A stretch of DNA of 64,000 nt, taken from sequence record MN013077.1; one strand, 5' to 3'. This document shows, one piece after another, positions 1-64,000 of this stretch (position 1 is its first letter; every line of letters begins with the position of its first letter). The stretch comes from Klebsiella phage vB_KaeM_KaOmega. A model generated the notes under the pieces. The model ran no database searches, was not told the origin of the DNA, and saw only the letters and a program-made list of their open reading frames with translations. Both the position numbers and the translations under genes were made by a program.

Positions 1-1488
1 ATGTCCGCTACATTCGCACCCGCGAGTCGTAAGCAACAGATGGTTCTCGAATCCAAAGCACAGATCCTCGTAATGGGAGGCGCAGCAGGCTCAGGTAAAT
101 CATACCTGCTCCAGTTGATGCCTCTGCTGATCATCGACGATCCCCGTACAGCTTGTATTATGTTCCGCCGTACAGTGCCTCAGATTCGTGGTCAGGGCGG
201 TCTGTTCGACAAAGCGAAAGATATTTACAACCAGCTTCCCCCGGTCGTCAAGCCTAAGTTCAAAGAGAACGAGATGATTGCGACATTCCCCAATGGGGCG
301 ACGGTGAAGTGGCAGTCTATGCAGCACACCAACGACAAGTACAACATCCAGGGCCTGGAATTTACTTTCATCGGTGTGGACGAAGGAACCCAGTTCGAAT
401 GGGAACAGCTTGAGTACATGATGTCGCGTTTGCGTTCAAACTCAAAGTATCCTTCCCGCATGGTTATCTCTTGTAACCCGGACCCGGATCATGAACTCCG
501 GGAGATGATCGACTGGTATCTCGATGAGAATGGCTTCCCAATCCCGGAAAGGGATGGTGTGATTCGTTGGTTTGTTCGTATCGACGACAATTACATCTGG
601 GGTGCCTCGGAGCAAGAACTGAAAGAGCGTTTCGGCAAGAAAACTCGCCCGGTATCTTTCAGCTTTATCTCCTCCACCATTTACGACAACCCTCCGATGC
701 TGATCAACAACCCGGAATACCTTGCCCAGTTGGAAGGTCTGAACGATGTTGACCGCGCCCGTCTGCTTCACGGCAACTGGGACGCCCGCCCGGAAGGTGC
801 AAACTATTTCAAACGTGACTTCCTGAAAGAGGTGGATTGCCTCCCGTTGAATGTCACTAAAGTCCGTGCTTACGATAAGGCAGGTACGGAGCGTTCCACA
901 GCAAACAAAACTCCTGACTTTACAGCCGGGATTGGTGTGGCCCGCGATGACGACGGATTTTATTATCTGTTCGGAAATTACCACGAAGAGTTCATCGACA
1001 ACGGTGAATGGTCCACCGGGACCGCAGGCCGCTTCTGTAAGAAAGCAGGCGAGCGTGATGTTATCATCACCAAACAGGCGATGCTCGACGGTGACGACAC
1101 GATCGTCATTTTCTCCGTTGACCCCGGACAGGCAGGTATTTCTGAGTTCACAACGTCATCCCGTGATCTTATCTCTAAAGGGTACTTGGTAGAGAAAGAC
1201 CCGACGCCCGGTAACAAATCGAAGCTCACTCGCTTCTCCCCGTTTGCCCAGTTGGCACAGAACGGATTTGTCCGGATCGTCAAGAAGTCATTCCCAATGG
1301 ACACGTACAACGCATTGATGAAAGAACTTGAGTCTTTCAACGGTGAACGTTCTACCGGGTCCCGTAAGGATGACTGGGCGGATGCCGTGGCATCAGGAAT
1401 TAACTTCCTGGAGAAGACCGAGGTTGTCCGTGCCGTCGCTATCCCTCGTCCAAATGCCCCTACTTTATACGCCTCACGTCGTTATTAA
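1..1488 (+). CDS. terL: terminase large subunit; starts at window edge and appears complete
   Basis: 495 aa with an N-terminal Walker A (GGAAGSGKS) and a nuclease-type C-terminal half. It sits directly upstream of the portal gene. Confidence 0.88.
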   Translation: MSATFAPASRKQQMVLESKAQILVMGGAAGSGKSYLLQLMPLLIIDDPRTACIMFRRTVPQIRGQGGLFDKAKDIYNQLPPVVKPKFKENEMIATFPNGATVKWQSMQHTNDKYNIQGLEFTFIGVDEGTQFEWEQLEYMMSRLRSNSKYPSRMVISCNPDPDHELREMIDWYLDENGFPIPERDGVIRWFVRIDDNYIWGASEQELKERFGKKTRPVSFSFISSTIYDNPPMLINNPEYLAQLEGLNDVDRARLLHGNWDARPEGANYFKRDFLKEVDCLPLNVTKVRAYDKAGTERSTANKTPDFTAGIGVARDDDGFYYLFGNYHEEFIDNGEWSTGTAGRFCKKAGERDVIITKQAMLDGDDTIVIFSVDPGQAGISEFTTSSRDLISKGYLVEKDPTPGNKSKLTRFSPFAQLAQNGFVRIVKKSFPMDTYNALMKELESFNGERSTGSRKDDWADAVASGINFLEKTEVVRAVAIPRPNAPTLYASRRY

Positions 1489-1506
1489 TATCACAGGGGA
1501 TATGCC

Positions 1507-3030
1507 GTGTCAAGAAAACGTAATCGTAATCGCTCAGTGAAGGTGGTTAAGGCCACCAGTGAGCAACTTAACGTATCCCGTATGCGTATGAGTGAGCAAG
1601 GGACCTTTGCTCTGGCTAAGGTTCAGGTTGACTCTGAACGCATGAAGGCCGAAGAGATCCGCTGGCCCAACCTGATCGGTACAGTGGAGTCAATGAAGCA
1701 GGACGCCACCGTTGCGACGGGCCTTGACATGCTGTACACTTTTGTGGAGAAAGCGTTCAAGGATTTCAAAGTAATCCCCGGGGAATCTGAGGAGTCTAAA
1801 AAGGCTGCGAAGTTCATCGAGTATTGCTTGAAGAACATGGAAGGTCAAACCCTTCGTCAGTTTGCCCGCGACGCTGCAACCTTCAACGAATATGGCCTGT
1901 CTGTCGTGGAGAAAGTCTACACTCAGGTAACCGTTGGTGAATACGTCGGTAAATACAAGGTCAAGAATCTTGCTTTCCGACCACAGGCTTCTCTGAGCCG
2001 AACTAACCCGATTGTGTACAATGCTGATGGCTCTGCTATCGTAGGCATCAAACAATCCCTGTCTGCATTCCAGAACTATACGGCGACAGAAATCGGTGTT
2101 GGTGGTCTCAACACCCGCATGGGTGATGTTATCATCCCAATCAACCGTGTCATGCTAATGAACACGGGCGGGTCTTCCTCCCAAGCGCTTGGCGTATCTC
2201 CGTTGGTGGGGTGCTACCGTGCATGGCGTGAAAAGATTCTGATTGAGAACCTGGAAGTTGTTGGTGCAACAAAGGATATGGGTGGTGTGATCGAATTGAA
2301 GATCCCATCCCAGATCCTAAACAAGGCTGCGATGGACCCGTCCTCTCCGGAAGCGGAGATGGTCCGTGGCCTGATGGAAGATGCAGCGAACGCCCACTCC
2401 GGTGAGCAGTCATTCTTCATGCTGCCGTCCGACACAAAGGACAACGCCCCTCAATACTCAATGACCCTGAAGGGCATCGACGGGATGGGCAAGCAGTACA
2501 GCACCGCACAGTTGATCAGTGACCGTAAGAAGTCAATCCTTGATCGTCTGGGTGCTGGCTTCATCAACGTGGGTAACGACAAAGGCGGTTCTTACAACCT
2601 TTCTGAGTCAAAGCAAACCATCCACACCCAGTTTGTTCAGCGTGTGAACGAGATCATTCTGGAAGCTCTGAACGAAAACCTGCTGCCACAGTTGCTGGCC
2701 CTGAATGACATCCGTCTCCCAGAGACCGAGATGCCATACGTTAAGGCCGGGGAAATCGTGGACGTGGACATGGAAGGATTCTCTAAGGCTATTCAGCGTA
2801 TTGGTGCCGTTGGCTACCTGCCGAAAACTCCGAAGGTTATCAACCGTGTTCTGGAAGTTCTGGGCATTGATGAGAAGATTGAGGAAGACATTTCTCAAGA
2901 GGAACTCATGAAGCTGTTGGGTGAAGATACCAGTCGCGCCGGGGACGGTATGACGAAAGGGTCTTCTGGTAACGGTACTGGCAAAATCTCTTCCACAAGA
3001 GATAATTCAGCGGCTAATTTGGATAATTAA
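1507..3030 (+). CDS. portal protein
   Basis: 507 aa in the position immediately after terminase, with a Gly/Ser-rich acidic C-terminus. Size and position fit a portal. Confidence 0.8.
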   Translation: MSRKRNRNRSVKVVKATSEQLNVSRMRMSEQGTFALAKVQVDSERMKAEEIRWPNLIGTVESMKQDATVATGLDMLYTFVEKAFKDFKVIPGESEESKKAAKFIEYCLKNMEGQTLRQFARDAATFNEYGLSVVEKVYTQVTVGEYVGKYKVKNLAFRPQASLSRTNPIVYNADGSAIVGIKQSLSAFQNYTATEIGVGGLNTRMGDVIIPINRVMLMNTGGSSSQALGVSPLVGCYRAWREKILIENLEVVGATKDMGGVIELKIPSQILNKAAMDPSSPEAEMVRGLMEDAANAHSGEQSFFMLPSDTKDNAPQYSMTLKGIDGMGKQYSTAQLISDRKKSILDRLGAGFINVGNDKGGSYNLSESKQTIHTQFVQRVNEIILEALNENLLPQLLALNDIRLPETEMPYVKAGEIVDVDMEGFSKAIQRIGAVGYLPKTPKVINRVLEVLGIDEKIEEDISQEELMKLLGEDTSRAGDGMTKGSSGNGTGKISSTRDNSAANLDN

Positions 3031-3096
3031 TCCGGTCGTGAAAACAACCTGTTGCAAAACAGTCAGTTCAGTGCTAAAATAATTATCACGGGAGCA

Positions 3097-3675
3097 ATGA
3101 TGGAAAACATTACCCTTTCCGACCTTCCTTCACAAACTAATCTGACTCGCATCCAAAAGAGTCGGTTTGTGAAAAAGGCCAACGACCTGCTGGCACAGGG
3201 CTTTAATAAAGCTGCTGCTATCAACGGGGCCGTTGGCTCCGTCCTTGTCCAGAAATCCGCTGATGCAGAAGAAATGATTTCTTACGAGATCATTTACGAA
3301 CCTGACACACCGGACCTTCACGGACAGTGGATGTCTAAAGAGACCTTGGTAAAGGCTCAACAAGATTTCAAAAAGGCTCAGGAACTCGGTGCTGTCACGG
3401 AGAACCTGTATCACCTTTTTGATACCGACTCTTGGAAAATCGTTGACCACTGGATTCAACCAGAGTTCGACGTAACTGTAGCCGAGACTGGCGAAATAAT
3501 CAAGGCCGGGTCTTGGGTAGCGAAAGTTCAGTACACCCCTGAGACATGGGCGTTGAAGAAGGCAGGAATTGTCGGCGGTCTCTCTGTGCAATGCGGCGGG
3601 ATGCTGAATGAGGAAACCAACGAACTTTCCAATCTTGATTTCAGTATTGCCATTGAAGAAGAGGATGCCAAATGA
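3097..3675 (+). CDS. head morphogenesis protein, possibly the prohead protease. Start moved to ATGATG because of a GGGAG RBS; the ORF is open from 3052.
   Basis: It lies between portal and scaffold as lambda C does relative to Nu3. Its stop overlaps the scaffold start (ATGA). Confidence 0.4.
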   Translation: MMENITLSDLPSQTNLTRIQKSRFVKKANDLLAQGFNKAAAINGAVGSVLVQKSADAEEMISYEIIYEPDTPDLHGQWMSKETLVKAQQDFKKAQELGAVTENLYHLFDTDSWKIVDHWIQPEFDVTVAETGEIIKAGSWVAKVQYTPETWALKKAGIVGGLSVQCGGMLNEETNELSNLDFSIAIEEEDAK

Positions 3676-4778
3676 TCAAGACGTGGATCGAGAAGGGTCG
3701 CCAGATTAAATCTCGCGGCATCGCTCTCACTCACCGAGATCAGGGCTACAGCGCGAATAACCGCCACGTCAGCCTCCTGACCAAATCTGAAGTTGACCCT
3801 GACAAGCTCACGGTTGAACTCATCAAATCCCTCGAACAGGTCACTCTGTCCATCTCTATGGAAGAGTATCTGCGTCGCTTCTTCCACCTGTGGAGTGGAG
3901 ATGCGGAGTTGCTCACCAAAGTGCTGGGCATGAAGACCGAGTTCGAACAGTCCGTCGAAGACAACCCGCCGGAAGATGATTCTTGGGAAGCAGACTGGAA
4001 TGAGCGCCACCAGAAATATCTGGAAGAGAAGCTCTCCTCTGTATCCATCATCAAGAAAGCGAAGGCTGGCGACGAACTGTCACTGCTTGAACAGTTTGAA
4101 CTCATCAAGGCCCGTAAGGACTTCGAAGATGGTTGCCTGAAAATGGACCTCGACTTCGGTGATGTGAAAACTGTAACCGAACCCGCTGCGGAAGTCAAGC
4201 CTGCTGTGGAAACACAAAAGTCCAAGACTACTGTAGCGCCAACTGAAAGCTCCGCTGGAGCGACTATCAAACCCGACGAGGAGATTCCCGTGGAGAAAGA
4301 AGTTGATGTAACCAAATCTGCTGCTTTTATCGAAATGCAGAAAGCGTTGGCAGAGCAGACTGAATTGATGAAAGCTATGCAGGCTCAGGTAGCCGATGCA
4401 CAGGAAATCATCAAAGCTCAGAAAGCCGCTAAACGCGCTGTAGCTGTCGAGAAAGCTGCTGGCTTTACTTTCGTAGCCGCCGATCAGCGTGAAGCTATTG
4501 CTGACGTGATCGAAAACCCTGCTCAGGCAACTCTGGTAGCTGTACTGGAGAAAGCCGCTGCGGATCTGAAAGCAAAAGACGAAGCTCTGGCTGCTAAAGA
4601 TCTGGAGATCGAAGAAGTCAAGAAATCCTTCGCTAATGGCAAAGAAGTCGGTGCTGATGGCACTCTGACTGAAGTAGCCAAGGGTTCCGAAGATGCGCAG
4701 GCTCGCCTGGACCGTATCATCGCCGAGAAAGTGGAACTGGCTAAAGCCAAACAAACCACTGAATTTGTTAACGCCTAA
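3672..4778 (+). CDS. scaffolding protein
   Basis: 368 aa, Glu/Ala/Lys-rich with predicted coiled coil and an acidic middle. It lies upstream of the decoration and capsid genes. Confidence 0.6.
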   Translation: MIKTWIEKGRQIKSRGIALTHRDQGYSANNRHVSLLTKSEVDPDKLTVELIKSLEQVTLSISMEEYLRRFFHLWSGDAELLTKVLGMKTEFEQSVEDNPPEDDSWEADWNERHQKYLEEKLSSVSIIKKAKAGDELSLLEQFELIKARKDFEDGCLKMDLDFGDVKTVTEPAAEVKPAVETQKSKTTVAPTESSAGATIKPDEEIPVEKEVDVTKSAAFIEMQKALAEQTELMKAMQAQVADAQEIIKAQKAAKRAVAVEKAAGFTFVAADQREAIADVIENPAQATLVAVLEKAAADLKAKDEALAAKDLEIEEVKKSFANGKEVGADGTLTEVAKGSEDAQARLDRIIAEKVELAKAKQTTEFVNA

Positions 4779-4795
4779 TCTGGAGACCCCAAAAA

Positions 4796-5254
4796 ATGGC
4801 TAAAGCACACGTTGCTACTCTCGAAGGTAACTACTCTGACATCGTTCTGGGCCGTGTTGTTGCCTTTGGTGACACTGGTTGGAACTTCAAAGAAGTTGAC
4901 ATGACCTACATCGCATCTGATGCCGATGCAGACTCTAAAACCACCCTGTTCGCAGGGATGCTGGTTGGTGAAGACGGTACTCCGGTAGCCGCTCCTGCTA
5001 ACTCTGCCGACATTTATGGTGTTCTGGTTGACCGTAAGGTACTGCCGGGCTACGAATACTTCACTGGCGTGTTTGAGCCGGGTGAGAAGGTTCCGATGGT
5101 TCTGGCTGTTCGTGGTCTGACCCTGAACGCACTGAAAGTCAAATACGCTGACGGCACCGCGATCGACGCCGCAGGTATCAAGGTTCTGGAAGCCCAAGGT
5201 AACCAGGTAACTGATAAGATTGTCGGCACCCAGTTCATCGGTTCCGTACTGTAA
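4796..5254 (+). CDS. head decoration protein candidate
   Basis: 152 aa, Gly/Val-rich beta-type, immediately upstream of the major capsid gene, matching lambda D-E order. Confidence 0.45.
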   Translation: MAKAHVATLEGNYSDIVLGRVVAFGDTGWNFKEVDMTYIASDADADSKTTLFAGMLVGEDGTPVAAPANSADIYGVLVDRKVLPGYEYFTGVFEPGEKVPMVLAVRGLTLNALKVKYADGTAIDAAGIKVLEAQGNQVTDKIVGTQFIGSVL

Positions 5255-5274
5255 TTCCAACAGGAGATATTTAA

Positions 5275-6273
5275 ATGCAAAACGGTAATTTCCAGATTCT
5301 TGATTACTCTGGCCTGATCTCCACCATGCCACGTGTGGACACTCTGCTCCAGAGCATGAACCTGTTCACCGAGCATTTCGGTCGTACCACTGTTGCCCGT
5401 ATCGAACGTGAAGACGACGGTGCTGGCGAGATCAAAGCTGTTCAGCGTGGTGGTGTGCGTCAGCACCTGGCTAACAACCGTAAGAAAATTGTTAACCTGA
5501 ACATCCCGTTCTTCCCTCTGGACCGTTCTATCGACCGTGCAGACATTCAGAACTTCCGTGAGTTCGGTACTCCGGATGCTCCTGCGACTGTAGAGGCTGA
5601 AGTTCAGCGTCACATGGCTCGTATTCGTCGTAGCCACGCGATCCTGAAGTCCAAAGCGATGTATGCGGCTCTGAAGGGCACCTCCTGGTCTCCTGATGAT
5701 CCGGTTAGCGATTACAACTACTACGAAGTTTGGGGCGCAACCCAGACTACCGCAGATGTTGACTTCACCAAGTTGGGCGTTGACCCGATCGAGGTACTGG
5801 AAGCTGAAGCACGTGCTCACATCATCGACTGGGCTGGTGACAACGGTGACAACTACGAGATCGTCGTTCTGGCATCCCGTCAGTGGTTCTCCGCTCTGAT
5901 CGCTCACCCGCAGGTGACTGGTGCGTACTCTCAGTACCCATCCACTCAGGAAATGCTGCGTCGTCGTCTGGGCGGTAACGCTAACAACCGTATCTTCGAA
6001 CACAAGAACATCCTGTTCATCGAAGATATCTCCGGTAACATCCCGGCAGGTGAAGCGTACATCTTCCCACGTGGTATCTCTCGTATGTTCGAGATCTACT
6101 ACGCGCCGAGCGACACCCTGCGTGACGCTAACAAGGTGGCTCAGGAACTGTACGTGTTCTTCAAAGAGTCCGACTACCTGCGTGAAGCGAAGATCGAATC
6201 CGAGACTTCCTTCCTGACTGTAAACAACCGTCCTGAACTGGTTGTTAAGTCAACAGGTAAGTTCACCGCTTAA
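5275..6273 (+). CDS. major capsid protein (lambda gpE-like)
   Basis: 332 aa with recalled similarity in layout and motifs to the gpE family. It is followed by a strong terminator, as expected for a highly expressed gene. Confidence 0.75.
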   Translation: MQNGNFQILDYSGLISTMPRVDTLLQSMNLFTEHFGRTTVARIEREDDGAGEIKAVQRGGVRQHLANNRKKIVNLNIPFFPLDRSIDRADIQNFREFGTPDAPATVEAEVQRHMARIRRSHAILKSKAMYAALKGTSWSPDDPVSDYNYYEVWGATQTTADVDFTKLGVDPIEVLEAEARAHIIDWAGDNGDNYEIVVLASRQWFSALIAHPQVTGAYSQYPSTQEMLRRRLGGNANNRIFEHKNILFIEDISGNIPAGEAYIFPRGISRMFEIYYAPSDTLRDANKVAQELYVFFKESDYLREAKIESETSFLTVNNRPELVVKSTGKFTA

Positions 6274-6279
6274 TTGGAA

Positions 6280-6308
6280 AAGGTCACCTTCGGGTGGCCT
6301 TTTTTATT
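6280..6308 (+). terminator. rho-independent terminator after the capsid gene
   Basis: aaaggtcacc-ttcg-ggtggccttt hairpin (10 bp with one G-U pair) followed by ttttttatt. Confidence 0.8.
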
Positions 6309-6335
6309 GACTGCGGTATAACTGTACATTTTAAG
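6307..6335 (+). promoter_or_regulatory. weak sigma70-like promoter candidate
   Basis: TTGACT, 17-nt spacer, TTTAAG in the 120-bp gap before 6394. Confidence 0.25.
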
Positions 6336-6393
6336 CAAAATAGTGTACCATTGTAAGATAGGCTTTTGATTCACAACGAAGGAGTATCCTATA

Positions 6394-7008
6394 ATGGCAC
6401 AACCTCACCTGGAAGTCTTCCAGAGCGAATATCACATGCTCAAGTTCTTCGGACAATACCTGCCGAAACTGGACGTTGACGCATCAGCCCGACTGGCCCC
6501 ATTCCTGTATTCATACGATGGTGAACTGGTAATGGGTCGTAACCTTTATGAGTTCCTGAACCAGATTGAAGCGATGACTGCCTTGGGCATCAACACTATT
6601 GCATCGGTCCAGAAAGGCGCTGCATTCCTGATCTTCTTCGATGAGACTCCTAAGTCCCCTGAGAAGTTCTTGGCTAATATCGGAGAGATCAAAGCGGCTC
6701 GTGCCAATGTGATCCCGGAAGATATTGAGACCGAGGTGGAATCACCGCTGTCCTCTCTGGTACAAACAACTGTAATCGATCCTACCCCTGAAGTCAAGGA
6801 AGAAGTGAAGGAAGAGGAAAAAACTGCCTCTACCCGCACCGATGAGCAGAAGGCAGAGATCCTGGCTCATGCAGAAACCCTGCGTGATGACACCAAAAAG
6901 GCGGCTGCTAAGGCTGCGCTGGAATCCTACGCTTTGACTATGGAGATCTCTCTGAGCAAGGCTAAGACTTTTGACGCAATGTTGGAAGACCTGAAAGCTG
7001 CACTGTAA
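6394..7008 (+). CDS. hypothetical protein, acidic C-terminal half
   Basis: 204 aa with a GGAG RBS; unknown function. Confidence 0.55.
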   Translation: MAQPHLEVFQSEYHMLKFFGQYLPKLDVDASARLAPFLYSYDGELVMGRNLYEFLNQIEAMTALGINTIASVQKGAAFLIFFDETPKSPEKFLANIGEIKAARANVIPEDIETEVESPLSSLVQTTVIDPTPEVKEEVKEEEKTASTRTDEQKAEILAHAETLRDDTKKAAAKAALESYALTMEISLSKAKTFDAMLEDLKAAL

Positions 7009-7068
7009 TTCCCTCCGGCCCCCAAGCGGGGCCATCCTCCTCCAATCCCGCCTCCGGAGAAGCAAGTA

Positions 7069-10000
7069 ATGGCACAATATGAAGATAAGGTCGTAGAAGT
7101 TCTGGTGACACTCCCAGAGCCGTCTGCGAGCACCTCTGGTGGTTCTGGTGCGCCGTTCACGGGCATCGAGACCCAAGACACTGTATCCACCACACTGATT
7201 GGTGACGGTACTCAATCCTCTCCTCTGCAAGCAAACATCAATATTTCCCGCCGCACTGGTAACCGCCTGCAAGTGGTTAGCTCCTCCAGCGAGCAGGGTC
7301 TGTATGTTGCTGGCTCTGACACCAAGGTGTCTGCGAAAGATGGCAACACCGTAACTTACATCTCCGCACAAGAAGCAGCTAACGCTGGCAACCCCGCGCT
7401 GGAAGGTGTATACTCCGATCCGGTAAACGTGTCAACCACGTCACCGAAGAAGACTCTGGAAATCAAAGCCGACCCGACAGGTAAAGCCAAGACCCAGATC
7501 GACGTGATCGTTGACCCAGCGGCACAGAACGCTTTGGTTGCTGGCTCTGCTGGCCTGAGTGTACCTGTTTCTGCCGCACAAGACAACACTTTGGAAATCC
7601 GCCAGGGTGCTCTGTACGTTCGTCCTCAAGAGACCAAAATCTCTCAAGACCCGAACAACAAAATCGAAGTCAAGCCTGACGGTATCTATGTTGAAACCGT
7701 GAAGGGTGATAAGGGCGATACCGGGGCCACAGGCCCGGCTGGCCCAGAGGGTCCAGAAGGTCCGGAAGGCCCTCAAGGCCCAGAAGGTCCGCAGGGACCG
7801 CAGGGCGAAAAGGGCGATAAAGGTGACACCGGGGCAACTGGTGCGACTGGCCCGGCGGGTGCTACAGGTGCTCGTGGTCCAGAAGGTCCTAAAGGCCCAG
7901 CGGGGATCGGTATCAACGTTATCGATCAACTGGACGACGTTTCTCAGCTTCCGGCTGTTGCAGAGATGGAACTGGGTGACACCTACGTTATCGGTCAGAA
8001 CTTCTGGACTGTTGTGAATGAATCCAACGTCAAGCAGTGGAAAGACATCGGTAACTTTGCAGGCCCAGAAGGTCTGTCTGCCTATGAAGTTGCAGAGGCC
8101 GCAGGTTTCGTCGGTACTGTTGACGAATGGCTGGCATCCCTGAAAGGGGCTGATGGTATCGGTCTGCAAATCCTTGGGGCATTCAGCGATCCTTCTTTCC
8201 TTCCTATGGAGGGTAACAACCCGGGTGACTGCTACATCATCAACGACCTGATGTACGTATGGACAGGTGAAGAAGATAAGTGGCAGACTGTCGGTCAGAT
8301 CGGTCCAGAAGGTAAATCTGCGTATCAGGTATGGCTGGCTAACGGTCACACCGGGTCTCAGGTTGACTTCCTGAACTCCCTGATTGGCCCGCAGGGTCCA
8401 AAAGGGGACAAGGGTGACAAAGGCGACCCGGGCGTAGACGGTAAAAACGCGAACGCCATCAACATCCTTGGTAAGGTTGCTGACGAAGCAAGCCTGCCAG
8501 CGGGTGCTGACGCAGGTGACGCATACCTCGTAGGAACGAACGTGTTCGTTTCTGACGGCGCAGGTAACTGGGAAAACTTGGGTTCCTTCCAAGGCCCAAA
8601 AGGTGATAAGGGCGATACTGGTGCTACTGGCCCGCAGGGAGAGAAAGGTGATCAGGGTGATGTCGGTAAAGACAACTACGCACTGGCAGTCGAAAATGGC
8701 TTCCAAGGTTCCCTGACTGAATACCTCGCATCCTTGAAAGGCGAGAAGGGTGATGTAGGCCCAGCGGGTCCTCGTGGTAACCCGGGTGCAACTGGCCCCC
8801 AAGGTCCTGTCGGTGAAGGTCTGACCATTCTTGGTACGAAAGCCAACGAGGGTGAACTACCTGCTGACCCGACGGTCGGTGATGCGTGGCTGATCGGTGA
8901 CGACCTGTTCATCTACAACGGGACTGCTTGGCAGAACGTTGGCCCTGTTCGTGGTCCGAAGGGTGACACCGGGGCAACTGGCCCGGCTGGCGCTAAAGGT
9001 GACAAAGGCGACACTGGCGATGAAGGTCCTGAAGGTCCGCAAGGTCCTAAAGGTGACCAAGGTGACGTAGGTCCTAAAGGGACTAGCCTGAACCCTAAAG
9101 GTACTGTTCCTACCGAAGCAGATCTCCCAACAGAAGATAACGCCAATGGCGACTTCTGGACCACTGTTGATACAGGTGAAGGTTTTGCCTGGGACGGCCT
9201 ACAGTGGGTCAACACCGGGATGGCCCGTGGTAACACCGGACCTCAAGGTGAAAAAGGGGACAAAGGCGATAAGGGTGACCAAGGCGATAAGGGCGACAAC
9301 GGCGCGGGTCTGACCCCTAAAGCGTCTGTAGCTAACGAAGCTGCTCTGCCTGCCACTGGAAACACCGTGGGTGACTTCCGTGTTGCTGAAGACACTGGCA
9401 TCGGTTACTCTTGGGACGGTAGCGCTTGGATCAATATGGGCACCACTCGTGGTCCTAAAGGTGATCAGGGTGATGTTGGCCCGCAGGGTCCTAAAGGGGA
9501 TACTGGTGACGCAGGTCCACAGGGCGAAACTGGCCCGGCAGGCCCAGACGGTCCAGAGGGTCCTCAAGGTCCTATCGGGCCTCAAGGCGATATCGGTCCG
9601 CAGGGACCTCAAGGTCCGCAGGGTGACATCGGCCCTGGTGTCGAGATCCTGGGTAAACTCAACAGCACTTCAGAACTTCCTTCTACCGGGACGCTGGGTC
9701 AAGGTTATCTGATCGACGGCGACTTCTGGGGGTGGACTGGTTCTGCCTACGAGAACTTGGGTCGTATCCAAGGTCCGGTTGGGCCTGTAGGTCCAACTGG
9801 TGACCAAGGGCCTCAAGGTCCGCAGGGGGTTAAGGGTGACAAGGGTGACCAAGGTTCCTTGTGGATCGTGTTTGACCGTGACCCGGGTACAGCCGATGGT
9901 CGTGTTGGTGACTACTTCCTGAACTCCTCAACGTTGCAGTTCTTCCGTAAGACGAACGCAACCACTTGGGCACCGATGGGTTACATGGGCGGCGGCAACG

Positions 10001-10422
10001 TCTATGATTCCCCGAAAGACGGTAAGCAGTATGCCCGTATCGACGGGGATTGGACCCCGGTAGAGGTTCTGGAAGCCCCAGAAGACTCCGGCTACTACGT
10101 TCGCGTGGACGGTGCATGGAAGAAGTTGGATCGTTACGACCTGCGTGTGATGTCTGCGACTGGCGCACTGGATGCTTCCGTATCCAACGTGTTCACCGTT
10201 GATGGAACCACGTCTAAGGCAATCACCATCTCCAACCTGCCAGCAGGTCGTGCGATGACTGTGGTTGTTAAGTTCCTCGGTAAAGGTGGGTCCATGACCT
10301 GGCCTACCCCGATGGCATGGTCTAACGGCACCCAGCCAGCGCTTGGTACTACCCGTACCATCCTGACGTTCTTCTGGGACGGCACGGACCTGACTGGTGT
10401 TCAGGCGATGACTGTAGACTAA
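7069..10422 (+). CDS. collagen-like repeat fibre protein
   Basis: 1117 aa. At least 9 G-X-Y tracts ([17 protein letters not shown]...) alternate with a repeated ~45-aa module (LP..GD.Y.....W...G..W.N.G) and SAYEVA..G...V.EWLASLKG units. The N-terminus [11 protein letters not shown] resembles the sheath protein N-terminus. Confidence 0.85.
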
Positions 10423-10427
10423 TACCC

Positions 10428-10448
10428 AAGGGGGCTTCGGCCCCCTTC
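10428..10448 (+). terminator. GC hairpin without a clear U-tract (partial terminator or processing site)
   Basis: aagggggc-ttcg-gcccccttc immediately after the fibre stop codon. Confidence 0.4.
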
Positions 10449-10462
10449 ACAAGGAGATTCAA

Positions 10463-11113
10463 ATGGCTGTAGATCCTACCAGCAAGGTTTATGCTTGGAC
10501 ACCGATGATTCGTTTGTCCGACATGAAATATCCTGTCTATCTTAGCGACTTCCTCAAAGAACATACCAACGTAAGTATCGGTTCTTACGTTTGGGAAAAG
10601 GACATGCGTGACCTGTGGGGTTACTGCATGGTCCATGATTCTGAAGTTCCTGTCGGTGATGTCGTTACCGAAGGAAAACCGGAGCTAAACGAAGAAGATG
10701 ACCTGTGGTACAAGACTTGGGTTGCTCGTGATTTCTATCCTGAAGAGATCGCAGAGAACTTGGCCCGTGCCAAGGAAGATCACCGTATCCGAGCTTACCA
10801 ACAGTACACCTCTGACCTAACCTCCGGCGTGACCGTAGATGGGCAAGTGTTCTCTGTTGAGCCACGAGAGCTTATCAACTTGGATACCATCAAGGCATAC
10901 GCCCAAGCGCATCCTGATGACAATATCCTGATCCGCACATCTGATTTCGGAACGCTTTCTCTACCATCCACCGATGCTGTAGAGAAGATCAATACGATCA
11001 TGATTGCAACCGGGAAGGTTCACCAGAATCTCCTGGCTTACGTAAAAACTGTGTACGACACTGAAGTCATCACAGATATCCCTGAAGTCCCTCAAACTTT
11101 CGTAGGAGAATAA
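10463..11113 (+). CDS. hypothetical virion or assembly protein
   Basis: 216 aa with an AAGGAG RBS. Confidence 0.55.
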   Translation: MAVDPTSKVYAWTPMIRLSDMKYPVYLSDFLKEHTNVSIGSYVWEKDMRDLWGYCMVHDSEVPVGDVVTEGKPELNEEDDLWYKTWVARDFYPEEIAENLARAKEDHRIRAYQQYTSDLTSGVTVDGQVFSVEPRELINLDTIKAYAQAHPDDNILIRTSDFGTLSLPSTDAVEKINTIMIATGKVHQNLLAYVKTVYDTEVITDIPEVPQTFVGE

Positions 11114-11114
11114 C

Positions 11115-11438
11115 ATGGCAGCAATTGGCGGCGCGTCCCTCGGTGTCCTGACTGGTTACCAGATTATGGATCAGGCAACAGGAGAAAGCAAGACCATCTC
11201 TGAACTTTTCGCAGGTGGCGGCGGTACTCCGGGACCTAAAGGCGACAAAGGTGATACGGGAGCTACCGGACCAGCAGGCCCAGCAGGCCCGGCTGGGGCG
11301 GCAGGTGCAGACGGAGAAGACGGCGTTGGAATCACCAACATTGCGTCCTCTCAAAATGGCAACACCGTTACCCTGACCTTCACTATGTCTGACTCTACAA
11401 CGAAGACCGTAACTTTCGATCTTCCAGCATCAACATAA
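11115..11438 (+). CDS. small collagen-like repeat protein
   Basis: 107 aa with a [34 protein letters not shown] tract and a short beta C-terminus. Its start overlaps the upstream stop (TAACATGG). Confidence 0.6.
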   Translation: MAAIGGASLGVLTGYQIMDQATGESKTISELFAGGGGTPGPKGDKGDTGATGPAGPAGPAGAAGADGEDGVGITNIASSQNGNTVTLTFTMSDSTTKTVTFDLPAST

Positions 11439-11440
11439 TC

Positions 11441-11470
11441 AAAGCCGCCTTCGGGCGGCTTTCTTTTTGT
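11441..11470 (+). terminator. rho-independent terminator
   Basis: aaagccgcc-ttcg-ggcggcttt followed by ctttttgt. Confidence 0.8.
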
Positions 11471-11477
11471 CTGTCAA

Positions 11478-11505
11478 TGACTTTTTGTGACCAACATGAT
11501 AAAAT
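11478..11505 (+). promoter_or_regulatory. sigma70-like promoter candidate
   Basis: ATGACT, 16-nt spacer, TAAAAT, upstream of the 11536 gene. Confidence 0.35.
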
Positions 11506-11535
11506 GGTTGCACTGGCTAAATCGTGGAGACTATT

Positions 11536-12063
11536 ATGACCAACGAACAAGTAATTGAGCTTGTCCGTGTCCTCCTTGGTGGGATCACCACTGAGGAAAT
11601 TTCGGACCAGACGATCATCTTCTTCTGGACCAAGTGGAAGCTGACGTATGATTTGGATAATCACCCGGAGAAGATTCCGGTGGCCCTGTACAACACCGTT
11701 GTTGACTGTGTGCGTTGGTTGATCGTACAAGAAGTCTCCAGCGGAAATTCATCAATTCGTGAGCGATTTGAAAAGATCGGTGATGAGACCATCTCCATCA
11801 AGGGCGGATCAAGCTGGCAATCCTGGAAAGACTTCCTTGATTGGCTGGAACTGAACCCTGATTACATTGACCCATCTCTGAACTTCAACTCCTCCCTTGT
11901 CATCATCGGCGGTGTTCGTAAAGATGAGTTCTTCCGTGTGAAGAATAACCCTAACTCCTACAACGGCTTTATGGAGCAGGGTGTTTATCCTACCCCGGCG
12001 ATCCCTAAGCAGTCAGCATGGCCTTGCACTGCTGCTCGCCGTAGTCCTTGGATGGTCCGCTAA
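11536..12063 (+). CDS. head-tail joining or head completion protein candidate. ATG start preferred, with a GGAGA RBS; the ORF is open from GTG at 11524.
   Basis: Position between head and tail modules; unknown family. Confidence 0.45.
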   Translation: MTNEQVIELVRVLLGGITTEEISDQTIIFFWTKWKLTYDLDNHPEKIPVALYNTVVDCVRWLIVQEVSSGNSSIRERFEKIGDETISIKGGSSWQSWKDFLDWLELNPDYIDPSLNFNSSLVIIGGVRKDEFFRVKNNPNSYNGFMEQGVYPTPAIPKQSAWPCTAARRSPWMVR

Positions 12064-12125
12064 AGCGTTGACTTTGTTGCTTTTGCTGACCTATTGTGGT
12101 AAAATAACTTTCATGGGGAAATACC

Positions 12126-12587
12126 GTGGCAAAGAAGTCATTCACTGACATCTCTGAATTGAAGCGGTATTTCAGCCAACTCTCTGATTTAGCTGAGAAA
12201 GAAGTGGAGTCCGGTTTTTACGACGACAAACACTATTCTGGGCTGAATATGGCGACTCTTGCCGCCATCCATGAAGAAGGCTGGAATAACCTTCCTGAGC
12301 GTAACTTCATGTTCTCAACCTCCCTGCACTTCCAAGAAGGTCTCCGCAAGCATATCAAACGTATGCACAACGGGATCATCCAAGGTCGGCATTTCAACAG
12401 CTACCTTGAGAAAATCGGAAAGGACGCAGCAGACAGTATTCGCTTCACAATCTCAACAGGTACATTCAGCAATCCAAAGGTATCAAAAGACTGGGCGAGT
12501 TACAAGGGGTTCGATGACGCAATGATTCACTACGGTGACTTGTCGAGTGCGGCAACGTACAAGGTCGTCAAGTACCAAGGCAAATAA
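12126..12587 (+). CDS. neck or head-tail adaptor candidate
   Basis: 153 aa; synteny only. Confidence 0.4.
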   Translation: MAKKSFTDISELKRYFSQLSDLAEKEVESGFYDDKHYSGLNMATLAAIHEEGWNNLPERNFMFSTSLHFQEGLRKHIKRMHNGIIQGRHFNSYLEKIGKDAADSIRFTISTGTFSNPKVSKDWASYKGFDDAMIHYGDLSSAATYKVVKYQGK

Positions 12588-12597
12588 GGGGTGACTG

Positions 12598-13044
12598 ATG
12601 GCATTGCCAAGAGCTTATTCGTTGCTCTCAAGCCGCAACAAACTCATCCCCCGTGTCGAAGTGCAATGTCGGAAACGTGAGTGGGTTAAGACTGACCCGG
12701 ACAGTCCGTTTCTGAACGGAGGGCGGGAGGTCCTGTACACCCCGTTCACTGCCGTTGAATGCACCATTCAACCGATGCGTGGGAAAGCAATTCGTGACCA
12801 GAACAACCAGTTGATGATCGGCGGTGAAGAGGATTATGATTCCTACACCGTTTACTCTGAGACTCTTCTGTTCCGAGCACGAGAGGGCACAGAACATCTT
12901 TCCGATCAGATGTTGCTGCCGGACTCCGGCGGCGGTGAGACATGGTTCACAGTGATGAAAGCGGATATGTATCCGTCTTCCGGTGTGAAGCGTTACCGCT
13001 ATTACCTGATCGCTGTCCCGGTAGGGACTGAGGGAGGACTATAA
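12598..13044 (+). CDS. tail completion or neck protein candidate
   Basis: 148 aa; its start overlaps the upstream stop. Confidence 0.4.
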   Translation: MALPRAYSLLSSRNKLIPRVEVQCRKREWVKTDPDSPFLNGGREVLYTPFTAVECTIQPMRGKAIRDQNNQLMIGGEEDYDSYTVYSETLLFRAREGTEHLSDQMLLPDSGGGETWFTVMKADMYPSSGVKRYRYYLIAVPVGTEGGL

Positions 13045-13751
13045 TGGCCCTCCCTCTTGATTTTACAAACTCAGATGTCGTGATGGGAGCATTGACCAAG
13101 GCTGTCGGTCGTCTCTGTCTGGACGTAACGGGATATGATGTCGTTGAAGCTGATGAGACCATTCCAAAACCGGAAGGGCCATACATCCTCGTAGACCTGT
13201 CTCTGCTTACCCCTCTCGACTGGGCAACAAACGAAGTGGTTGATGAAGATGGGGTCGTTCATACGGCTCACAACTACACTGCCAGCTATACCCTCACCGC
13301 TTACCGTGGGAAACCTCACTGGGCATTGTCCCGGGTGCATCAGGCTTTCGGCCTACCGTTCCTTCGTGAGAAATACTTCCCAACGGGATCTCCATATGCG
13401 TACTCTTCCACCTCAAACATTGCTCGAATGCGTGTACCGCTGAACCAGCAAATGTTCGAGAATCGGGCGCGAACCATTGTTACTTTCAATGCGACATTCG
13501 TAGAGAAAGATCTTGGGACGTTCGAGGATATCGAGCACATCATTATCGGGATCGATGTTGACAACCCTTCAGGTCCGCCTATTGGTATTGAAGCAGACTA
13601 TGACGAAGGTGTCAAGCCCGGCGGTGATGACCCTGGCCTTCCACCAAAGCCTAACCCTCCGATCGTCTACCATGACGCTATCGCACAGGTTTGTATGGCA
13701 ACTCCGGTTATTGATAAGCCAGCGCTTATCAGTGACAAGACGGGGGAGTAA
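13044..13751 (+). CDS. tail terminator or sheath-completion candidate
   Basis: 235 aa with a Pro-rich C-terminus; synteny only. Confidence 0.4.
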   Translation: MALPLDFTNSDVVMGALTKAVGRLCLDVTGYDVVEADETIPKPEGPYILVDLSLLTPLDWATNEVVDEDGVVHTAHNYTASYTLTAYRGKPHWALSRVHQAFGLPFLREKYFPTGSPYAYSSTSNIARMRVPLNQQMFENRARTIVTFNATFVEKDLGTFEDIEHIIIGIDVDNPSGPPIGIEADYDEGVKPGGDDPGLPPKPNPPIVYHDAIAQVCMATPVIDKPALISDKTGE

Positions 13752-13811
13752 TCCCCCACATATTGGCACATTCGTGCTGGTCAATAATCGTTCAGAAGCA
13801 GAGGACACAAA

Positions 13812-15233
13812 ATGGCTGAATATCAAGACAAGGTTGTTGACGTTGAGGTTAGCCTTGGCACTCAACCAATCGACACCGTTGGCTTTGAAACCCCGATGTT
13901 CCTGGCAATCCACAACAACTTCCCAGAGCGTGTCCGTTTCTACGTGTCCACTGCTGGGATGATTGCTGATGGTTTTGCAGTAGGTTCCCCGGCTTACCAG
14001 TTCGCCACTAACGCATTCGCAGGGAACTTCGCCCCGCAGCGTGTTGGTATCGGACGTATGGCGATGGGATCTACCAAGGTGGACTTCACCGGGACCTCAA
14101 ACACCGAGCAGGTTGTCGTTAATATCACCTTGAATAAGATCGTCAAGGCTGTTAAAATTAACGTACTGCCTGGCAATACCCCGGCACAGATTGCTACCGC
14201 ACTGGCTGATGCGGTGACCGCAGATGCAGACCTGACTGGTAAAGTCACTGCCACGGCTACCGGAACTTATGTCACATTCGAGGCAGTGTCTCCGAACGTT
14301 GTGAGTGTAGGTAAAGGTGCAGGCAACTACAAGATCGTTAACGAGTCTACCGAGACTGTTGCTACTGCACTGCCTTTCGTTATCGCAGAAAACCACAACT
14401 GGTACTTCCTGTCTACCGAAGCTCGTGCAGATGCGGACATCGTAGCGGCGGCTGAGTTCTCCAAGGCGAACTATAAGCTGCACGTTTATAACTCCACCGA
14501 TGTGGACGCTTACGCCCCTGAGAACTCTGCGGCTTCTGTGTTTGACACGCTGAAGTCTCTGAGCTACGACTCTCTGGGAACCTCCGACGCTGGCGCTGAC
14601 GTTGACTTCACTGAAGGCTCCGTTATCGGTGCGATGGCTGCGAACGATCCTTCCTACGGTGACTCCCTGCACCTGAAAACGATGCCGGGTATGGTTCCGT
14701 TTGTTGGCTCTGACACTCAGCGTTCAAACGCTTGGTCTCGTAACGCAAACATCTACCGTAGCCTGTACGGCGGTGGTAGCTACATCGAAGGTAAAACTTC
14801 TTCCGGTCAGTACGTTGACGTGATTCGCTTCTCCCACTGGGTGAAATTCCGTATGGAAGAATCCGTGTTCGCGTACATGAAGCGCCGTTCTGACATGGGT
14901 CTGTCCATGAAGATGAGCGACGAAGACCTTCCTGTTCTGAAGTCTGTACTGATGAACAACCCGATCAACATCGGTATTCGTAATGGTGCAATCCTGACTG
15001 GTTACGACACTGAAAACAAAGTGTCCTACGACCCGACAATCACTATTCCGAAACGTGCCGAGATCCCGACGAATGACCTTGCTGCACGTATCCTGCGTGA
15101 TGTGAAGGTAGAGCTTGTGTACAACAACTCTCTGCACTACGTCAAGATCCGCGCCGCCGTTGTTCTGGATCGTCCGGCGGGCCAGAGCACTAACGCTCAG
15201 ACCCCGATGTCTTCCTCTGCTGTAGGAGTGTAA
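13812..15233 (+). CDS. tail sheath protein (contractile tail)
   Basis: 473 aa followed by a 160-aa tube candidate, a frameshifted chaperone and the tape measure, matching P2/Mu order (FI-FII-E/E'-T). Downstream W/J/I-like baseplate genes support a myovirus. Confidence 0.55.
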   Translation: MAEYQDKVVDVEVSLGTQPIDTVGFETPMFLAIHNNFPERVRFYVSTAGMIADGFAVGSPAYQFATNAFAGNFAPQRVGIGRMAMGSTKVDFTGTSNTEQVVVNITLNKIVKAVKINVLPGNTPAQIATALADAVTADADLTGKVTATATGTYVTFEAVSPNVVSVGKGAGNYKIVNESTETVATALPFVIAENHNWYFLSTEARADADIVAAAEFSKANYKLHVYNSTDVDAYAPENSAASVFDTLKSLSYDSLGTSDAGADVDFTEGSVIGAMAANDPSYGDSLHLKTMPGMVPFVGSDTQRSNAWSRNANIYRSLYGGGSYIEGKTSSGQYVDVIRFSHWVKFRMEESVFAYMKRRSDMGLSMKMSDEDLPVLKSVLMNNPINIGIRNGAILTGYDTENKVSYDPTITIPKRAEIPTNDLAARILRDVKVELVYNNSLHYVKIRAAVVLDRPAGQSTNAQTPMSSSAVGV

Positions 15234-15236
15234 TAG

Positions 15237-15719
15237 ATGCTGAACCAATCCAAAATCCTGACGCTTCAGGCGTATGACCCGGCGAAAGTCTTGGTCTTTA
15301 TTGGTGGACAGCGTGTCTCTGGATTTGCAGCGGATACGAAGATCGTTATTACTCGTAACAACGACAACATCTCCGTTCATGCGGGTGTTGACGGCGAGAT
15401 CAGTAACGCACTGTCCCGTGACAACACCGGGGTTATGACCCTCTCTCTCCAGAACACTGCCAAATGGAACGGCTATCTGGCTCAGTGGCAGCGTCAGGCT
15501 AACGTAACTGGCCTGATTTACCTGCCAGTCCAAGTCGAAGGTTCTCAGGGCCTGTCCCTGAACACCATCGGTTGGATTCAGAAACAGCCTGACCTGAGCT
15601 ACGGCTCCGAAGTCGGTCAGATGGACTGGGAGATTGGTGTACTGGACGCATGGCTGTCTCCGGACCAGATCCAAGGCGTCGCCGCTGGCCTGACCGGGCT
15701 GGTTGGTCTGGACCAATAA
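15237..15719 (+). CDS. tail tube protein candidate
   Basis: 160 aa directly after the sheath gene. Confidence 0.5.
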   Translation: MLNQSKILTLQAYDPAKVLVFIGGQRVSGFAADTKIVITRNNDNISVHAGVDGEISNALSRDNTGVMTLSLQNTAKWNGYLAQWQRQANVTGLIYLPVQVEGSQGLSLNTIGWIQKQPDLSYGSEVGQMDWEIGVLDAWLSPDQIQGVAAGLTGLVGLDQ

Positions 15720-15790
15720 CAACGTGAGCCACATGGATGTGGCCTTTTCTCACGGTATGGACTTTTCAACAGAAGACACAGGAGTGTATC

Positions 15791-16258
15791 ATGTTTAAGG
15801 TTAAGAAGTCAACAGACATTGTTCTGTGTGGCGGAAAGCGCTTTACTGTATATCACTGGTCACCGAGCCAAGTCATTCGAAACATGCCTAAAATTGGTCG
15901 TCTTGTGGCGGTTCCGATGGGCACAGTTGCCGGGTCTGCCCTGGCAAAAGGGGAAGGCTTCCACGATGCCCTTCCAACAGCGATCCTGTACATCCTTGAC
16001 CAGATCGAGGACGGCGGTGAAGAGATCATCAACATGTTGCTCGAAGGTGTAGAAGTAGACAGCATGGGTGGTCCAATCGACATTGATGAAGTGTTTGATG
16101 GACACGTCGAAGACCTGATTACATTGCTCGGAAAGGTAGTTGAAATCAACTATGGCTGTTTTTTCAGCAAGAGCGGTTTCGGGACCATCGACAGCTTCCT
16201 CAAGAGTCTGGGGCTGGCACGAGCGGTGGACAACCTGGACAACCAGACGGAAACCTGA
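15791..16258 (+). CDS. tail assembly chaperone (gpG/E-like)
   Basis: Acidic ~155-aa protein directly upstream of the tape measure. ATG preferred at 15791 with an AGGAG RBS. It contains a slippery heptamer. Confidence 0.6.
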   Translation: MFKVKKSTDIVLCGGKRFTVYHWSPSQVIRNMPKIGRLVAVPMGTVAGSALAKGEGFHDALPTAILYILDQIEDGGEEIINMLLEGVEVDSMGGPIDIDEVFDGHVEDLITLLGKVVEINYGCFFSKSGFGTIDSFLKSLGLARAVDNLDNQTET

Positions 16259-16530
16259 TCCCGCTGACCACCGTAGAGAAAGCAATTGAGTATACACGGA
16301 AGAACTCTTCTCTAAAATGGTACGACTACCTCTACTTCAGGGTAATGGAGCGGTTCAAGGGTGTCAACGAGATTTCGATCGAATCTGGTGATATGGATGA
16401 CCTTCTGAAGAAAAACGAGTATCTGGACATTCAGGACTTCGTTCAGGAGGCCAAGCAAAAGGATATCGATCAGGCTCGGAAGAATGCTGAACAAGCGGCC
16501 CGCACAAACAAGAAGTTCAGGGGTGGATAA
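15791..16530 (+). CDS. chaperone G-T fusion produced by a -1 programmed frameshift
   Basis: The -1 frame is open from 16144 to 16530 with no stop and has no upstream start of its own. The heptamer T TTT TTC at 16159-16165 sits in the zero frame. Confidence 0.55.
16159..16165 (+). other. slippery heptanucleotide T_TTT_TTC for the -1 ribosomal frameshift
   Basis: Seen directly in sequence; zero-frame codons are tgt ttt ttc. Confidence 0.55.
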
Positions 16531-16597
16531 GGGCTGGAGTCGAAAGACTCTGGCCTTTTCTTTTTTCAGGCGATAGAATACTGCCGGAGGAGAAGCA

Positions 16598-19033
16598 ATG
16601 GCAAGTGGTAACGTAATTGTCACCAAAACAGTCAACCGTACTACGTTTGAGGTAGACAAATCATCTTATGCCAAGGCGGTCAAACAGATCCGTCAGGTGG
16701 GCAAAGAATGGGAGAAGGCATCTGATGCAGTCTCCAAACCAAAGAAGGACCCGGCTAAAGCCTACGATAAGTCGGCTCAACGTATGCGTTTGGTGAACAA
16801 GCGCCTGGCAGAAACCCGTGCCCGGGAGGAGAAACGAGCCTCTGACATCAGTATCGCAAATGCCAAGCGTGAAGCGAGAGCCAAAGAGGCCATTGCCAAA
16901 GTCTCCGCTGCCCGTATCAAGCAACAGGTCAAGCAGATGACTGCTCCTCGCGCCGGGATGAGCGAGATGAAGAAATTCTACCAGCAGCAGGAACGTGAGG
17001 CTAAAAAGGCCAACCGCAAGGCCACCACTGGCATGAACGCTGCATCTCGTCCAATGAACGTCACCCGGATCAACTCTGTTCAGCTTCCTCCTCGTGGTGG
17101 TACTGGCACAGGAATGGTAGGTGATCCGAACAAAATTTACAACCCTGAATTGATTGCTGCCCAAAACCGTGCGATGGCAGGACGTATCCGTAGTCAGTCT
17201 CAGGCCCAAGATCGTAAGACAAAAGCGGAGACTCGTCAACGAGCAGCCGCCGCAGCACGTGCTGCCCGCATTGATGATGTGATGGCCCAGCAACGTATCC
17301 GCCTGTCTTCCAAATATGGTCGCAGCTATGAGGGCCGTCTTGGTCGAGATAGTGCAGGTCAGGGCATTCAGGACTTGAACCGACAGTTCCGTGCTGGTAC
17401 ACTGTCAGCAGGTCAGTATCGCCAGAGTATTCAAGCTCTGGAACGCCAGTTCCGTTCCGCACAGGCAAGTGCAGGCGGGTTTGGGGCGGTCCTCGGAGAT
17501 ATTCGGTCCCAGTTGTTGGGTGCAGGTGCAGCATACGGTGTGTTTGCCGCAGGTGCAAGCGTTCTTCAGCAAGGTCAGTTCTTCCAGGGTATGGATGCAA
17601 CAATGACAATGGTTTCTGATTCATCAGAAGAAGCTGCAAAACGAATCCAGTTCTTGAAGGATCAGGCTTACCGTCTCGGCCTGGACCTGAAAATCGCCTC
17701 TCAGGGCTACGTGCAGATGTCCGTCAACTCCGACGGAATCCTGAACAAGGCTCAGAACGATGAACTGTTCAAAGGTTTCTCTGAGTACGCAACGGCCCTT
17801 CAGGTTGACCCGGTTAAGTTCCAGCGTGGTATCACCGCGATCGGGCAGATGATGGGTAAAGGCCAGATCATGGCTGAAGAATTGAAAGGTCAGTTGGCTG
17901 AAGGTATTCCCGGCTCCCTGCAAGTGTTCGTGAAGGCATCTCAGGAAGCGTTCAACGACACCACCATTGACGTTGAAAAACTGATGGACATGATGCAGAA
18001 GGGTGAACTGAAAGCTGCCAAGGTTCTGCCATTCGTAGCCAAATACTTCGCTGAAGCAGCCCGTAACGGCGGCGCGTTGGACAAGGCGTTGCAGAGTAAC
18101 CGTGTTGCTATGCAGCAGATGCAGCAGACTTGGGTTAACTTCCAGAATGCCATCTTTGAAGGTGGATTCGGTGAGCAAATGACTCGTGTGTTCCGCGACT
18201 TGGCAACCATCCTCGACAGTAACGGCGAACTGGCAACCAACCTCGGTAAGTTCTTCGGATCTGTGATCGAAGGCTTCTGGGACATGGTGACAGAGATCCA
18301 CGATGACTTCGTTCTCTTGGACCGTATCGTCAGCTACTACGCTGAGAAGCTCGGCTACCAAGGCGACGTGTTGAAAGACGTGTTCAACTGGGCGGGCTAT
18401 GCAATCGGCATGGCAGTGTTTGTCGGTGGTCTGTACAAGATCTTCGGTATTCTGTCGAAGATTGCCGGACTCCGTGGCGCTCTGAAGGACATCCGTGGCA
18501 CAATGGGCGGTGATCTTGCAGGTGGTGCAGGTCGTGGAGGACGTGCTGGTCCTAACAGTGGCCCTCAACGTGGTCCTTGGGGCGGTGGCCCACGAGGATT
18601 TAAGCTCCCGGTGATGCCGGGTCCTTGGCCTATGATTGCAGGGATCATGGGGTGGAACTACCTCAACGATGAGGAAAGAAACGCTTCTGCGGAGGCCCGT
18701 AACCAAGCACTGGCCCCGGCCCGTGCAACTCAGGACACCATTCAGCAAGCTGTGGCTGGAGACATGGGCCTGATGTTGAAGACGGCATTCTTCTCCTTGT
18801 TCGGTTCCAAAGCTGAAGCTCCGAGCACAACCATTGACCCTGAACGTTTGGTTACCGCAGGCATGAGTGGCCCTTACCCTGGTCCATTCCCTCTGAACCA
18901 ACCTCCTCAGAAGGTCGAGGGTAACGTGACCATCGAGATCAAGGCTGGCGAATTGAAGAACATGATTCGTGCCGTTGTTGACGAGAACAACCAGTTCAAC
19001 TTCAACATGCTCATCCAAGGTGGGCCTAACTAA
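16598..19033 (+). CDS. tail tape measure protein
   Basis: 811 aa with an N-terminal coiled-coil, an Ala/Gln/Arg-rich middle and a Gly-rich C-terminal region, directly after the chaperone pair. Confidence 0.85.
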   Translation: MASGNVIVTKTVNRTTFEVDKSSYAKAVKQIRQVGKEWEKASDAVSKPKKDPAKAYDKSAQRMRLVNKRLAETRAREEKRASDISIANAKREARAKEAIAKVSAARIKQQVKQMTAPRAGMSEMKKFYQQQEREAKKANRKATTGMNAASRPMNVTRINSVQLPPRGGTGTGMVGDPNKIYNPELIAAQNRAMAGRIRSQSQAQDRKTKAETRQRAAAAARAARIDDVMAQQRIRLSSKYGRSYEGRLGRDSAGQGIQDLNRQFRAGTLSAGQYRQSIQALERQFRSAQASAGGFGAVLGDIRSQLLGAGAAYGVFAAGASVLQQGQFFQGMDATMTMVSDSSEEAAKRIQFLKDQAYRLGLDLKIASQGYVQMSVNSDGILNKAQNDELFKGFSEYATALQVDPVKFQRGITAIGQMMGKGQIMAEELKGQLAEGIPGSLQVFVKASQEAFNDTTIDVEKLMDMMQKGELKAAKVLPFVAKYFAEAARNGGALDKALQSNRVAMQQMQQTWVNFQNAIFEGGFGEQMTRVFRDLATILDSNGELATNLGKFFGSVIEGFWDMVTEIHDDFVLLDRIVSYYAEKLGYQGDVLKDVFNWAGYAIGMAVFVGGLYKIFGILSKIAGLRGALKDIRGTMGGDLAGGAGRGGRAGPNSGPQRGPWGGGPRGFKLPVMPGPWPMIAGIMGWNYLNDEERNASAEARNQALAPARATQDTIQQAVAGDMGLMLKTAFFSLFGSKAEAPSTTIDPERLVTAGMSGPYPGPFPLNQPPQKVEGNVTIEIKAGELKNMIRAVVDENNQFNFNMLIQGGPN

Positions 19034-19035
19034 TC

Positions 19036-19060
19036 AAGGGGCTTCGGCCCCTTTTTTATT
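19036..19060 (+). terminator. rho-independent terminator
   Basis: aaggggc-ttcg-gcccctt followed by ttttatt. Confidence 0.8.
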
Positions 19061-19099
19061 GCCTGTATTCATGCTAAAATACTATCACAGGAGGACTTT

Positions 19100-19954
19100 A
19101 TGGCTGTGAACAACAATTTTATTTCGCCTGCCCAGCAGGCTCAGGCAGATAAGCGGGCACGAGACGCTGCCGCTGCCAAGAGAAAGCAGGATACGGAAGT
19201 CAGTAACGCCAAGTCTCGTGAAGACATTCAGTACACGATGTTCGTTTCTGGCCTGCGCCGTGGTCGCCTTAACGAGTTCGAGAGTAAAAACCAGACCGAT
19301 GATCTGGCAATCCTCTTCGACTCCGTTACCAACCATACTTACACAAAGGACTACAACAAGTCAAGTTATGCGGTGGAATCAAAGGCAAAAGCCTCTGACC
19401 ACGTAACAACGCAGGATGGCAAGTTCACGTTCTCCGGTACAGTTACCGACTCCCCTTATCTTATCGACCCTCGCAACATGATCGACAGGGATACGGACAA
19501 GGACAACCCAATGCTCGCCCGACGCCCGGCGAAGGCGATTGAGATTCTGGAACTCATTGCTGACTCACATCAGCTTGTAACTCTCGTCACTGAAGACAAT
19601 ATCCTGACTAACTATGTCATTACCAACTTCCAGATTGATCGTAATGACCAGACAGGATCTTCAATCGGCGTCCAAGTGACTCTCGAAGAGTTCCGTTTCA
19701 AGAATGCCAATAAAACTGTCTTGGCCCGAACTGCCGATCCAAAAAAGGCTGGCAATGCCAACTCCGGGACTAAACAGACGGCTGAAGGCGGTGCTGTGGA
19801 TGATAGCGCCAAACAGAAGCGTCAAACCCCGTACATTGGGAAAAATGCTGCAATAAAAGAACGTTGGGAAAATGCCGCTGTCGGCACAACGGACTTCTCC
19901 GGTAAGCCGGGGGCGAAGCTGCCATTTGACCCTAACTCACTCAAGAGGCCGTAA
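19100..19954 (+). CDS. baseplate or tail protein (post-TMP position)
   Basis: 284 aa; synteny with Mu/P2-like baseplate assembly genes. Confidence 0.45.
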   Translation: MAVNNNFISPAQQAQADKRARDAAAAKRKQDTEVSNAKSREDIQYTMFVSGLRRGRLNEFESKNQTDDLAILFDSVTNHTYTKDYNKSSYAVESKAKASDHVTTQDGKFTFSGTVTDSPYLIDPRNMIDRDTDKDNPMLARRPAKAIEILELIADSHQLVTLVTEDNILTNYVITNFQIDRNDQTGSSIGVQVTLEEFRFKNANKTVLARTADPKKAGNANSGTKQTAEGGAVDDSAKQKRQTPYIGKNAAIKERWENAAVGTTDFSGKPGAKLPFDPNSLKRP

Positions 19955-19956
19955 CA

Positions 19957-20343
19957 ATGTCTGATATCACTGCGGATCTGCCCGCCTCTACTGTTGTCCG
20001 AACGTTCGACTTTGAACTCAGTGGATACCCGGATGAAACATTCCGTGTGGTTCTGGATTCAGTTACTTACGAACTCCGTTTCATGTGGAACGAGCGCGAT
20101 GAGTCTTGGTTCATGTCCTTTGGGGATGTCGGTGCCCAGCGCCCTACCATCACCACGAAACTGACCTGCTATTCAGACATTCTAGCGCCTTATCGTTACC
20201 TTGACAACATCCCGGACGGAAACCTTTATCTGTGGCCTCTTGCGGACATCAGAACCCGCGCCGGGCGCTTCAACATTGGACCTTTGAAAGGGGTCCAGAT
20301 GACTTATTCATCCCGTATTGAGGATGTGGAGGACCTTGAATAA
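19957..20343 (+). CDS. small baseplate or tail protein
   Basis: 128 aa; its stop overlaps the next start (TAATG). Confidence 0.45.
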   Translation: MSDITADLPASTVVRTFDFELSGYPDETFRVVLDSVTYELRFMWNERDESWFMSFGDVGAQRPTITTKLTCYSDILAPYRYLDNIPDGNLYLWPLADIRTRAGRFNIGPLKGVQMTYSSRIEDVEDLE

Positions 20344-21323
20344 TGCGAGCTATGGAGAGGACTTACACACTGGTGATTGGTCGCCCGGTTATCATTGGTG
20401 AAAAACCTGTGAACATCGAGAAGTTTGCCAACACCAGTAAGGGTGATGCCTACGAGATCAAAGACCTTCATATTGATTTCAACATCAAGAAGGACAACTC
20501 GAAGGAGCCAAACAAGGGCTACGTCACCGTGTTCAACTTGTCAGACGAGGTGGTAAACTACCTCTCTGTCAACCAGCGTGAATCTCTTGCTGTTATGCTT
20601 CATGCCGGGTACAATGGTGATGAGAAGCTAATCTTCTCTGGTACGGTGGAGTACGTTGAGGATAACTTCCCACAAGAGACCCGAGAAACCAAATTCATCT
20701 TGGGTGACGGGACATTGAACCTGACCACCGCCACCACGGCTCGTTCATATCGCAAAGGCACGTCGCTAAACAGCGTCCTTAACGACCTGATCGCCGATTT
20801 GAAGTTGCCCAAAGGGCGTGTCATCGACTTTGGCAATCAAACACTCCAGACCTCAATGGCCTTCACCGGAACTGCATCCCAAAACCTTGCCAACTTGGCT
20901 AAGAATACTGGATCTACGTTCTCAGTGCAAGATGGGGCGGTATATTGGACCCGTGAAGGTTCTCGTTTCAACAACGTCATGTTCGAGATTTCAGAAGAGG
21001 GCGGCATGGTCGGGACACCAACCCCGAAACAGCCGTCGTCCTCCAAGAAACTGATCAAGGCAAAGGCAAAAGAGAAGGCCGGAGAGAAGCCGAAAGCTCC
21101 TTCCAAGAAGCAGAAGGAACATGACATCAAGGAAGATGTGGGTATGACTGTTTCCACCCTTCTTAATGGAGCCATCCTGCCTGAGTCTACTGTATACCTG
21201 AATACCCGTTACCACAAAGGTTTTTACAAGGTTGCGGAACTTACCCACCGGGGCGGTTACGAAACCGGAGAATGGGTGACTGAACTGGGACTCGTCGAAA
21301 CACGTGGCGAATTGATCAAATAA
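20343..21323 (+). CDS. baseplate hub candidate
   Basis: 326 aa immediately upstream of the spike gene. Confidence 0.45.
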   Translation: MRAMERTYTLVIGRPVIIGEKPVNIEKFANTSKGDAYEIKDLHIDFNIKKDNSKEPNKGYVTVFNLSDEVVNYLSVNQRESLAVMLHAGYNGDEKLIFSGTVEYVEDNFPQETRETKFILGDGTLNLTTATTARSYRKGTSLNSVLNDLIADLKLPKGRVIDFGNQTLQTSMAFTGTASQNLANLAKNTGSTFSVQDGAVYWTREGSRFNNVMFEISEEGGMVGTPTPKQPSSSKKLIKAKAKEKAGEKPKAPSKKQKEHDIKEDVGMTVSTLLNGAILPESTVYLNTRYHKGFYKVAELTHRGGYETGEWVTELGLVETRGELIK

Positions 21324-21332
21324 GGAGTTGAC

Positions 21333-22025
21333 GTGGCATACACAGATCGTTATGATGCTGCTTTCGGGATTTACATTTCCCGGTTCCTGCGTAACAACGT
21401 CCACACGAATATCCGTGGGAAAGTGGTAGGGGTGAATTACAGTGTGCCATCAGTTGATGTCCAACCGATGGCCTACACAGAGTTCCCTTCTGGCACGACG
21501 GACCGTTACCCGGTCATTTACGATGTCCCCGTCCTGTTGCCGTCTGGAGCAGGGGGAAAGGCCCGGCTTACAATGCCGATCAAGGCGGGGGATGTCGTCG
21601 GGTTGTCATTCTCAGAGAGGAACGAGGGTGACAACAACGACCAGAACACACACCAACTATTTGCCGGGTGGGCCGTTACTCAGATCTTCACAGATGGGAA
21701 TGCCAAGGCCATTGATCCAAACAACGTTGTCTTGGAGAATGACAAGGCCATCGTGACATTGAAGCCCAATGGTGACACATCCCTAAAAAACCCGAAGGTC
21801 TCCGTGGAGGCTCTTGCAGATGGGAACGTGAAGATCAACAACGGTTCAGGCAATTTCGTGATGGACCCTTCAGGATTGGTTACCGTGAACGGTGCCCGGA
21901 TTACTCCCGCCGGGCGAGTAATCACCAAGAATGGTATCGACCTCGATTCTTTCTATCAGGAATACACGTCACACACCCACGGTGGTGTTGAGCGCGGTGG
22001 TTCCAACACCAACCCGCCGAACTAA
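21333..22025 (+). CDS. baseplate central spike (gpV-like); GTG start
   Basis: 230 aa with an OB-like N-terminus, Gly/Asn-rich beta repeats and a C-terminal SHTHGG (HxH tip motif typical of spike apex metal sites). Confidence 0.55.
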   Translation: MAYTDRYDAAFGIYISRFLRNNVHTNIRGKVVGVNYSVPSVDVQPMAYTEFPSGTTDRYPVIYDVPVLLPSGAGGKARLTMPIKAGDVVGLSFSERNEGDNNDQNTHQLFAGWAVTQIFTDGNAKAIDPNNVVLENDKAIVTLKPNGDTSLKNPKVSVEALADGNVKINNGSGNFVMDPSGLVTVNGARITPAGRVITKNGIDLDSFYQEYTSHTHGGVERGGSNTNPPN

Positions 22026-22033
22026 GGAGAAAC

Positions 22034-22567
22034 ATGGCTACTCAGTTCAAAGACCTGCTCCTCGATCCCCTTACGGGGGATCTGGACTTCGGCACCCCGG
22101 GCGACCGGGGGATGAGACTGGCCCTTACCAACCAGTTGTCCCTGCGCCAGCGTCTCTATCTCCGATTCGCTATTTGGTCAGGTGACTGGTACTTCGATGA
22201 GACCTTTGGTTTCCCTTATCGAACTTTCGTGGGGAAGAAAACCGTCAAAGCTGTTCTCGACGGCAGGATCAAATCAGAGGTACGGCAAGAGCCTGACGTT
22301 CTTCAGATCACAGACTTCCAATCCACGATGGACGTTGTGGCCCGTTCTTACAAATGCTTCTTCACAGTCGTCACAGCCGAAGGTGAAGAGATCAACCTGG
22401 CGTTTGTTGGTGAGGACGAGTACCAATATCCTACACCACCAGAGAGCAACGTGCAACTCTGTGGTGACGAGGGAGTCATCATCAACTTCAAGAACAAATT
22501 GTATTACCTCATCAACTTCCGCCTACCTAAATATGGCGACAGTACATGGGTCAATACTTGGAAATGA
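22034..22567 (+). CDS. baseplate wedge protein (gpW/gp25-like)
   Basis: 177 aa between the spike and J-like genes. Confidence 0.5.
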   Translation: MATQFKDLLLDPLTGDLDFGTPGDRGMRLALTNQLSLRQRLYLRFAIWSGDWYFDETFGFPYRTFVGKKTVKAVLDGRIKSEVRQEPDVLQITDFQSTMDVVARSYKCFFTVVTAEGEEINLAFVGEDEYQYPTPPESNVQLCGDEGVIINFKNKLYYLINFRLPKYGDSTWVNTWK

Positions 22568-22568
22568 C

Positions 22569-22600
22569 AAAGGGAGCCTCTGGCTCCCTTTTCTTTTAAT
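22569..22600 (+). terminator. rho-independent terminator (possibly partial)
   Basis: aagggagcc-tctg-ggctccctt followed by ttcttttaat. Confidence 0.7.
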
Positions 22601-22656
22601 TCTCAGTGGAATATGATAAAATACGCTTATCGCCTAATTTAAGCGCAGGAGGAGTA

Positions 22657-24141
22657 ATGGCGGAGAATTACGGTTTGACAGGCAGCGGATTTAACCTCCC
22701 GCCGATGGATGACCTTGTTCAGGAAACGAAGAAGACTTTCAAGTCCGCCTTTGGTGAAGATTTCAACACCGAGAGCAACTCCGTTGCCGACAAGCTGATT
22801 CAGATTTTTAACGAGCGAGAGTATCAACTCTGGCTTTTGATGGGTTCTGTTTACTACGCTCAGACCATGCAGGGTGCAGAAGGCATCTACCTCGATGACC
22901 TTTTGGGCAAGCGAGGCATCTATCGCCTCGGAAAGACCCGCAGTACAGGGTCCGTCGTCATGACGATTGACTCTTCAGTACCGTACAACATGATTTACTC
23001 TGCATCCACCTACACGATCGATACCGATTATGAACTGTCTTCTGACGTTCAGGTGGCAGGGAACATTGTGGCCCAGCTTATCAAGGGCACTGACTTGACA
23101 GTTGGAACTTACCGACTTCAAATCCAGAACACAACAGACCAGTCTGTAAAGACCCTCTCTCTGAACCTGACAGCGACATCTGGTCAACCCCTGATGACAT
23201 TCTTCGGGCAGATCAAGGACTTCATCGTAAACAACACGATCCTGTCCAACCAAGATCGCATCTGGATCGACTCCACAGAGGGCGCTCTGTACATTGGCTA
23301 TGATACTAACAAGAACATGATCGGCTTGTCAAGTCGCGTGGACTTCCGTACAAACCCGATGGCAGGCACAAGAAGCATCTCTATGGACGTCCGCTCTATC
23401 GAGCCTGGGTACATCTCCCGTGACGTTAACTCTGTCCGCAGCATCAACCCAACCCCGGGCGGATTTGTTGACATTGACAACCTGACGGCCTTCATTGATG
23501 GCTCCGATGTTGAATCGGACAACGAGTACCGCATCCGCGCCACTCAGTCAATCAATGAGGGGAAAGCCACTCGCCCAGCGATCCTTGCAGCACTGCTCAA
23601 TAAGGTGGAAGGGATCGAGAAGGTCAGGATCTTCAATAACAACACGGACAAGACCAACAGCCTTGGAATCCCTCCTTACCGATTCATGACTGTATGCTAT
23701 GGTGGAGGAACCGCAGAGATTAGCCAAGTCCTTTATGACACGATCGCTGCATCCAACAACACATATGGCGATACCTTCTACGACATCACGACGGAAGACG
23801 ACCAAGTGGAGCGTATCTGGCACACCAAGGCCACGGCCCGCCAGTTGGCTATCCGTGTTCGCTATCGTGGTCGCCCATTGTCTGTTACGGAAGAGACAGC
23901 AATCGCAAACGGGTTGGCGACAGCCGTTAACGGAACGATGATTGCCGGGACACTGTATAACGTCCGTTTGGTTGGTACGGTAATGAGTTCAACCTCCCCA
24001 GATCGATTCACCCAAGTGTTTGTGGACATCAAGAACAAAGGGCAACCAGACTCAGCCTACGTCAACACTGACGTTACGGCGGGAACCACCCAAGTGTTCT
24101 CCCTCGAACCCGAAGACGTGATCTTCAGCCAGATCGTATAA
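22657..24141 (+). CDS. baseplate J-like protein (gpJ/gp6 family)
   Basis: About 495 aa from the ATG with an AGGAGG RBS. The ORF is open from 22606. Size and position match J. Confidence 0.55.
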   Translation: MAENYGLTGSGFNLPPMDDLVQETKKTFKSAFGEDFNTESNSVADKLIQIFNEREYQLWLLMGSVYYAQTMQGAEGIYLDDLLGKRGIYRLGKTRSTGSVVMTIDSSVPYNMIYSASTYTIDTDYELSSDVQVAGNIVAQLIKGTDLTVGTYRLQIQNTTDQSVKTLSLNLTATSGQPLMTFFGQIKDFIVNNTILSNQDRIWIDSTEGALYIGYDTNKNMIGLSSRVDFRTNPMAGTRSISMDVRSIEPGYISRDVNSVRSINPTPGGFVDIDNLTAFIDGSDVESDNEYRIRATQSINEGKATRPAILAALLNKVEGIEKVRIFNNNTDKTNSLGIPPYRFMTVCYGGGTAEISQVLYDTIAASNNTYGDTFYDITTEDDQVERIWHTKATARQLAIRVRYRGRPLSVTEETAIANGLATAVNGTMIAGTLYNVRLVGTVMSSTSPDRFTQVFVDIKNKGQPDSAYVNTDVTAGTTQVFSLEPEDVIFSQIV

Positions 24142-24150
24142 GGAGTTAAA

Positions 24151-24795
24151 ATGGCAGAGGAAGTTGTACTGAAGGATGTTAACCACATCCACCCTCTGCC
24201 GGATTTCGTGGAAGGGGGTTTCAATTATATCCCTTCCGATATCTTCAAGGACAAAGAGAACTTCGAGACAACCCTCCGAATCTTGCTCGAACGCCTTGAA
24301 TTTATCGACCAAAAGATGGTTGAGCTTGCAGAGTTGCGTACCACCCTCAATGCAGAAGACGCCATCCTCGACGAAATCGGCAGACAGTTGGGCATCTATC
24401 GGAACGGCCTGAATGACCCCGAATACCGCGCTGTGATCATGATCCTGACCGGGAACAACTCCAAGAGTGGAACCCGTTCTGAAATCATTGCAACCCTGAA
24501 ACAACTCTTCGGGGAAGATGGTGTAACAACCTACAAAGGCTACAACTACCGTCTTGATATTAACATTTTCAACACGTGTATGGAAGTCTCTGACATTCTC
24601 CCTGAGATTATCGACATGTTGCCTCTGGTGACCCATCTTCGCGTGGTTGAGAACCAAGGATACCCCTTCGGTTTCAATGGTGATGCTCAGGCATTTGGTT
24701 TCGCATCGGTCTATGACTCGGAGCGTACCGGGGCAGGTGGTATGTCCACCCTAATTTATGTATCGGACGACGAGGAAGACTGGTCGTTCACGTGA
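24151..24795 (+). CDS. baseplate protein gpI-like
   Basis: 214 aa after the J-like gene and before the tail fibre. Confidence 0.5.
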   Translation: MAEEVVLKDVNHIHPLPDFVEGGFNYIPSDIFKDKENFETTLRILLERLEFIDQKMVELAELRTTLNAEDAILDEIGRQLGIYRNGLNDPEYRAVIMILTGNNSKSGTRSEIIATLKQLFGEDGVTTYKGYNYRLDINIFNTCMEVSDILPEIIDMLPLVTHLRVVENQGYPFGFNGDAQAFGFASVYDSERTGAGGMSTLIYVSDDEEDWSFT

Positions 24796-24805
24796 GGAGA
24801 TTTTC

Positions 24806-26443
24806 ATGGCTAAACCAAAGGACCCTATTTACGTTTGGGCCGCTGCTGACGTAAACCTTCCAGGCACGGGTCGTCCTAACAAATCAAAGCCTATTGACGA
24901 CTTGCTCGCCAAAGGTTATGATAAAGGGCAAAAGCCAGCGGCAGAAGAGTTCAACTATATTCTGAACATGTCCTCTGCGTGGGTAGCTTGGATCGTTAAC
25001 GAAAAGTTCCCGGAACTGGAAGCAGAAATTGCCCGTCTTCTGGCTGAACTGGAAGCCCGGATCAATCAGCAGTTGGATGTTATCCGTCAGGATATTGCAA
25101 AGGTCAAGCAGGACCTTGCGGACCTGAAGCGTTACGTTGACCAACAGGTGGCCTTGCTGAAGCAAGAGATCCAAGGTGTTCGTAACGATCTCAACAAGCT
25201 GCGTCAAGACTTTGATGCTGCCATCGCGCAGGTTAATGGTCGTATTGATGACCTCGAACCTCGTCTCGTGCCAATTGGTGCAGTAATCCCTTGGCCCGGT
25301 GCCACACCACCGAACGGCTGGTTGGAATGTAACGGTCAGGTATTCAACACAGGAACAAACCCTAAACTCTACGGCGTTCTTGGACGAAATACCGTACCTG
25401 ATTACCGTGGTCTGTTCCTGCGTGGATGGGCACATGGTTCTGGTGCTAACGATCCTGATGCTGGACGTGCTCTCGGCTCTGTTCAGGGGGACGCAATCCG
25501 AAACATCACGGGTTACTTCCCTGCGGATATCGGTCAGTCCGGGTGGATCGGTCGTTACGTCGGCGGTGCTTTCCGTGATGATGGTGGACTGACCTCTGGT
25601 GACCAAGGTTCCCGTTCCAACGAAGTGCGTAAGTATAGCTTCGACGCTTCTCGTGAAGTCCCGGTAGCTGCTGAAAACCGTCCGAAGAACATCGCAGTGA
25701 TGTACATCATCAAGACGGACCAAGCTCAGTCTTCCGGTGGTAACTCCCCGACAGCGATCGTGGTATCTCCTGACACAATCACCAACCGTGTTGGATACAC
25801 CGTCAAGGCGACAGCCAGTGTACTTCCTTCTTCCATTGCAGGTCAATATCCTGTATCATGGGCAACCCAGAACGCCTCTGTGGCGACGGTTGACGGATCT
25901 GGTAACATCCGCCTTGTTGGGCCGGGTGAAACCAACATCATCGCTTCCATCTCAACCGGGATGAACGTGGCGATTCGTGTGACGAGCTACTCTGTACTGA
26001 CCAGCATCTCCATTGCTGATCCGGGACAGATTCAGGTCGGTGATTCCAAGATGCTCGTGGTTACTAAAAACCCGGGTTCTGCAAACGAACCACTGCAATA
26101 CCTGTCCAACAACTCAGGTGTGGCAACGGTTAACGATGCAGGTTACGTAACTGGTGTTAGTGCTGGTTCTGCAACCATCACGGTACGAGGTACGCTCTCT
26201 GGAGTCTCCAGCACTCGTGCAGTAACGATTATCCCAGAGGTTGTCGCTCAGACTATCGAAGACGTTCGTCTCGGGGTCGAGCAGCAAACACCTCATAACG
26301 GCGATAACTACACGACTCCGGTTCGCGCCCCTGCGGGTTGTGCGATTACCGGGATGATGTCAGCCGGGCTGGGTCTGGATTACGGCTACTATAAAGCCAT
26401 CCAGAAGAAAGTCAATGGCGTATGGGTAACAGTCGAGGGATAA
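24806..26443 (+). CDS. tail fibre with a collar domain and Ig-like (Big_2-type) domains
   Basis: A conserved fibre N-terminus (AEEFNYILNMS), a heptad coiled-coil, a tail-collar signature (PIGAVIPWPG...PNGWLECNGQ...DYRGLFLRGW), then two Ig-like segments. Confidence 0.7.
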   Translation: MAKPKDPIYVWAAADVNLPGTGRPNKSKPIDDLLAKGYDKGQKPAAEEFNYILNMSSAWVAWIVNEKFPELEAEIARLLAELEARINQQLDVIRQDIAKVKQDLADLKRYVDQQVALLKQEIQGVRNDLNKLRQDFDAAIAQVNGRIDDLEPRLVPIGAVIPWPGATPPNGWLECNGQVFNTGTNPKLYGVLGRNTVPDYRGLFLRGWAHGSGANDPDAGRALGSVQGDAIRNITGYFPADIGQSGWIGRYVGGAFRDDGGLTSGDQGSRSNEVRKYSFDASREVPVAAENRPKNIAVMYIIKTDQAQSSGGNSPTAIVVSPDTITNRVGYTVKATASVLPSSIAGQYPVSWATQNASVATVDGSGNIRLVGPGETNIIASISTGMNVAIRVTSYSVLTSISIADPGQIQVGDSKMLVVTKNPGSANEPLQYLSNNSGVATVNDAGYVTGVSAGSATITVRGTLSGVSSTRAVTIIPEVVAQTIEDVRLGVEQQTPHNGDNYTTPVRAPAGCAITGMMSAGLGLDYGYYKAIQKKVNGVWVTVEG

Positions 26444-26445
26444 TT

Positions 26446-26958
26446 ATGCGGATGAACAACTTTGTAACATACACCCCAGAGGTGAAAGCCTTTGGGGAGG
26501 GTGTCCAGTATTTCCAGGATGACAAGGGCCGAGATTTTTACGACTCTCGTGAACTTTTCAAAAAGAAATATGTGGTATTCTTCGATGTTCACGGCGTTAT
26601 TCGTGGTTGGGCAAAGAGGGATGAGGTCACCCGCCTCCATCCGGGAGGTCTTTCTGTGGTGGATATCAACACCCTTCCTAAAGACTTCTCCTTGGAGAGC
26701 ACGTGGATCTTCAACGGTAAACAGATTGTTAAGGCGGATTTCGATCCTGCCTTTACAACCAAGGCAAGGAAGGCTGGCATTCTAAGGGTCCTCAACCCGA
26801 TGATTGTTCCCCTGCAAGATGCTGTTGAAATGGGGGATGCTACGGAAGAGGAGATTGAGAAATACAATACCCTCCGTAAGCTCCGTGTCAAACTAAATCG
26901 GATCTCTGACGACACGCCTCCGGGTGATGTTGATTGGTCTGAGTTCACCGCTGCATAA
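26446..26958 (+). CDS. tail fibre assembly chaperone (Tfa-like)
   Basis: About 170 aa directly after the fibre gene; recalled Tfa-like pattern. Confidence 0.55.
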   Translation: MRMNNFVTYTPEVKAFGEGVQYFQDDKGRDFYDSRELFKKKYVVFFDVHGVIRGWAKRDEVTRLHPGGLSVVDINTLPKDFSLESTWIFNGKQIVKADFDPAFTTKARKAGILRVLNPMIVPLQDAVEMGDATEEEIEKYNTLRKLRVKLNRISDDTPPGDVDWSEFTAA

Positions 26959-26999
26959 CCTTTAGGCCGGGCGCTTTGCCCGGCCCCAGGAGAACACAC

Positions 27000-27338
27000 A
27001 TGGCTCTTGATATTATGTTGATTCTGAAGTCTCTTTGGGGTTTGGTGACTTTCCTATTGTTGGGGGTACTCAAAATCTTTTACTCTGACTTCAAGAAAAT
27101 GCAGGAGAAGCAGGACGCTCTTGAAAAAGACCTGATCCGGCTTCGGGGTGATATGGTTAGCAAAGATAGTATTGATGACATTCTGGATCGGAAGATCAAG
27201 CATATCACCGACACTATCAGCGATATCCGTGGTGACATTACGGATATGCGGAGAGAAGCCAAAGAAGAGACCAATGCTCTTCAAAAGGACATCCGCTCTG
27301 TTCTCAACGTCATGCTGGAGAGCCGTCGCAACAAATGA
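27000..27338 (+). CDS. membrane-anchored coiled-coil protein (i-spanin-like or holin-associated)
   Basis: An N-terminal transmembrane segment (LILKSLWGLVTFLLLGVL) followed by a charged coiled-coil. The ORF is open from 26976. Confidence 0.4.
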   Translation: MALDIMLILKSLWGLVTFLLLGVLKIFYSDFKKMQEKQDALEKDLIRLRGDMVSKDSIDDILDRKIKHITDTISDIRGDITDMRREAKEETNALQKDIRSVLNVMLESRRNK

Positions 27339-27793
27339 TCACGTCCATTCTATTTGGACTCTGCTTCGTCATCCTGGCAACCCGCCCGGATGCCGGGGCC
27401 AAGATCATGGCGGGGCTATGCCTCGCCTATCTTGTTCTCGAAAACCTGATCTTTTGGTTTTTCAGCGGGGCCGAGTTCTTCGACATTACGCTGTACTTTA
27501 CCACAGCTTGGGCATTGGATTCAATACTTTTATTCACCGTGGCACTCTTTGTCCGTGGTTATCGTCAGATAGCCATTCTGGCAATGGCCTTGCCGCTCAT
27601 GCTGGTACAAGTATTCGCAATCCAATACCCAATCTTATTTCCAGATTGGATTTATTCCTTCGCCGTACAGGATGCACACAGGTACTTCATCGAGGTGTTT
27701 ATCTTCGTCTATTCCTGGAAGGACAATACAGTGTCTGAGTGGCTCAGAACAGGAACGGTTCTGGCCCTTGTTATTGTTGCCCATCTGGTGTGA
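27335..27793 (+). CDS. integral membrane protein with 4 predicted TM segments
   Basis: Four hydrophobic segments; ATGA overlap with the upstream gene. Confidence 0.5.
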   Translation: MITSILFGLCFVILATRPDAGAKIMAGLCLAYLVLENLIFWFFSGAEFFDITLYFTTAWALDSILLFTVALFVRGYRQIAILAMALPLMLVQVFAIQYPILFPDWIYSFAVQDAHRYFIEVFIFVYSWKDNTVSEWLRTGTVLALVIVAHLV

Positions 27794-27816
27794 CGCATTG
27801 ATAATGAAGGTGTTCT

Positions 27817-28080
27817 ATGCTAAAATTCTTCAAAGACCTCGTAACGTCCCCCATTGAACCAAACATGGCTTCCCACACGAAGTTCTGGTCGAATGTGGGT
27901 ATGGCGGCTATGACGGCAGTTTTCCTCTGGTACGGCTTTAACAACACCCTCCCGGAGTGGTATGTATGGGTCTATGCACCCACAGTAGTAGCACCTCACC
28001 TTCTGAGTGACCTCATCAATCTTCGTTGGGGAATTGCAAAGAAAGAAGTTGAAGTTTCCAAGAACGAAGATTCCAAATAA
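27817..28080 (+). CDS. small membrane protein with 2 TM segments (holin- or Imm-like size)
   Basis: 87 aa with a charged C-terminus. Confidence 0.45.
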   Translation: MLKFFKDLVTSPIEPNMASHTKFWSNVGMAAMTAVFLWYGFNNTLPEWYVWVYAPTVVAPHLLSDLINLRWGIAKKEVEVSKNEDSK

Positions 28081-28092
28081 GAGGAGATTCGC

Positions 28093-31000
28093 GTGTCATC
28101 CAATACCGATATCATTGCCCTGTTGAGCAGCGATGCCGACAAGGCAGTTGACCAGATCATTGAGGACTCCAAACGTCTTCACATCGTGGTCAACGGGACG
28201 GGCACCGAGCAGGCCGTCGCAGAGGATGGGAGCTTGCTCCCGTCTGTTCGCAAAGCACTGATCGATAACCTGTACTTCAAAACTCCCCCGCTGCCTTGGC
28301 GTAATGGCGGGTCTGTCAACGAGTTCAACCAGCTTTACTCCTTCACGGATGTGAGTGGGAATACCACGTGGTGGTATGCGCCTGGCGCTACGGTCTCTAA
28401 CCCTGTGGTTATGCGAGATAGTCCGATCAACGATGGCAAGTTCAAGGTGTTCTTGGATAAAACGAACATCGCTGACATCTATGCGCCTTTGAACTCACCG
28501 AACTTTGTTGGCAACCCCCGTGTTCCAACCCCGGCCCCTGGTGACAACACCAACACCATCCCTACTACAGGATGGGTTCAGAGCGAGATGGAGGATCTTG
28601 AAGATCTGATTATCTCCTCTATGAAGGGTGAGTTCGAGAACATCACCGTGCGTAACGATGCGGTCCTTCAGGACACCTACATCAACGGCGAGTTTATCGT
28701 CACAAGCCCTAAACTCTCTGCTGCGTCAACCGAGGCCACTTTCCACCGTATCCGTGTCGTTGGTACTGACACAGCGACGGAGATTGCATTCGAGCAAAAC
28801 AGCACCCCTCCAGCCGGAGCGAGCACAAAGACTAACATCAAGCCGTATACGATGTCAACTGGTATTCTTACCCTTGACCAAATCAAAGGTAAAGCGGCCC
28901 AGATTGGTGATGTGGCAGTTGCTACGGATTCCCTGAACGTAGATGGCTACATGCGTGGCGACTATCTGCACTTGGAAGGTAACAACCGAAACACGGCAGA
29001 CAGACCCCAACTGATTGTAGATGGCATCGCAGAGATCGAAACCCTGCGAGTAACCGGGACAATAGAGGGTGTTAAAGCCGACGTGGATGGCTTGGATATT
29101 CATCCTCGTAGTGCTATCATTGATGAAGGTCTTACTGTCGGCAAAGACACCTCTTTGGCTGGAAAGCTGACGGTTGCCGGGACCACTAAGGTAAAAGACC
29201 TTGAGGTGACAGGAACCCTCACAGGTGTAGCTATTAGTGTCGATGGTAAAGATATCAAGCCTCGCTCTGTGAATACTGGCAACTTGGTTGCCACGGGCGA
29301 CGTCCAGATTACCGGGTCAACGACTGCCACTGGGAAGATCACTACGCAAGACCTCGAAGTCTTGGGAACCCTGACTGCAAACTTGGACCTTTCTGGATCT
29401 GATCTCGCGGTTGATAACATGACTGTGGCCCAGACAGCGACAATCAAGGATCTGATTGTAACGGGAACAACCACCGGGGTCAAGGGTGATGTTAATGGTA
29501 CAGACATCGCTCCGGCGAAAGTAGATGCAACGGGTCCGGTAACAGCGCCTTCTGTAACCACAACAGGTAACGTTACTGTTGGTAACGACTTGACGGTAAA
29601 TGGAACCTTCCGCCCGGCGTCTATCGACAGCCCGGGAGAGATTGAAGCTGGTAATTTGACCTCCAATGGTGACATCACCCAGACGACTGGCACAACCCGC
29701 CTTGTCAACCTGGTTGTTACAGGGACGACGACGGGCGTGACTGCCGATGTCAACGGCGACGACATTACTCCACGGTCAGTCACCACGACGGCGGGAGTTA
29801 ATGTCGGAACGACTCTGAACGTAACTGGAAAGACCACTCTCGGGGACGTTGATTTTACTGGGATTGTTACCGGGCTGGATCTGGATCTTTCTCAAAAGAA
29901 CATCACGGTTAAGTCAATTGCGGCGGTCGATCCTTCTGCCTTTGGCAACGTCACCACCGACAACCTGACCAATAGCGCCAAGATTACCACTCAGGACATT
30001 CAAGTCTTGGGCGATATTCTGGATGCAGACGGTAATCCTGTCAACACATTTGACGTTACCGGGAAGGATATCCTCCCGAACAGTGTTCAGTCTGCAACGT
30101 TCATTCGTGGCAAGACCTTGGACATCTCCGAGGGATCTGTTCTCCGTGGCCCTGTTGAGTTCCGCAACGGCCTGACGGTGACCCTGGGCGACATCATGTC
30201 TCCACAAGGAAAGGCGACGTTTAACGATGTTCAGGTCAATGGTGCGCTGACAGATGCAAACGGTAATGCCATTGGCTCTGTGGAGAGCATCAAGGGCAAG
30301 GACATTGAGCCTCGTTCTGTTGTGGCGACGGTGTCTGTACAGGCCCCTCGTCTGCAATCAACCGGGGACGTGTTGGGACTGAGTGCTACGATTACGGAAA
30401 ACTTGGCGGCTGGATCACTGAATGTCAGCGGGTTGTCCGTACTGCAAGAAACTCGTGTAAATGGTAAGTTGACGGGTCACGAAACTGAACTCGACACGTT
30501 GTTGTTGAAGCGTGTTGCTGGTCAAGACACCCCTCGTTTGGTTGTTCAAGGTGACTCTGATCTCCAAGGAGACCTGAATGTCTCCGGGACCATCACTGGG
30601 GTTGTTGACCTAACGGCGCAAGACATTAACATGAACAGCCTTGGGCTGGCTCAGGGTCTTACTGCCGGGGGGAGTATTACTTCTTCCTCTACCGTAAAAG
30701 GTGTCAACGGTGTCTTTGGTGAAGGTTCTACGGTCCCTGGTGCCATCGGCCTTCAGTCCATGACCAATGCGAAGGTTGCAACAGATCTCCTTGTCGGTGA
30801 AGACCTTCGTGTAGATGGAGACACAAACCTGCTTGGTAACTTGTCTGTGACAGGAACCATTACAGGAAGCATGGACTTCGCAGGTAAAACTATCGCCCCG
30901 GAGACGGTTAATGCGACTACAGTCACGGCTACCAACCTGACAGTCACTGGAACGATTGATCTGCCCGACAGTCCTATCGTGGCTCAAGAAATTACCGCGA

Positions 31001-31353
31001 CAAACGTCGAAGCAACTGGTAAAATGGTTGCAGGTAAGTATTCTACCACACCAAAGACTGCCAATGCAACAACGGCGACGTTTACTCCAGATGGAACTAC
31101 AAGCATCTACAACGTCAACGTGCAGGCAGACACAGAGGTTCAGGCCCCTGCTGGGTTGCTGTCTTCAGGTAAAGGAGAGTCAATCTTCATTTACTTCGAG
31201 CAAGATACGACTGGACATGCGGTAACGTTCAGCAGCGCGTTCGTTGTTCACAACGATGCGACTGTCAGCAATGCTGCAAACTCCATTACGATCGCCAACC
31301 TCGTGTATCGTGGAACTGGCCCGCTGATCGATGTGTTCTTGACCGGACGCTAA
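28093..31353 (+). CDS. long tail fibre or adhesin built from tandem ~38-aa repeats; GTG start
   Basis: 1086 aa. More than 20 tandem units of the type L.VTGT.TGV.ADV.G.DI.PRSV fill the middle. The C-terminal ~150 aa is distinct and is a likely receptor-binding tip. Confidence 0.75.
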   Translation: MSSNTDIIALLSSDADKAVDQIIEDSKRLHIVVNGTGTEQAVAEDGSLLPSVRKALIDNLYFKTPPLPWRNGGSVNEFNQLYSFTDVSGNTTWWYAPGATVSNPVVMRDSPINDGKFKVFLDKTNIADIYAPLNSPNFVGNPRVPTPAPGDNTNTIPTTGWVQSEMEDLEDLIISSMKGEFENITVRNDAVLQDTYINGEFIVTSPKLSAASTEATFHRIRVVGTDTATEIAFEQNSTPPAGASTKTNIKPYTMSTGILTLDQIKGKAAQIGDVAVATDSLNVDGYMRGDYLHLEGNNRNTADRPQLIVDGIAEIETLRVTGTIEGVKADVDGLDIHPRSAIIDEGLTVGKDTSLAGKLTVAGTTKVKDLEVTGTLTGVAISVDGKDIKPRSVNTGNLVATGDVQITGSTTATGKITTQDLEVLGTLTANLDLSGSDLAVDNMTVAQTATIKDLIVTGTTTGVKGDVNGTDIAPAKVDATGPVTAPSVTTTGNVTVGNDLTVNGTFRPASIDSPGEIEAGNLTSNGDITQTTGTTRLVNLVVTGTTTGVTADVNGDDITPRSVTTTAGVNVGTTLNVTGKTTLGDVDFTGIVTGLDLDLSQKNITVKSIAAVDPSAFGNVTTDNLTNSAKITTQDIQVLGDILDADGNPVNTFDVTGKDILPNSVQSATFIRGKTLDISEGSVLRGPVEFRNGLTVTLGDIMSPQGKATFNDVQVNGALTDANGNAIGSVESIKGKDIEPRSVVATVSVQAPRLQSTGDVLGLSATITENLAAGSLNVSGLSVLQETRVNGKLTGHETELDTLLLKRVAGQDTPRLVVQGDSDLQGDLNVSGTITGVVDLTAQDINMNSLGLAQGLTAGGSITSSSTVKGVNGVFGEGSTVPGAIGLQSMTNAKVATDLLVGEDLRVDGDTNLLGNLSVTGTITGSMDFAGKTIAPETVNATTVTATNLTVTGTIDLPDSPIVAQEITATNVEATGKMVAGKYSTTPKTANATTATFTPDGTTSIYNVNVQADTEVQAPAGLLSSGKGESIFIYFEQDTTGHAVTFSSAFVVHNDATVSNAANSITIANLVYRGTGPLIDVFLTGR

Positions 31354-31356
31354 CAC

Positions 31357-31386
31357 AAGGCCCTTCGGGGCCTTTTCTTTTTGGAG
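31357..31386 (+). terminator. rho-independent terminator
   Basis: aaggccc-ttcg-gggcctt followed by ttctttttgg. Confidence 0.8.
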
Positions 31387-31391
31387 GTTCA

Positions 31392-32633
31392 ATGATTCCT
31401 TTTGCGATTATCGGCTTTGGAGGGGGTGTTACCCCTGTACCGTATGCCATTAAAAAATTGACGAAGGCTGGTAATGACGAGGGCCAGTTGTGGGCACTTA
31501 TGACAAACGGGGATCTTTATGTTGCCGGATCTGCCGCTTGTACCGGACTTGGTAAAGACGGGTCTGGGAACAATATCCAACCCGATGGCTGGACCCTGAC
31601 AAACACAGGGGTTATCGACGTATACCCGGCCCAATCTCGTGGGGCAATGGTCAAAAAAGGCCCGGGCCAGTACGAGTTCTGCTATGCAGGTGCCGGGGGA
31701 CCTTGGCAGTGGCCTGTTGTAGATGCTTCTCTTCAAAATAGCTGGAACCCTATGCCCGCCTCGGCAATGACGGTGGATGGTAAGAACGTATACGACGAGG
31801 CTGTTAAGGTAGAGGGTATTTACCTGGTGCAGGCAGACGGCTCAGTTTACCAAATGCGGTCAGAGACACCTACCCTGGCTTTCCCTGAAAAAGTGAAAGA
31901 TATTTATGCCAGGGGGACCGGACCTTCTGTTAGAGTAGATCTCGACGGGACAATTAAATACACAGGTATTAATGGTAACGCTGCCGTTGTTTCCACGTCT
32001 GCTGCACAGAATACCAACTACACTTGGGCCACTGTAGGGACCCCGGGCGTTGTTTACGAGAGGGCCAAAGCCGTAAACGGTCAGATTCGAGATCCTAACA
32101 GCGCAGGTGCTCTCCAGGTTGCCGCCATTGTTGCACAAACTGCCGACGGCAAATGGTGGGGTAGTGGTTCTCTCTCTATGCTGGGGGCGAGTAGTTCTGA
32201 TTCTGCCGGACCTTCCCTGCAACCTTTGGATAGTATCCCGGTCGGTTGTGAATTGTACGTTTCTCAGATGGTCAGTCAGTACATCCCGGGAATTAACTGG
32301 CGTAGGGGTTTGCAGTCATTTATTGTAGACAAGCAGGCTGGAATTTACAAGTCGGCAGGTACTCAAGGAGGGGCGTACTCTCTGTTTAGGAATCTGGCGA
32401 CCTCTTCCAGTTCTACTGTTTATACCGATGTTGACCAAGCGATCCTTGATGACGGCGGTATTGATTACGTCGTGGAGGGGTTTGGTGACCAATTCACTGC
32501 CTTGGTTACAAACGGCGGTCACATCTTCTGGTGTGGTCGTGGGTACACAGGAACTCAGTGGCCTGTTCCATTCCGTGTTGCAAGTGCATACAATGGTCGT
32601 CTGGACGATGAAAAACTCCTTCCTCCAGAGTAA
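31392..32633 (+). CDS. RCC1-like beta-propeller repeat protein
   Basis: Recurrent G.LY..GS...G.LG-type blades (ALMTNGDLYVAGS, LVQADGSVYQM, TADGKWWGSGS, LVTNGGHIFWCGRGYTG). Confidence 0.5.
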   Translation: MIPFAIIGFGGGVTPVPYAIKKLTKAGNDEGQLWALMTNGDLYVAGSAACTGLGKDGSGNNIQPDGWTLTNTGVIDVYPAQSRGAMVKKGPGQYEFCYAGAGGPWQWPVVDASLQNSWNPMPASAMTVDGKNVYDEAVKVEGIYLVQADGSVYQMRSETPTLAFPEKVKDIYARGTGPSVRVDLDGTIKYTGINGNAAVVSTSAAQNTNYTWATVGTPGVVYERAKAVNGQIRDPNSAGALQVAAIVAQTADGKWWGSGSLSMLGASSSDSAGPSLQPLDSIPVGCELYVSQMVSQYIPGINWRRGLQSFIVDKQAGIYKSAGTQGGAYSLFRNLATSSSSTVYTDVDQAILDDGGIDYVVEGFGDQFTALVTNGGHIFWCGRGYTGTQWPVPFRVASAYNGRLDDEKLLPPE

Positions 32634-32672
32634 TAAAAAAGGCACCCAATCGGGTGCCTTTTCTTTTATCAC
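32634..32672. terminator. bidirectional terminator where the two arms converge
   Basis: aaaaaaggcaccc-aat-cgggtgcctttt, with an A-run on the 5' side and a T-run on the 3' side. Confidence 0.8.
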
Positions 32673-32675
32673 AAC

Positions 32676-33902
32676 TTAAAACGGAATATCGTCATCGAAA
32701 TCAACGTCCGGAGGAGTCATGTCAATGTGACCATTGTTGACCGCCGGAGCCTGCTGAGTTTCAACTTTAGGTTGCGGATCAGGTGCAGTCTGAGACTGAG
32801 CCGTCTGAACCGTGTTACCACCAGAAGGTTGTTCGCCCTTGACGTATGCGGATACGCCGGGAACAACTTCACTCATCAGCCCACGAGCATAAGCCAGCAG
32901 CTTACCAGTGATCTCTTCCGGATTGTCATTCTCGCCAACCTGAATATCACGAGTGGCGTTCAGAACCGCATGGCCTACCATCGCACCCAGATCGTAATCA
33001 GACATACCTTTGTTAGCCGGGTCATTCGCAGCATCCAGTTTCAGATGCTTGGTGACATCATGAACAACCTTGGCTACCTCCACAACCGGAGGGATAGTCA
33101 GACCGCTACGGCGCAGGTTCAGGGCACCGTTCAGTGCATGGCCCGTTTCCATACCGGAGTTGTCCTTCTTGAAACCACCTTTGGAACCGCCCGCCCCTGA
33201 ACCAGCAGAACCTTTTGGACCGTAGGCTTTGAAACCGGACAGCGTACCGTCTTCAGCACGTTGACCCGCCAGGCGACCGCCGATCTGAACCTGAGCAATC
33301 TGCTCTTTGTTCAGAGCAACAGAGACTTCATTACCGTTCTCATCCTTCACCACAGCGCCTGTATCGCTCAGAGAGAGGATTTCTCCGTAAACCTTAGTGG
33401 TTTTGCCACCTGAAGCGTTGGACGGCGCAGAGGACGTCTGAGAGCCACCTGCGTTGCCTGCCGGGGCAGCATCACGGGCACCGGATTTGTCGGTAATGAC
33501 GATCTTGGATTTCTTGCCTTCCGGTGCAGATCGTTCGTTTCCGTCAGCGTCGGTCCACTTGCGGATCTGAACAGGAACACGAATAGCCATACCCGGCTTC
33601 AGATCAATCCACACTTCGCCTTCTTTCACCTGATACTTGTTTTCGTACTTCGGATTCTTAACCTCGTGGGTGCCGAAGCTGATCCACACTTGGTCTTCCC
33701 CGTTCTTAACGAGCAGAGACGCCTTGTGTGTTGCCACGATAGTCTTACCCTTGTTAGGACCCTTGTTGATAGGGGTAATTTTCGGGCTACCGTCCTCGTT
33801 GATGCGCTTAATGTTGATACGCTCGATAGTACCAACCGCCAGGCTTACCGTAGAGTTGTCAATTGGGTTAACTACTTCGGTAATTACTTTAACATCAGAC
33901 AT
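32676..33902 (-). CDS. ssb: single-stranded DNA-binding protein, extended form with a DIPF tail
   Basis: 408 aa. It has an OB-like N-terminus, a long Gly/Ser/Ala-rich linker and the C-terminus DVDFDDDIPF, identical in type to the bacterial SSB acidic tip. Confidence 0.6.
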   Translation of the reverse strand: MSDVKVITEVVNPIDNSTVSLAVGTIERINIKRINEDGSPKITPINKGPNKGKTIVATHKASLLVKNGEDQVWISFGTHEVKNPKYENKYQVKEGEVWIDLKPGMAIRVPVQIRKWTDADGNERSAPEGKKSKIVITDKSGARDAAPAGNAGGSQTSSAPSNASGGKTTKVYGEILSLSDTGAVVKDENGNEVSVALNKEQIAQVQIGGRLAGQRAEDGTLSGFKAYGPKGSAGSGAGGSKGGFKKDNSGMETGHALNGALNLRRSGLTIPPVVEVAKVVHDVTKHLKLDAANDPANKGMSDYDLGAMVGHAVLNATRDIQVGENDNPEEITGKLLAYARGLMSEVVPGVSAYVKGEQPSGGNTVQTAQSQTAPDPQPKVETQQAPAVNNGHIDMTPPDVDFDDDIPF

Positions 33903-33987
33903 TCACTTCTCCTTCGAGGATAAACAAGGCCCCAGTATTGAGGCCAGAACAACAGGTTACCACATTTACTCAGAATTGCAAGGTGCC

Positions 33988-34173
33988 TTACCAGACACCG
34001 AACCAAACACCAACGCCGTGGACAACACCGACCGGGGCGAAGATAGCGCCAGCAATCAGGAACAGCCAAGATGCAGTTTTGATACACACCACAACGTGGG
34101 TGAACCATGCAACGATGGATGCGATTACCAGTGCCAGCCAACCCAGACCTAAACCTGCCAGTAACTTGTTCAT
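33988..34173 (-). CDS. small membrane protein with 2 TM segments
   Basis: 61 aa, almost entirely hydrophobic. Confidence 0.45.
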   Translation of the reverse strand: MNKLLAGLGLGWLALVIASIVAWFTHVVVCIKTASWLFLIAGAIFAPVGVVHGVGVWFGVW

Positions 34174-34185
34174 TTCCTCTCCTTT

Positions 34186-34563
34186 TTACAAATAAACGCG
34201 CTGCACCTCTTTGTCTGCTTGATCAAACATCAAGTTTGCAGCATTGACGTCCTTAATCATCTCCTCCGTCATCTGATCCGGGCGGAAGGCCCGCAGTGAA
34301 CGTTTGAAGAGGACCTTCGGATCTTCAGTTACATCTCCCGACACATCGAACATCTTGATGATCATCTTCACCGGAACCTCACGAGAAATCTGCCCGCCGA
34401 CGTTGATGGCGTATGTCGCCCCTACTTCAACTTGACGATGGTCCAGTTCGTACATCAGGTTCAGGTTAACGTATTTGTATTCGTCGCAGCGAGTAATGTT
34501 CTTCTGTGCCTGAACACAAACCCAACCCGGCTCAACAAAAGTGTTATCGAAAATGCTCATCAT
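34186..34563 (-). CDS. hypothetical protein
   Basis: 125 aa. Confidence 0.5.
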   Translation of the reverse strand: MMSIFDNTFVEPGWVCVQAQKNITRCDEYKYVNLNLMYELDHRQVEVGATYAINVGGQISREVPVKMIIKMFDVSGDVTEDPKVLFKRSLRAFRPDQMTEEMIKDVNAANLMFDQADKEVQRVYL

Positions 34564-34615
34564 GTCTTCCTCATCGTTTAATGTTGTGACCAGTATACCT
34601 CTGTTTTCTCAGAAG

Positions 34616-35269
34616 TCAACTCACTTTTGAAATAATCAGCTTTTGCACGTAGCCCTGCAACAGGGCGTAAGTTATACCGCCCACATAACTACCGCCAACA
34701 GAGAGTCTCTCCCCGGCACCGAACCAGTTCGGCACGGAAAAGGTCTGCACCTCTCCGCTCACTATATTCCTCACCTTGACCTGGCGAGAATCTGGGTAAG
34801 TTTCTATCCGCAGATTGAAAACCTGACCTTGGTTACCATTGATCGAGCAACGAACATAATTTCCGCTGTTGTCTGTTGGGAACAATTGGTGCCCTCCAAC
34901 CCCGACCATTCCGTAATGCGCCAGTCCGGCGACGATCCTTGTGACGTAATCGCCAGAACACCACACCATCTGGGTTGCAGAAGGACTAAGGCTTTGGAAA
35001 ACAACCTCAATCACCATAGGGTCTGTGGACAGATCCACTGGAGACTGAGTTTGGAAATATCCTTGGCCTTGGGCAGGTATGAACTGCATGACCCTTCCAA
35101 TCCCTGCAACATCGACTATCCTTGGGCCTGCGCCGACCAAAGAGAAGGTGTGGTTTTCAGACCAATCCTTCAAAGTGGTCTCCCCAAGAGCTTGCCGTGT
35201 GGCATCGACATAGAGAATGGCATCCTCTTTGCGGGAAGACCTCCCTATAATCATTATCTCGTTCATCAA
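34616..35269 (-). CDS. LamG/concanavalin-A-like domain protein (paralog of 49532-50179)
   Basis: Similar N-terminus (MMNEIMIIGR versus MQEILLAAG) and C-terminus (...KLIISKVS versus ...FRISKVARY) and a jelly-roll-type pattern. Confidence 0.45.
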   Translation of the reverse strand: MMNEIMIIGRSSRKEDAILYVDATRQALGETTLKDWSENHTFSLVGAGPRIVDVAGIGRVMQFIPAQGQGYFQTQSPVDLSTDPMVIEVVFQSLSPSATQMVWCSGDYVTRIVAGLAHYGMVGVGGHQLFPTDNSGNYVRCSINGNQGQVFNLRIETYPDSRQVKVRNIVSGEVQTFSVPNWFGAGERLSVGGSYVGGITYALLQGYVQKLIISKVS

Positions 35270-35628
35270 TTTCTCCGAGGTTTTAAAACGCCAGATTTTG
35301 AAAGAGGGATCTCATCGGCATCTTTGCCTTTCTCTCCATCTTTCCCGTCCTTTCCTGTCTTACCCTCTGGACCTGCGGGACCAGCCGGACCCGGCACGTA
35401 TACATACTGCGGTTCAGTCAATGCAGAGACAAACAGTAGTATTGCCCAGGCAACGCCATTGACCCACAATGCAGGCCACATCGAAAAGAATACTGATAGG
35501 GCCAAGATCAATACCGCATTGCGGTGATCTCTTCGTCGAGCGATCAAGTATGGTGTCATCCAGAACAACACGAACAGCCATGCAGAACCTGTGAACAAAG
35601 ACCACATCAGATCAACAAATCCTGTCAT
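35266..35628 (-). CDS. membrane protein with a C-terminal collagen-like tract
   Basis: Three hydrophobic segments followed by PGPAGPAGPEGKTGKDGKDGEKGKD. Confidence 0.5.
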   Translation of the reverse strand: MTGFVDLMWSLFTGSAWLFVLFWMTPYLIARRRDHRNAVLILALSVFFSMWPALWVNGVAWAILLFVSALTEPQYVYVPGPAGPAGPEGKTGKDGKDGEKGKDADEIPLSKSGVLKPRRN

Positions 35629-35921
35629 TTCAGGCCCTCCTGAATCTTAATGCGGAGTATCTCGGCGTCAACGGTGTATGTGTTCTTTACCACGGCGTCA
35701 GAATCCCGGTATCGACACATAACGCCCTTAGCCTCCCCGTTCCGAGGAATAACCCAACTCATGTCGTAATTAGGTTGGCTCCTGCATACCTTGTGCAACT
35801 CAACAACCTCTGTGGGAAAGAGGGACTTCTTCATGCTGTAATGGTCAGGCTTTCCGTCATCGAACAGGTCACAACCGCTAACCAAAAGCGCTACCAGTAG
35901 AATTAATTTCTTCACATCCAC
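35625..35921 (-). CDS. lipoprotein; GTG start
   Basis: A signal peptide with a lipobox (LLVSGC). Small; a candidate for an outer-membrane superinfection-exclusion lipoprotein. Confidence 0.5.
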   Translation of the reverse strand: MDVKKLILLVALLVSGCDLFDDGKPDHYSMKKSLFPTEVVELHKVCRSQPNYDMSWVIPRNGEAKGVMCRYRDSDAVVKNTYTVDAEILRIKIQEGLK

Positions 35922-36057
35922 CCCGCAAATTTAGAAATTTCTGTGGAGATCATGATCCCCAAGATATACGTCATAGAGAAGGCGACAGTCCAGTACATAA
36001 ATCGGGTTCCCGCCATCGCTACCATAATGAACAATATAACAAAAGTTTCAGGCGCTA

Positions 36058-36495
36058 TCAACATTTTGTTGCCCCCCTGCGGCGCTTGTCCTCTTCCTCA
36101 TCAACCTCATCCTCTGCCCGGGCCATGATTTGATAAATCGTCTCGGGATTGTCGAGGAACTCGGTATACTTCTTGATCCTGACTGCCAGCTTGCCGCGAA
36201 CCTTACGCTCATGCATCTGTTGATTCTGCATGAATCCCTTCTGGTACAGGAGGAAGTAGTAGACCTGTTTTGCCCTGTTACGATCACAACCGAGTGCGAT
36301 GGCGAAGTCATTGAAGCAGTCACTATCGTGTTTGACCATAAAAATGTCCCAGAACACCTCACGAGCCTTCGCAAGCTCTTCCGGGGTAACTCGGGGCCAC
36401 TCAGGACTACCGTACTTAACACCTTTTGACATCCCGGTGCGAGGCGGCGCTTTAGGGTAAACTTTTCTTGTATTGCTCATTTCATCACTCCTCAA
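36058..36495 (-). CDS. hypothetical protein
   Basis: 145 aa, basic N-terminus and acidic C-terminus. Confidence 0.5.
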   Translation of the reverse strand: MRSDEMSNTRKVYPKAPPRTGMSKGVKYGSPEWPRVTPEELAKAREVFWDIFMVKHDSDCFNDFAIALGCDRNRAKQVYYFLLYQKGFMQNQQMHERKVRGKLAVRIKKYTEFLDNPETIYQIMARAEDEVDEEEDKRRRGATKC

Positions 36496-36543
36496 GGTAA
36501 AACGTTATTCCACTGGATGGGGGCCGAAGCCCCCGGATATTAC

Positions 36544-37227
36544 TTAGTCGCAGGACGAGTAGCTTGACCCGCTGTCATATGAACTGGAGTCATATGAACT
36601 GCTGGAAGAACCATAACTCGAACTGCTGTAGCTGTCGTCAGAGGACGAATAGCTCGAACTGTACGTCGATGTCGCAGCAGAACTGCGGCACTCTTCAACC
36701 GGGGCAGTCTGCGCTGCCGGAGTGTCGTCGTTCAGGATCGTCGCGGCGGCATAGCCGTACAGTGCTGCGTTAACAGGATCGATACCGTGAGAAGTCACAT
36801 GACCACCAGTGCTGTGCGGAGTATCGTCCAAGCGACGGGCCGGGGTGCCGGACACTTTCGCCTGTTTGATGAACTGACGCTTCGCTTTCGGCGGCAGGGT
36901 CTTGCCCTTCGCATAAGCTGGCAGTTCCACACCTTTAAGCTGCTCGTTCAGAGGCTTAGGTGGGGTCTTCTCCACCGGGGTCTCACGAACGGTACTACGG
37001 GTTTCTACTGTCACCACACGTTTGGTTTGTTCTGCCAGATCCACAGCGACCACAACTTGATTATCATTCAGTTGCTCATCCACATGAACAGTTTCCGGTT
37101 TGGTGAAGCGGACTTGGTTAACGGTCTGAGTCTGTGACTGTTTGGCGATGTACTCGTCAACCTTCACATCATCGATCTTCGCCGGGGCGAACAGGGCTTT
37201 AACCCACGCTACAAACTTCTTGATCAT
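36544..37227 (-). CDS. hypothetical protein with a Ser/Tyr-rich low-complexity C-terminus
   Basis: 227 aa with the C-terminal 50 aa almost only S/Y/D/G. Confidence 0.5.
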   Translation of the reverse strand: MIKKFVAWVKALFAPAKIDDVKVDEYIAKQSQTQTVNQVRFTKPETVHVDEQLNDNQVVVAVDLAEQTKRVVTVETRSTVRETPVEKTPPKPLNEQLKGVELPAYAKGKTLPPKAKRQFIKQAKVSGTPARRLDDTPHSTGGHVTSHGIDPVNAALYGYAAATILNDDTPAAQTAPVEECRSSAATSTYSSSYSSSDDSYSSSSYGSSSSSYDSSSYDSGSSYSSCD

Positions 37228-37439
37228 ACTTTCTCTCCTTCTTCGTTGAGAACAGTCAGCAAATTGGTGCCCAGTAGGCCAGCGGAGATCAGGTCATCAA
37301 TACCCGCCTGCCCGGTAAGTCCGTCCTCAAAACAGTCCGCCAGATTCTCGTTCTCCAGCATCCAGTTGTTGGCGGCTTTTTCGGAGGTGAACAGCAAGCC
37401 TTCATGACCGATGTCCCACTCACAGAAAATCTCAAACAT
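37224..37439 (-). CDS. small acidic protein
   Basis: 71 aa; ATGA-type overlap. Confidence 0.45.
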   Translation of the reverse strand: MFEIFCEWDIGHEGLLFTSEKAANNWMLENENLADCFEDGLTGQAGIDDLISAGLLGTNLLTVLNEEGEKV

Positions 37440-37768
37440 TATCCTCTCCTCTTATCGTAAACTTCCCTCGCCCATTTCACAGCCGCTTCGATAACGTCTC
37501 CGTGACATGGTTGGGGATGACAAAAGCATACCAGATCTCTACCTTCTAAAGCAAGAAGATCTTCAATGGTAATTTTCCCGGACCTGATCTGTCCCCACAA
37601 CCAAACGCGGTAGCGTTCAATTGTGGCCCCTCTCGGCTCTTCTTTCGACAGCTTAAAGGGGTTGGCGAACTTAGACTGCTTTAGCCCGAAGTGGGGCATG
37701 GCGCGACCTATGTACACAGCATTATCCGGGATTACTTTACTCAGGTGGTAAAAGTTAAGTACCGCCAT
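37439..37768 (-). CDS. DUF4326-family protein
   Basis: VYIGR...SKFANPF...IERYRVWL...GK...LLALEGRDLVCFCHPQPCHGDV matches my recollection of the DUF4326 signature. Confidence 0.5.
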   Translation of the reverse strand: MAVLNFYHLSKVIPDNAVYIGRAMPHFGLKQSKFANPFKLSKEEPRGATIERYRVWLWGQIRSGKITIEDLLALEGRDLVCFCHPQPCHGDVIEAAVKWAREVYDKRRG

Positions 37769-38058
37769 TATCGGTCGGCCTTTAACTTCTTGTCAACCTC
37801 CGCCACCATACGGTTCAGTTCAGCCATTTCTTCGTCCAGCCTCTTGTTGATAGGTTTCCCAAACAACCAGAATTTATCCTTCGCAAAGTCCACCTTGTCG
37901 GCTGTCCACTGACACAGGTCTTCCAGCTTCCCCGCCAAGAAACTGCCAAAGGCAGCAAGCAGGCTGAACGGAATCAGTACCGCACGATGTGGGTTTAGTA
38001 CGATCAGTACGGTGAGAAGAACAATTACTTTACCAAACTTGGTCAGTACCTTCAACAT
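37768..38058 (-). CDS. small membrane protein
   Basis: 96 aa; N-terminal TM segments followed by a coiled-coil. Confidence 0.45.
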   Translation of the reverse strand: MLKVLTKFGKVIVLLTVLIVLNPHRAVLIPFSLLAAFGSFLAGKLEDLCQWTADKVDFAKDKFWLFGKPINKRLDEEMAELNRMVAEVDKKLKADR

Positions 38059-38460
38059 TTAATTCCCCTCCAAACGAACATGTGGGTCAGCAAGATCATC
38101 CGACCCGTAATCCCAGAGGTCCATCCCAAAGTGACGGACACCATCCTCTGGCTCGTAGCCCGGTCGGGTGCATGGAGACACCCAAATACCTTCGACATTT
38201 GCTTCGATAAGCCCCTCGACACCAATACGGCTGTATGTCAGGTAAGGGACCAACACCGGGTCTTTTTCGCCGCAACCGCAGTCACAGACCCATACTTTTC
38301 CTTCACCAACATAGGGTAATTTCTCTGCCGGGATGAAGTTTAGCTGCGCCAGAGGGAATCTTTGGATCATCGCCGCCTGGTAGTCCGGGCCTACCAGCCC
38401 GGATACGAAAGCATTGACTTCTTCAGATTGCTTCTCAACGAGTTCGCTGTTATTTAGCAT
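38059..38460 (-). CDS. hypothetical protein with a CDCGCG motif
   Basis: 133 aa. Confidence 0.45.
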   Translation of the reverse strand: MLNNSELVEKQSEEVNAFVSGLVGPDYQAAMIQRFPLAQLNFIPAEKLPYVGEGKVWVCDCGCGEKDPVLVPYLTYSRIGVEGLIEANVEGIWVSPCTRPGYEPEDGVRHFGMDLWDYGSDDLADPHVRLEGN

Positions 38461-38797
38461 CCAAAAGCTCCTGCTTGGTTTTTGTGGTTTCGTTCACTTT
38501 CACGTAAACATCCTTAGCGATCGGCTTGTAACAACGATCGTCGGAGAAGATGTATCCGGCCTGTTTGGCTTCGTACTTCTCGCACGTTGCATAGTGGCGC
38601 TTATAGTCGCTGTAGTCCATACGGATGATTAGCGGAGACAAGAGGAACCCCCAAAAAATAACCCCAACCCCCACACCTGCCAGTTTATATTTCCATGACT
38701 CACCGAGGCCCTGTACAAATCCAAAAAGTGCGCCTGCAATCACGAACACCAGGATAAATTCAGCGTTTTGAATCAAAAACTCAAAGAAACCGATCAT
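38450..38797 (-). CDS. membrane protein
   Basis: 115 aa with 2-3 TM segments. Confidence 0.45.
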   Translation of the reverse strand: MIGFFEFLIQNAEFILVFVIAGALFGFVQGLGESWKYKLAGVGVGVIFWGFLLSPLIIRMDYSDYKRHYATCEKYEAKQAGYIFSDDRCYKPIAKDVYVKVNETTKTKQELLDAK

Positions 38798-38806
38798 CTA
38801 CTTCTC

Positions 38807-38992
38807 CTATTTTAAATTTTTCTGAAGGTTGTCAACTTGATTTTCAAGTTCCTTGGCAAGGGTCAGTGCCTTGTTGTGGTACTTGTCTTTGAACGCCTGC
38901 TTGGTCGTCCATTTCAGCCCGGGGGCTGTGATAATCGCCATCATCAGCGAAATACCAAATAACTTAACGGCTTTTGAGAATAAACCCTTCAT
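38807..38992 (-). CDS. small membrane protein
   Basis: 61 aa with 1 TM segment. Confidence 0.4.
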   Translation of the reverse strand: MKGLFSKAVKLFGISLMMAIITAPGLKWTTKQAFKDKYHNKALTLAKELENQVDNLQKNLK

Positions 38993-39000
38993 GATCCTCC

Positions 39001-39222
39001 TTAAAAATCAAACTGTTTAGTTAACTTTTTCATCGTGCCTTGATATGACGGGTGCAGTTTGTAATTGCACCCCTTCTCAACACACCAATCCGAAGCCGGG
39101 TTACGAAGAGCCACCAAACCACACCAGGCGCAGACTTGCTTGCCTGCGTGTTTGTCCAGATAGAAGTGGTGACGCTCATAATGGTACTCTTCTTTCTGGC
39201 TCTTGTCTACCTTTTTCACCAT
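39001..39222 (-). CDS. small zinc-ribbon-like protein
   Basis: 73 aa with CAWCG...C..KGC. Confidence 0.45.
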   Translation of the reverse strand: MVKKVDKSQKEEYHYERHHFYLDKHAGKQVCAWCGLVALRNPASDWCVEKGCNYKLHPSYQGTMKKLTKQFDF

Positions 39223-39890
39223 CCGAATTTCTCCGTGGGGAGATAAACTTGCTGCTGGTTACGCAGCACCAAACGCAGATCCTTTTGTGGCTCAAGGTAG
39301 TCAGTCTCGGTCACACGGATAAGGTAGCGCCAGCCGGGCGCACGGGCCTGCTGTGCGGTGTGAAGTTCCCACCAGTCCCATTCCACCACCTGACCATCGG
39401 GGGCGTTGTAGGTGTCGAGGAGGCCCTTATTATCCATCTCGCAAACCTGACTGGAGATTCCAGCGTACAGGTTCGGGAGGTTCTCTGTGACCAAGTTGAT
39501 ATTGCGTGAGGCAATGAACTTCGTCGGACAGTCTCCGCCAACTACCAGCAGATGGTATCGTGGAGAGTCCGCTCCGATCTGCATGTGGATGTGCGGAGCA
39601 CCCGACGCTGGAGACAGAGTTTTACCACCACGAGGAACACCGTCGGTGTGCCAGCCCGGGATCGCCGGGATCATTCCAGGCATCAGCATGTGGGTCTTAA
39701 CATCAACCACAATATGCTTTTTATCGCCACGGAGATTCATCGCTTGCAGGGCGGCTCGGGTAACATCCCCTCCGAATCGGAAAGCATCATCGAAGGATGC
39801 GTTCCACAGGCCCTGTGTGTTCTTGATGTCGTCCTGAGACGGCTTCTCGATCTTATTGCCAAACTGTACTTCGCCACGGTTAAATTTCAT
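39216..39890 (-). CDS. putative 2OG-Fe(II) dioxygenase-fold protein
   Basis: WHTDG (HxD), then ~95 aa later H followed by R at +5 and +10 (ELHTAQQARAPGWRYLIRV). The geometry is AlkB/TET-like; called from motif spacing only. Confidence 0.35.
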   Translation of the reverse strand: MKFNRGEVQFGNKIEKPSQDDIKNTQGLWNASFDDAFRFGGDVTRAALQAMNLRGDKKHIVVDVKTHMLMPGMIPAIPGWHTDGVPRGGKTLSPASGAPHIHMQIGADSPRYHLLVVGGDCPTKFIASRNINLVTENLPNLYAGISSQVCEMDNKGLLDTYNAPDGQVVEWDWWELHTAQQARAPGWRYLIRVTETDYLEPQKDLRLVLRNQQQVYLPTEKFGW

Positions 39891-39899
39891 TTCGTCACC

Positions 39900-40145
39900 T
39901 CATTGATATTGGGCTTTCCAGGTAATTCGTCCGGTCTTGCACACAAACTTATCTTCCACCACCAATCCGCTGAACGCTCCGTCCGGGGCATTGACAACAG
40001 AGTTGACCATTCTCTGCTCCCCGGTCTTTACGCAACCGTCTTGGTAGTCCTGATACTCTTGCATTCCGTAACTGACAAGAGAGATTATAATCAAACAGCC
40101 GATTAAAGTAAACCACAATTTGAACCAAATGCTGCTGTTTTTCAT
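39900..40145 (-). CDS. small secreted or lipoprotein candidate
   Basis: A signal peptide with LIGC. Confidence 0.4.
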   Translation of the reverse strand: MKNSSIWFKLWFTLIGCLIIISLVSYGMQEYQDYQDGCVKTGEQRMVNSVVNAPDGAFSGLVVEDKFVCKTGRITWKAQYQ

Positions 40146-40375
40146 GATAATACCCCTGCATAAATGTCGATAGCTTCCTCTTTCGAGATGTGTCCGTTTA
40201 CCGTGTGTACTTCCTGTTTCAGGCAGTATTTACACACCCTCGACACCTGAGTTTCATGGCTCTGTGGGACCACATATGTCGGGGTGTCGTGATGCCGGGT
40301 GATCTGAAGGGCCTCTGTTACTCTCCAGTTGTGCATGACACATTCGTCTTTCTTTTTTGTCGTGAACCAACCCAT
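40142..40375 (-). CDS. small Cys/His-rich protein (start trimmed to an internal Met to remove an overlap)
   Basis: The ORF is open to 40492; VCKYC and H residues. Confidence 0.35.
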   Translation of the reverse strand: MGWFTTKKKDECVMHNWRVTEALQITRHHDTPTYVVPQSHETQVSRVCKYCLKQEVHTVNGHISKEEAIDIYAGVLS

Positions 40376-40376
40376 C

Positions 40377-40595
40377 TTACACCCCCGGTGGTAAGGTAAC
40401 GCCGCCAACGCTGCGGCAACGTGACAGGTATGCGGTGTTGGCCCGAGTAGCCTGATCCCTAAGCTCGTCGTTCTCTTTGGCTTGGTATTCAATGAACTTT
40501 AGCATTTCCCACAACTTGTCAATAAGTACATCCTTCTTCAAGGATTTCCAGTGTTTACGGAAGGCGACCTCGTCTTCACTCATCAGTCTTTTCAT
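40377..40595 (-). CDS. small charged helical protein (start trimmed; TAATG coupling)
   Basis: The ORF is open to 40679. Confidence 0.35.
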   Translation of the reverse strand: MKRLMSEDEVAFRKHWKSLKKDVLIDKLWEMLKFIEYQAKENDELRDQATRANTAYLSRCRSVGGVTLPPGV

Positions 40596-40963
40596 TACAG
40601 TTTCCTCATTTTCTTGATGTTTTTTGGGGACACGTAAGAGATATTGTTGAAAATCTTCATCTCTTCTGTGGTTACGCATACATTATCTGTTTCTGCACAG
40701 AACGTACTGCCGAGCCAAACGTACATGCAGCGATCATCGCCGATGCCGAAGCATGGCTTATCCCGGAGGTCACCGAAGATAAAGTTTTCATCCTTGCCCA
40801 TCGGTTTTCCGTCGATAAAGATAATATACCCATCGTCCTTGAGTTGCTGAATCTCAAAGGCCCGGTCAAAACCCTTCATGAAGCGACGGTATGAAGACTT
40901 ATTCATGAAATCACTTTCGTGAATGATTGCAGAACTTACCTGTGTGATTTTGGTGTTGTTCAT
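40595..40963 (-). CDS. hypothetical protein, first gene of a transcription unit
   Basis: 122 aa with an AAGAGGAAAAG RBS, downstream of the promoter at 40993-41021. Confidence 0.5.
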   Translation of the reverse strand: MNNTKITQVSSAIIHESDFMNKSSYRRFMKGFDRAFEIQQLKDDGYIIFIDGKPMGKDENFIFGDLRDKPCFGIGDDRCMYVWLGSTFCAETDNVCVTTEEMKIFNNISYVSPKNIKKMRKL

Positions 40964-40992
40964 GTCTTTTCCTCTTTGTTGTCGATGAGAGG

Positions 40993-41021
40993 ATTATGCG
41001 GGAAATCAGGAGGGAAGTCAA
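40993..41021 (-). promoter_or_regulatory. sigma70 promoter (leftward)
   Basis: On the - strand: TTGACT, 17-nt spacer, CATAAT, immediately after a terminator. Confidence 0.6.
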
Positions 41022-41028
41022 CAATTTT

Positions 41029-41060
41029 GTGCAAATAAAAAGGCCACCCGAAGGTGGCCT
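41029..41060 (-). terminator. rho-independent terminator (leftward)
   Basis: aggccacc-cgaa-ggtggcct with a U-tract on the - strand. Confidence 0.75.
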
Positions 41061-41065
41061 TAATC

Positions 41066-41467
41066 TTATTCAGCGTCCAGCGCCGCCAGTTCCGCACGAA
41101 GCTCTTCTGGGGTCTTGGATTGAACTTCACGCTGCTCGGCTTCCGCCAGGGCGTTGATCAGTTTCTGACGCTGCGCTGCTTTGGTCTGTGCCGCCACGCG
41201 TTCTGCCGCTTCGGTCTCTTTCACGCCGATCACGTGCTTAACGATCTCCAGCTTCAGTTCCAAGTCTTTACGCACAGCGTTCTTGTTCTGCGACAGGAAA
41301 GACTCTTCCTTCTCTGCATTGATCTGACGGTTGATACCCTTCGCCACTTCGTCCAGCGCCGTCAGTGACAGGTCGAACAGGTCTTCAGTCGCCAGCGACG
41401 CGAAGCGCGGGGAAGCGAAACGGATTTTTGCACGTGCTGCGATTTCAAAGATGTTGGTAGTAGACAT
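41066..41467 (-). CDS. hypothetical coiled-coil protein
   Basis: 133 aa. Confidence 0.5.
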   Translation of the reverse strand: MSTTNIFEIAARAKIRFASPRFASLATEDLFDLSLTALDEVAKGINRQINAEKEESFLSQNKNAVRKDLELKLEIVKHVIGVKETEAAERVAAQTKAAQRQKLINALAEAEQREVQSKTPEELRAELAALDAE

Positions 41468-41528
41468 TGTATTTCTCCTCAGTAATTAAGTTCGGGTTCA
41501 TTATGGGGCCTTTCGGCCCCGTTGTCAA

Positions 41529-43532
41529 TCAGAAAATCACTTTCAGTGTGCGGGTGAATGCACCAGTCACTTTCACCGTCAGTTCGTTACGCTGGGTGTC
41601 GGAGAAGCCCAGGCCTGACAGTTGGTCGTCAGAAGCCGGAACCTTCATCTTACCTGCCAGATGCTCGAACACTTTACGGTGCTCGTTCAGTTCGTTACGC
41701 AGATACTCGTTGTAGAAACCGCGAGTAGTGCCTGGCTGCTTCGCACCTTCCAGCATGAAGAAGTAGTGCTTGTTACCGACTGCCTGACCGTCCCAGTGGT
41801 TAGGTGAGTTCATCACCACGGAAACCTTCTGGAACTGCTCGGTAGCCATGCCCCAAACGTCTTTAGACTGCTTGCTGTGTGGCAGAGATTCGATGACCTC
41901 TACGCCGCCCTTACGGGTATAACGGAAGGTGATCACGTCCACATTGCTGCCGCGAGCCATCGCCTGTGGGCGGTTGAACTCCAGCGTCGTATTGCCATGC
42001 TCCAGTTGCAGAGTAAAGCCAATACGGTCACGAGAGCGGACATTGTACTGATTCACCCACACCTTGTAAATACCTTCTTGGATCTGGTCTTCACGTTCGA
42101 AGATGATGTTCTCAACCGGGTTAAGATCGTCATGTTTGTCCATGCCGTTCATATCCAGATCCAAGTACGCACCAGACCCACGGCGGTTCCCGTAGTACAG
42201 ATGGTCACCACGAGGTGTACGCATGTGCAGGTCGAGGTCATCGCCGTTGCTCCACGCAAGGGAGACACGCAGGGCACCCTCAACTTTACCACCTGCCGCT
42301 TTAACACGCTCTTTGATGGAGTCCGTCACCTCACCGTTGTAAGACCAAGAGAAGTTGTTGTCCCACTTCAGCATGTTTGGTGCATCCGGATATACCGGGG
42401 CCACCAGAGAAACCAGATTACCAGTGTGGCGGTTTTCAACCAGCGCTTCGATGCTTGTCGCCGTCGGCAGAACTTCACGGATGAATTTCTCGATGGAGAT
42501 CTCTTCCACATTTGCCGGGCCTTTCACTGGCTTCTTCGCGCCTTTCAGCAGGTCACCGAACACGTCTGTGGCCTTCTGGGTGCTGCGGTCAGCGAACAGA
42601 ACGTTGTTCACGGTCAGGTCTTCCAGCACAGCGTAGCGGCGTGGCAGAGAGTCCATTAGACCCAGTTCCTGAACCTTCTCTTGTGCCTTTTTGATCATCG
42701 CTTCGGTAACCAGTGCCGTAGGACGCTTGTAGTTTGCCGGGGCCATAACCTTTTCCCAACGCTTAACCGCAGATTCGATATCCATGCCACCGGACAGATC
42801 TTCCAGCAGGGTGCCGATCGCAGTATTACGGAACTTACCTCGCTCGCCCAGCTTCAGGCCGTTTGTCCACACGAACGCTTCTTTACCTGCGGCATCCAGA
42901 GCGTCATATTTGTTCTTCAGGTCGAGGAACAGGTTGACGCTGGCGATCTGCTCGTTACCACGGTACAGGGAACCCTGTGCGTTCAGTTCAATGATCGTTT
43001 CTGCTGCGTCGGCAGTCAGTTCAATCAGGCTGCGCTCCAGAACCTGCACGTTGCTACGAGAGCGGCTCAGGGCAGTTGCGATGTCAGCGTTTGGTTTCAC
43101 AAAGTTCTGCGGCAGAACGGCGTGGAAGTGGTTATACGTCACGACCTGATCGTTTTCCAGAACGTTGCTCTGCGCCGTGCCCACTTTAGTGGTGAAGTGC
43201 AGGAACTCGTCAGCGATCGGTGCTGCATGGATCAGTTTGGACAGTGCGTCAACAACGGTCTGGTAGTAACCCGGCACTTTGATGTCCCAGATGGATACAC
43301 GCTTTCCATCAACGAAGGTCACGACACGACCCACATCACGGATGAACTGTTTGCAGCAGTTGCAGTCGTACTCACGGCGCTCACGGAACACGAGGTTGGT
43401 GCCCGCCGGGAATGAATCCAGATAGTGGTTCCACACCGCATCTTTATCAGCGGCAACTTCAAACAGGCCAGTCTTAGCCATTTTGGTCAGTTGTTTCTGG
43501 ATAGCCAGCACGAAGTTATGATAGTTGTTCAT
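41529..43532 (-). CDS. large hypothetical protein (667 aa) with an N-terminal CNCC cluster
   Basis: Long, confident ORF with an AGGAG RBS. I recognise no motif with confidence. Confidence 0.6.
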   Translation of the reverse strand: MNNYHNFVLAIQKQLTKMAKTGLFEVAADKDAVWNHYLDSFPAGTNLVFRERREYDCNCCKQFIRDVGRVVTFVDGKRVSIWDIKVPGYYQTVVDALSKLIHAAPIADEFLHFTTKVGTAQSNVLENDQVVTYNHFHAVLPQNFVKPNADIATALSRSRSNVQVLERSLIELTADAAETIIELNAQGSLYRGNEQIASVNLFLDLKNKYDALDAAGKEAFVWTNGLKLGERGKFRNTAIGTLLEDLSGGMDIESAVKRWEKVMAPANYKRPTALVTEAMIKKAQEKVQELGLMDSLPRRYAVLEDLTVNNVLFADRSTQKATDVFGDLLKGAKKPVKGPANVEEISIEKFIREVLPTATSIEALVENRHTGNLVSLVAPVYPDAPNMLKWDNNFSWSYNGEVTDSIKERVKAAGGKVEGALRVSLAWSNGDDLDLHMRTPRGDHLYYGNRRGSGAYLDLDMNGMDKHDDLNPVENIIFEREDQIQEGIYKVWVNQYNVRSRDRIGFTLQLEHGNTTLEFNRPQAMARGSNVDVITFRYTRKGGVEVIESLPHSKQSKDVWGMATEQFQKVSVVMNSPNHWDGQAVGNKHYFFMLEGAKQPGTTRGFYNEYLRNELNEHRKVFEHLAGKMKVPASDDQLSGLGFSDTQRNELTVKVTGAFTRTLKVIF

Positions 43533-43563
43533 TTAAATCTCCTCAGTGAATTAATCGGGTTGC

Positions 43564-43848
43564 TTACTTAACTGTTACGAAGTCTACACCAGCTTGCTCA
43601 AGGATGTCAATACGTAATTGACGTTCTTTTTTACGGTAGTCGTTTTTCAGAGACTCCCGCTGTCTGTTAAGGGTATTGTACTGATCATCCGGGAAAATAC
43701 GGATTACCGACTCGGCGGAGAAAATGCCAAGTCCTTCAGCCCGGACCCCTCCATTATTGAGCAGTTTGCCCTTGGCGACAACATAGTATGGGAATACATC
43801 ATACTTCACAATTGCCGTCACTGACGGCAGCAGGTCATCAGGATTCAT
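43564..43848 (-). CDS. hypothetical protein (start trimmed to a Met with a GGAGGG RBS)
   Basis: The ORF is open to 43965. Confidence 0.4.
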   Translation of the reverse strand: MNPDDLLPSVTAIVKYDVFPYYVVAKGKLLNNGGVRAEGLGIFSAESVIRIFPDDQYNTLNRQRESLKNDYRKKERQLRIDILEQAGVDFVTVK

Positions 43849-44029
43849 CAGACTTGCCCTCCACTTTTCCAACATACACCATATCCAGCTTACTGCTGAA
43901 TGTTTCGAGGCCGAGTTCATAAACCCCGTTCTCAACCAGACCAACACCCGGGATTTCGTGGTCAATAACTTTTCCGGTGATGGTCCCGTCAGGGTGAATA
44001 GTCACTTGGGCCAGTGCTTTAAATGACAT
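43838..44029 (-). CDS. small protein
   Basis: 63 aa. Confidence 0.4.
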   Translation of the reverse strand: MSFKALAQVTIHPDGTITGKVIDHEIPGVGLVENGVYELGLETFSSKLDMVYVGKVEGKSDES

Positions 44030-44186
44030 AATCCGTCTCCTTTATCTTTGTCAGATCTTTTATCAGTTGTGCCAGAGAATAGTTCTTTGCCACCCAGGTG
44101 TTGTCTTTGCCAACTCGTTCCGGGTCACCAAGATATTGCACTATTTCTTCCAGCGTGTCAAACGATTTATTCGGACGAATTTTCAT
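44019..44186 (-). CDS. small protein (trimmed start, GGGAGGAG RBS)
   Basis: The ORF is open to 44297. Confidence 0.35.
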   Translation of the reverse strand: MKIRPNKSFDTLEEIVQYLGDPERVGKDNTWVAKNYSLAQLIKDLTKIKETDYVI

Positions 44187-44469
44187 TTTTCCACTCCTGA
44201 AACTCCTCCCACTCCGCAAACCAACGGTTGTACTTGGCGAAAGCCTTGTCCGCACGGTCTTTGACGGTAAACTTACCCGGGATGTGGTAAATGTCACCAG
44301 CCATCACCAGTGCCGGGTCGATGCTTCCCGGCCCGACGATCCAGATTTTCCAGTTCGGGGTGAATGGATCGTTGTCGTACTCCAGCCGCATTCCCGCCGG
44401 GGCGTAGTTTTTCTTGGCAAACTTCTCTTTTGCTGCATCAAGCTGGTCGAAGAAATCTTCTTTGTTCAT
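44167..44469 (-). CDS. hypothetical protein
   Basis: 100 aa, Trp-rich. Confidence 0.5.
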   Translation of the reverse strand: MNKEDFFDQLDAAKEKFAKKNYAPAGMRLEYDNDPFTPNWKIWIVGPGSIDPALVMAGDIYHIPGKFTVKDRADKAFAKYNRWFAEWEEFQEWKNENSSE

Positions 44470-44691
44470 TTATTCCTCCACTGGGACAGTTAACCCCGCC
44501 ATGTAGTGCCGGGCAACTTGGAGTCCCAGCCTCTCCTGCGGGGTGGACTCATTGAATCCCTCTCCCATCATTTGTCTTAATTGATACTGAGTGACGGCAG
44601 ACTTGATTGTCTCCTCGTAACACTCAATTTCAACCGTGAACTTTACGATTTTCTTGGTCATGGTGACCTCCTTCGTTTCGATAAGGGGCAT
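44470..44691 (-). CDS. small protein, first gene after the promoter
   Basis: 73 aa with a GAAGGAGG RBS. Confidence 0.5.
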   Translation of the reverse strand: MPLIETKEVTMTKKIVKFTVEIECYEETIKSAVTQYQLRQMMGEGFNESTPQERLGLQVARHYMAGLTVPVEE

Positions 44692-44717
44692 ATTACCAGA
44701 ATGAATCTGGACGTCAA
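44690..44717 (-). promoter_or_regulatory. sigma70 promoter (leftward)
   Basis: On the - strand: TTGACG, 16-nt spacer, TAATAT, then a GAAGGAGG RBS. Confidence 0.6.
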
Positions 44718-44730
44718 TACTTTTCTTCAG

Positions 44731-44760
44731 ATAATAAAAAACCGCCCCGAAGGGCGGTTC
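44731..44760 (-). terminator. rho-independent terminator after the DNA polymerase gene
   Basis: aaccgccc-cgaa-gggcggtt with a U-tract on the - strand. Confidence 0.8.
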
Positions 44761-44763
44761 TGA

Positions 44764-47427
44764 TCAGTGACAATCTCCCCAACTTGTTCCCGTCAGGTAT
44801 TCGCCTGTGATGTGGACTGGAGACTTCATCATCTTCGCAGCCTGTTCAACACATTTCACGACCATTTGTCCCACCGGGCAATGGATGATCGTATAAACAC
44901 CGTTCTCGTCTGGATCACACTTGAACTTACCTTCTTTCACACAGTGACCATCCAGAACCAGACCTTTCGCCAGGCACTGTTCAACAAAGGCTTTTGCCGT
45001 CGCCTCGTCGTTGAACTTCCATTCCTTTTTGAACTTGTGCGGCACCTCAAGCTGGTATTCATCGTGGTAGTAGATGATACGGCGGACGCCTTCATCATAC
45101 CAACCTCGTTTAACCAACTGCCAGTGCAACAGGATACCAACCAAGTCGAACAGGGCGGCACCGCCGTTCTGCTGGTATGCGTTCAGCAGGGAGTGTTTGG
45201 ATCGGGTGTAGATCTTACGACCATCAAGACCGTAGATAAACCGTTTCCCAGTCAACTCCCAGAACTTCTCAAGGGCTTCTTTACGACCTTTCAAGCCGAT
45301 GTTGCTATCCCAGAATGCGTCGATTACCGCCTGTGCTTTGTCGAGGGAAATACCCAACATAGAGGCGATCTTCGCCGCTTGGGCACCGTACATGATGCCA
45401 TATGTTACACCCTTACCTTCACCACGGGAAACCTTCTTGCCTGCTGCTTTGGTATACGCTTCAGCGTTTCGGCTGTGGGCATCCCCGGATTCCATGATGC
45501 GGAGATAAGCGCCCCCGTCGAACTCATAAGCACCCCATGCCGCGATCATACCTTCGAGGTTTGACCCGTCGATACCCACCTGATACTTCCCTTCCGACGC
45601 CTTGAACAGCGCTCGCATTTCCTTGCCCAGCAGAACCTTCTCGTCTGGTTTCGGAACGTTAGCCACGATCGTGTGCTTACGGCGTCCGGTGTTGGTAATA
45701 CCGGAATAACGCGCCGGGAGCTTCCCGTCAATACGCAGTCGTGGGTGGTTCAACCATCCCGTATCAACCTTGTCTTCCTTGAGCGGGTCAAGTACAGAAC
45801 GGCGGTTTCGCAGGGAGAGCCATTTCACGATCTGCTTCGCCATATGACCATCAACCTTCTCAAGGTTAGGGCACAGGCCGCTCATATCCTTCAACTGAGG
45901 AGATGTGGGCAGACCACGGGCTTTACGGCGGAGGAGTTTATACATCTTCTCCTTGTCCTGCCACGCCTTCAGAGTGATCCCGAGGTACTCCAAGATCAAA
46001 TCCCGGTACTCAACTTGGTCCAACTGCTCGATGTACTCACGCACAAGGCCGTCAACCTCGTTGTCAGGGCGCTGTTTCTTAAACTGGTCCTTGGTAACAT
46101 CTTTACTGCGCCACAGTGTAGGCTTCCACCCTGCATCGCGGATCAGGAACTTCTTCACGTCGTCCTGGTTACCGATTCGCATCGGGATCATGATGTCCGG
46201 CATAGTCTGATTCTTCAGGTCCAACATTGCTCGTGCCATGTCCTCTGGTGAGAGAGGGATCAGGGTCGTTTGCTTGTTGTTCTGGTCCCGGATAAACTGT
46301 GGCATCGCTGCCTCATCCTCGACACCATGCTCATTGCAATACTTGATTGCTGCCGCTGTCAGGCTACCATCGGCCTTGAACGACTTCGCCGGAGGCCCTT
46401 TGAAATCGAGGGCCTCCCAGTTGACGTTGTATCCCAACTTCTCAAGCCACTTCCACCCGGTCCCGGACAGGGAGCCGTCACCCTTGAAAGGTTTTGATGG
46501 GAACGTGGGCTGTGCCGACTTCGCCATCTCTTTCTTCGGGAGGTGTGGTTCAACGTCCCCCTCAATGTCACGCATCATTGTGTCGATACGATCACGGAGT
46601 TTCAGAGCCGCCTCTTCGTCGAATGTTACGCCTTGGATCTCCTGCTCGATCATCAGGTAGTCTGTGAGCATACCACGGCGCAGGCCATTCTTCCAGTTGA
46701 TCAGCTTGTACTTCTTGGCGTCCTTATCTTTATCTTCATCCTTGTACATGAAGCGTTTGTCATCCACCAACTTGCCGTCGCAGGCGATCTCCTCCATGAG
46801 GGCCGTCCACACCATTTCGTTGATGATAACGTCTTCGATGATACGATCGCAATACTTCCACAGCGGCAGGCCTCGCCAGTCTTCGATTGCCACTTTTTGG
46901 TTGGCAACACGCATACCCCAGGCTTCCAAGCCGTGGGGGCCGACAGGTTTCATCTTCCCGGTTACCGGGTTCTTTACCATCTCAGGACAGCCACGGGGTA
47001 GTGGTCGGTCCGGGTAAAGAGTTCGAGACATTGATAAAGTATCGAACAGGTTGACCTGTTTGCCGTTCAGGGTGCCCATGCACTTGGGATCACCGAACAT
47101 ATCATACTGCGTCCCCAGCATCTTTTTGAACAGACGTAGGTCGTAGCCGAACAGGTTGTGGATCGCAATTGAGCGAGGCTCAGTCTTGAACCAATCGTTC
47201 AACTCCTCAAAGGTGCGGATCTTGAAGTTCTTCCCTTTCGACTCGATGAACTTGATGGCCTGATCGTACCCTTCCCGGTTGGGATCGAGGAAGATATTCC
47301 AGTTATCGACCTTATACTCCTTGAACAGGATCACGTGAAGCTGGTCCACCTCATCGAGCAGACCGTTCGCTTCCGCATCCCCTACAAACAACCCTTTCAT
47401 ACTCTCTCCTTTTTGGCATACCTCCAC
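44764..47427 (-). CDS. DNA polymerase, family A (T7-like) with 3'-5' exonuclease
   Basis: 887 aa with Exo I FVGDAEANG (DxE), motif A IDGSNLEGM and motif B RGEGKGVTYGIMYG. Confidence 0.93.
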   Translation of the reverse strand: MEVCQKGESMKGLFVGDAEANGLLDEVDQLHVILFKEYKVDNWNIFLDPNREGYDQAIKFIESKGKNFKIRTFEELNDWFKTEPRSIAIHNLFGYDLRLFKKMLGTQYDMFGDPKCMGTLNGKQVNLFDTLSMSRTLYPDRPLPRGCPEMVKNPVTGKMKPVGPHGLEAWGMRVANQKVAIEDWRGLPLWKYCDRIIEDVIINEMVWTALMEEIACDGKLVDDKRFMYKDEDKDKDAKKYKLINWKNGLRRGMLTDYLMIEQEIQGVTFDEEAALKLRDRIDTMMRDIEGDVEPHLPKKEMAKSAQPTFPSKPFKGDGSLSGTGWKWLEKLGYNVNWEALDFKGPPAKSFKADGSLTAAAIKYCNEHGVEDEAAMPQFIRDQNNKQTTLIPLSPEDMARAMLDLKNQTMPDIMIPMRIGNQDDVKKFLIRDAGWKPTLWRSKDVTKDQFKKQRPDNEVDGLVREYIEQLDQVEYRDLILEYLGITLKAWQDKEKMYKLLRRKARGLPTSPQLKDMSGLCPNLEKVDGHMAKQIVKWLSLRNRRSVLDPLKEDKVDTGWLNHPRLRIDGKLPARYSGITNTGRRKHTIVANVPKPDEKVLLGKEMRALFKASEGKYQVGIDGSNLEGMIAAWGAYEFDGGAYLRIMESGDAHSRNAEAYTKAAGKKVSRGEGKGVTYGIMYGAQAAKIASMLGISLDKAQAVIDAFWDSNIGLKGRKEALEKFWELTGKRFIYGLDGRKIYTRSKHSLLNAYQQNGGAALFDLVGILLHWQLVKRGWYDEGVRRIIYYHDEYQLEVPHKFKKEWKFNDEATAKAFVEQCLAKGLVLDGHCVKEGKFKCDPDENGVYTIIHCPVGQMVVKCVEQAAKMMKSPVHITGEYLTGTSWGDCH

Positions 47428-47487
47428 TCAGGATATCCCAATGCCTCGTAAATATCAACCTATCAATTCCCCCTTGGGAGAAGATCC

Positions 47488-48210
47488 TTAAATTTCTTCG
47501 AACACAGGCCACCAGATACCATTGGTGGATGTCAATGCCGCCGAGTTGCTCGCAAACTGACTGTAGTTAAATGCGTAGGTTGAGTTATCAGGGTAGGTAT
47601 TGTCATACCTGGCTCGGCTAAATGCGTACTGGTTAAGACTTCCCTTTACCAATCCCCAACTTCGTGAGTTAGCAGCGGTAAACTTAGATTTGACCACCTT
47701 CTCTTCATCAGGGACACCCAAGTCCTTGAAGTGTACTTTGGTTTTTGATCCGGCATCCAGTACCCAGAGGTTCAATACAAAATAATCAAACTCAGGAACA
47801 GGCTCAAAGTCCGGGTAATCCATATTGGTGGAGGAGGGATACGTATCCCCTGGTACACCCTCCATCAAACGGACCCGGTAGGTTTTGCCGTTAGCCGCAG
47901 TAAAGGTACGTGTTTGTGGTACAGCGGTCAATCCTTGGGGAATCTGCCCCGGGCCATCAACCCCAAACACCGCGCCTTTGTTGTAAACCCCATTGTAAGT
48001 CCCTCGACCCAAAGGTTGGGAGGGTACAACGATCTCCTTCCCCTTCTTTTTGTAGACGAAGTATTTATACGTCGCCGCCTTTCCTACGTTAAATTCAGGA
48101 GCAAGCTCTGCCTGGAGTGCAGTAAATGTTGCGAAGTCTTCCTCCGGCATTGTCCTTACGTACTCGACGCCCCCGGCTTTTTGGGGAGTTACCATCAACA
48201 TCTCTTGCAT
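47488..48210 (-). CDS. hypothetical protein
   Basis: 240 aa with an AAAGGAGAGAG RBS. Confidence 0.55.
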   Translation of the reverse strand: MQEMLMVTPQKAGGVEYVRTMPEEDFATFTALQAELAPEFNVGKAATYKYFVYKKKGKEIVVPSQPLGRGTYNGVYNKGAVFGVDGPGQIPQGLTAVPQTRTFTAANGKTYRVRLMEGVPGDTYPSSTNMDYPDFEPVPEFDYFVLNLWVLDAGSKTKVHFKDLGVPDEEKVVKSKFTAANSRSWGLVKGSLNQYAFSRARYDNTYPDNSTYAFNYSQFASNSAALTSTNGIWWPVFEEI

Positions 48211-48390
48211 CAGTCCTCCAACTTAACCATGCATGAACCGCTTTTCCATTTGCTTACGGTGTCAAGTACCTCCACCTTGGCTTTGTTTCCCTTGATCTGG
48301 CGAATGATTCCGCCCTGAAGCTCATTGTAGCCCCAATAGATCGCCACCTTGTCGCCCTCTTTAAGAGGGGTCCCGCGATAATCAGTCATT
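48211..48390 (-). CDS. small protein (~59 aa, below the ORF-track cutoff)
   Basis: Hand-translated as MTDYRGTPLKEGDKVAIYWGYNELQGGIIRQIKGN...; coordinates are approximate. Confidence 0.35.
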
Positions 48391-48473
48391 GTGATTCCTT
48401 ATGTCCAGAATGTACATGACAACACAGAGGAGGCCGACGGCCCCCAAGAACGCCAATCCGACCCAATCTGGCA

Positions 48474-48941
48474 TTAGCTCACCCCGACAGGCTCAATGAA
48501 GTAGTTCTGCCCCTTCTTAACCTGCATGAAGGTCCCCTCTACCCACGTCCCAGAACCTTGAATACGGGTTTCAGAGATGTCATACTTGGTGTTTGGATCA
48601 CGCTTTCGGTGAAGCAGTTGGAGAATCAACTCCAAGCTGTTGAAGGAGATTTTGTATTCGAACCCTTCTTTGTCTTCAAACACGGCTACCGCAGAACTTC
48701 TCCCTTTCTCGGTGTGAGAAAACTGTAGAGACATCTTACGAGTCTCGTGCTCGATCTCTTCGACACGTCTGTTTTCCCCGCCGGGGCGGAATAGGTGATC
48801 AAAATCGCAAAGTGGGAACCGGTCCGCATAAGCAGCCTCTGATTTTGCTGTAAAAGCAAAGCCTTCCCATCCTGTGAACCACTTACCGCCTGACCCGGCT
48901 TCAGCCAGGGCAGGGTATGAACGCTTTTTCAGCTTGCTCAT
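48474..48941 (-). CDS. hypothetical protein
   Basis: 155 aa. Confidence 0.5.
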   Translation of the reverse strand: MSKLKKRSYPALAEAGSGGKWFTGWEGFAFTAKSEAAYADRFPLCDFDHLFRPGGENRRVEEIEHETRKMSLQFSHTEKGRSSAVAVFEDKEGFEYKISFNSLELILQLLHRKRDPNTKYDISETRIQGSGTWVEGTFMQVKKGQNYFIEPVGVS

Positions 48942-49144
48942 TGAGGAACCTCCCGGTAATCGAGCAGTGGGTATCGTTTAGGGTAAATCTCCATCCGGGC
49001 GCACACATTGCAATAGTGCGGATACTTCGGAGGGGAGGTTAAGAAAGCCTCCCCGTTGTTCATCATTTCCCCGGTGCAACCGTTAAACCCGCAATCCATG
49101 TGGACTCTTACTTGAACTACAGGAACAACACGTTCAGTCATCTG
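48938..49144 (-). CDS. zinc-ribbon-like small protein (start trimmed)
   Basis: DCGFNGC...CNVC; the ORF is open to 49225. Confidence 0.4.
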   Translation of the reverse strand, partial: QMTERVVPVVQVRVHMDCGFNGCTGEMMNNGEAFLTSPPKYPHYCNVCARMEIYPKRYPLLDYREVPQ

Positions 49145-49508
49145 TCCACTCCTTGTCGTACCCGGCACCTTCACGGGTAATGGCAATATGCGGCGCATCG
49201 CAGCCGTCATACCAGTTATCGACAAACATTTTCTCGGACCCTTCTACGATGAACAGACCCGCTTGTCGTAATTCCTCTTGCAGATTGCCAAACATATTGT
49301 CGTTCTGGTCGAAGATCACCAAGCCTGCATCATATGACGGGCCGTCTTCATGACGGTAAACGACCATATCACCACCGTAAGTGATCTTCAGCTTGGAATC
49401 GATCTCGTCAAGCCTGTCGGAAACCTCTTGCCAAGAATCCGTGTGTAGATTGCCCAGTGGTGGGTCCAACAGTGCAATAACCCCTACAGTTACACGTTGT
49501 TCGCTCAT
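49134..49508 (-). CDS. hypothetical acidic protein
   Basis: 124 aa. Confidence 0.5.
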   Translation of the reverse strand: MSEQRVTVGVIALLDPPLGNLHTDSWQEVSDRLDEIDSKLKITYGGDMVVYRHEDGPSYDAGLVIFDQNDNMFGNLQEELRQAGLFIVEGSEKMFVDNWYDGCDAPHIAITREGAGYDKEWTDD

Positions 49509-49531
49509 GAATACTCCTCTCTTTCGCCTAA

Positions 49532-50179
49532 TTAATCAAGAACAAATGGTGCCGTCGGAACCGAGAAATTGCCGTCGTAACGGGCCACCTTTGAAATTCG
49601 GAACTGGTCCAGTGCCCCGAACATGGTCTGCTCGCCGAAACCGATCCTTGAGAAACGGTCAAAGGTACTCCAACCTCCAGAAGCAAAAGGTGTGCCAATA
49701 GAAACACCATTTATGTACAGCTTGGTTGTTCCTGATTTGCTTACAATGGCGACATGTGCCCAGTTGGAAAGGGGCCAAAGGTTACTGCTGAAACTCAAAT
49801 ACCTCAACTGGTCTTGGAGGTAAACGATGTTTTGGTATACCTTCAGACAACTCTGCGTCCCTGTCCCAAAATACATCCACCAAGACGAGGCTACGGACGT
49901 ATTTCTCGACCAAAATTCGATCGTGAAGTCATCGGTGGGTTTGAACACCAGATCGTTTTTAACAGTACCGTCCATTTCAAAATAGCTGGTACTGGTTGTA
50001 CAATCAAAGTATTTGTTGTTGAATTTTCCGTAAGACCCGGCGGCAACTGTGGCGGTCCTCGTAAATGGCCTGCTTGGATTAGCAACATCAATACCGCCCT
50101 TGTCTGCTTGCAGGAGAAGGAGAGTTTTATCTCCCTTCACGCCGCCGCTTGCACCAGCCGCCAAAAGAATTTCCTGCAC
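49532..50179 (-). CDS. LamG/concanavalin-A-like lectin-fold protein
   Basis: DDFTIEFW...WAHVAIVSKSGTTKLYINGV is a classic LamG-type pattern. Confidence 0.55.
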   Translation of the reverse strand: MQEILLAAGASGGVKGDKTLLLLQADKGGIDVANPSRPFTRTATVAAGSYGKFNNKYFDCTTSTSYFEMDGTVKNDLVFKPTDDFTIEFWSRNTSVASSWWMYFGTGTQSCLKVYQNIVYLQDQLRYLSFSSNLWPLSNWAHVAIVSKSGTTKLYINGVSIGTPFASGGWSTFDRFSRIGFGEQTMFGALDQFRISKVARYDGNFSVPTAPFVLD

Positions 50180-50190
50180 TTTTTTACTCC

Positions 50191-50862
50191 TTAATGATTG
50201 AAGTGGTAAACAGCCCTGGCAAACCCCTCCGGGGTCAGCGATCGTAGCTGTTTGGTCCTCTCCGACTTACCGCCTAAAAACTTCCAGCCCCAGAAGCAGC
50301 CTATATGAGGCACAGGCTTCTTATCAGGCATCACAAAGCCATTCCCTACCCAGAGGCAAGTTTTCTTTGTGTAGGCGTTCCTGTACGGCATTTTTGGGTG
50401 ATACGAGCCTTCAATCTGACTCAGGTATCCGCCATACTCGTAAGGGTCGAAGTAATGGTCCGGCTTACGCCAGAGCGTACTCATTTTCCCAACCGGATTT
50501 TCAACCATCCACGGGCAGTCGAAAACGTTGGCAACACGCTCTACCATTTTAGCATTATCTATCGACTCCATCAACTCTGATTTCGTCCGGGTGTGTTTAG
50601 CCCCGGCGACTGACAGGTTGGTGCAGCTTGGGAATGCAAACATAATGTCCGGCTTAGGGATTCCTGCACCCAACGCAAAGGCCAAGAAATCTTCATCGAT
50701 CCAGCAATTCACATACTGGATGTTAGGATGCTCCCGGCGCAGTTCATACTGCCCGTGATCGGCGGTGTCTGCATTGAAGCAGAACACCTTCCAACCATTG
50801 ATGGCGTACTCATACCCCATGAAGCCTGAGCCATCGAAGAGACTCCAGACGACTTTAGACAT
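50191..50862 (-). CDS. compact DNA (cytosine-5)-methyltransferase-like protein
   Basis: Motif I LFDGSGFMG, PC-like FPSCT, and ENV-like WMVENPVG. It lacks a large target-recognition domain. The start is trimmed to MSKVVW; the ORF is open to 50955. Confidence 0.55.
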   Translation of the reverse strand: MSKVVWSLFDGSGFMGYEYAINGWKVFCFNADTADHGQYELRREHPNIQYVNCWIDEDFLAFALGAGIPKPDIMFAFPSCTNLSVAGAKHTRTKSELMESIDNAKMVERVANVFDCPWMVENPVGKMSTLWRKPDHYFDPYEYGGYLSQIEGSYHPKMPYRNAYTKKTCLWVGNGFVMPDKKPVPHIGCFWGWKFLGGKSERTKQLRSLTPEGFARAVYHFNH

Positions 50863-51109
50863 TACCAACCTCACCGTGGATTGTGCAAGGCACATACACA
50901 CTTCGATCCAAGTCATCACGAAGAAGGACCTTGCCCTGACCAAACAGAATGTCATCCTCTTCTGCGGAGATCATGTTCGTCCCGTGTTCGATATAAAAAC
51001 GAAGCTGCCGGATCAGGTAGATGGAATCCATGCCTGAACTGTCCAGCAGATCTTCTTCGTCGTAATCCGCCATGATTCGCTCTTTGTCCAAACGTACCCA
51101 ATATTTCAT
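50855..51109 (-). CDS. small acidic protein
   Basis: 84 aa. Confidence 0.45.
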   Translation of the reverse strand: MKYWVRLDKERIMADYDEEDLLDSSGMDSIYLIRQLRFYIEHGTNMISAEEDDILFGQGKVLLRDDLDRSVYVPCTIHGEVGNV

Positions 51110-51339
51110 AAGTTTTCTCCTTCAATGTTTACCAGCCTGTCGTTCTGAGAAATGGCGTAGCTTGAGCATCTGGTGTTCCAGGCTTCCAGCGCCGACATCG
51201 GTTTGTAATCGCCCTCGATCTCTGCGAAGCACTCCAAGCACTGAACACGGTCATTCATCCTGACCTCCCTGTTACCCTTGTGCCAAATGGCCTTCGAAGC
51301 ACAGAACGGGCAGGCTTTCAGTGTCATCTTCTTAGCCAT
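51106..51339 (-). CDS. Lar-like restriction-alleviation zinc-ribbon protein
   Basis: 77 aa with LKACPFCAS...CLEC, matching my recollection of the Lar family. Confidence 0.5.
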   Translation of the reverse strand: MAKKMTLKACPFCASKAIWHKGNREVRMNDRVQCLECFAEIEGDYKPMSALEAWNTRCSSYAISQNDRLVNIEGENL

Positions 51340-51514
51340 GCAGGCGCTCCAAGATGATCCCCGCCTCTTTGGCCTCTTTCACCGGGACATACCCGCCGTA
51401 CCAATCAAGGATAAACTCTTTACCGCCACGGACGAATACTTGGTATCGACCGTTTACCGTCAGGGCCGGGACTTTACGAGTGGTGCTTACCACCCTTACT
51501 GTACCACCCATCAT
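51332..51514 (-). CDS. small protein
   Basis: 60 aa. Confidence 0.4.
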   Translation of the reverse strand: MMGGTVRVVSTTRKVPALTVNGRYQVFVRGGKEFILDWYGGYVPVKEAKEAGIILERLHG

Positions 51515-51679
51515 AGCACACCCCGCGACACCAATCCACCGAAAGTCATCATGACGGCGATGAAGTTGACAGTGAATACTATCCGGCTCCAGATTCCATC
51601 CCCGAATACTTGGGGCCAGTACACTGCAATCAGCATAAAGGCACCATTGGTGACGAGGGCAAGCATATCAAAATGATCT

Positions 51680-52036
51680 TTACTCACGGTTAACTCCTTC
51701 CACAGAAATGACTACCAACACCCTCAAAGCACACAAAAGTAGTGCCAGTCCAAAAGTGGATACTACGGCAACAACCAACACAGGCAGCATGTATAAACAC
51801 CCTGTCATTATTGCCCCTGCCAGTGCCGCAATTACAAGCTCAGGGCCTTCGAGTTCAAAAGCTGCATCGCCATACTTTTTGTAGTCATTTCTCAGCATAA
51901 GGAACAGGAAAATAAACGACCAAACCACAATACTGGTCACAACCCAATTGGCGTTGCAAACTGGCTCGATAAATTCCATCCACTTATCAAAGATGACACC
52001 AAAAGCGTGGGTAATCCATTCAAACATAGCAATCAT
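51680..52036 (-). CDS. membrane protein with 3-4 TM segments
   Basis: 118 aa. Confidence 0.5.
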   Translation of the reverse strand: MIAMFEWITHAFGVIFDKWMEFIEPVCNANWVVTSIVVWSFIFLFLMLRNDYKKYGDAAFELEGPELVIAALAGAIMTGCLYMLPVLVVAVVSTFGLALLLCALRVLVVISVEGVNRE

Positions 52037-52323
52037 GATCCGTATCTCACCTCATATAAAAACGTATCCAAGTCGGTCTTATCGTCCCAACCTTTAATTG
52101 ACAGCGGCATCAGGCAATTGGGATCAACCACCAACATATCCCCGGCCCGGTCAATGCTCTCCCACCACCCGAACTTATCTTTCTCGACAAGGAACACCAC
52201 CTTGCCTAAGAACTCCGGCTGACCGCCGTGAATAAGGGCGTAGCCACCTGAGAAGAGTTCCCCTTCCGGGGGTAGGCACTTGTCCTTCCGTTTCAAATCA
52301 CTCATTCTCATCCACCTCTGCAA
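52033..52323 (-). CDS. hypothetical protein
   Basis: 96 aa. Confidence 0.45.
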   Translation of the reverse strand: MQRWMRMSDLKRKDKCLPPEGELFSGGYALIHGGQPEFLGKVVFLVEKDKFGWWESIDRAGDMLVVDPNCLMPLSIKGWDDKTDLDTFLYEVRYGS

Positions 52324-52492
52324 AAGTACCGAAGATCGAGTGCTTCGCCCCTACGAACGTCACGTCGCCGGGGAAACGCTCCACGTTCCAAGCCTTGCCA
52401 TTCGGGGCCGTGCCGAGGATTTTGTATTTCTTGCCCGAGGTAAATACTTCCTCAAACCCCTTGTTCACCCGGCAGCACATCAGCATTTTCAT
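52298..52492 (-). CDS. small protein
   Basis: 64 aa. Confidence 0.4.
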   Translation of the reverse strand: MKMLMCCRVNKGFEEVFTSGKKYKILGTAPNGKAWNVERFPGDVTFVGAKHSIFGTFAEVDENE

Positions 52493-52695
52493 TTCTTTGC
52501 CTTCCTCTTTGATTGTGGTTCACATACTCGCGCCCGATAAGCGTTGTACTCAACATAGCGCCAAGTCTTCTTTAAGTGCTCTACCAGTTCCTTCAGGTTC
52601 TCTTCATCCCTAGCCCAGCCGCAGACATAGTAGCAGTCGCCGACTGACATTCGACACTTAACACTGTAATGGGTTTCAAAGCCCTTGTCAAGCAT
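52489..52695 (-). CDS. small Cys-containing protein
   Basis: 68 aa. Confidence 0.4.
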   Translation of the reverse strand: MLDKGFETHYSVKCRMSVGDCYYVCGWARDEENLKELVEHLKKTWRYVEYNAYRARVCEPQSKRKAKK

Positions 52696-52870
52696 GATAT
52701 CTCCCCACTATCTCATCCCCAAGTCGGGCTGTCTGCTTAATTTCTTCGAGAATGTAAGAGGCGTGTTCCTTACTGATCGCCATAATGCTGAAGGAGAACT
52801 TCCGGCCCTCGACATCGTTCCACTCGATGGAGTATTCTTTCCACTCCCGACCATCCACGATAACACTCAT
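52688..52870 (-). CDS. small protein
   Basis: 60 aa. Confidence 0.4.
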   Translation of the reverse strand: MSVIVDGREWKEYSIEWNDVEGRKFSFSIMAISKEHASYILEEIKQTARLGDEIVGRYHA

Positions 52871-53007
52871 TTGAGCATCTCCCCGATCATCAGCCCTGTT
52901 ATCATGATCTCTAATGCCCCGAGCATCATCACAATGATCCAGATAACCTCGTCAACAGGTCGCCGTCCGAAGCAATGCGCTATCAATGTTGCCAAGAAAG
53001 TGATCAT
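52867..53007 (-). CDS. 46-aa two-TM micro-protein, translationally coupled (ATGA)
   Basis: Hand-translated MITFLATLIAHCFGRRPVDEVIWIIVMMLGALEIMITGLMIGEMLK with a GGAGG RBS. Confidence 0.35.
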   Translation of the reverse strand: MITFLATLIAHCFGRRPVDEVIWIIVMMLGALEIMITGLMIGEMLK

Positions 53008-53300
53008 AATCCCAGTTCCTCCGCAGAATAGATGTCGTTGCCCTCATAACCTTGGAACATGACCATTACCTTTTCACAGCGTCCCCTTTTGGACATAAGT
53101 CGGGGCTTCGGTGCGTTCACCAAGTAGACATCTTTGTTTACCGGGAAGAATTTTGGTTGCCCTTGGCCCGGGGTTGAGAACAAGACCTTACTGTTCTTTG
53201 GGATCTTTTTAACGACCTCGACTGACTGACCAACCATCGACTCAATACCCTCGCGTTCCGCAACAATGTCACGAACTACAGGGACCATTAATTTTACCAT
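53004..53300 (-). CDS. hypothetical protein, first gene after the promoter
   Basis: 98 aa with an AAGAGGAGG RBS. Confidence 0.5.
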   Translation of the reverse strand: MVKLMVPVVRDIVAEREGIESMVGQSVEVVKKIPKNSKVLFSTPGQGQPKFFPVNKDVYLVNAPKPRLMSKRGRCEKVMVMFQGYEGNDIYSAEELGL

Positions 53301-53327
53301 GATATCCTCCTCTTGATTAATACTTGA

Positions 53328-53356
53328 AGTCTACAGAAGTTATTGTGGGGTGTCAA
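53328..53356 (-). promoter_or_regulatory. sigma70 promoter (leftward)
   Basis: On the - strand: TTGACA, 17-nt spacer, TAGACT. Confidence 0.55.
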
Positions 53357-53360
53357 ACGA

Positions 53361-53386
53361 AAAAAGGCCCCCGAAGGGACCTTTTT
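53361..53386. terminator. bidirectional-type hairpin terminator
   Basis: aaaaaggccc-ccgaa-ggg(a)cc-ttttt. Confidence 0.7.
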
Positions 53387-53387
53387 A

Positions 53388-53903
53388 TTATTCTGCGGCG
53401 GCAGCTTGCTCTACTTCCGGCTCCGGGGTGAATACTCGGAACGATGTTTCTGTCTCAATAGAGAACTTGTCTTTGTGACGGCGCAAGAATGCGTACACAG
53501 GTTGGGCCGTGGTGTTGGCATAGGTAAGCATGTCCGCTGGCTGGAACTCCAACGCCGACCTGCCTGACTCCTGCACACGCTGGACCACATTCCTGACTTG
53601 AACGGTGATCACCTCGGCGATGAAATTACGCAGTTCTGTGGATGCAGTTCTGGTCCTGACGAACTCAGCCAAGTGTGGATACAGATACTGCGGGATCGTC
53701 CGGTCCAAAGGGAAGAACTTAGAGTCGTCGGTAACGGACTTAGAATAAGTCACTTCGACGGAATTTCCCAGTCCAGAAAGTAGTGCATTTTGGAAGCTCG
53801 TGGTTACCAACCCTGTAATATCCAAAACCTCGCTGTCCTTCATCGGGGGGATGTCGAAATCGTTACGTTGACCACCACGTTGACGTTCAATAATCATAAA
53901 CAC
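53388..53903 (-). CDS. hypothetical protein
   Basis: 171 aa. Confidence 0.5.
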   Translation of the reverse strand: MFMIIERQRGGQRNDFDIPPMKDSEVLDITGLVTTSFQNALLSGLGNSVEVTYSKSVTDDSKFFPLDRTIPQYLYPHLAEFVRTRTASTELRNFIAEVITVQVRNVVQRVQESGRSALEFQPADMLTYANTTAQPVYAFLRRHKDKFSIETETSFRVFTPEPEVEQAAAAE

Positions 53904-53933
53904 CTCAAGTTAAATGGGGCCGAAGCCCCGTTA

Positions 53934-56006
53934 TCAGAACGGACACTCATCATCCATGTCATCTTCAGGCATGTCCGGAACATCCGGGATGTCTGGTATT
54001 GCAGAAGTTACTGGCTGAATAGGCTCGGGAGTTTCCTCCTTTACCTCTTCAACTGGTTCGTCCAGGTTCAGATTTTGCTGCTCAACCTGCTGTTCCTTGG
54101 CCTCTTCCTGTGCTGCCAAGAACTGCTCGTCCGCAGGAGGGATGTCATCATCCGTCAGGTCAGATCCGGTCTTATCTTGGTTCTCCGGGGACAGCGGTTG
54201 TGCTGCACTTCCCTTCGGCTCCTGATAAGAGTCGTTACTCGGATCATGTTCCGGGTGAACAGCATACCACTCACGAAGGGTCTCGTATGGACTGTCCAAG
54301 AACCCCTCTGGCGGCTCCAGATAATCACCTGTGTCGATGTCGTAGAACACCGGGAACTTACCCGCACGACCGTGCTTACGGTCATCCAACAGCACAAACC
54401 AAGAGGTGTTGCGCTGCTTCATTGGAAGCTCTGGGTCCTTATTACGCTCAATACCCACCATGTAGTAGGTGTTACGCATCATCGCACGGGAACCAGCAAA
54501 CTGTGCCGACTGAACCTGACCACCGAACTCGTGAGGCTTACCAGTCTCCGGCTTGTTCAGGTGACAGAAGCAACAATACCAGAAGCCCAGTTCCTTCGCA
54601 AGTTTGGAGATTTCATCAGAGAAACGCTCCAACTCTACGTTCGCTTCAGATGCAGACATACCCTGCACCAGACGAGTGATCGGGTCAATGAAGATGTCCT
54701 CACAACCCTCTACGATAACCGCATGGCGGATAGCACCCTTAACCTCGTCCCATACTGCACGACCGTAGTTATTATAGTAGATGATGTTGTCACCTACCTT
54801 GTCGGTCGCCTCAATCAGTTCTTCCTGTTTGAAGTAACCACGCTGACCCTCGAAGACTTCCTCACCCCAGATGTCCCGGTAAGTTCCGTCCTCTTGCGGG
54901 ATCATCACCTTCTCTGCGTTCACGAAATCCTTGTGGTACAGCTTACCAGCGACCTTCTTACACGTGATCTCGTTCTCTTCCTCGAACTTGAACACTGCGG
55001 CCTTACGGCCCTCTGTACCGATGATGTGTTCCACAAGCTGGTTAAGCCACTCGGACTTACCCATCTTAACCCCGGCACCGACGAACATACCTTCCCCGAG
55101 ACGACGGCCCAACGTCAGGCGCGTCATTGTAGGCCAAGGCCATTTCTTCCCGAGTTTAGGGATCTCGTGTGCCTTCTCACGGAACTGAGAGTAGGTCGCA
55201 AAGCCGTCCGGCACGTACTCTTTCGGCTTCATCGCTGCCCAGAAAAGCTGCTGCGCCAAGCCCTTATTGTACATGTCACAAGGGTCCATGTCTTCAGGGA
55301 TATCGACGACTTTCATCTGCGGGATGACAGAATACACTGCCGCCACGGCATCTTTGCCCTTCATGATACCCTTGGCTTTCTCAGTTTCGTTCGCCCGGTC
55401 GGCGTCGAAAGCCACAATGATCTCTTCGAACTTACTCAGGAGCTTATAGTTGTTCTTCTGAGACAGGTTCTGTACTGCGTTGGATGTGCCGTTGGAGATT
55501 GACACAACCGTGAAGTTAGGCTTACGGGCATTGCCGTCCTTCGATTTGTAGTTCTCGCGGAGAACCTGCCACAGAACCGCTGCGTCGTATTCACCTTCTG
55601 TGATGAAGATCATACGTTTGGACGATTTGTTGGCACCCTCCAGACCAAACAGATCACAGGCTACCGATTGGAAGCCGATGGTGCTGAAATGGCCCTTCTG
55701 CTGCTTAGGGATGGTCAGATCGCGCTTCTTAAAGCCGACGATCTTTCCTTCCAAAGTGTATGGAAAATAATGCGCTTCCGGCGTCATACCGTCCTTAGCA
55801 GACAGTTTTGTGCGAATACCGAAGCGTTCAGCCGTCTTCTCATCAATCCCGCGCTCTGGGATCGCCTTGAAGGGATACGTCTTTACATCTTCAACTGTCT
55901 CTTCAACTCGCTGCACACCGCCTCCAAAACCTCGGGTGGTTGACGCCTTCGGGTTGGTGTACCCCGTCTTATATCCACCGAACAACCCTTCACCAAATGT
56001 GCTCAC
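53934..56006 (-). CDS. primase-helicase (T7 gp4-like: TOPRIM primase plus DnaB-family helicase)
   Basis: 690 aa with TOPRIM IVAFDADRANE, helicase Walker A GAGVKMGKS, and an acidic C-terminal tail ending in F. No N-terminal Cys4 zinc finger is visible. Confidence 0.88.
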   Translation of the reverse strand: MSTFGEGLFGGYKTGYTNPKASTTRGFGGGVQRVEETVEDVKTYPFKAIPERGIDEKTAERFGIRTKLSAKDGMTPEAHYFPYTLEGKIVGFKKRDLTIPKQQKGHFSTIGFQSVACDLFGLEGANKSSKRMIFITEGEYDAAVLWQVLRENYKSKDGNARKPNFTVVSISNGTSNAVQNLSQKNNYKLLSKFEEIIVAFDADRANETEKAKGIMKGKDAVAAVYSVIPQMKVVDIPEDMDPCDMYNKGLAQQLFWAAMKPKEYVPDGFATYSQFREKAHEIPKLGKKWPWPTMTRLTLGRRLGEGMFVGAGVKMGKSEWLNQLVEHIIGTEGRKAAVFKFEEENEITCKKVAGKLYHKDFVNAEKVMIPQEDGTYRDIWGEEVFEGQRGYFKQEELIEATDKVGDNIIYYNNYGRAVWDEVKGAIRHAVIVEGCEDIFIDPITRLVQGMSASEANVELERFSDEISKLAKELGFWYCCFCHLNKPETGKPHEFGGQVQSAQFAGSRAMMRNTYYMVGIERNKDPELPMKQRNTSWFVLLDDRKHGRAGKFPVFYDIDTGDYLEPPEGFLDSPYETLREWYAVHPEHDPSNDSYQEPKGSAAQPLSPENQDKTGSDLTDDDIPPADEQFLAAQEEAKEQQVEQQNLNLDEPVEEVKEETPEPIQPVTSAIPDIPDVPDMPEDDMDDECPF

Positions 56007-56183
56007 TTCTTACCTCCCTTTTTCGGAGATTCAACCATTGTGGCAACATAAATCGTACTGCCATTAGGGTTAGTTCCAACAGAAACAGACCCTTGCAAGG
56101 TGTAGCCGTAATCCCTGATCCATTTTCGGATCTGGCGTTCTAACTCCACCGGGTGAGTATACACCAACAGTTTAACTTCCATT
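56004..56183 (-). CDS. small protein (59 aa) overlapping the GTG start of the primase-helicase
   Basis: Hand-translated MEVKLLVYTHPVELERQIRKWIRDYGYTLQG.... Confidence 0.35.
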
Positions 56184-56457
56184 AAAAACCCCCGTCTTCT
56201 TCCAAAAACGCACGTGACATTTCGGCATCACGAATTTGAGCCGAGATCTCAGCATAAATCACTTGACGGGGAATGTCAATGTCCAGCACATCACCTTCGA
56301 AGTAGACGGCGACCGAAATGATGTCAAGGTAATCCTCAGCATCCCAGTCGCTTGCGGCATTAGGAATGCCCTTATACAGCATCACTTCGGCTTCGACTAC
56401 AACTTCCTGACCGAAATCCTTGTGAAAATATGGGAACTCTACAGTTGTGCTACGCAT
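56182..56457 (-). CDS. acidic hypothetical protein
   Basis: 91 aa. Confidence 0.45.
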   Translation of the reverse strand: MRSTTVEFPYFHKDFGQEVVVEAEVMLYKGIPNAASDWDAEDYLDIISVAVYFEGDVLDIDIPRQVIYAEISAQIRDAEMSRAFLEEDGGF

Positions 56458-56492
56458 GATAACTCCTTATTGATGATTTCTTAACTGATCTG

Positions 56493-56684
56493 TTACTTCT
56501 TACCGGAAATTTGGTCTTCTCTGACCTGTGTCTTGACTCCATCCGGCATTTCGACCAGATAAGCATTGCAGGTCAAGTATTCCTGTTGAAGCAGGACCTT
56601 ACCTTCCCCACGATAATCCCAGCGCTGATTGCCCTGGTCAAAGAGAACAACGTCGTTGATCTCATAAGCAAAAACAGATTTCAT
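56493..56684 (-). CDS. small protein
   Basis: 63 aa. Confidence 0.4.
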   Translation of the reverse strand: MKSVFAYEINDVVLFDQGNQRWDYRGEGKVLLQQEYLTCNAYLVEMPDGVKTQVREDQISGKK

Positions 56685-56902
56685 CGGAACTCCACCGCAG
56701 ATACCTTTTCGAAGCCATCCTCTGCGAGATGCTTCTCAAACAGCTTCAGTAAACGTTCAGGGGTGGTGCAGGCGCTGCCCGGGTAAATGAGCCACATATA
56801 ACCCTCAGCACAGTTCAGGTTGATGGCGTAGCCCAGCCCTGCGGCCCGATCAAAATCCCCTTCGCCCTTCTTTACCAAACAACGAACATCATTCATTGTC
56901 AA
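56681..56902 (-). CDS. small protein
   Basis: 73 aa. Confidence 0.4.
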   Translation of the reverse strand: MTMNDVRCLVKKGEGDFDRAAGLGYAINLNCAEGYMWLIYPGSACTTPERLLKLFEKHLAEDGFEKVSAVEFR

Positions 56903-57254
56903 TCACCCTCTTGATAACAACAGTCCCTTTCGGAACAGGGACATACCCCTCGCTCTGGAAATAATCTGAGCCAAATACCCACATAAATTCATGAACATCT
57001 ACGTGAGTAACTTGGTCACCCTCTACAACAAACACGTGTGCGGGGGCTTGATCAACACACGGCCCGATGTATCGGTCAATCACTTTGTTGAACGGCCCGA
57101 GGATTTCAAACTCCAGCAGAGGGAACCGTGAATCATATTCTGCCTTTACCTCGAAGAAGTCGTGAGGACTACTGTCCCACATGCTTGCATACTCAGCAAG
57201 AATCTGCTTGAGTTCCTCGGTAGAATATCCTTTCAGTTGGCGGATCTTCTTCAT
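56889..57254 (-). CDS. hypothetical protein (start trimmed)
   Basis: The ORF is open to 57323. Confidence 0.4.
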   Translation of the reverse strand: MKKIRQLKGYSTEELKQILAEYASMWDSSPHDFFEVKAEYDSRFPLLEFEILGPFNKVIDRYIGPCVDQAPAHVFVVEGDQVTHVDVHEFMWVFGSDYFQSEGYVPVPKGTVVIKRVIDNE

Positions 57255-57520
57255 GTTGGCCTCGTGTGTGCGTGTTCCGGAACCAGATATTTGGAGATTA
57301 CTCTCCCCAGTTGGGTCCGGCACTGCTGGGTGGCACCATAGGTCTTCACTGTCTCCATGATGTCAGCCAACAATTTGTTGTACAAATCTGGACGGATTCG
57401 AGGAGTTTCACGCTCACACTGTAAAAGCTCATCAATCGCGCTCTCAGCGATTTCTGCCATTTGCTGGGCGTTTCCACGACATGCCTCGTCAAAACGCTCC
57501 CAGTGGCGATCTGCGGTCAT
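57251..57520 (-). CDS. hypothetical helical protein (start trimmed)
   Basis: The ORF is open to 57550. Confidence 0.4.
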   Translation of the reverse strand: MTADRHWERFDEACRGNAQQMAEIAESAIDELLQCERETPRIRPDLYNKLLADIMETVKTYGATQQCRTQLGRVISKYLVPEHAHTRPT

Positions 57521-57524
57521 TCTG

Positions 57525-57692
57525 ATCCTATTCTGCTGCTCGCTTCCCACGGATCTCGATCTCCAGCTTAATATTGATCAACATCTGTTCCAGATCTGCT
57601 TTTTGCTTCTCCACACGGCGAAGGTCATCCCGGCCCAGATCACGCAGTGCCAGCAGGTGGCTCATGGACAATTTGCTCAGGTCTTGGGTCAT
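57525..57692 (-). CDS. 55-aa coiled-coil micro-protein
   Basis: Hand-translated MTQDLSKLSMSHLLALRDLGRDDLRRVEKQKADLEQML... with a GGAGGTGA RBS. Confidence 0.3.
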
Positions 57693-57874
57693 GCTGTCAC
57701 CTCCAGCAGGTCTTCTTTAAAAAGTCCATCGCACAGGCTGTCTTCTTTGTTGAACCACTGACAGCCGTAATTGATTGGGCCAAAGATCCAACTGTTATCG
57801 TACACCTCGCATACGACCATCTTTGGCCCGCCCAGCTTGCATACGACTACATCGCCAACTTTAAATTTAGGCAT
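57689..57874 (-). CDS. small protein
   Basis: 61 aa. Confidence 0.4.
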   Translation of the reverse strand: MPKFKVGDVVVCKLGGPKMVVCEVYDNSWIFGPINYGCQWFNKEDSLCDGLFKEDLLEVTA

Positions 57875-58184
57875 CGAGTGTCCCCATCAGTTGATCTCGG
57901 GAATATACCCGACCTTCCTTCTTATCTTGTTCAGATAAACCCACCAGTTCCTTCAGGGCCGCAGCCTCGCGCTTTGACACGTCAATAGCGAAACAACCCT
58001 CGCCCCGGCGAAGCTCGTCGGAATCGGAACGGTACATGGACCCGGTTTTACCGGAGAAGAAAACGGATTTCTCCGTCATCTTCGTAATCACCGCCATTTC
58101 GAATGGCTTGGCCCCGGCGTTACCCCGGGAAAAGGCGATGTGGTCACCCACACGCGCCTCGATTCCGAAACAATCTTTGATCAA
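57867..58184 (-). CDS. hypothetical protein
   Basis: 105 aa. Confidence 0.45.
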   Translation of the reverse strand: MIKDCFGIEARVGDHIAFSRGNAGAKPFEMAVITKMTEKSVFFSGKTGSMYRSDSDELRRGEGCFAIDVSKREAAALKELVGLSEQDKKEGRVYSRDQLMGTLDA

Positions 58185-59542
58185 ACTTCACCTCCAAAAA
58201 TCTCAGGGAACGTTTCATGATAGAACTTACGGACACCTTGGTCAACAATGATGTCCTTCACACGCAGGCGCTTCATCAGGCGAAGACCTTCGGTGCTCGT
58301 TGCTCGGGACAGCATAACATAGGCTTGACCCGGCGTGAAGGTGCCAAAGCCTAAATCAATGTTCACTTTGCCCAGCGTCAGGCCCTGTGCTTTGTGTCCG
58401 GTGATAGCATACCCCAGTTTGAATGGGAACTGCAAGTATTTCCCGATCTCTTTGTCAACCAGTACGGTTTGCTTCTCCATCACCTTGACAGTCTGCTTGG
58501 TGCCGTCTTCCAGTTCGATCTCTTTTTCAACCTGAACCATCTTTTCTTCCGGGACCTGTGTCACGTTGGTCCACTCGTACTTGCCGATATGGATCGGCTT
58601 GCCGTCAATGTCCACGATGACGAAGGTCTTGGCGATTTTCTTAATGATCCCCACCGTACCGTTAACGTAATCTGGCTCCTTTTTCTTCTGGTCATTGTCG
58701 TTAACAACAATCATGACCTTCAGACCTTCTTTCAGGTTCAGAACTTCGTTGACCGGGCGCTCCGGGAACTCACCTGAGATCTTGGCTTCGAAAACATGAG
58801 GCTCTGCCTTGATCTTCTCGAACTCACGCTGGTTGATTTGCTCTGCCAGTTTGTTGGTGGTTGTCAGAGTGACAGCGCCTGGCAACGCCGGGCCGAAGCA
58901 CTTCTCGTTGAAGTAATCAACTGCCGCACCAACATTATTACCCACACGAATGTTGTTCAGGTGTTCAGCAAACACCGGATCGGTCTGTCGGTGGACCTTC
59001 GGCAGATACGCATTGGTGAAATTCAGTTCGTTCCAGATGTCGCAGCCGAACGGGATTTCATTCCCGTGCAGTTCACGGAACATTGCCGTCTCTTCACGCT
59101 TCAGTACAGGCTTGATCTGGAAGCCGTCGCCAAACATGATGACTTGAAGACCACCAAAAGGCTTATTTACCTTACGATGATAGCGCAGTTTCATGTCGAT
59201 CTCACGCAGCTTGTCACTGCGGGTCATAGAGATCTCGTCAAAGACGATAGCATCTAACGCATCTGACGCCATCAGCATCGCAGGCTTCTTAGACTTCGCT
59301 TTGTAGTCTTCCTTGGTTGTAACACCAAAGGTAAGGCCAAATGCCTTGTGGGTGGTAATGCCGTTAATATTCAGCGCCGCAATCCCGGTTGGTGCAACAA
59401 ACAGGAAGCTGTCGGCAAAGAACTCACGCAGAGTGGCGATCATCAAACTCTTGCCCGAACCGCCCGGGCCTGTGATGAACACGTTTTCACCCGCCATGAT
59501 GGCTCGCATTGCTTCTTCGTTACCAATTACTGTCTTACCCAT
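58181..59542 (-). CDS. SF1B DNA helicase (Dda/RecD/Pif1-like)
   Basis: Walker A ITGPGGSGKSL, Walker B IVFDEISM, and a C-terminal SH3-like region. Confidence 0.8.
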   Translation of the reverse strand: MGKTVIGNEEAMRAIMAGENVFITGPGGSGKSLMIATLREFFADSFLFVAPTGIAALNINGITTHKAFGLTFGVTTKEDYKAKSKKPAMLMASDALDAIVFDEISMTRSDKLREIDMKLRYHRKVNKPFGGLQVIMFGDGFQIKPVLKREETAMFRELHGNEIPFGCDIWNELNFTNAYLPKVHRQTDPVFAEHLNNIRVGNNVGAAVDYFNEKCFGPALPGAVTLTTTNKLAEQINQREFEKIKAEPHVFEAKISGEFPERPVNEVLNLKEGLKVMIVVNDNDQKKKEPDYVNGTVGIIKKIAKTFVIVDIDGKPIHIGKYEWTNVTQVPEEKMVQVEKEIELEDGTKQTVKVMEKQTVLVDKEIGKYLQFPFKLGYAITGHKAQGLTLGKVNIDLGFGTFTPGQAYVMLSRATSTEGLRLMKRLRVKDIIVDQGVRKFYHETFPEIFGGEV

Positions 59543-59727
59543 TACGCCTCTGCCTCAAATTTTGTGGTACTGATGATTTTGGCCTCAGCGATTTCAATGT
59601 CGGTGTGGCCTTTCTTCGCCAAACGGCTTGCTTTCAGCGTTGCCGCCTGCGGATCGTCAACCTTGGCGCGAACGCTCTGACCATAACCTGCATCAGATGA
59701 TACCAGATAAACAGACTTCTCTTCCAT
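59542..59727 (-). CDS. small soluble protein
   Basis: 61 aa. Confidence 0.4.
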   Translation of the reverse strand: MEEKSVYLVSSDAGYGQSVRAKVDDPQAATLKASRLAKKGHTDIEIAEAKIISTTKFEAEA

Positions 59728-59735
59728 AAAACCCC

Positions 59736-59924
59736 TTAATCATGAGTGATGAATGCCAAAATAACCAAAGACAGGAACATCATAGCCGCACCCCAAGCCA
59801 TTAGCCAAGGCACTTGGCTCCCAAACTGCGCCACCACTTCAGGAAAGAAATAATTAGCTCCCCAGCGGGCAGGGAACATCCAAACAGCCAAGAGCGTAAT
59901 GAACCAAATAAACAGATTTCTCAT
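59736..59924 (-). CDS. two-TM holin candidate
   Basis: 62 aa, two hydrophobic helices, ATGA coupling to the hydrolase gene upstream. Confidence 0.45.
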   Translation of the reverse strand: MRNLFIWFITLLAVWMFPARWGANYFFPEVVAQFGSQVPWLMAWGAAMMFLSLVILAFITHD

Positions 59925-60454
59925 GTCGCCTTTTCCTCTTTTGGTTTATAAAACACATGATAGCCGATAGTGGCTGTCTTCGTAAAGAACTTTCTCCAAT
60001 AAGGCTTTACCTTCTTCGTATGGAAGTGGGTTGCGCCATGTGTTGGGTCGAGCTTGTTATACAATACATCATTGTTCCGGATCTTGTAAAGGAATTTCGC
60101 AATATCCTGTGCAACCATCCAAGACTCTTTATCACGGACGGCGTACCCGCTACGGATCATCGTCCAAGAGAATTGAGAGGATTGATACACGACCTTCCTC
60201 ACTGACTCCGGGTAACCGTCATGTTTCAACCTGTTCAGAGTAACAAATCCAACCGCCATCTGTCCACTGATATTTTCCCCACGTGACTCGAAATAAATGT
60301 TGCAGGCCAAAGCATTGACCGACGAGTCATTCTTTTTGCACACATGAACAACCGGGGCGAGCTTTTTCTTCGGTGTATTCTCTTTAGCTAAGGCGGATGC
60401 CGGGGCTAAAGAAAGTACGCTGGCTGCAATGAGGGCAGCGGTGCTCTTTCTCAT
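59921..60454 (-). CDS. secreted cell-wall hydrolase, SleB/CwlJ (Hydrolase_2) type; endolysin candidate
   Basis: A signal peptide (MRKSTAALIAASVLSLAPASALA) followed by NIYFESRGE...AVGFVTLNR, the SleB-family signature. The ORF is open to 60547. Confidence 0.6.
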   Translation of the reverse strand: MRKSTAALIAASVLSLAPASALAKENTPKKKLAPVVHVCKKNDSSVNALACNIYFESRGENISGQMAVGFVTLNRLKHDGYPESVRKVVYQSSQFSWTMIRSGYAVRDKESWMVAQDIAKFLYKIRNNDVLYNKLDPTHGATHFHTKKVKPYWRKFFTKTATIGYHVFYKPKEEKAT

Positions 60455-60469
60455 ACAAACTCCTAAATA

Positions 60470-60497
60470 AGAAAGGCCCAGTTTATCACTGAGCCTT
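60470..60497 (-). promoter_or_regulatory. sigma70 promoter candidate for the lysis pair
   Basis: On the - strand: TTGACT, 16-nt spacer, TAAACT. Confidence 0.4.
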
Positions 60498-60503
60498 TGG
60501 AAG

Positions 60504-60905
60504 TCAAGCCTTTTTGGAGGCTTGAGCGAGGACGCCCTTCTTAACATCTTCCCAAAGGGAATTGAGGAAAGGGTCGTTCTTGATCACATCCGGATACCAA
60601 GGCCCGTAGATACGGTATACGGAATCCACAGTGATCGCATACAACTGCCCGCCATTAACTGCGAGGCCAGTTACGTAGCCCGTTCGGACTTGGGTGCCAT
60701 CTTTGCCAGTCTTCCGGCGCTTCGCCTCATTGAACTCGATATAGCCCGTCAATGTAACGATCTTCTCGGGGACTTGCAGGTCGGGCAGCTTTTCATGATT
60801 GATTAGCTGATTACCGGACTTGCTGCCCTCCAGGCAAAGATTACCCCCGTACTTCTTGCCGTACTTCCTGGCAAACTCAGCCATTTTAGTCGTGGACAAT
60901 TTCAC
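60504..60905 (-). CDS. hypothetical protein
   Basis: 133 aa. Confidence 0.5.
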   Translation of the reverse strand: MKLSTTKMAEFARKYGKKYGGNLCLEGSKSGNQLINHEKLPDLQVPEKIVTLTGYIEFNEAKRRKTGKDGTQVRTGYVTGLAVNGGQLYAITVDSVYRIYGPWYPDVIKNDPFLNSLWEDVKKGVLAQASKKA

Positions 60906-61407
60906 TCTCCTTCAGAACATAGATGGTCACATCGAAGTCTCGCAGGCGACCCTCGATCATCCGGGAGATGATACCCCAATCACCCCCGGCAAGTCCAGCC
61001 CCGATTTTAGGCAGACCGATCTTCAGATCGTGGGTTGGCATGTCAAGAATACGACACTTGGCATGAAGAGACACCGCCATCGCTGACAGCGCCGAACGCA
61101 GTGCCCAGTAATCGAGGTCCATCTTACCCTCTTTGCGACCCGTGAAGGTGTACTGGCTGTACAGGTTGTACACCAGCAGACCATTCTCGGAGAACGCGCA
61201 GGATAATGTCCCCAACTTTGCCTTATCTCCCCGTACTGTCATCTGGTCCGCCGTCCATGCCTCTGGGAACGCCTCGGCTATCTTCGGGGCAATACCAGAC
61301 TTCATTGTATTCATGCAGTTGCAGCCGTGGGCGATGACATTCACCTCCCCGGCCTTTGCAGCCGTGATCAGGTTGCCTACCTTGTACCGTATTTTACCAC
61401 ATGGCAT
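60886..61407 (-). CDS. macrodomain protein, TARG1/DarG-like
   Basis: NVIAHGCNCMNTMKSGIAPKIAEAFP matches my recollection of the TARG1/OARD1 motif [24 protein letters not shown]. The start is trimmed to MPCGK; the ORF is open to 61452. Confidence 0.55.
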   Translation of the reverse strand: MPCGKIRYKVGNLITAAKAGEVNVIAHGCNCMNTMKSGIAPKIAEAFPEAWTADQMTVRGDKAKLGTLSCAFSENGLLVYNLYSQYTFTGRKEGKMDLDYWALRSALSAMAVSLHAKCRILDMPTHDLKIGLPKIGAGLAGGDWGIISRMIEGRLRDFDVTIYVLKESEIVHD

Positions 61408-61408
61408 C

Positions 61409-61621
61409 TTAAAGTTCACCTCGCTTCGCTCTCTGGCAGATCTGGAGAACATCGTAGCACGACTGCTTCACAATCCAAGGCTCCCCACGATACAGGGTGA
61501 TGAGGGTCCCTTTACGATCTGTCCCCTCGATCTGTGTCACTTGTGGGTGAAACTCCCGGATATTTGCAACATCGAGGCAGATCGATTCCTCAGAAGCCAG
61601 TTGATTGAGATATACAAACAT
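61409..61621 (-). CDS. small protein
   Basis: 70 aa. Confidence 0.4.
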   Translation of the reverse strand: MFVYLNQLASEESICLDVANIREFHPQVTQIEGTDRKGTLITLYRGEPWIVKQSCYDVLQICQRAKRGEL

Positions 61622-61629
61622 GAACCCTC

Positions 61630-61896
61630 CTACAGGTATTGGCTTTCAAGCCACTGCGCCGCCTCGTCAGGTGACTTACAGTCTCGCTTTTCGTTGATGG
61701 TAAACCAGCCGTCGATGCAATTACACGCCCAGTCTTCCTCGTCCTCTTCCTCCGCACGTTCTTGAACCTCAACATGCCAAGTGCCGTCCCAGTTCTGGTC
61801 GATAATTACCTGAACCTCATTGTGGAGTTCTTTTTCCACACGGTCAGCAACCTCATTGAACTGGTCCATAATATCAATTTCATTTTCCACTTTCAA
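61630..61896 (-). CDS. highly acidic small protein
   Basis: 88 aa, D/E-rich. A DNA-mimic or host-factor-binding role is possible. Confidence 0.45.
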   Translation of the reverse strand: MKVENEIDIMDQFNEVADRVEKELHNEVQVIIDQNWDGTWHVEVQERAEEEDEEDWACNCIDGWFTINEKRDCKSPDEAAQWLESQYL

Positions 61897-62257
61897 TCTC
61901 CTTCAGTTTGAGAGACAGAGCCTCAACCTCACGCTTGAGGTCTTCAGCCTTCAACACTGTTCGGGACCACTCTTGGGCTTTATCCATGAGTTGCCTACCA
62001 ATAGCGATCGCCTCTGTAGCGCACACAATTTCGCCTTTACTATAGCGAACCTTGACAGTCCTGTTGTATGGCACAGCACACCAACCCACCGCACCAAGGT
62101 TAGTGTAGTGGCTGAACTTGTACGGCCCCCACACTTTACCCGTCTTTTGGTTGAAGACCCAAAAGTCATCACCCCATTTCAGTTGTGGGTTCCAACTTTT
62201 ATCGATCTCATCCTGATATCGGTAGTCACTCGGTTTGTATTCCGGTCGTCTGCTCAT
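61880..62257 (-). CDS. hypothetical protein
   Basis: 125 aa. Confidence 0.5.
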   Translation of the reverse strand: MSRRPEYKPSDYRYQDEIDKSWNPQLKWGDDFWVFNQKTGKVWGPYKFSHYTNLGAVGWCAVPYNRTVKVRYSKGEIVCATEAIAIGRQLMDKAQEWSRTVLKAEDLKREVEALSLKLKEIESGK

Positions 62258-62700
62258 TCTTCAGACCCCATCATGTTGAGTTTACGGCCCGCCCGCATCT
62301 CTAAAAATGCTTTCAGGTCCCCAAACTTCCCTGTCGCCACCGCTCCCGCTGGCGCTCGGTTGTAGTCCCAGGCTTCCTTCGCCTCCTCGATATCACCAAC
62401 ACGGGCTTCGATCTGCTTTCTCAGAGAATACGCAGAATAGCCAGAACGGATGACTCTGGGCGGAACATAGCGAATAATACCTGCATCAATTGCACGTTGG
62501 GACATTGCGACCTTGTTCCTGTGCATCTTGATACATTTCACTACGTACTCCTCGAACTCTTTCTTGAACGCCGGATGGATCAGTGCCTCCGGGGCATAGA
62601 AATGCACCACACGATATTGACCATCCTCACCTTTGAGGTACTGAATCTCTGGACGACCAAATTGCACTGTCACATCAAAATCTTCAATCGTAAATTTCAT
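62254..62700 (-). CDS. hypothetical protein
   Basis: 148 aa. Confidence 0.5.
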   Translation of the reverse strand: MKFTIEDFDVTVQFGRPEIQYLKGEDGQYRVVHFYAPEALIHPAFKKEFEEYVVKCIKMHRNKVAMSQRAIDAGIIRYVPPRVIRSGYSAYSLRKQIEARVGDIEEAKEAWDYNRAPAGAVATGKFGDLKAFLEMRAGRKLNMMGSEE

Positions 62701-62743
62701 CTAAAAAGCCCTCTCTGTTTCCAATGAGGGCAGATTACATGAC

Positions 62744-62938
62744 TTACTCTTCGGTGTCAACCTTTTCGACGAACACAATGTCGCCATACTTCAGCTTACG
62801 ACGAGAGTCATCGTCATTTTCAACACGGTTCACGTTGAAAGAACCTTTGGCATTAGAGCGTCGCCAGCCGGACGCGCCGCCAAACTGAGTGCATAAAGCA
62901 CGAAAGTCTTCGCTGGACACTTCGATCTTGTGCATCAC
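62744..62938 (-). CDS. small protein
   Basis: 64 aa. Confidence 0.4.
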   Translation of the reverse strand: MMHKIEVSSEDFRALCTQFGGASGWRRSNAKGSFNVNRVENDDDSRRKLKYGDIVFVEKVDTEE

Positions 62939-63258
62939 AGGCTCCCCGGCAGTACCAGTTTAGGACCTTCGCCTTTCTTCGACTCACGGATACGTTCACG
63001 GACATAAACCTCAATGTCGGTAGGACGCCACAGTTCAACCGCAACAACCTGGAATCGACCAATGTGGGCACCGGGCTGCTTGTCCATGTGACTCGCCATC
63101 AGCTTCGCACTGTCTTCATCGGCAAACACTGCCTTCACGGTGATCGCATGACCGTCATCCGTTTGACCGAGGCTCATGGAGGGCACGTTGTGCCCGGCGG
63201 CAGTATCATCAATCGCAAACATGAGGGTAGTCCCGCCAACGGTATTAGTCAGTTCCAT
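62935..63258 (-). CDS. hypothetical protein (start trimmed)
   Basis: The ORF is open to 63282. Confidence 0.4.
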   Translation of the reverse strand: MELTNTVGGTTLMFAIDDTAAGHNVPSMSLGQTDDGHAITVKAVFADEDSAKLMASHMDKQPGAHIGRFQVVAVELWRPTDIEVYVRERIRESKKGEGPKLVLPGSL

Positions 63259-63458
63259 CAATTTTCTCCACAGTTGTGTCAAGAGAGGCCATAAAACAAC
63301 GGCCCTCGTCTCCGCCGAACGGGATCATTACGACCGCGCCGACGATAATTGCATCATCACTCGCCAGAATATCCTGGCCCATGATGGGTTTGCCGTTAAG
63401 GTCGAAATCAGTCACGTACTTAAACGTGTCTCCTACCTTAATATCTCGTGCCAAAACT
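63245..63458 (-). CDS. small protein (start trimmed)
   Basis: The ORF is open to 63511. Confidence 0.35.
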
Positions 63459-63583
63459 TGCATCAGGTCACCCCACGCACACTTCGTACCAGCCACATTT
63501 TGTGCATTCACGAACGAAAGCGTGGACGCTACCTGTGGTTACGAACTTGTGTTGACAATTTTGTTGCTTCACAGACTTTACTG

Positions 63584-63928
63584 TCATACAACACCCCTTG
63601 GTTTTACCAGTTCCAGATCCGACTGCGGGATGAAATAGAACCCGCTGCGATAGAACCACTCGTACCCGTCGCTGCCTTCCTGCACCTCGGCATCGCTCAC
63701 ATAAAACGACTTCCCGTTGAACTTATCGCGTACAAAGTCTCCACGGGTGAACGCCGGGATACCACACTTACGGACGTGATAAAGCTCATGACGAACTCCC
63801 TCAAACGCCCCACGGAGATCCATAACCTCACGAAGTTCGAACTCCACATCCTCTTCGTCGTTACCTATCCCGTGGATCTTGGCATCAATCCGGGTCAGCA
63901 GGTCCTCTACTGTATCCCAATCTGTCAT
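63584..63928 (-). CDS. small HExxH protein, SprT-like zinc metallopeptidase candidate
   Basis: 114 aa with GVRHELYHVRKCG. Confidence 0.4.
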   Translation of the reverse strand: MTDWDTVEDLLTRIDAKIHGIGNDEEDVEFELREVMDLRGAFEGVRHELYHVRKCGIPAFTRGDFVRDKFNGKSFYVSDAEVQEGSDGYEWFYRSGFYFIPQSDLELVKPRGVV

Positions 63929-64000
63929 CCTTTGTCCTCCAGCGCCAGTGGCTTCATGCCAAGAGCCTTCATCCCAGTACGCTGGATCAGGCTGTTCAAG
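63925..64000 (-). CDS. 3' end of a further leftward gene that continues beyond the window
   Basis: Its TGA stop overlaps the ATG of the 63584-63928 gene (ATGA), and the frame is open to the window edge. Confidence 0.4.
   Translation of the reverse strand, partial: LNSLIQRTGMKALGMKPLALEDKG

Follow-up and report, generated by a model that had tools for sequence, protein, structure and literature searches.

A collagen-like phage fibre shares its N-terminal arm with the tail sheath: a candidate donor-strand anchor in Certrevirus

Genes at the locus

The window, by which we mean the whole 64,000-nucleotide stretch of Klebsiella phage vB_KaeM_KaOmega (MN013077.1) analysed here, is from a Certrevirus (Vequintavirinae) close to phage phiTE, and the features that concern us are collected in Table 1. 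The collagen-like fibre is encoded within the head module, where its gene is flanked by those for the major capsid protein and the adaptor and is close neighbour to the gene for the capsid 'Pagoda' decoration protein. Its product matches phrog_3904 ('tail fiber protein') over both the N-terminal domain (E=9e-34) and the C-terminal domain (E=1e-88). The body of the fibre alternates eight collagen runs of G-X-Y repeats, 309 aa in total, with globular beads of ~55 aa, and ends in foldon-like motifs followed by a conserved C-terminal domain. The sheath protein, besides its match to the phiTE sheath, also matches phi92 gp130 (E=2e-50).

The fibre is a component of the particle, a point left in question by the original prediction: it has been detected in virions by mass spectrometry (CB7_10, W70_131). 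The W70 spectral counts do not track copy number, with tail fibres exceeding the sheath per kDa, and are unusable for stoichiometry. The 216-aa neighbour encoded directly 3′ of the fibre is likewise present in virions (CB7_11, W70_130). This protein accompanies the fibre body and not its N-terminal arm, occurring with the body in jumbo phages that have no arm and being absent from Kashira/ABPH49, in which the arm is present; these two patterns rule it out as an adaptor for the arm and suggest that it is likely a fibre-tip partner or a chaperone. The original prediction had also spoken of collagen-like whiskers. In the T4 sense this is not supported, since Fibritin_C reaches 17 bits (E=0.0065), below the cut-off of 21, and the shaft is made of collagen and beads with no coiled coil.

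Table 1. Positions of the fibre, terminator, sheath and neighbouring features in the window
Feature	Position	Strand	Description
Collagen-like fibre gene	7069-10422	+	1117 aa; Pfam Collagen PF01391 E=3e-34
Fibre N-terminal arm, residues 1-15	7069..7113	+	sheath S4 strand copy; proposed donor-strand anchor
Fibre linker, residues 16-29	7114..7155	+	Pro/Gly/Ser-rich; from homologue comparison; proposed flexible tether
Fibre N-terminal shaft domain, residues 30-210	7156..7698	+	from tblastn and HMMER homologues
Fibre body (collagen runs, beads, foldon-like motifs, C-terminal domain)	7699..10422	+	
216-aa virion protein, phrog_4998	10463..11113	+	directly 3′ of the fibre gene
'Pagoda' capsid decoration gene, phiTE_217 homologue	11115-11438		
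Tail terminator gene	13044..13751	+	235 aa; PF23961
Tail terminator C-terminal hairpin strands HIIIGIDVD, PIGIEADYD	13536..13604	+	
Tail terminator third C-terminal strand, residues 207-220	13662..13703	+	IVYHDAIAQVCMAT; second S4-like strand of the window
Tail sheath gene	13812..15233	+	473 aa; PDB 9cb9 (phiTE sheath) E=5e-295
Sheath N-terminal arm, residues 1-15	13812..13856	+	strand S4 of the hinge/handshake sheet spans residues 3-15 (EYQDKVVDVEVSL)
Sheath acceptor strands S1 (407-413), S2 (427-436), S3 (443-451)	15030..15164	+	ranges from PMC11972413, mapped to the window; proposed docking surface

The arm common to fibre and sheath

Both genes start where the original prediction had placed them, and their products do share an N-terminal arm, which in the sheath reads MAEYQDKVVDVEVSL. 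The reported count of 11 identities in 15 residues was one too high. Ten positions are identical (M, A, Y, D, K, V, V, V, V, L), and at the other five the fibre and the sheath differ by four conservative exchanges (Q/E, E/Q, E/D and T/S) and by one L/E. As had also been claimed, there is no likeness past the arm: the similarity ends at residue 15, after which the sheath continues GTQPIDTVGF... Among the 144 ORFs of at least 100 aa in the window, the fibre and sheath form the sole outlying pair, with 9 of 14 identical residues after the Met against 6 for the next-best pair, and pairs this alike are expected by chance 2e-4 times in the window. When all six frames were scanned for Y.DKVV, tolerating one mismatch, the fibre and sheath starts were returned together with one frame-shifted chance match and nothing else. 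The bare 8-mer MAYxDKVV is not diagnostic, because it also opens unrelated IscU-like proteins of marine viral contigs; at the DNA level, the pattern ATG-GCN-(NNN)-TAY-NNN-GAY-AAR-GTN-GTN falls mostly in IscU-like genes of viral contigs, and its remaining matches are sheaths, fibres and a handful of further ORFs that are short or unrelated. The case for the arm goes beyond the 8-mer and is built on its length, its presence in the same genome and its conservation.

The likeness is one of protein and not of DNA: codon choice differs at 6 of the 10 identical residues, and upstream of the two genes the DNA shows no relationship, the 5′ flanks giving no alignment and having no promoter- or terminator-like site in common. 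This is the outcome of the nucleotide comparison of the two 5′ ends that had been proposed as a check: likeness is absent upstream, and codons differ within the arm. In L138 the fibre and the sheath both begin MAEYQDKVV, again with different codons at 5 of the 8 compared (Y4-V11).

The residues common to the two arms (Y4, D6, K7, V8, V9, V11, V13 and L15) are those kept across ~110 sheath homologues, and the fibre arm conforms to the sheath N-arm signature Y-x-D-K-V-V-[DE]-V-x-V-x-L of the same phage group. Of 21 distinct proteins that carry the arm, all have Y4 and D6, 20 have K7, 20 have V9 and 18 have V8. The two arms differ at positions 10, 12 and 14, each of which falls between hydrophobic positions, an alternation that would be expected if the varying residues lay on one face of a strand. 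At the level of sequence, the fibre arm is a terminal segment beyond the globular fold, joined through the variable linker of residues 16-29 to a shaft that starts at about residue 30.

The arm in other phages

Nor is the arm a peculiarity of this phage, a doubt that had accompanied the original prediction. It is kept on fibre homologues in Certrevirus, Septuagintavirus, Seunavirus, Vequintavirus (Av-05) and further lineages, and Y-x-D-K-V-V heads fibre-like proteins in at least seven of them. The bodies behind it differ: besides collagen-bead fibres, it heads a protein of 545 aa without collagen (Av-05), a SASA carbohydrate esterase (P0216; PF03629, E=1e-14) and a protein of 1667 aa with an unrelated body (L157). 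The same collagen fibre body, in turn, has other N-termini in the jumbo phages Ea35-70 (gp298) and EL (gp156). The arm thus behaves as a lineage-specific attachment module, found before varied bodies and replaced before the same one, and the fibre body behaves as a mobile cargo module. Between the two, the linker of residues 16-29 varies among lineages in both sequence and length. With the N-domain of the fibre as query, a word-index search of proteins gave two fragments, and tblastn and exhaustive HMMER searches took its place. With tblastn against phages, the shaft domain returned 66 records, all of Vequintavirinae type, and all 14 homologues retrieved by HMMER, that is, those aligned from the N-terminus, begin with the arm. 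As far as these alignments indicate, the shaft domain always stands behind the arm and is confined to Vequintavirinae-type phages.

Strand S4 in the sheath and its place in the terminator

The notion that sheath N-terminal arms are donated as beta-strands to neighbouring subunits, from which the original prediction started, is borne out by the phiTE cryo-EM structure, in which sheath residues E3-L15 form strand S4 of a four-stranded inter-subunit hinge (handshake) sheet (PMC11972413). S4 is the pivot strand of this sheet, and S1-S3 complete it (PMC11972413). In our sheath alignment the acceptor strands S1-S3 are nearly invariant, with many positions fully so.

The tail terminator has strands of this type as well. 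[quoted passage not shown] The C-terminus of the window terminator is identical to that of phiTE, and we infer that its segments HIIIGIDVD and PIGIEADYD match particular terminator strands. The third strand has the arm signature in the window and in 40+ homologues (IVYHDAIAQVCMA, ITYHDKVVTVCME, IVYNDKIVSVCLE), the form common to terminator strand and fibre arm in this phage group being Y-x-D-x-[VI]-[VA]-x-V. In one relative (L173), 18 consecutive nt are identical between the two, which argues that terminator strand and fibre arm are exchangeable. Terminators usually donate one strand (PMC11972413), and those of Seunavirus and Vequintavirus have a single C-terminal strand, so that the head-end S4 position may be unfilled in those fibre-bearing lineages. 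Terminators of the SSBI34 and Kashira types appear, from their sequences, to carry a two-strand hairpin, which we count against the docking proposed below.

In the 3.3 A connector map of phiTE, terminator strands are reported in all S4 positions of the two head-proximal rings, with no unassigned strand and no fibre density reported, and the fibre is neither modelled nor mentioned in that structure (PMC11972413). The 'third putative fibre' of phiTE may be the counterpart of the window fibre, but phiTE_241, the sole 'tail fibre' gene in the original record, is the likelier candidate. In phi92, the sheath arm is present and there is no second arm-bearing protein, and the cryo-EM model of that phage has no additional fibre class at the neck, a combination that we count in favour of the docking proposed below. 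A sequence search did not find the fibre among PDB chains of at least 20 residues, and when the PDB was queried by sequence with the fibre, with its N-domain and with the 216-aa neighbour, the outcome was collagens or no match. AlphaFold2 run on fibre residues 1-215 without an alignment gave a pLDDT of 32 and no usable model.

Discussion

We propose, with a probability of roughly 50%, that the fibre arm serves as a modular donor-strand anchor, by which receptor-type fibres dock into a handshake site of the sheath where the tail meets the head. Residues 1-15 of the fibre would imitate S4, the arm that each sheath subunit lends to the hinge sheet of the subunit below, and would insert by beta-sheet augmentation into the S1-S2(-S3) acceptor of the sheath. 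The Pro/Gly/Ser linker would tie this arm to the trimeric fibre, and the result would be long, flexible host-binding fibres hanging from the tail-neck junction. We infer both that the arm binds an S4-type slot and where that slot lies. The original prediction suggested that the fibre could plug into the sheath lattice or into a partner of the sheath, the terminator or the neck ring. Docking at the terminator or neck end is now an idea with a mechanistic basis, because the signature recurs in the terminator, in a strand that occupies an S4 slot by cryo-EM; on the other side, the head-end slots of phiTE are reported as filled by the terminator and the fibre is not part of the model. Since those slots are filled and the terminator C-terminus is the same in the window, the arm there would have to share the slots or compete for them, use the site of the displaced ring-1 arm, or be bound at low occupancy.

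The alternative that retains most weight, though we consider it rather unlikely, is that the arm anchors the fibre elsewhere, on the capsid or on the portal-proximal neck, by beta-augmenting another hairpin (e.g., in the capsid E-loop sheet). The protein would then be a head fibre, and its likeness to the sheath would reflect an old capture of a strand-forming segment. The location of the gene in the head module beside the Pagoda gene points in this direction, as do the RefSeq name of a small neighbouring protein (head fiber protein) and a phiTE neck map without a free S4 slot. Certrevirus phages are flagellotropic, and the flagellotropic myophage 7-7-1 touches flagella with capsid fibres; this and the gene order count against docking at the sheath. 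However, the head-anchored proteins of this group use another N-terminal anchor (MA..G..G..Y..L.D..TG), found on Pagoda and on the 859-aa proteins of L156 and L165 and absent from the fibre. A head fibre also leaves unexplained both the signature in the S4-slot strand of the terminator and the 18-nt identity in L173, and the arm retains exactly the sheath-conserved positions over at least seven lineages.

It is improbable that the arm works in assembly and not as a permanent anchor, binding S4 slots that are still open where the sheath is growing, or those of free subunits, and thereby timing fibre loading, aiding termination or competing with the terminator tail, and being displaced or only partly bound in the virion. 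As a contractile tail is assembled, the growing head end of the sheath exposes its acceptor hairpins until the terminator caps it, which would provide such an opportunity. Donors also outnumber slots in phiTE-type phages, where the ring-1 arms are displaced and the slots are held by terminator strands. Nevertheless, the cargo resembles receptor-binding or enzymatic fibres that need to stay on the virion, and the fibre is recovered from purified virions.

We see only a slim chance that the arm is a recombination scar, formed when the opening codons of a sheath-like gene became fused to a fibre body, and persisting without specific binding. Fibre bodies are mobile among unrelated phages, and short exchanges do occur, as the run in L173 illustrates. 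Against this, Y4 and D6 have stayed invariant and K7 and V9 nearly so in 21 diverged arms while the adjacent linker varies freely, and the combination of amino-acid identity with synonymous divergence indicates that the arm is under purifying selection. Chance similarity, of which the MAYxDKVV starts of unrelated IscU-like proteins show that short matches are possible, and the common translational or regulatory signal that the original prediction had offered as an alternative are effectively refuted by an expectation of 2e-4 in the window, retention of the motif in many lineages, unalignable upstream DNA, differing third-codon positions, and a third copy of the motif that lies at a protein C-terminus, 3′-terminal in its gene.

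To our knowledge, completion of the handshake sheet by a non-sheath protein is known for two lattice-capping proteins only, namely the terminator and the initiator. For a fibre to borrow the handshake strand as a portable anchor would be a new, previously undescribed attachment principle for phage appendages. If true, sheath docking of the fibre would account for the exchange of very different cargo modules on one virion chassis, would locate an abundant virion protein to which the phiTE structural atlas assigns no position, and would make this protein a candidate for the fibre with which Certrevirus phages bind flagella. For phage and tailocin engineering, a tag of 15 residues by which proteins could be loaded onto a contractile tail would also be useful. 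We extend the idea only tentatively, as a doubtful generalization, to a class of Vequintavirinae host-binding fibres (collagen-bead, esterase-bearing and others) that would be mounted at the head end of the sheath by a portable copy of the hinge strand of 12-15 residues, exchanging or competing with the terminator tail. The sheath would then serve as a socket for swappable receptor-binding modules, and the fibres would be coupled to the type of strand on which contraction pivots.

Comparison with known systems

In chaperone-usher pili, the N-terminal extension strand of one subunit completes the beta-sheet of another. This donor-strand complementation belongs to the same general mechanism class as the docking that we propose, but the fold and the system are unrelated. 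The capsid fibres of flagellotropic myophage 7-7-1 and the head filament of phiCbK also invite comparison. These are long and flexible and make the first contact with the flagellum, and the window fibre is itself encoded in a head module; unlike what we propose for the latter, they are anchored on the capsid, and sheath-arm mimicry is not reported for them. Neck and collar appendages, including T4 fibritin (wac), the XM1 collar spikes (gp40), the phi29 pre-neck appendages and the neck fibres of A-1(L), are fibrous or enzymatic structures at the head-tail junction, and the foldon-like motifs near the C-terminus of the window fibre add to the likeness. They attach, however, by collar domains or coiled coils to neck proteins and not by a copy of the sheath arm.

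Within the contractile tail, the sheath initiator (T4 gp25, TssE, phi92 gp139) is a non-sheath protein that is connected with the lattice through the handshake sheet as well. The initiator offers an acceptor hairpin at the baseplate end, whereas the fibre would offer a donor strand, for which an acceptor is free at the head end only. The terminators of R-type pyocin, Milano (gp18) and phiTE resemble the proposed docking in that a strand from a non-sheath protein replaces the sheath arm in the four-stranded sheet. Those terminators are tube-capping ring proteins that close the lattice with a C-terminal strand; in the fibre, the strand is N-terminal and is followed by a flexible linker and a cargo of ~1100 residues, and its binding is proposed from sequence. 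A further likeness is to the capsid linking proteins LP1 and LP2 of Milano, in which a near-identical N-terminal strand on two proteins occupies quasi-equivalent sites. Although these sites are on the capsid and involve no sheath handshake, and the cargo is an Ig-like domain or none, LP1 and LP2 provide a precedent for reading a shared terminal strand as a shared docking site.

Results

The downstream protein proposed to be the sheath is indeed the sheath, with matches at E=5e-295 to the phiTE sheath structure (PDB 9cb9) and at E=2e-50 to phi92 gp130, and its residues 1-15 (MAEYQDKVVDVEVSL) resemble the N-terminal arm of the fibre. The shared arm is real and, as originally described, ends at residue 15 of both proteins with no likeness beyond, but identities number 10 of 15, one fewer than the 11 first counted; four of the five other positions carry conservative changes. 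Among the 144 window ORFs of at least 100 aa, the pair is the sole outlier, with 9 of 14 residues identical after Met against 6 for the next-best pair and 2e-4 such pairs expected in the window. The likeness is confirmed and lies far beyond chance. A strand profile scan of the window found only three real proteins (fibre N-terminus, sheath N-terminus and terminator C-terminus), a result that is partly circular because all three strands were in the training set. A DNA-pattern scan for the motif was swamped by IscU/NifU-like Fe-S scaffold genes on marine viral contigs (L010-L129), which begin MAYSDKVVDHY..., a chance overlap.

Fibre and sheath use different codons for six of the 10 identical residues, and the 80 bases 5' of the two starts do not align and hold no common promoter- or terminator-like site. 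At the related locus L138, where both proteins begin MAEYQDKVV, five of the eight compared codons (Y4-V11) differ. It is therefore the protein that is conserved, and the regulatory or translational signal raised as an alternative in the original prediction can be set aside.

Over the surrounding 10 kb, Enterobacter phages ENT3 and vB_ExiM_F1M1E match the window at 97-98% identity, and Cronobacter phage CR3 and Pectobacterium phage phiTE at ~88%; all four are myophages and belong to Certrevirus, a genus of the subfamily Vequintavirinae. The fibre is a virion protein, with 39 peptides (46% coverage) in purified CB7 and the highest spectral count in purified W70. Neither CB7 nor W70 virions yielded the 204-aa protein; its C-terminus matches phrog_1051 ("minor head protein inhibitor of protease"), and its homologue at L173, a metagenomic locus, carries PF26097 Phage_Inh_N.

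Genes and segments around the fibre and sheath
Feature	Coordinates	Strand	Remarks
Decoration protein	4796-5254		
Major capsid protein	5275-6273		
204-aa protein	6394-7008	+	Upstream of fibre
Collagen-like fibre	7069-10422	+	
Foldon-like motifs of fibre	10012-10161	+	Residues 982-1031
216-aa protein	10463-11113	+	phrog_4998; virion protein
Small collagen-like protein	11115-11438	+	phiTE_217 ("Pagoda") homologue
Adaptor	11524-12063		
Neck protein	12126-12587		
Head-completion protein	12598-13044		
Tail terminator	13044-13751		
Third strand of terminator	13662-13703	+	Residues 207-220
Sheath	13812-15233	+	PDB 9cb9 match
Tube	15237-15719		
Chaperone and tape measure	After tube		
Tube-initiator-like protein	19100-19954		

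The likeness extends well beyond the window. Homologous fibres bearing the arm occur in Certrevirus (phiTE, CR3 and others), Salmonella phage SSBI34, Septuagintavirus (A7_1, UPEC06), Serratia phage Kashira, ABPH49, Seunavirus (4MG, GAP31, PVP-SE1; MADYNDKVVNAELIL), rV5-like Av-05 (MDYKDKVVNAEVIL) and several metagenomic contigs. Exhaustive HMMER searching of 1.8 billion representatives gave 55 proteins; the 14 retrieved from these, among them every one aligned from its N-terminus, all start with the arm. Y4 and D6 never change among the 21 distinct arms compared, and K7 (20/21), V9 (20/21) and V8 (18/21) seldom do, while the linker that follows varies freely in sequence and length. A conserved strand, variable tether and conserved shaft look like the pattern of a tethered docking peptide.

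Behind the arm stand collagen-bead fibres of 585-1266 aa, non-collagen proteins of 510-593 aa, an unrelated 1667-aa protein (L157, motif starting at residue 25) and, in P0216 (697 aa, from the exhaustive search), a shaft followed by a SASA sialate-O-acetylesterase-type carbohydrate-esterase domain (PF03629, E=1e-14), an enzymatic cargo on the same anchor as the fibre. The same bead-and-collagen body and C-terminal domain recur in jumbo phages Ea35-70 (gp298) and EL (gp156) behind quite different N-termini. This variety on both sides marks the fibre body as mobile cargo and the N-terminus as the part fitted to the recipient virion. EL gp156 and its adjoining lipase gp157 (L132, 2825-7425) have a common N-terminal motif, AN.QARVLDARTR[WY]LKE, and form another pair of proteins with one presumed anchor. 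Two foldon-like motifs precede the C-terminal domain of the window fibre, whose hit to Pfam Fibritin_C (E=0.0065) falls short of the cut-off.

The 216-aa protein goes with the fibre body and not with the arm, which favours a role as tip partner or chaperone over one as receptor for the arm. In jumbo phages its homologues (EL gp154, Ea35-70 gp297) adjoin the gene for the fibre body, and others, in Psa21, Noxifer and Ralstonia RSF1-like phages, were found by tblastn only. Fibre and partner behave as a cassette moving between unrelated phage families.

According to the phiTE cryo-EM study (PMC11972413), a four-stranded "hinge sheet" holds the sheath lattice together, with S1 (D407-P413) and S2 (I427-V436) from one subunit, S3 (Y443-V451) as the C-terminal arm of a second and S4 (E3-L15), the pivot that rotates in contraction, as the N-terminal arm of a third. 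The segment common to fibre and sheath is therefore exactly the donated strand. The phi92 cryo-EM study describes the same handshake of N- and C-terminal arms, and about 110 sheath homologues retain the arm as MA(x)Y.DKVVDV.V.LGTQPI.

Besides fibre and sheath, the terminator also carries a copy of the strand. In phiTE, its C-terminal extension donates three strands: a pair standing in for S3 and S4 on ring 1, where the sheath arm is forced into another conformation, and a third taking the S4 place between rings 1 and 2 (PMC11972413). The window terminator has an identical C-terminus, and its third strand (IVYHDAIAQVCMAT) resembles S4. More than 40 homologues read ITYHDKVVTVCME, IVYNDKIVSVCLE, IRYNDRIVTV, FTYIDTIVTV and the like, with the signature Y-x-D-x-[VI]-[VA]-x-V. 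The last strand is thus a sequence mimic of the sheath arm, more clearly in relatives (ITYHDKVVTVCME, IVYNDKIVSVCLE) than in the window; the accessible text of the phiTE paper describes the structural mimicry and not the sequence likeness (PMC11972413). At L173 (ENA contig k141_467213), terminator strand and fibre arm share an uninterrupted 18-base identity (GATAAGGTTGTAGAGGTG; 4504-4563 and about 10660-10720), also present at L139 and L174, and the sheath arm there uses different codons. It looks as though the 5' terminus of the fibre gene recently exchanged sequence, by gene conversion, with the 3' terminus of the terminator gene. Such an exchange would mean that a fibre-type sequence works at a position that cryo-EM shows as an S4 slot, and is the strongest indirect evidence for the fibre arm as a ligand of the S4 type. 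An internal YLNKVVNATV in the L153 homologue (15224-16135) of the tube-initiator-like protein agrees at 7 of 10 positions with the sheath arm of the same phage and is missing from the window protein; the agreement may be accidental or mark another handshake mimic.

Discussion

We consider handshake-type docking of the fibre arm at the head end of the tail about as probable as all other readings together (roughly 0.5). In the handshake, the ring nearer the head supplies the donors and the ring beneath it the acceptor hairpin, with the last acceptor, at the baseplate, supplied by the sheath initiator. Acceptors lacking a sheath donor occur only at the head end, where the terminator fills in, and it is there that the arm would dock. 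Terminators of Seunavirus, Av-05 and L157 stop after one strand, the usual number according to the phiTE authors (PMC11972413), and in these fibre-bearing lineages the arm could supply a fourth strand that may be missing from the top hinge sheet. That the fibre plugs into the sheath lattice or neck, as originally proposed, is the best-supported reading, strengthened by the terminator strand, but for this phage it conflicts with the published phiTE map, which has no free S4 slot and no mention of extra density (PMC11972413). In phiTE-type phages, including this one, the arm would therefore have to alternate with terminator strands, occupy the displaced ring-1 arm's site or have low occupancy. 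The fibre, phiTE_215, is absent from all deposited chains and is not placed in the paper, where pTE203 is the next most abundant unassigned protein after pTE217 (PMC11972413), a ranking that suggests a low-copy fibre. In phi92 we found no second arm-bearing protein, and its model has no neck fibres.

A less probable but serious reading is that the arm anchors the fibre elsewhere. The flagellotropic phage 7-7-1 captures flagella with capsid fibres, in contrast to the neck position proposed here, and this keeps a capsid anchor alive; the capsid-hexamer decorating proteins of the group, however, use a different N-terminal anchor, which argues against the fibre using their site. The Pagoda-type anchor, MA..G..G..Y..L.D..TG, also heads 859-aa proteins of other lineages, at L156 (5165-7744) and L165 (5160-7736). 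Pagoda itself is an unmodelled protein at capsid hexamer centres in phiTE (PMC11972413), and its anchor points to a second portable system, for the capsid. Action of the arm at assembly time is unlikely, and a functionless scar somewhat more so. With 2e-4 pairs expected, differing codons and unrelated upstream DNA, chance or a nucleic-acid signal is very improbable.

The variety of cargo, esterase included, is typical of host-binding fibres. The fibre has 309 residues in G-X-Y runs, and collagen rises ~0.29 nm per residue; we estimate that collagen runs and beads together would about equal the length of the tail (~100-120 nm), so that a fibre docked at the neck could reach baseplate level. Since Certrevirus phages are flagellotropic, such a long, flexible fibre would be a reasonable flagellum-catcher. 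Our literature search found no paper describing fibre attachment through a mimic of the sheath-handshake strand. Non-sheath strands that complete the sheath handshake are already known; what is new is their proposed use for attaching a fibre.

Follow-up and report, generated by a model that had tools for sequence, protein, structure and literature searches.

The gene at positions 60886 to 61407 on the minus strand of the window, the stretch of 64,000 nucleotides of Klebsiella phage vB_KaeM_KaOmega (MN013077.1) that was analysed here, codes for a macrodomain protein that we take, with a probability of around 70%, to be a free-standing ADP-ribosyl glycohydrolase of the AdfM kind, which would erase ADP-ribose from thymidine (T-ADPr) in the single-stranded DNA (ssDNA) of the phage and so counter the DarTG2 defence. 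The protein has the macrodomain fold, belongs to the ALC1/TARG1-like class, carries the active-site residues of that class's SCO6735/Bt_1257 subclass and is homologous both to AdfM (Tk.4) of phage T4 and to SCO6735. The substrate and the counter-defence role in this phage we infer by homology to these proteins. That a phage macrodomain can act against DarTG has already been published twice, for gp104 of PhiKZ and for tk.4 of T4.

According to the mechanism that we propose, the enzyme would be made from the leftward block of replication genes and would bind the ADP-ribose that the DarT2 toxin of the host writes on N3 of thymidine at TNTC motifs of the single-stranded phage DNA. It would then hydrolyse the N-glycosidic bond and restore normal DNA, such that replication and packaging could proceed in hosts that carry DarTG2. 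The chemistry is expected to be that of SCO6735 and not that of DarG or TARG1, which means a water-mediated reaction that involves a glutamine and no catalytic lysine. More specifically, Gln85, held by Asn30, would position the distal ribose, and the long basic loop of residues 86-99 (with R91, K92 and K95) may clamp the ssDNA.

In the original prediction the macrodomain was placed at 60886-61452, and the list of open reading frames indeed holds a minus-strand ORF with these bounds, which is 188 aa long when read from the ATG at 61452 and contains the core motif IAHGCNCMNTMKSGIAPKIAEAFP that was quoted from it. The conserved part of the protein begins at a second ATG at 61407 (MPCGK...), which lies 1 nt past the TAA stop codon of the upstream gene (61411-61409) and follows a Shine-Dalgarno-like GAGGTGA. 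The 15-residue N-terminal extension of the longer ORF shows no conservation among the homologues, and since both these homologues and the family consensus start at the Met of MPCGK, the gene likely starts at 61407, which makes the probable product one of 173 aa. An antisense ORF on the plus strand (61133-61765, 210 aa) overlaps the gene and was treated as spurious, considering the strong conservation of the product of the opposite strand. The macrodomain gene itself is far more than a chance ORF, given the 932 homologues in the database (best E-value 6.5e-107), the recovery of the family by tblastn in 2,934 of 50,697 phage genome records (~5.8%), T4 included, and the confident AlphaFold2 fold described below.

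The two small ORFs said to flank the macrodomain ORF (60504-60905 and 61409-61621) are both present on the minus strand, and the PHROGs to which they belong are both annotated as of unknown function. The upstream gene (61409-61621) codes for 70 aa, matches PHROG 12235 at 2.2e-45 and has no Pfam, NCBIfam or PADLOC family. Because its stop codon is found directly before the macrodomain start, at a distance of a single nucleotide, the two genes are probably co-transcribed and translationally coupled. The downstream ORF as listed opens with a GTG at 60905; its match to PHROG 12555 (5.6e-85) begins at residue 8, and the start is therefore most likely the ATG at 60884, 1 nt past the stop codon of the macrodomain gene. 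The gene defined in this way (60504-60884, minus strand) codes for 126 aa and has no defence-related family in NCBIfam or PADLOC. Directly 3' of it, a pattern scan identified a terminator-like hairpin on the same strand (60472-60498), with an 11-bp stem followed by a T-rich tail. It is a match to the consensus only, and the number of such sites in the region (6, versus 3.8 +/- 1.7 in shuffled sequence) is not clearly above chance; by its position the hairpin is the probable end of the macrodomain transcription unit. A scan for sigma-70 promoters yielded no convincing promoter for this unit, as the best site (61896-61868) overlaps coding sequence. Taken together, the three genes seem to form the end of a single leftward transcription unit.

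The 2.8 kb around the macrodomain gene aligns at 99.4% identity with Enterobacter phage vB_ExiM_F1M1E and its siblings, and at 83-88% with Cronobacter phages CR3, CR8 and CR9 and Pectobacterium phages phiTE and CB7. These relatives are Vequintavirinae of the genus Certrevirus, to which the window thus belongs, and their annotations call the gene product a 'putative phosphatase' or 'hypothetical protein'. Other genes of the minus-strand block in which it resides are those of the DNA polymerase, the primase/helicase, a Dda/PIF1-like helicase (58181-59542) and a SleB-type cell-wall hydrolase (59921-60547). It is plausible that the gene is part of the early arm, and we presume that it is expressed early. 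The 70-aa and 126-aa genes adjoin the macrodomain gene in Certrevirus only, and its neighbours are different in Mydovirus, Stephanstirmvirinae, Pakpunavirus, Otagovirus and T4. A conserved operon partner is ruled out by the restriction of both small neighbours to Certrevirus, and the variation of the neighbours between phage groups marks the macrodomain as a module of its own, in keeping with an enzyme that works alone.

The AlphaFold2 model of the protein is confident (mean pLDDT 94, pTM 0.90) and displays the three-layer alpha/beta/alpha macrodomain fold with its ADP-ribose cleft. The single sequence scored 17.4 bits (E-value 0.0044) with the Pfam Macro model (PF01661), which is below the gathering threshold of 22 bits. 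Several homologues at 50-57% identity do have a precomputed PF01661 match, and the low score reflects divergence, not a missing fold. The protein was further found to match PHROG 335 at 5.6e-62, and within both NCBIfam and PADLOC the sole match was DarG, confined to the macrodomain part of the model, in the former at 2.7e-6 (26.9 bits with a cutoff of 250; positions 1-146 of the 338 in the model) and in the latter at 1.2e-7 (positions 2-143 of 329). A phmmer search of the PDB with the single sequence recovered Bt_1257 (6e-8), SCO6735 (2e-6) and Poa1p (2.5e-6), and more weakly the DarG proteins of Mtb (5e-4) and Taq (4e-3) and TARG1 (0.75). With a family profile built from 97 homologues the order was Bt_1257 (2.3e-19), SCO6735 (1.2e-15) and TARG1 (4e-13), followed at lower significance by Poa1p (9e-10), DarG (2e-7) and ALC1 (0.7), and there was no match of the MacroD, PARG or viral Mac1 type for this profile in the PDB. 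All best profile and fold matches, including the structures closest to the AlphaFold2 model, therefore fall within the ALC1/TARG1-like class, which holds both TARG1 and DarG. The protein is a member of this class and its nearest relatives are those of the stand-alone SCO6735/Bt_1257 subclass. The original assignment to a TARG1/DarG type was right as to the class, and the TARG1 motif given in its support agrees with the solved TARG1 sequence in our alignment. The strict type was wrong, as the protein has a Gln where TARG1 and DarG have their catalytic Lys and is devoid of the C-terminal domain of DarG.

This difference becomes clear in an alignment of 13 sequences, where the catalytic column holds a Gln in the window protein, T4 Tk.4, five other phage homologues, Bt_1257 and SCO6735, and a Lys in TARG1, Mtb DarG, Taq DarG and PhiKZ gp104. 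Residues N30 and Q85 of the window protein align with N27 and Q85 of SCO6735. Across the 97 homologues N30, N81 and Q85 are invariant, the G-x-G-L-A-G-G phosphate loop is invariant or nearly so, and R91 is conserved in at least 90%. In the length of the loop that connects Q85 to Y100, the window protein equals Bt_1257 and SCO6735 and exceeds TARG1, DarG and T4 Tk.4 by 5-6 residues; within this loop, residues 86-99 include the basic R91, K92 and K95. Hence, both traits of the SCO6735/Bt_1257 subclass, the combination of Gln and Asn and the long basic mobile loop, are present. Poa1p, in spite of its high similarity to the window protein in both fold and sequence, has a Cys and a Ser at the columns of the family-invariant N81 and Q85. 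On the basis of the Asn30 and Gln85 columns, the length of the loop and the differing residues of Poa1p, the aligned catalytic architecture is SCO6735-like, not DarG-like or TARG1-like, and probably not Poa1p-like.

The role of these residues has been established for SCO6735, in which Gln85 takes the catalytic position and is held by Asn27, and in which the changes Q85A and N27S abolish activity (PMC9411070). The mobile loop of SCO6735 is about five residues longer than that of DarG and TARG1 and has extra lysines, and the enzyme strips DarT-made T-ADPr from ssDNA faster than DarG does and rescues cells from DarT (PMC9411070). It has no activity on guanine-ADPr. In TARG1 catalysis depends on Lys84 and Asp125, and in DarG on Lys80. 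SCO6735 (PDB 5E3B) and Bt_1257 (PDB 2FG1/2AFC) match the window protein best in sequence, profile and fold, and like it they are stand-alone proteins of some 150-180 aa with a G-x-G-L-A-G-G loop and a basic pI. They differ from it in being cellular and not viral, and in sequence, the identity being 24-26% (~26% for SCO6735). In addition, the motif around the Asn reads HGCNC in the phages versus H(V/I)CND in SCO6735 and Bt_1257, and Lys34 of SCO6735 aligns with Ser37 of the window protein (Lys36 is adjacent), at a position that is not conserved in the phage family. The Lys84/Asp125 dyad of TARG1/OARD1 is absent from the window protein. DarG proper was rejected: it has the catalytic lysine (Lys80 in Taq, within an FPTK motif), binds DarT through an additional C-terminal domain and is encoded next to darT, whereas the 173-aa window protein has a Gln in that position, lacks the additional domain and has no darT beside its gene.

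The connection to DarTG2 is made by the phage homologues. In a transposon screen tk.4 was the single gene of T4 that was required on DarTG2, and a clean knockout sensitised T4 to this system, and the authors named it adfM, for anti-DarT factor, macrodomain (HIDEN-SEQ preprint, bioRxiv 10.1101/2025.11.20.689424); the evidence for T4 is genetic and comes from a preprint. The T4 protein that we aligned has 100% identity with the 'macro domain-containing protein' of the collinear phage ECML-123-2, whose gene has vs on one side and tk on the other, a position that identifies it as Tk.4. Independently, the name Tk.4 is tied to the macrodomain family by an annotation note in the record of phage GAP32 and by a BFVD fold match to tk.4 of Acinetobacter phage 133. 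Comparison of the family profile with T4 Tk.4 yielded an hhalign probability of 99.9% (E-value 4.3e-31), and the two are united in PHROG 335. Tk.4 resembles the window protein in being a free-standing macrodomain of a phage; it also has the same motifs HGCNC..TM.SG, NLY.Q and P(K/R)IGAG together with the Gln in the catalytic column, and recovers PDB entries in a similar order, with Bt_1257 first and other ALC1-like members after it. The identity between the two proteins is nevertheless only ~30%, and Tk.4 has an acidic to neutral pI of 5.9, versus a basic 8.6 for the window protein. Moreover, its loop after the Gln is 5-6 residues shorter, as it also is in slur16 and REP8, and is not of the R/K-rich mobile kind in T4, and the genomic neighbourhood of tk.4 is unlike that in the window.

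The second precedent is of a different make. Morgan et al. (Cell Rep 2026) used the name AdfM for gp104 of PhiKZ, a DarG2-like macrodomain that removes the ADP-ribose of DarT2 from DNA in vitro and is needed on DarTG2 hosts (PMC13309987). It is, as is the window protein, a free-standing phage macrodomain that belongs to PHROG 335, and the role proposed for the two is the same, but it is of the DarG2 type, with the catalytic Lys in an FPTK motif and a match to Mtb DarG at 9e-25, and the PDB search revealed no match to Bt_1257, SCO6735 or TARG1. The identity with the window protein is 15%, and hhalign against the window family gave a probability of 52% (E-value 1.4e-4). A further difference is that PhiKZ gp104 is imported into a phage nucleus, and no such nucleus is known from Certrevirus. 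A close kinship between the two proteins was rejected on basis of this hhalign probability and a BLASTP match of only 20 residues (E-value 0.027). Given the weakness of the match to gp104, the link of the window protein to the AdfM role runs via T4 Tk.4 and PHROG 335. Judged by their catalytic columns, the published AdfM proteins are of two active-site types, the Gln type of T4 Tk.4 and the DarG2-type Lys of PhiKZ gp104, and the window protein goes with that of T4. On every feature that could be evaluated here it appears as an AdfM-kind protein of the SCO6735/Bt_1257 subclass. The anti-DarTG role that was originally proposed has thus gained the homology to T4 Tk.4, and for the phage itself it stands as a homology-based prediction.

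To find companion genes, another 66 ORFs in the replication arm of the window and in the rest of the near-identical genome OL744211, each with a length of 130 aa or more, without prior annotation and outside the structural arm, were scanned one by one against Pfam. There was no ART, DarT (DUF4433), KptA, RNA ligase or Nudix domain among them. This agrees with the original observation that no cognate DarT is found nearby, as the neighbours of the macrodomain gene also lack a match to DarT or to PADLOC. The matches that were obtained include NADAR, RlaP, DNA ligase and ThyX. The NADAR gene is located at 130867-131628 in OL744211 (E-value 4.8e-33). In T4 (30.3, or AdfN) and in Bas60-62, which are Vequintavirinae, the NADAR removes guanine-ADPr and defeats DarTG1 (PMC11825919). 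T4 has a NADAR gene as well, and the presence of both NADAR and the macrodomain in the gene content suggests that the phage has the same two-eraser set as T4 (adfN and adfM). The phage also encodes NAMPT and a Prs-family protein, both of NAD+ salvage, and in Pseudomonas phages the macrodomain gene adjoins NAMPT. A single check of host plasmids for DarG-like genes returned only a weak match on a plasmid of Enterobacter ludwigii, which says nothing on how common DarTG2 is in the natural hosts (Enterobacter, Cronobacter or Pectobacterium).

As substrate specificity varies within the ALC1/TARG1-like class, the main substrate could be another form of ADPr, such as U-ADPr on RNA or Glu/Asp-linked ADPr on protein, in which case the enzyme would counter other ART-based toxins or defences or tune an ART of the phage. 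We consider this rather unlikely. The closest characterised enzymes, SCO6735 and TARG1, do hydrolyse U-ADPr on ssRNA (PMC13036486) and also act on Glu/Asp-linked protein ADPr, yet SCO6735 does the latter weakly and strongly favours DNA over protein in competition, and a bacterial defence that puts U-ADPr on RNA is not known. The occurrence in about one in seventeen phage genomes is wider than might be expected for a response to one defence, and Iyer et al. call the substrate assignment of phage Macro domains uncertain. Against this stands the finding that T4 tk.4 is the only gene specifically required on DarTG2. A self-regulatory role is weakened further by the lack of a phage-encoded ART in the set of 66 ORFs.

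It is from Poa1p that the database records took the label 'putative phosphatase'. A Poa1p-like ADP-ribose-1''-phosphate phosphatase, which would remove a side product of RNA repair or some different small metabolite or signal derived from ADPr, is improbable considering that Bt_1257 and SCO6735 share both N81 and Q85 with the phage family where Poa1p does not. Furthermore, there is no KptA/Tpt1 or RNA ligase, as a source of Appr>p or Appr1p, among the 66 ORFs, which weakens the connection to RNA repair, and the phenotype of the T4 homologue is DarTG2-specific. Finally, the protein might be a non-catalytic reader or sponge of ADP-ribose, as the Lys (and Asp) that are catalytic in TARG1 and DarG are missing and some class members, like ALC1, only bind, but this is very improbable in view of the high activity of SCO6735 with the same Gln and the (near-)invariance of Asn30, Gln85 and the G-x-G-L-A-G-G loop, a pattern typical of a catalytic site.

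The reading as an AdfM-kind eraser of T-ADPr provides a probable function for a gene that is recorded as a phosphatase or hypothetical protein, and it would extend the anti-DarTG2 role of AdfM from T4 and PhiKZ to the Certrevirus phages of Enterobacter, Cronobacter and Pectobacterium. Interest in such phages comes from biocontrol, in which their host range is limited by host defences. In addition, the phage proteins become linked to the Gln-based chemistry established with SCO6735, with N30, Q85 and the loop of residues 86-99 as testable elements. With the idea itself and two validated cases already in print, the remaining novelty lies in the mechanistic split within AdfM and in the retained, putative DNA-clamp loop. 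When these two are combined, AdfM may be seen as comprising two mechanistically distinct forms, a DarG2-like Lys type in PhiKZ and a far commoner SCO6735-like Gln type in T4, Vequintavirinae, Felixounavirus, Ackermannviridae and Pakpunavirus. Within the latter, Certrevirus would have kept the basic loop that was lost in T4, and because of this loop its eraser could possibly be faster, more processive and wider in substrate range, including T-ADPr on DNA, U-ADPr on RNA and possibly protein ADPr. We put this combined view forward tentatively, as an unlikely extension. If true, the Certrevirus eraser would guard the phage against variants of DarT2, or against further ART-based defences, beyond the reach of T4 AdfM.

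The genome of OL744211.1, which is near-identical to that of the window phage, encodes a NADAR-domain protein of 253 aa outside the window, on the minus strand (130867-131628, corresponding to 21868-22629 of L003, a stretch of that genome), and this protein matches the Pfam family PF08719 with an E-value of 4.8e-33 (115 bits). In T4 and in the Vequintavirinae phages Bas60-62, NADARs erase guanine-ADPr and defeat DarTG1 (PMC11825919). Considering this known activity and the presence of the gene in so close a relative, the window phage probably encodes a macrodomain eraser together with a NADAR, the pair that T4 also has.

A naive longest-ORF gene call had put an antisense ORF of 210 aa (61133-61765, plus strand), which runs across the macro gene as well as the gene upstream of it, in the place of the real macro gene; the antisense ORF is probably not a gene. 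Directly downstream of the macro unit, inside the replication-gene arm, lies a lysis-type cassette (59736-60547, minus strand), made up of a SleB-type cell-wall hydrolase with a hydrophobic, signal-like N-terminus (Pfam Hydrolase_2, 1.9e-22), followed by a membrane-like ORF of 62 aa (59736-59924) and a terminator-like hairpin (59877-59857). The same SleB-type endolysin is found further downstream of the macro homologue in Mydovirus (Proteus phage Mydo, L010 2495-4556), where an RNA ligase 2 gene, absent at that position in Certrevirus, lies two small genes downstream of the homologue. The homologues of the Felixounavirus Escherichia phage REP8 (L006 277-1062) and the Kuttervirus Salmonella phage SFP10 (L007 277-882) continue past the macrodomain with C-terminal extensions of around 100 and 40 residues, respectively, which have no counterpart in the window protein.

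Also outside the window, two tandem paralogues of around 385 aa each with RCC1-like repeats (Pfam WD40_RLD, best E-value 1.1e-14) were found on the minus strand of the stretch L002 (35108-37437). A Laminin_G_3 protein also occurs, as does a protein of the DUF2201 metallopeptidase/VWA type; none of these has an obvious link to the macrodomain finding.

In OL744211.1 two proteins of NAD+ salvage, a nicotinamide phosphoribosyltransferase (NAMPT) and a ribose-phosphate pyrophosphokinase-family protein, are encoded at 140198-142930 (L003:31199-33931), outside the window; the stretches L008 and L012 also bear on this observation. Given that the macro homologue directly adjoins NAMPT in Pseudomonas phages PA10 and VCM, and a Prs gene in Vibrio phage Morian, there are hints of an NAD/ADPr counter-defence neighbourhood that recurs.
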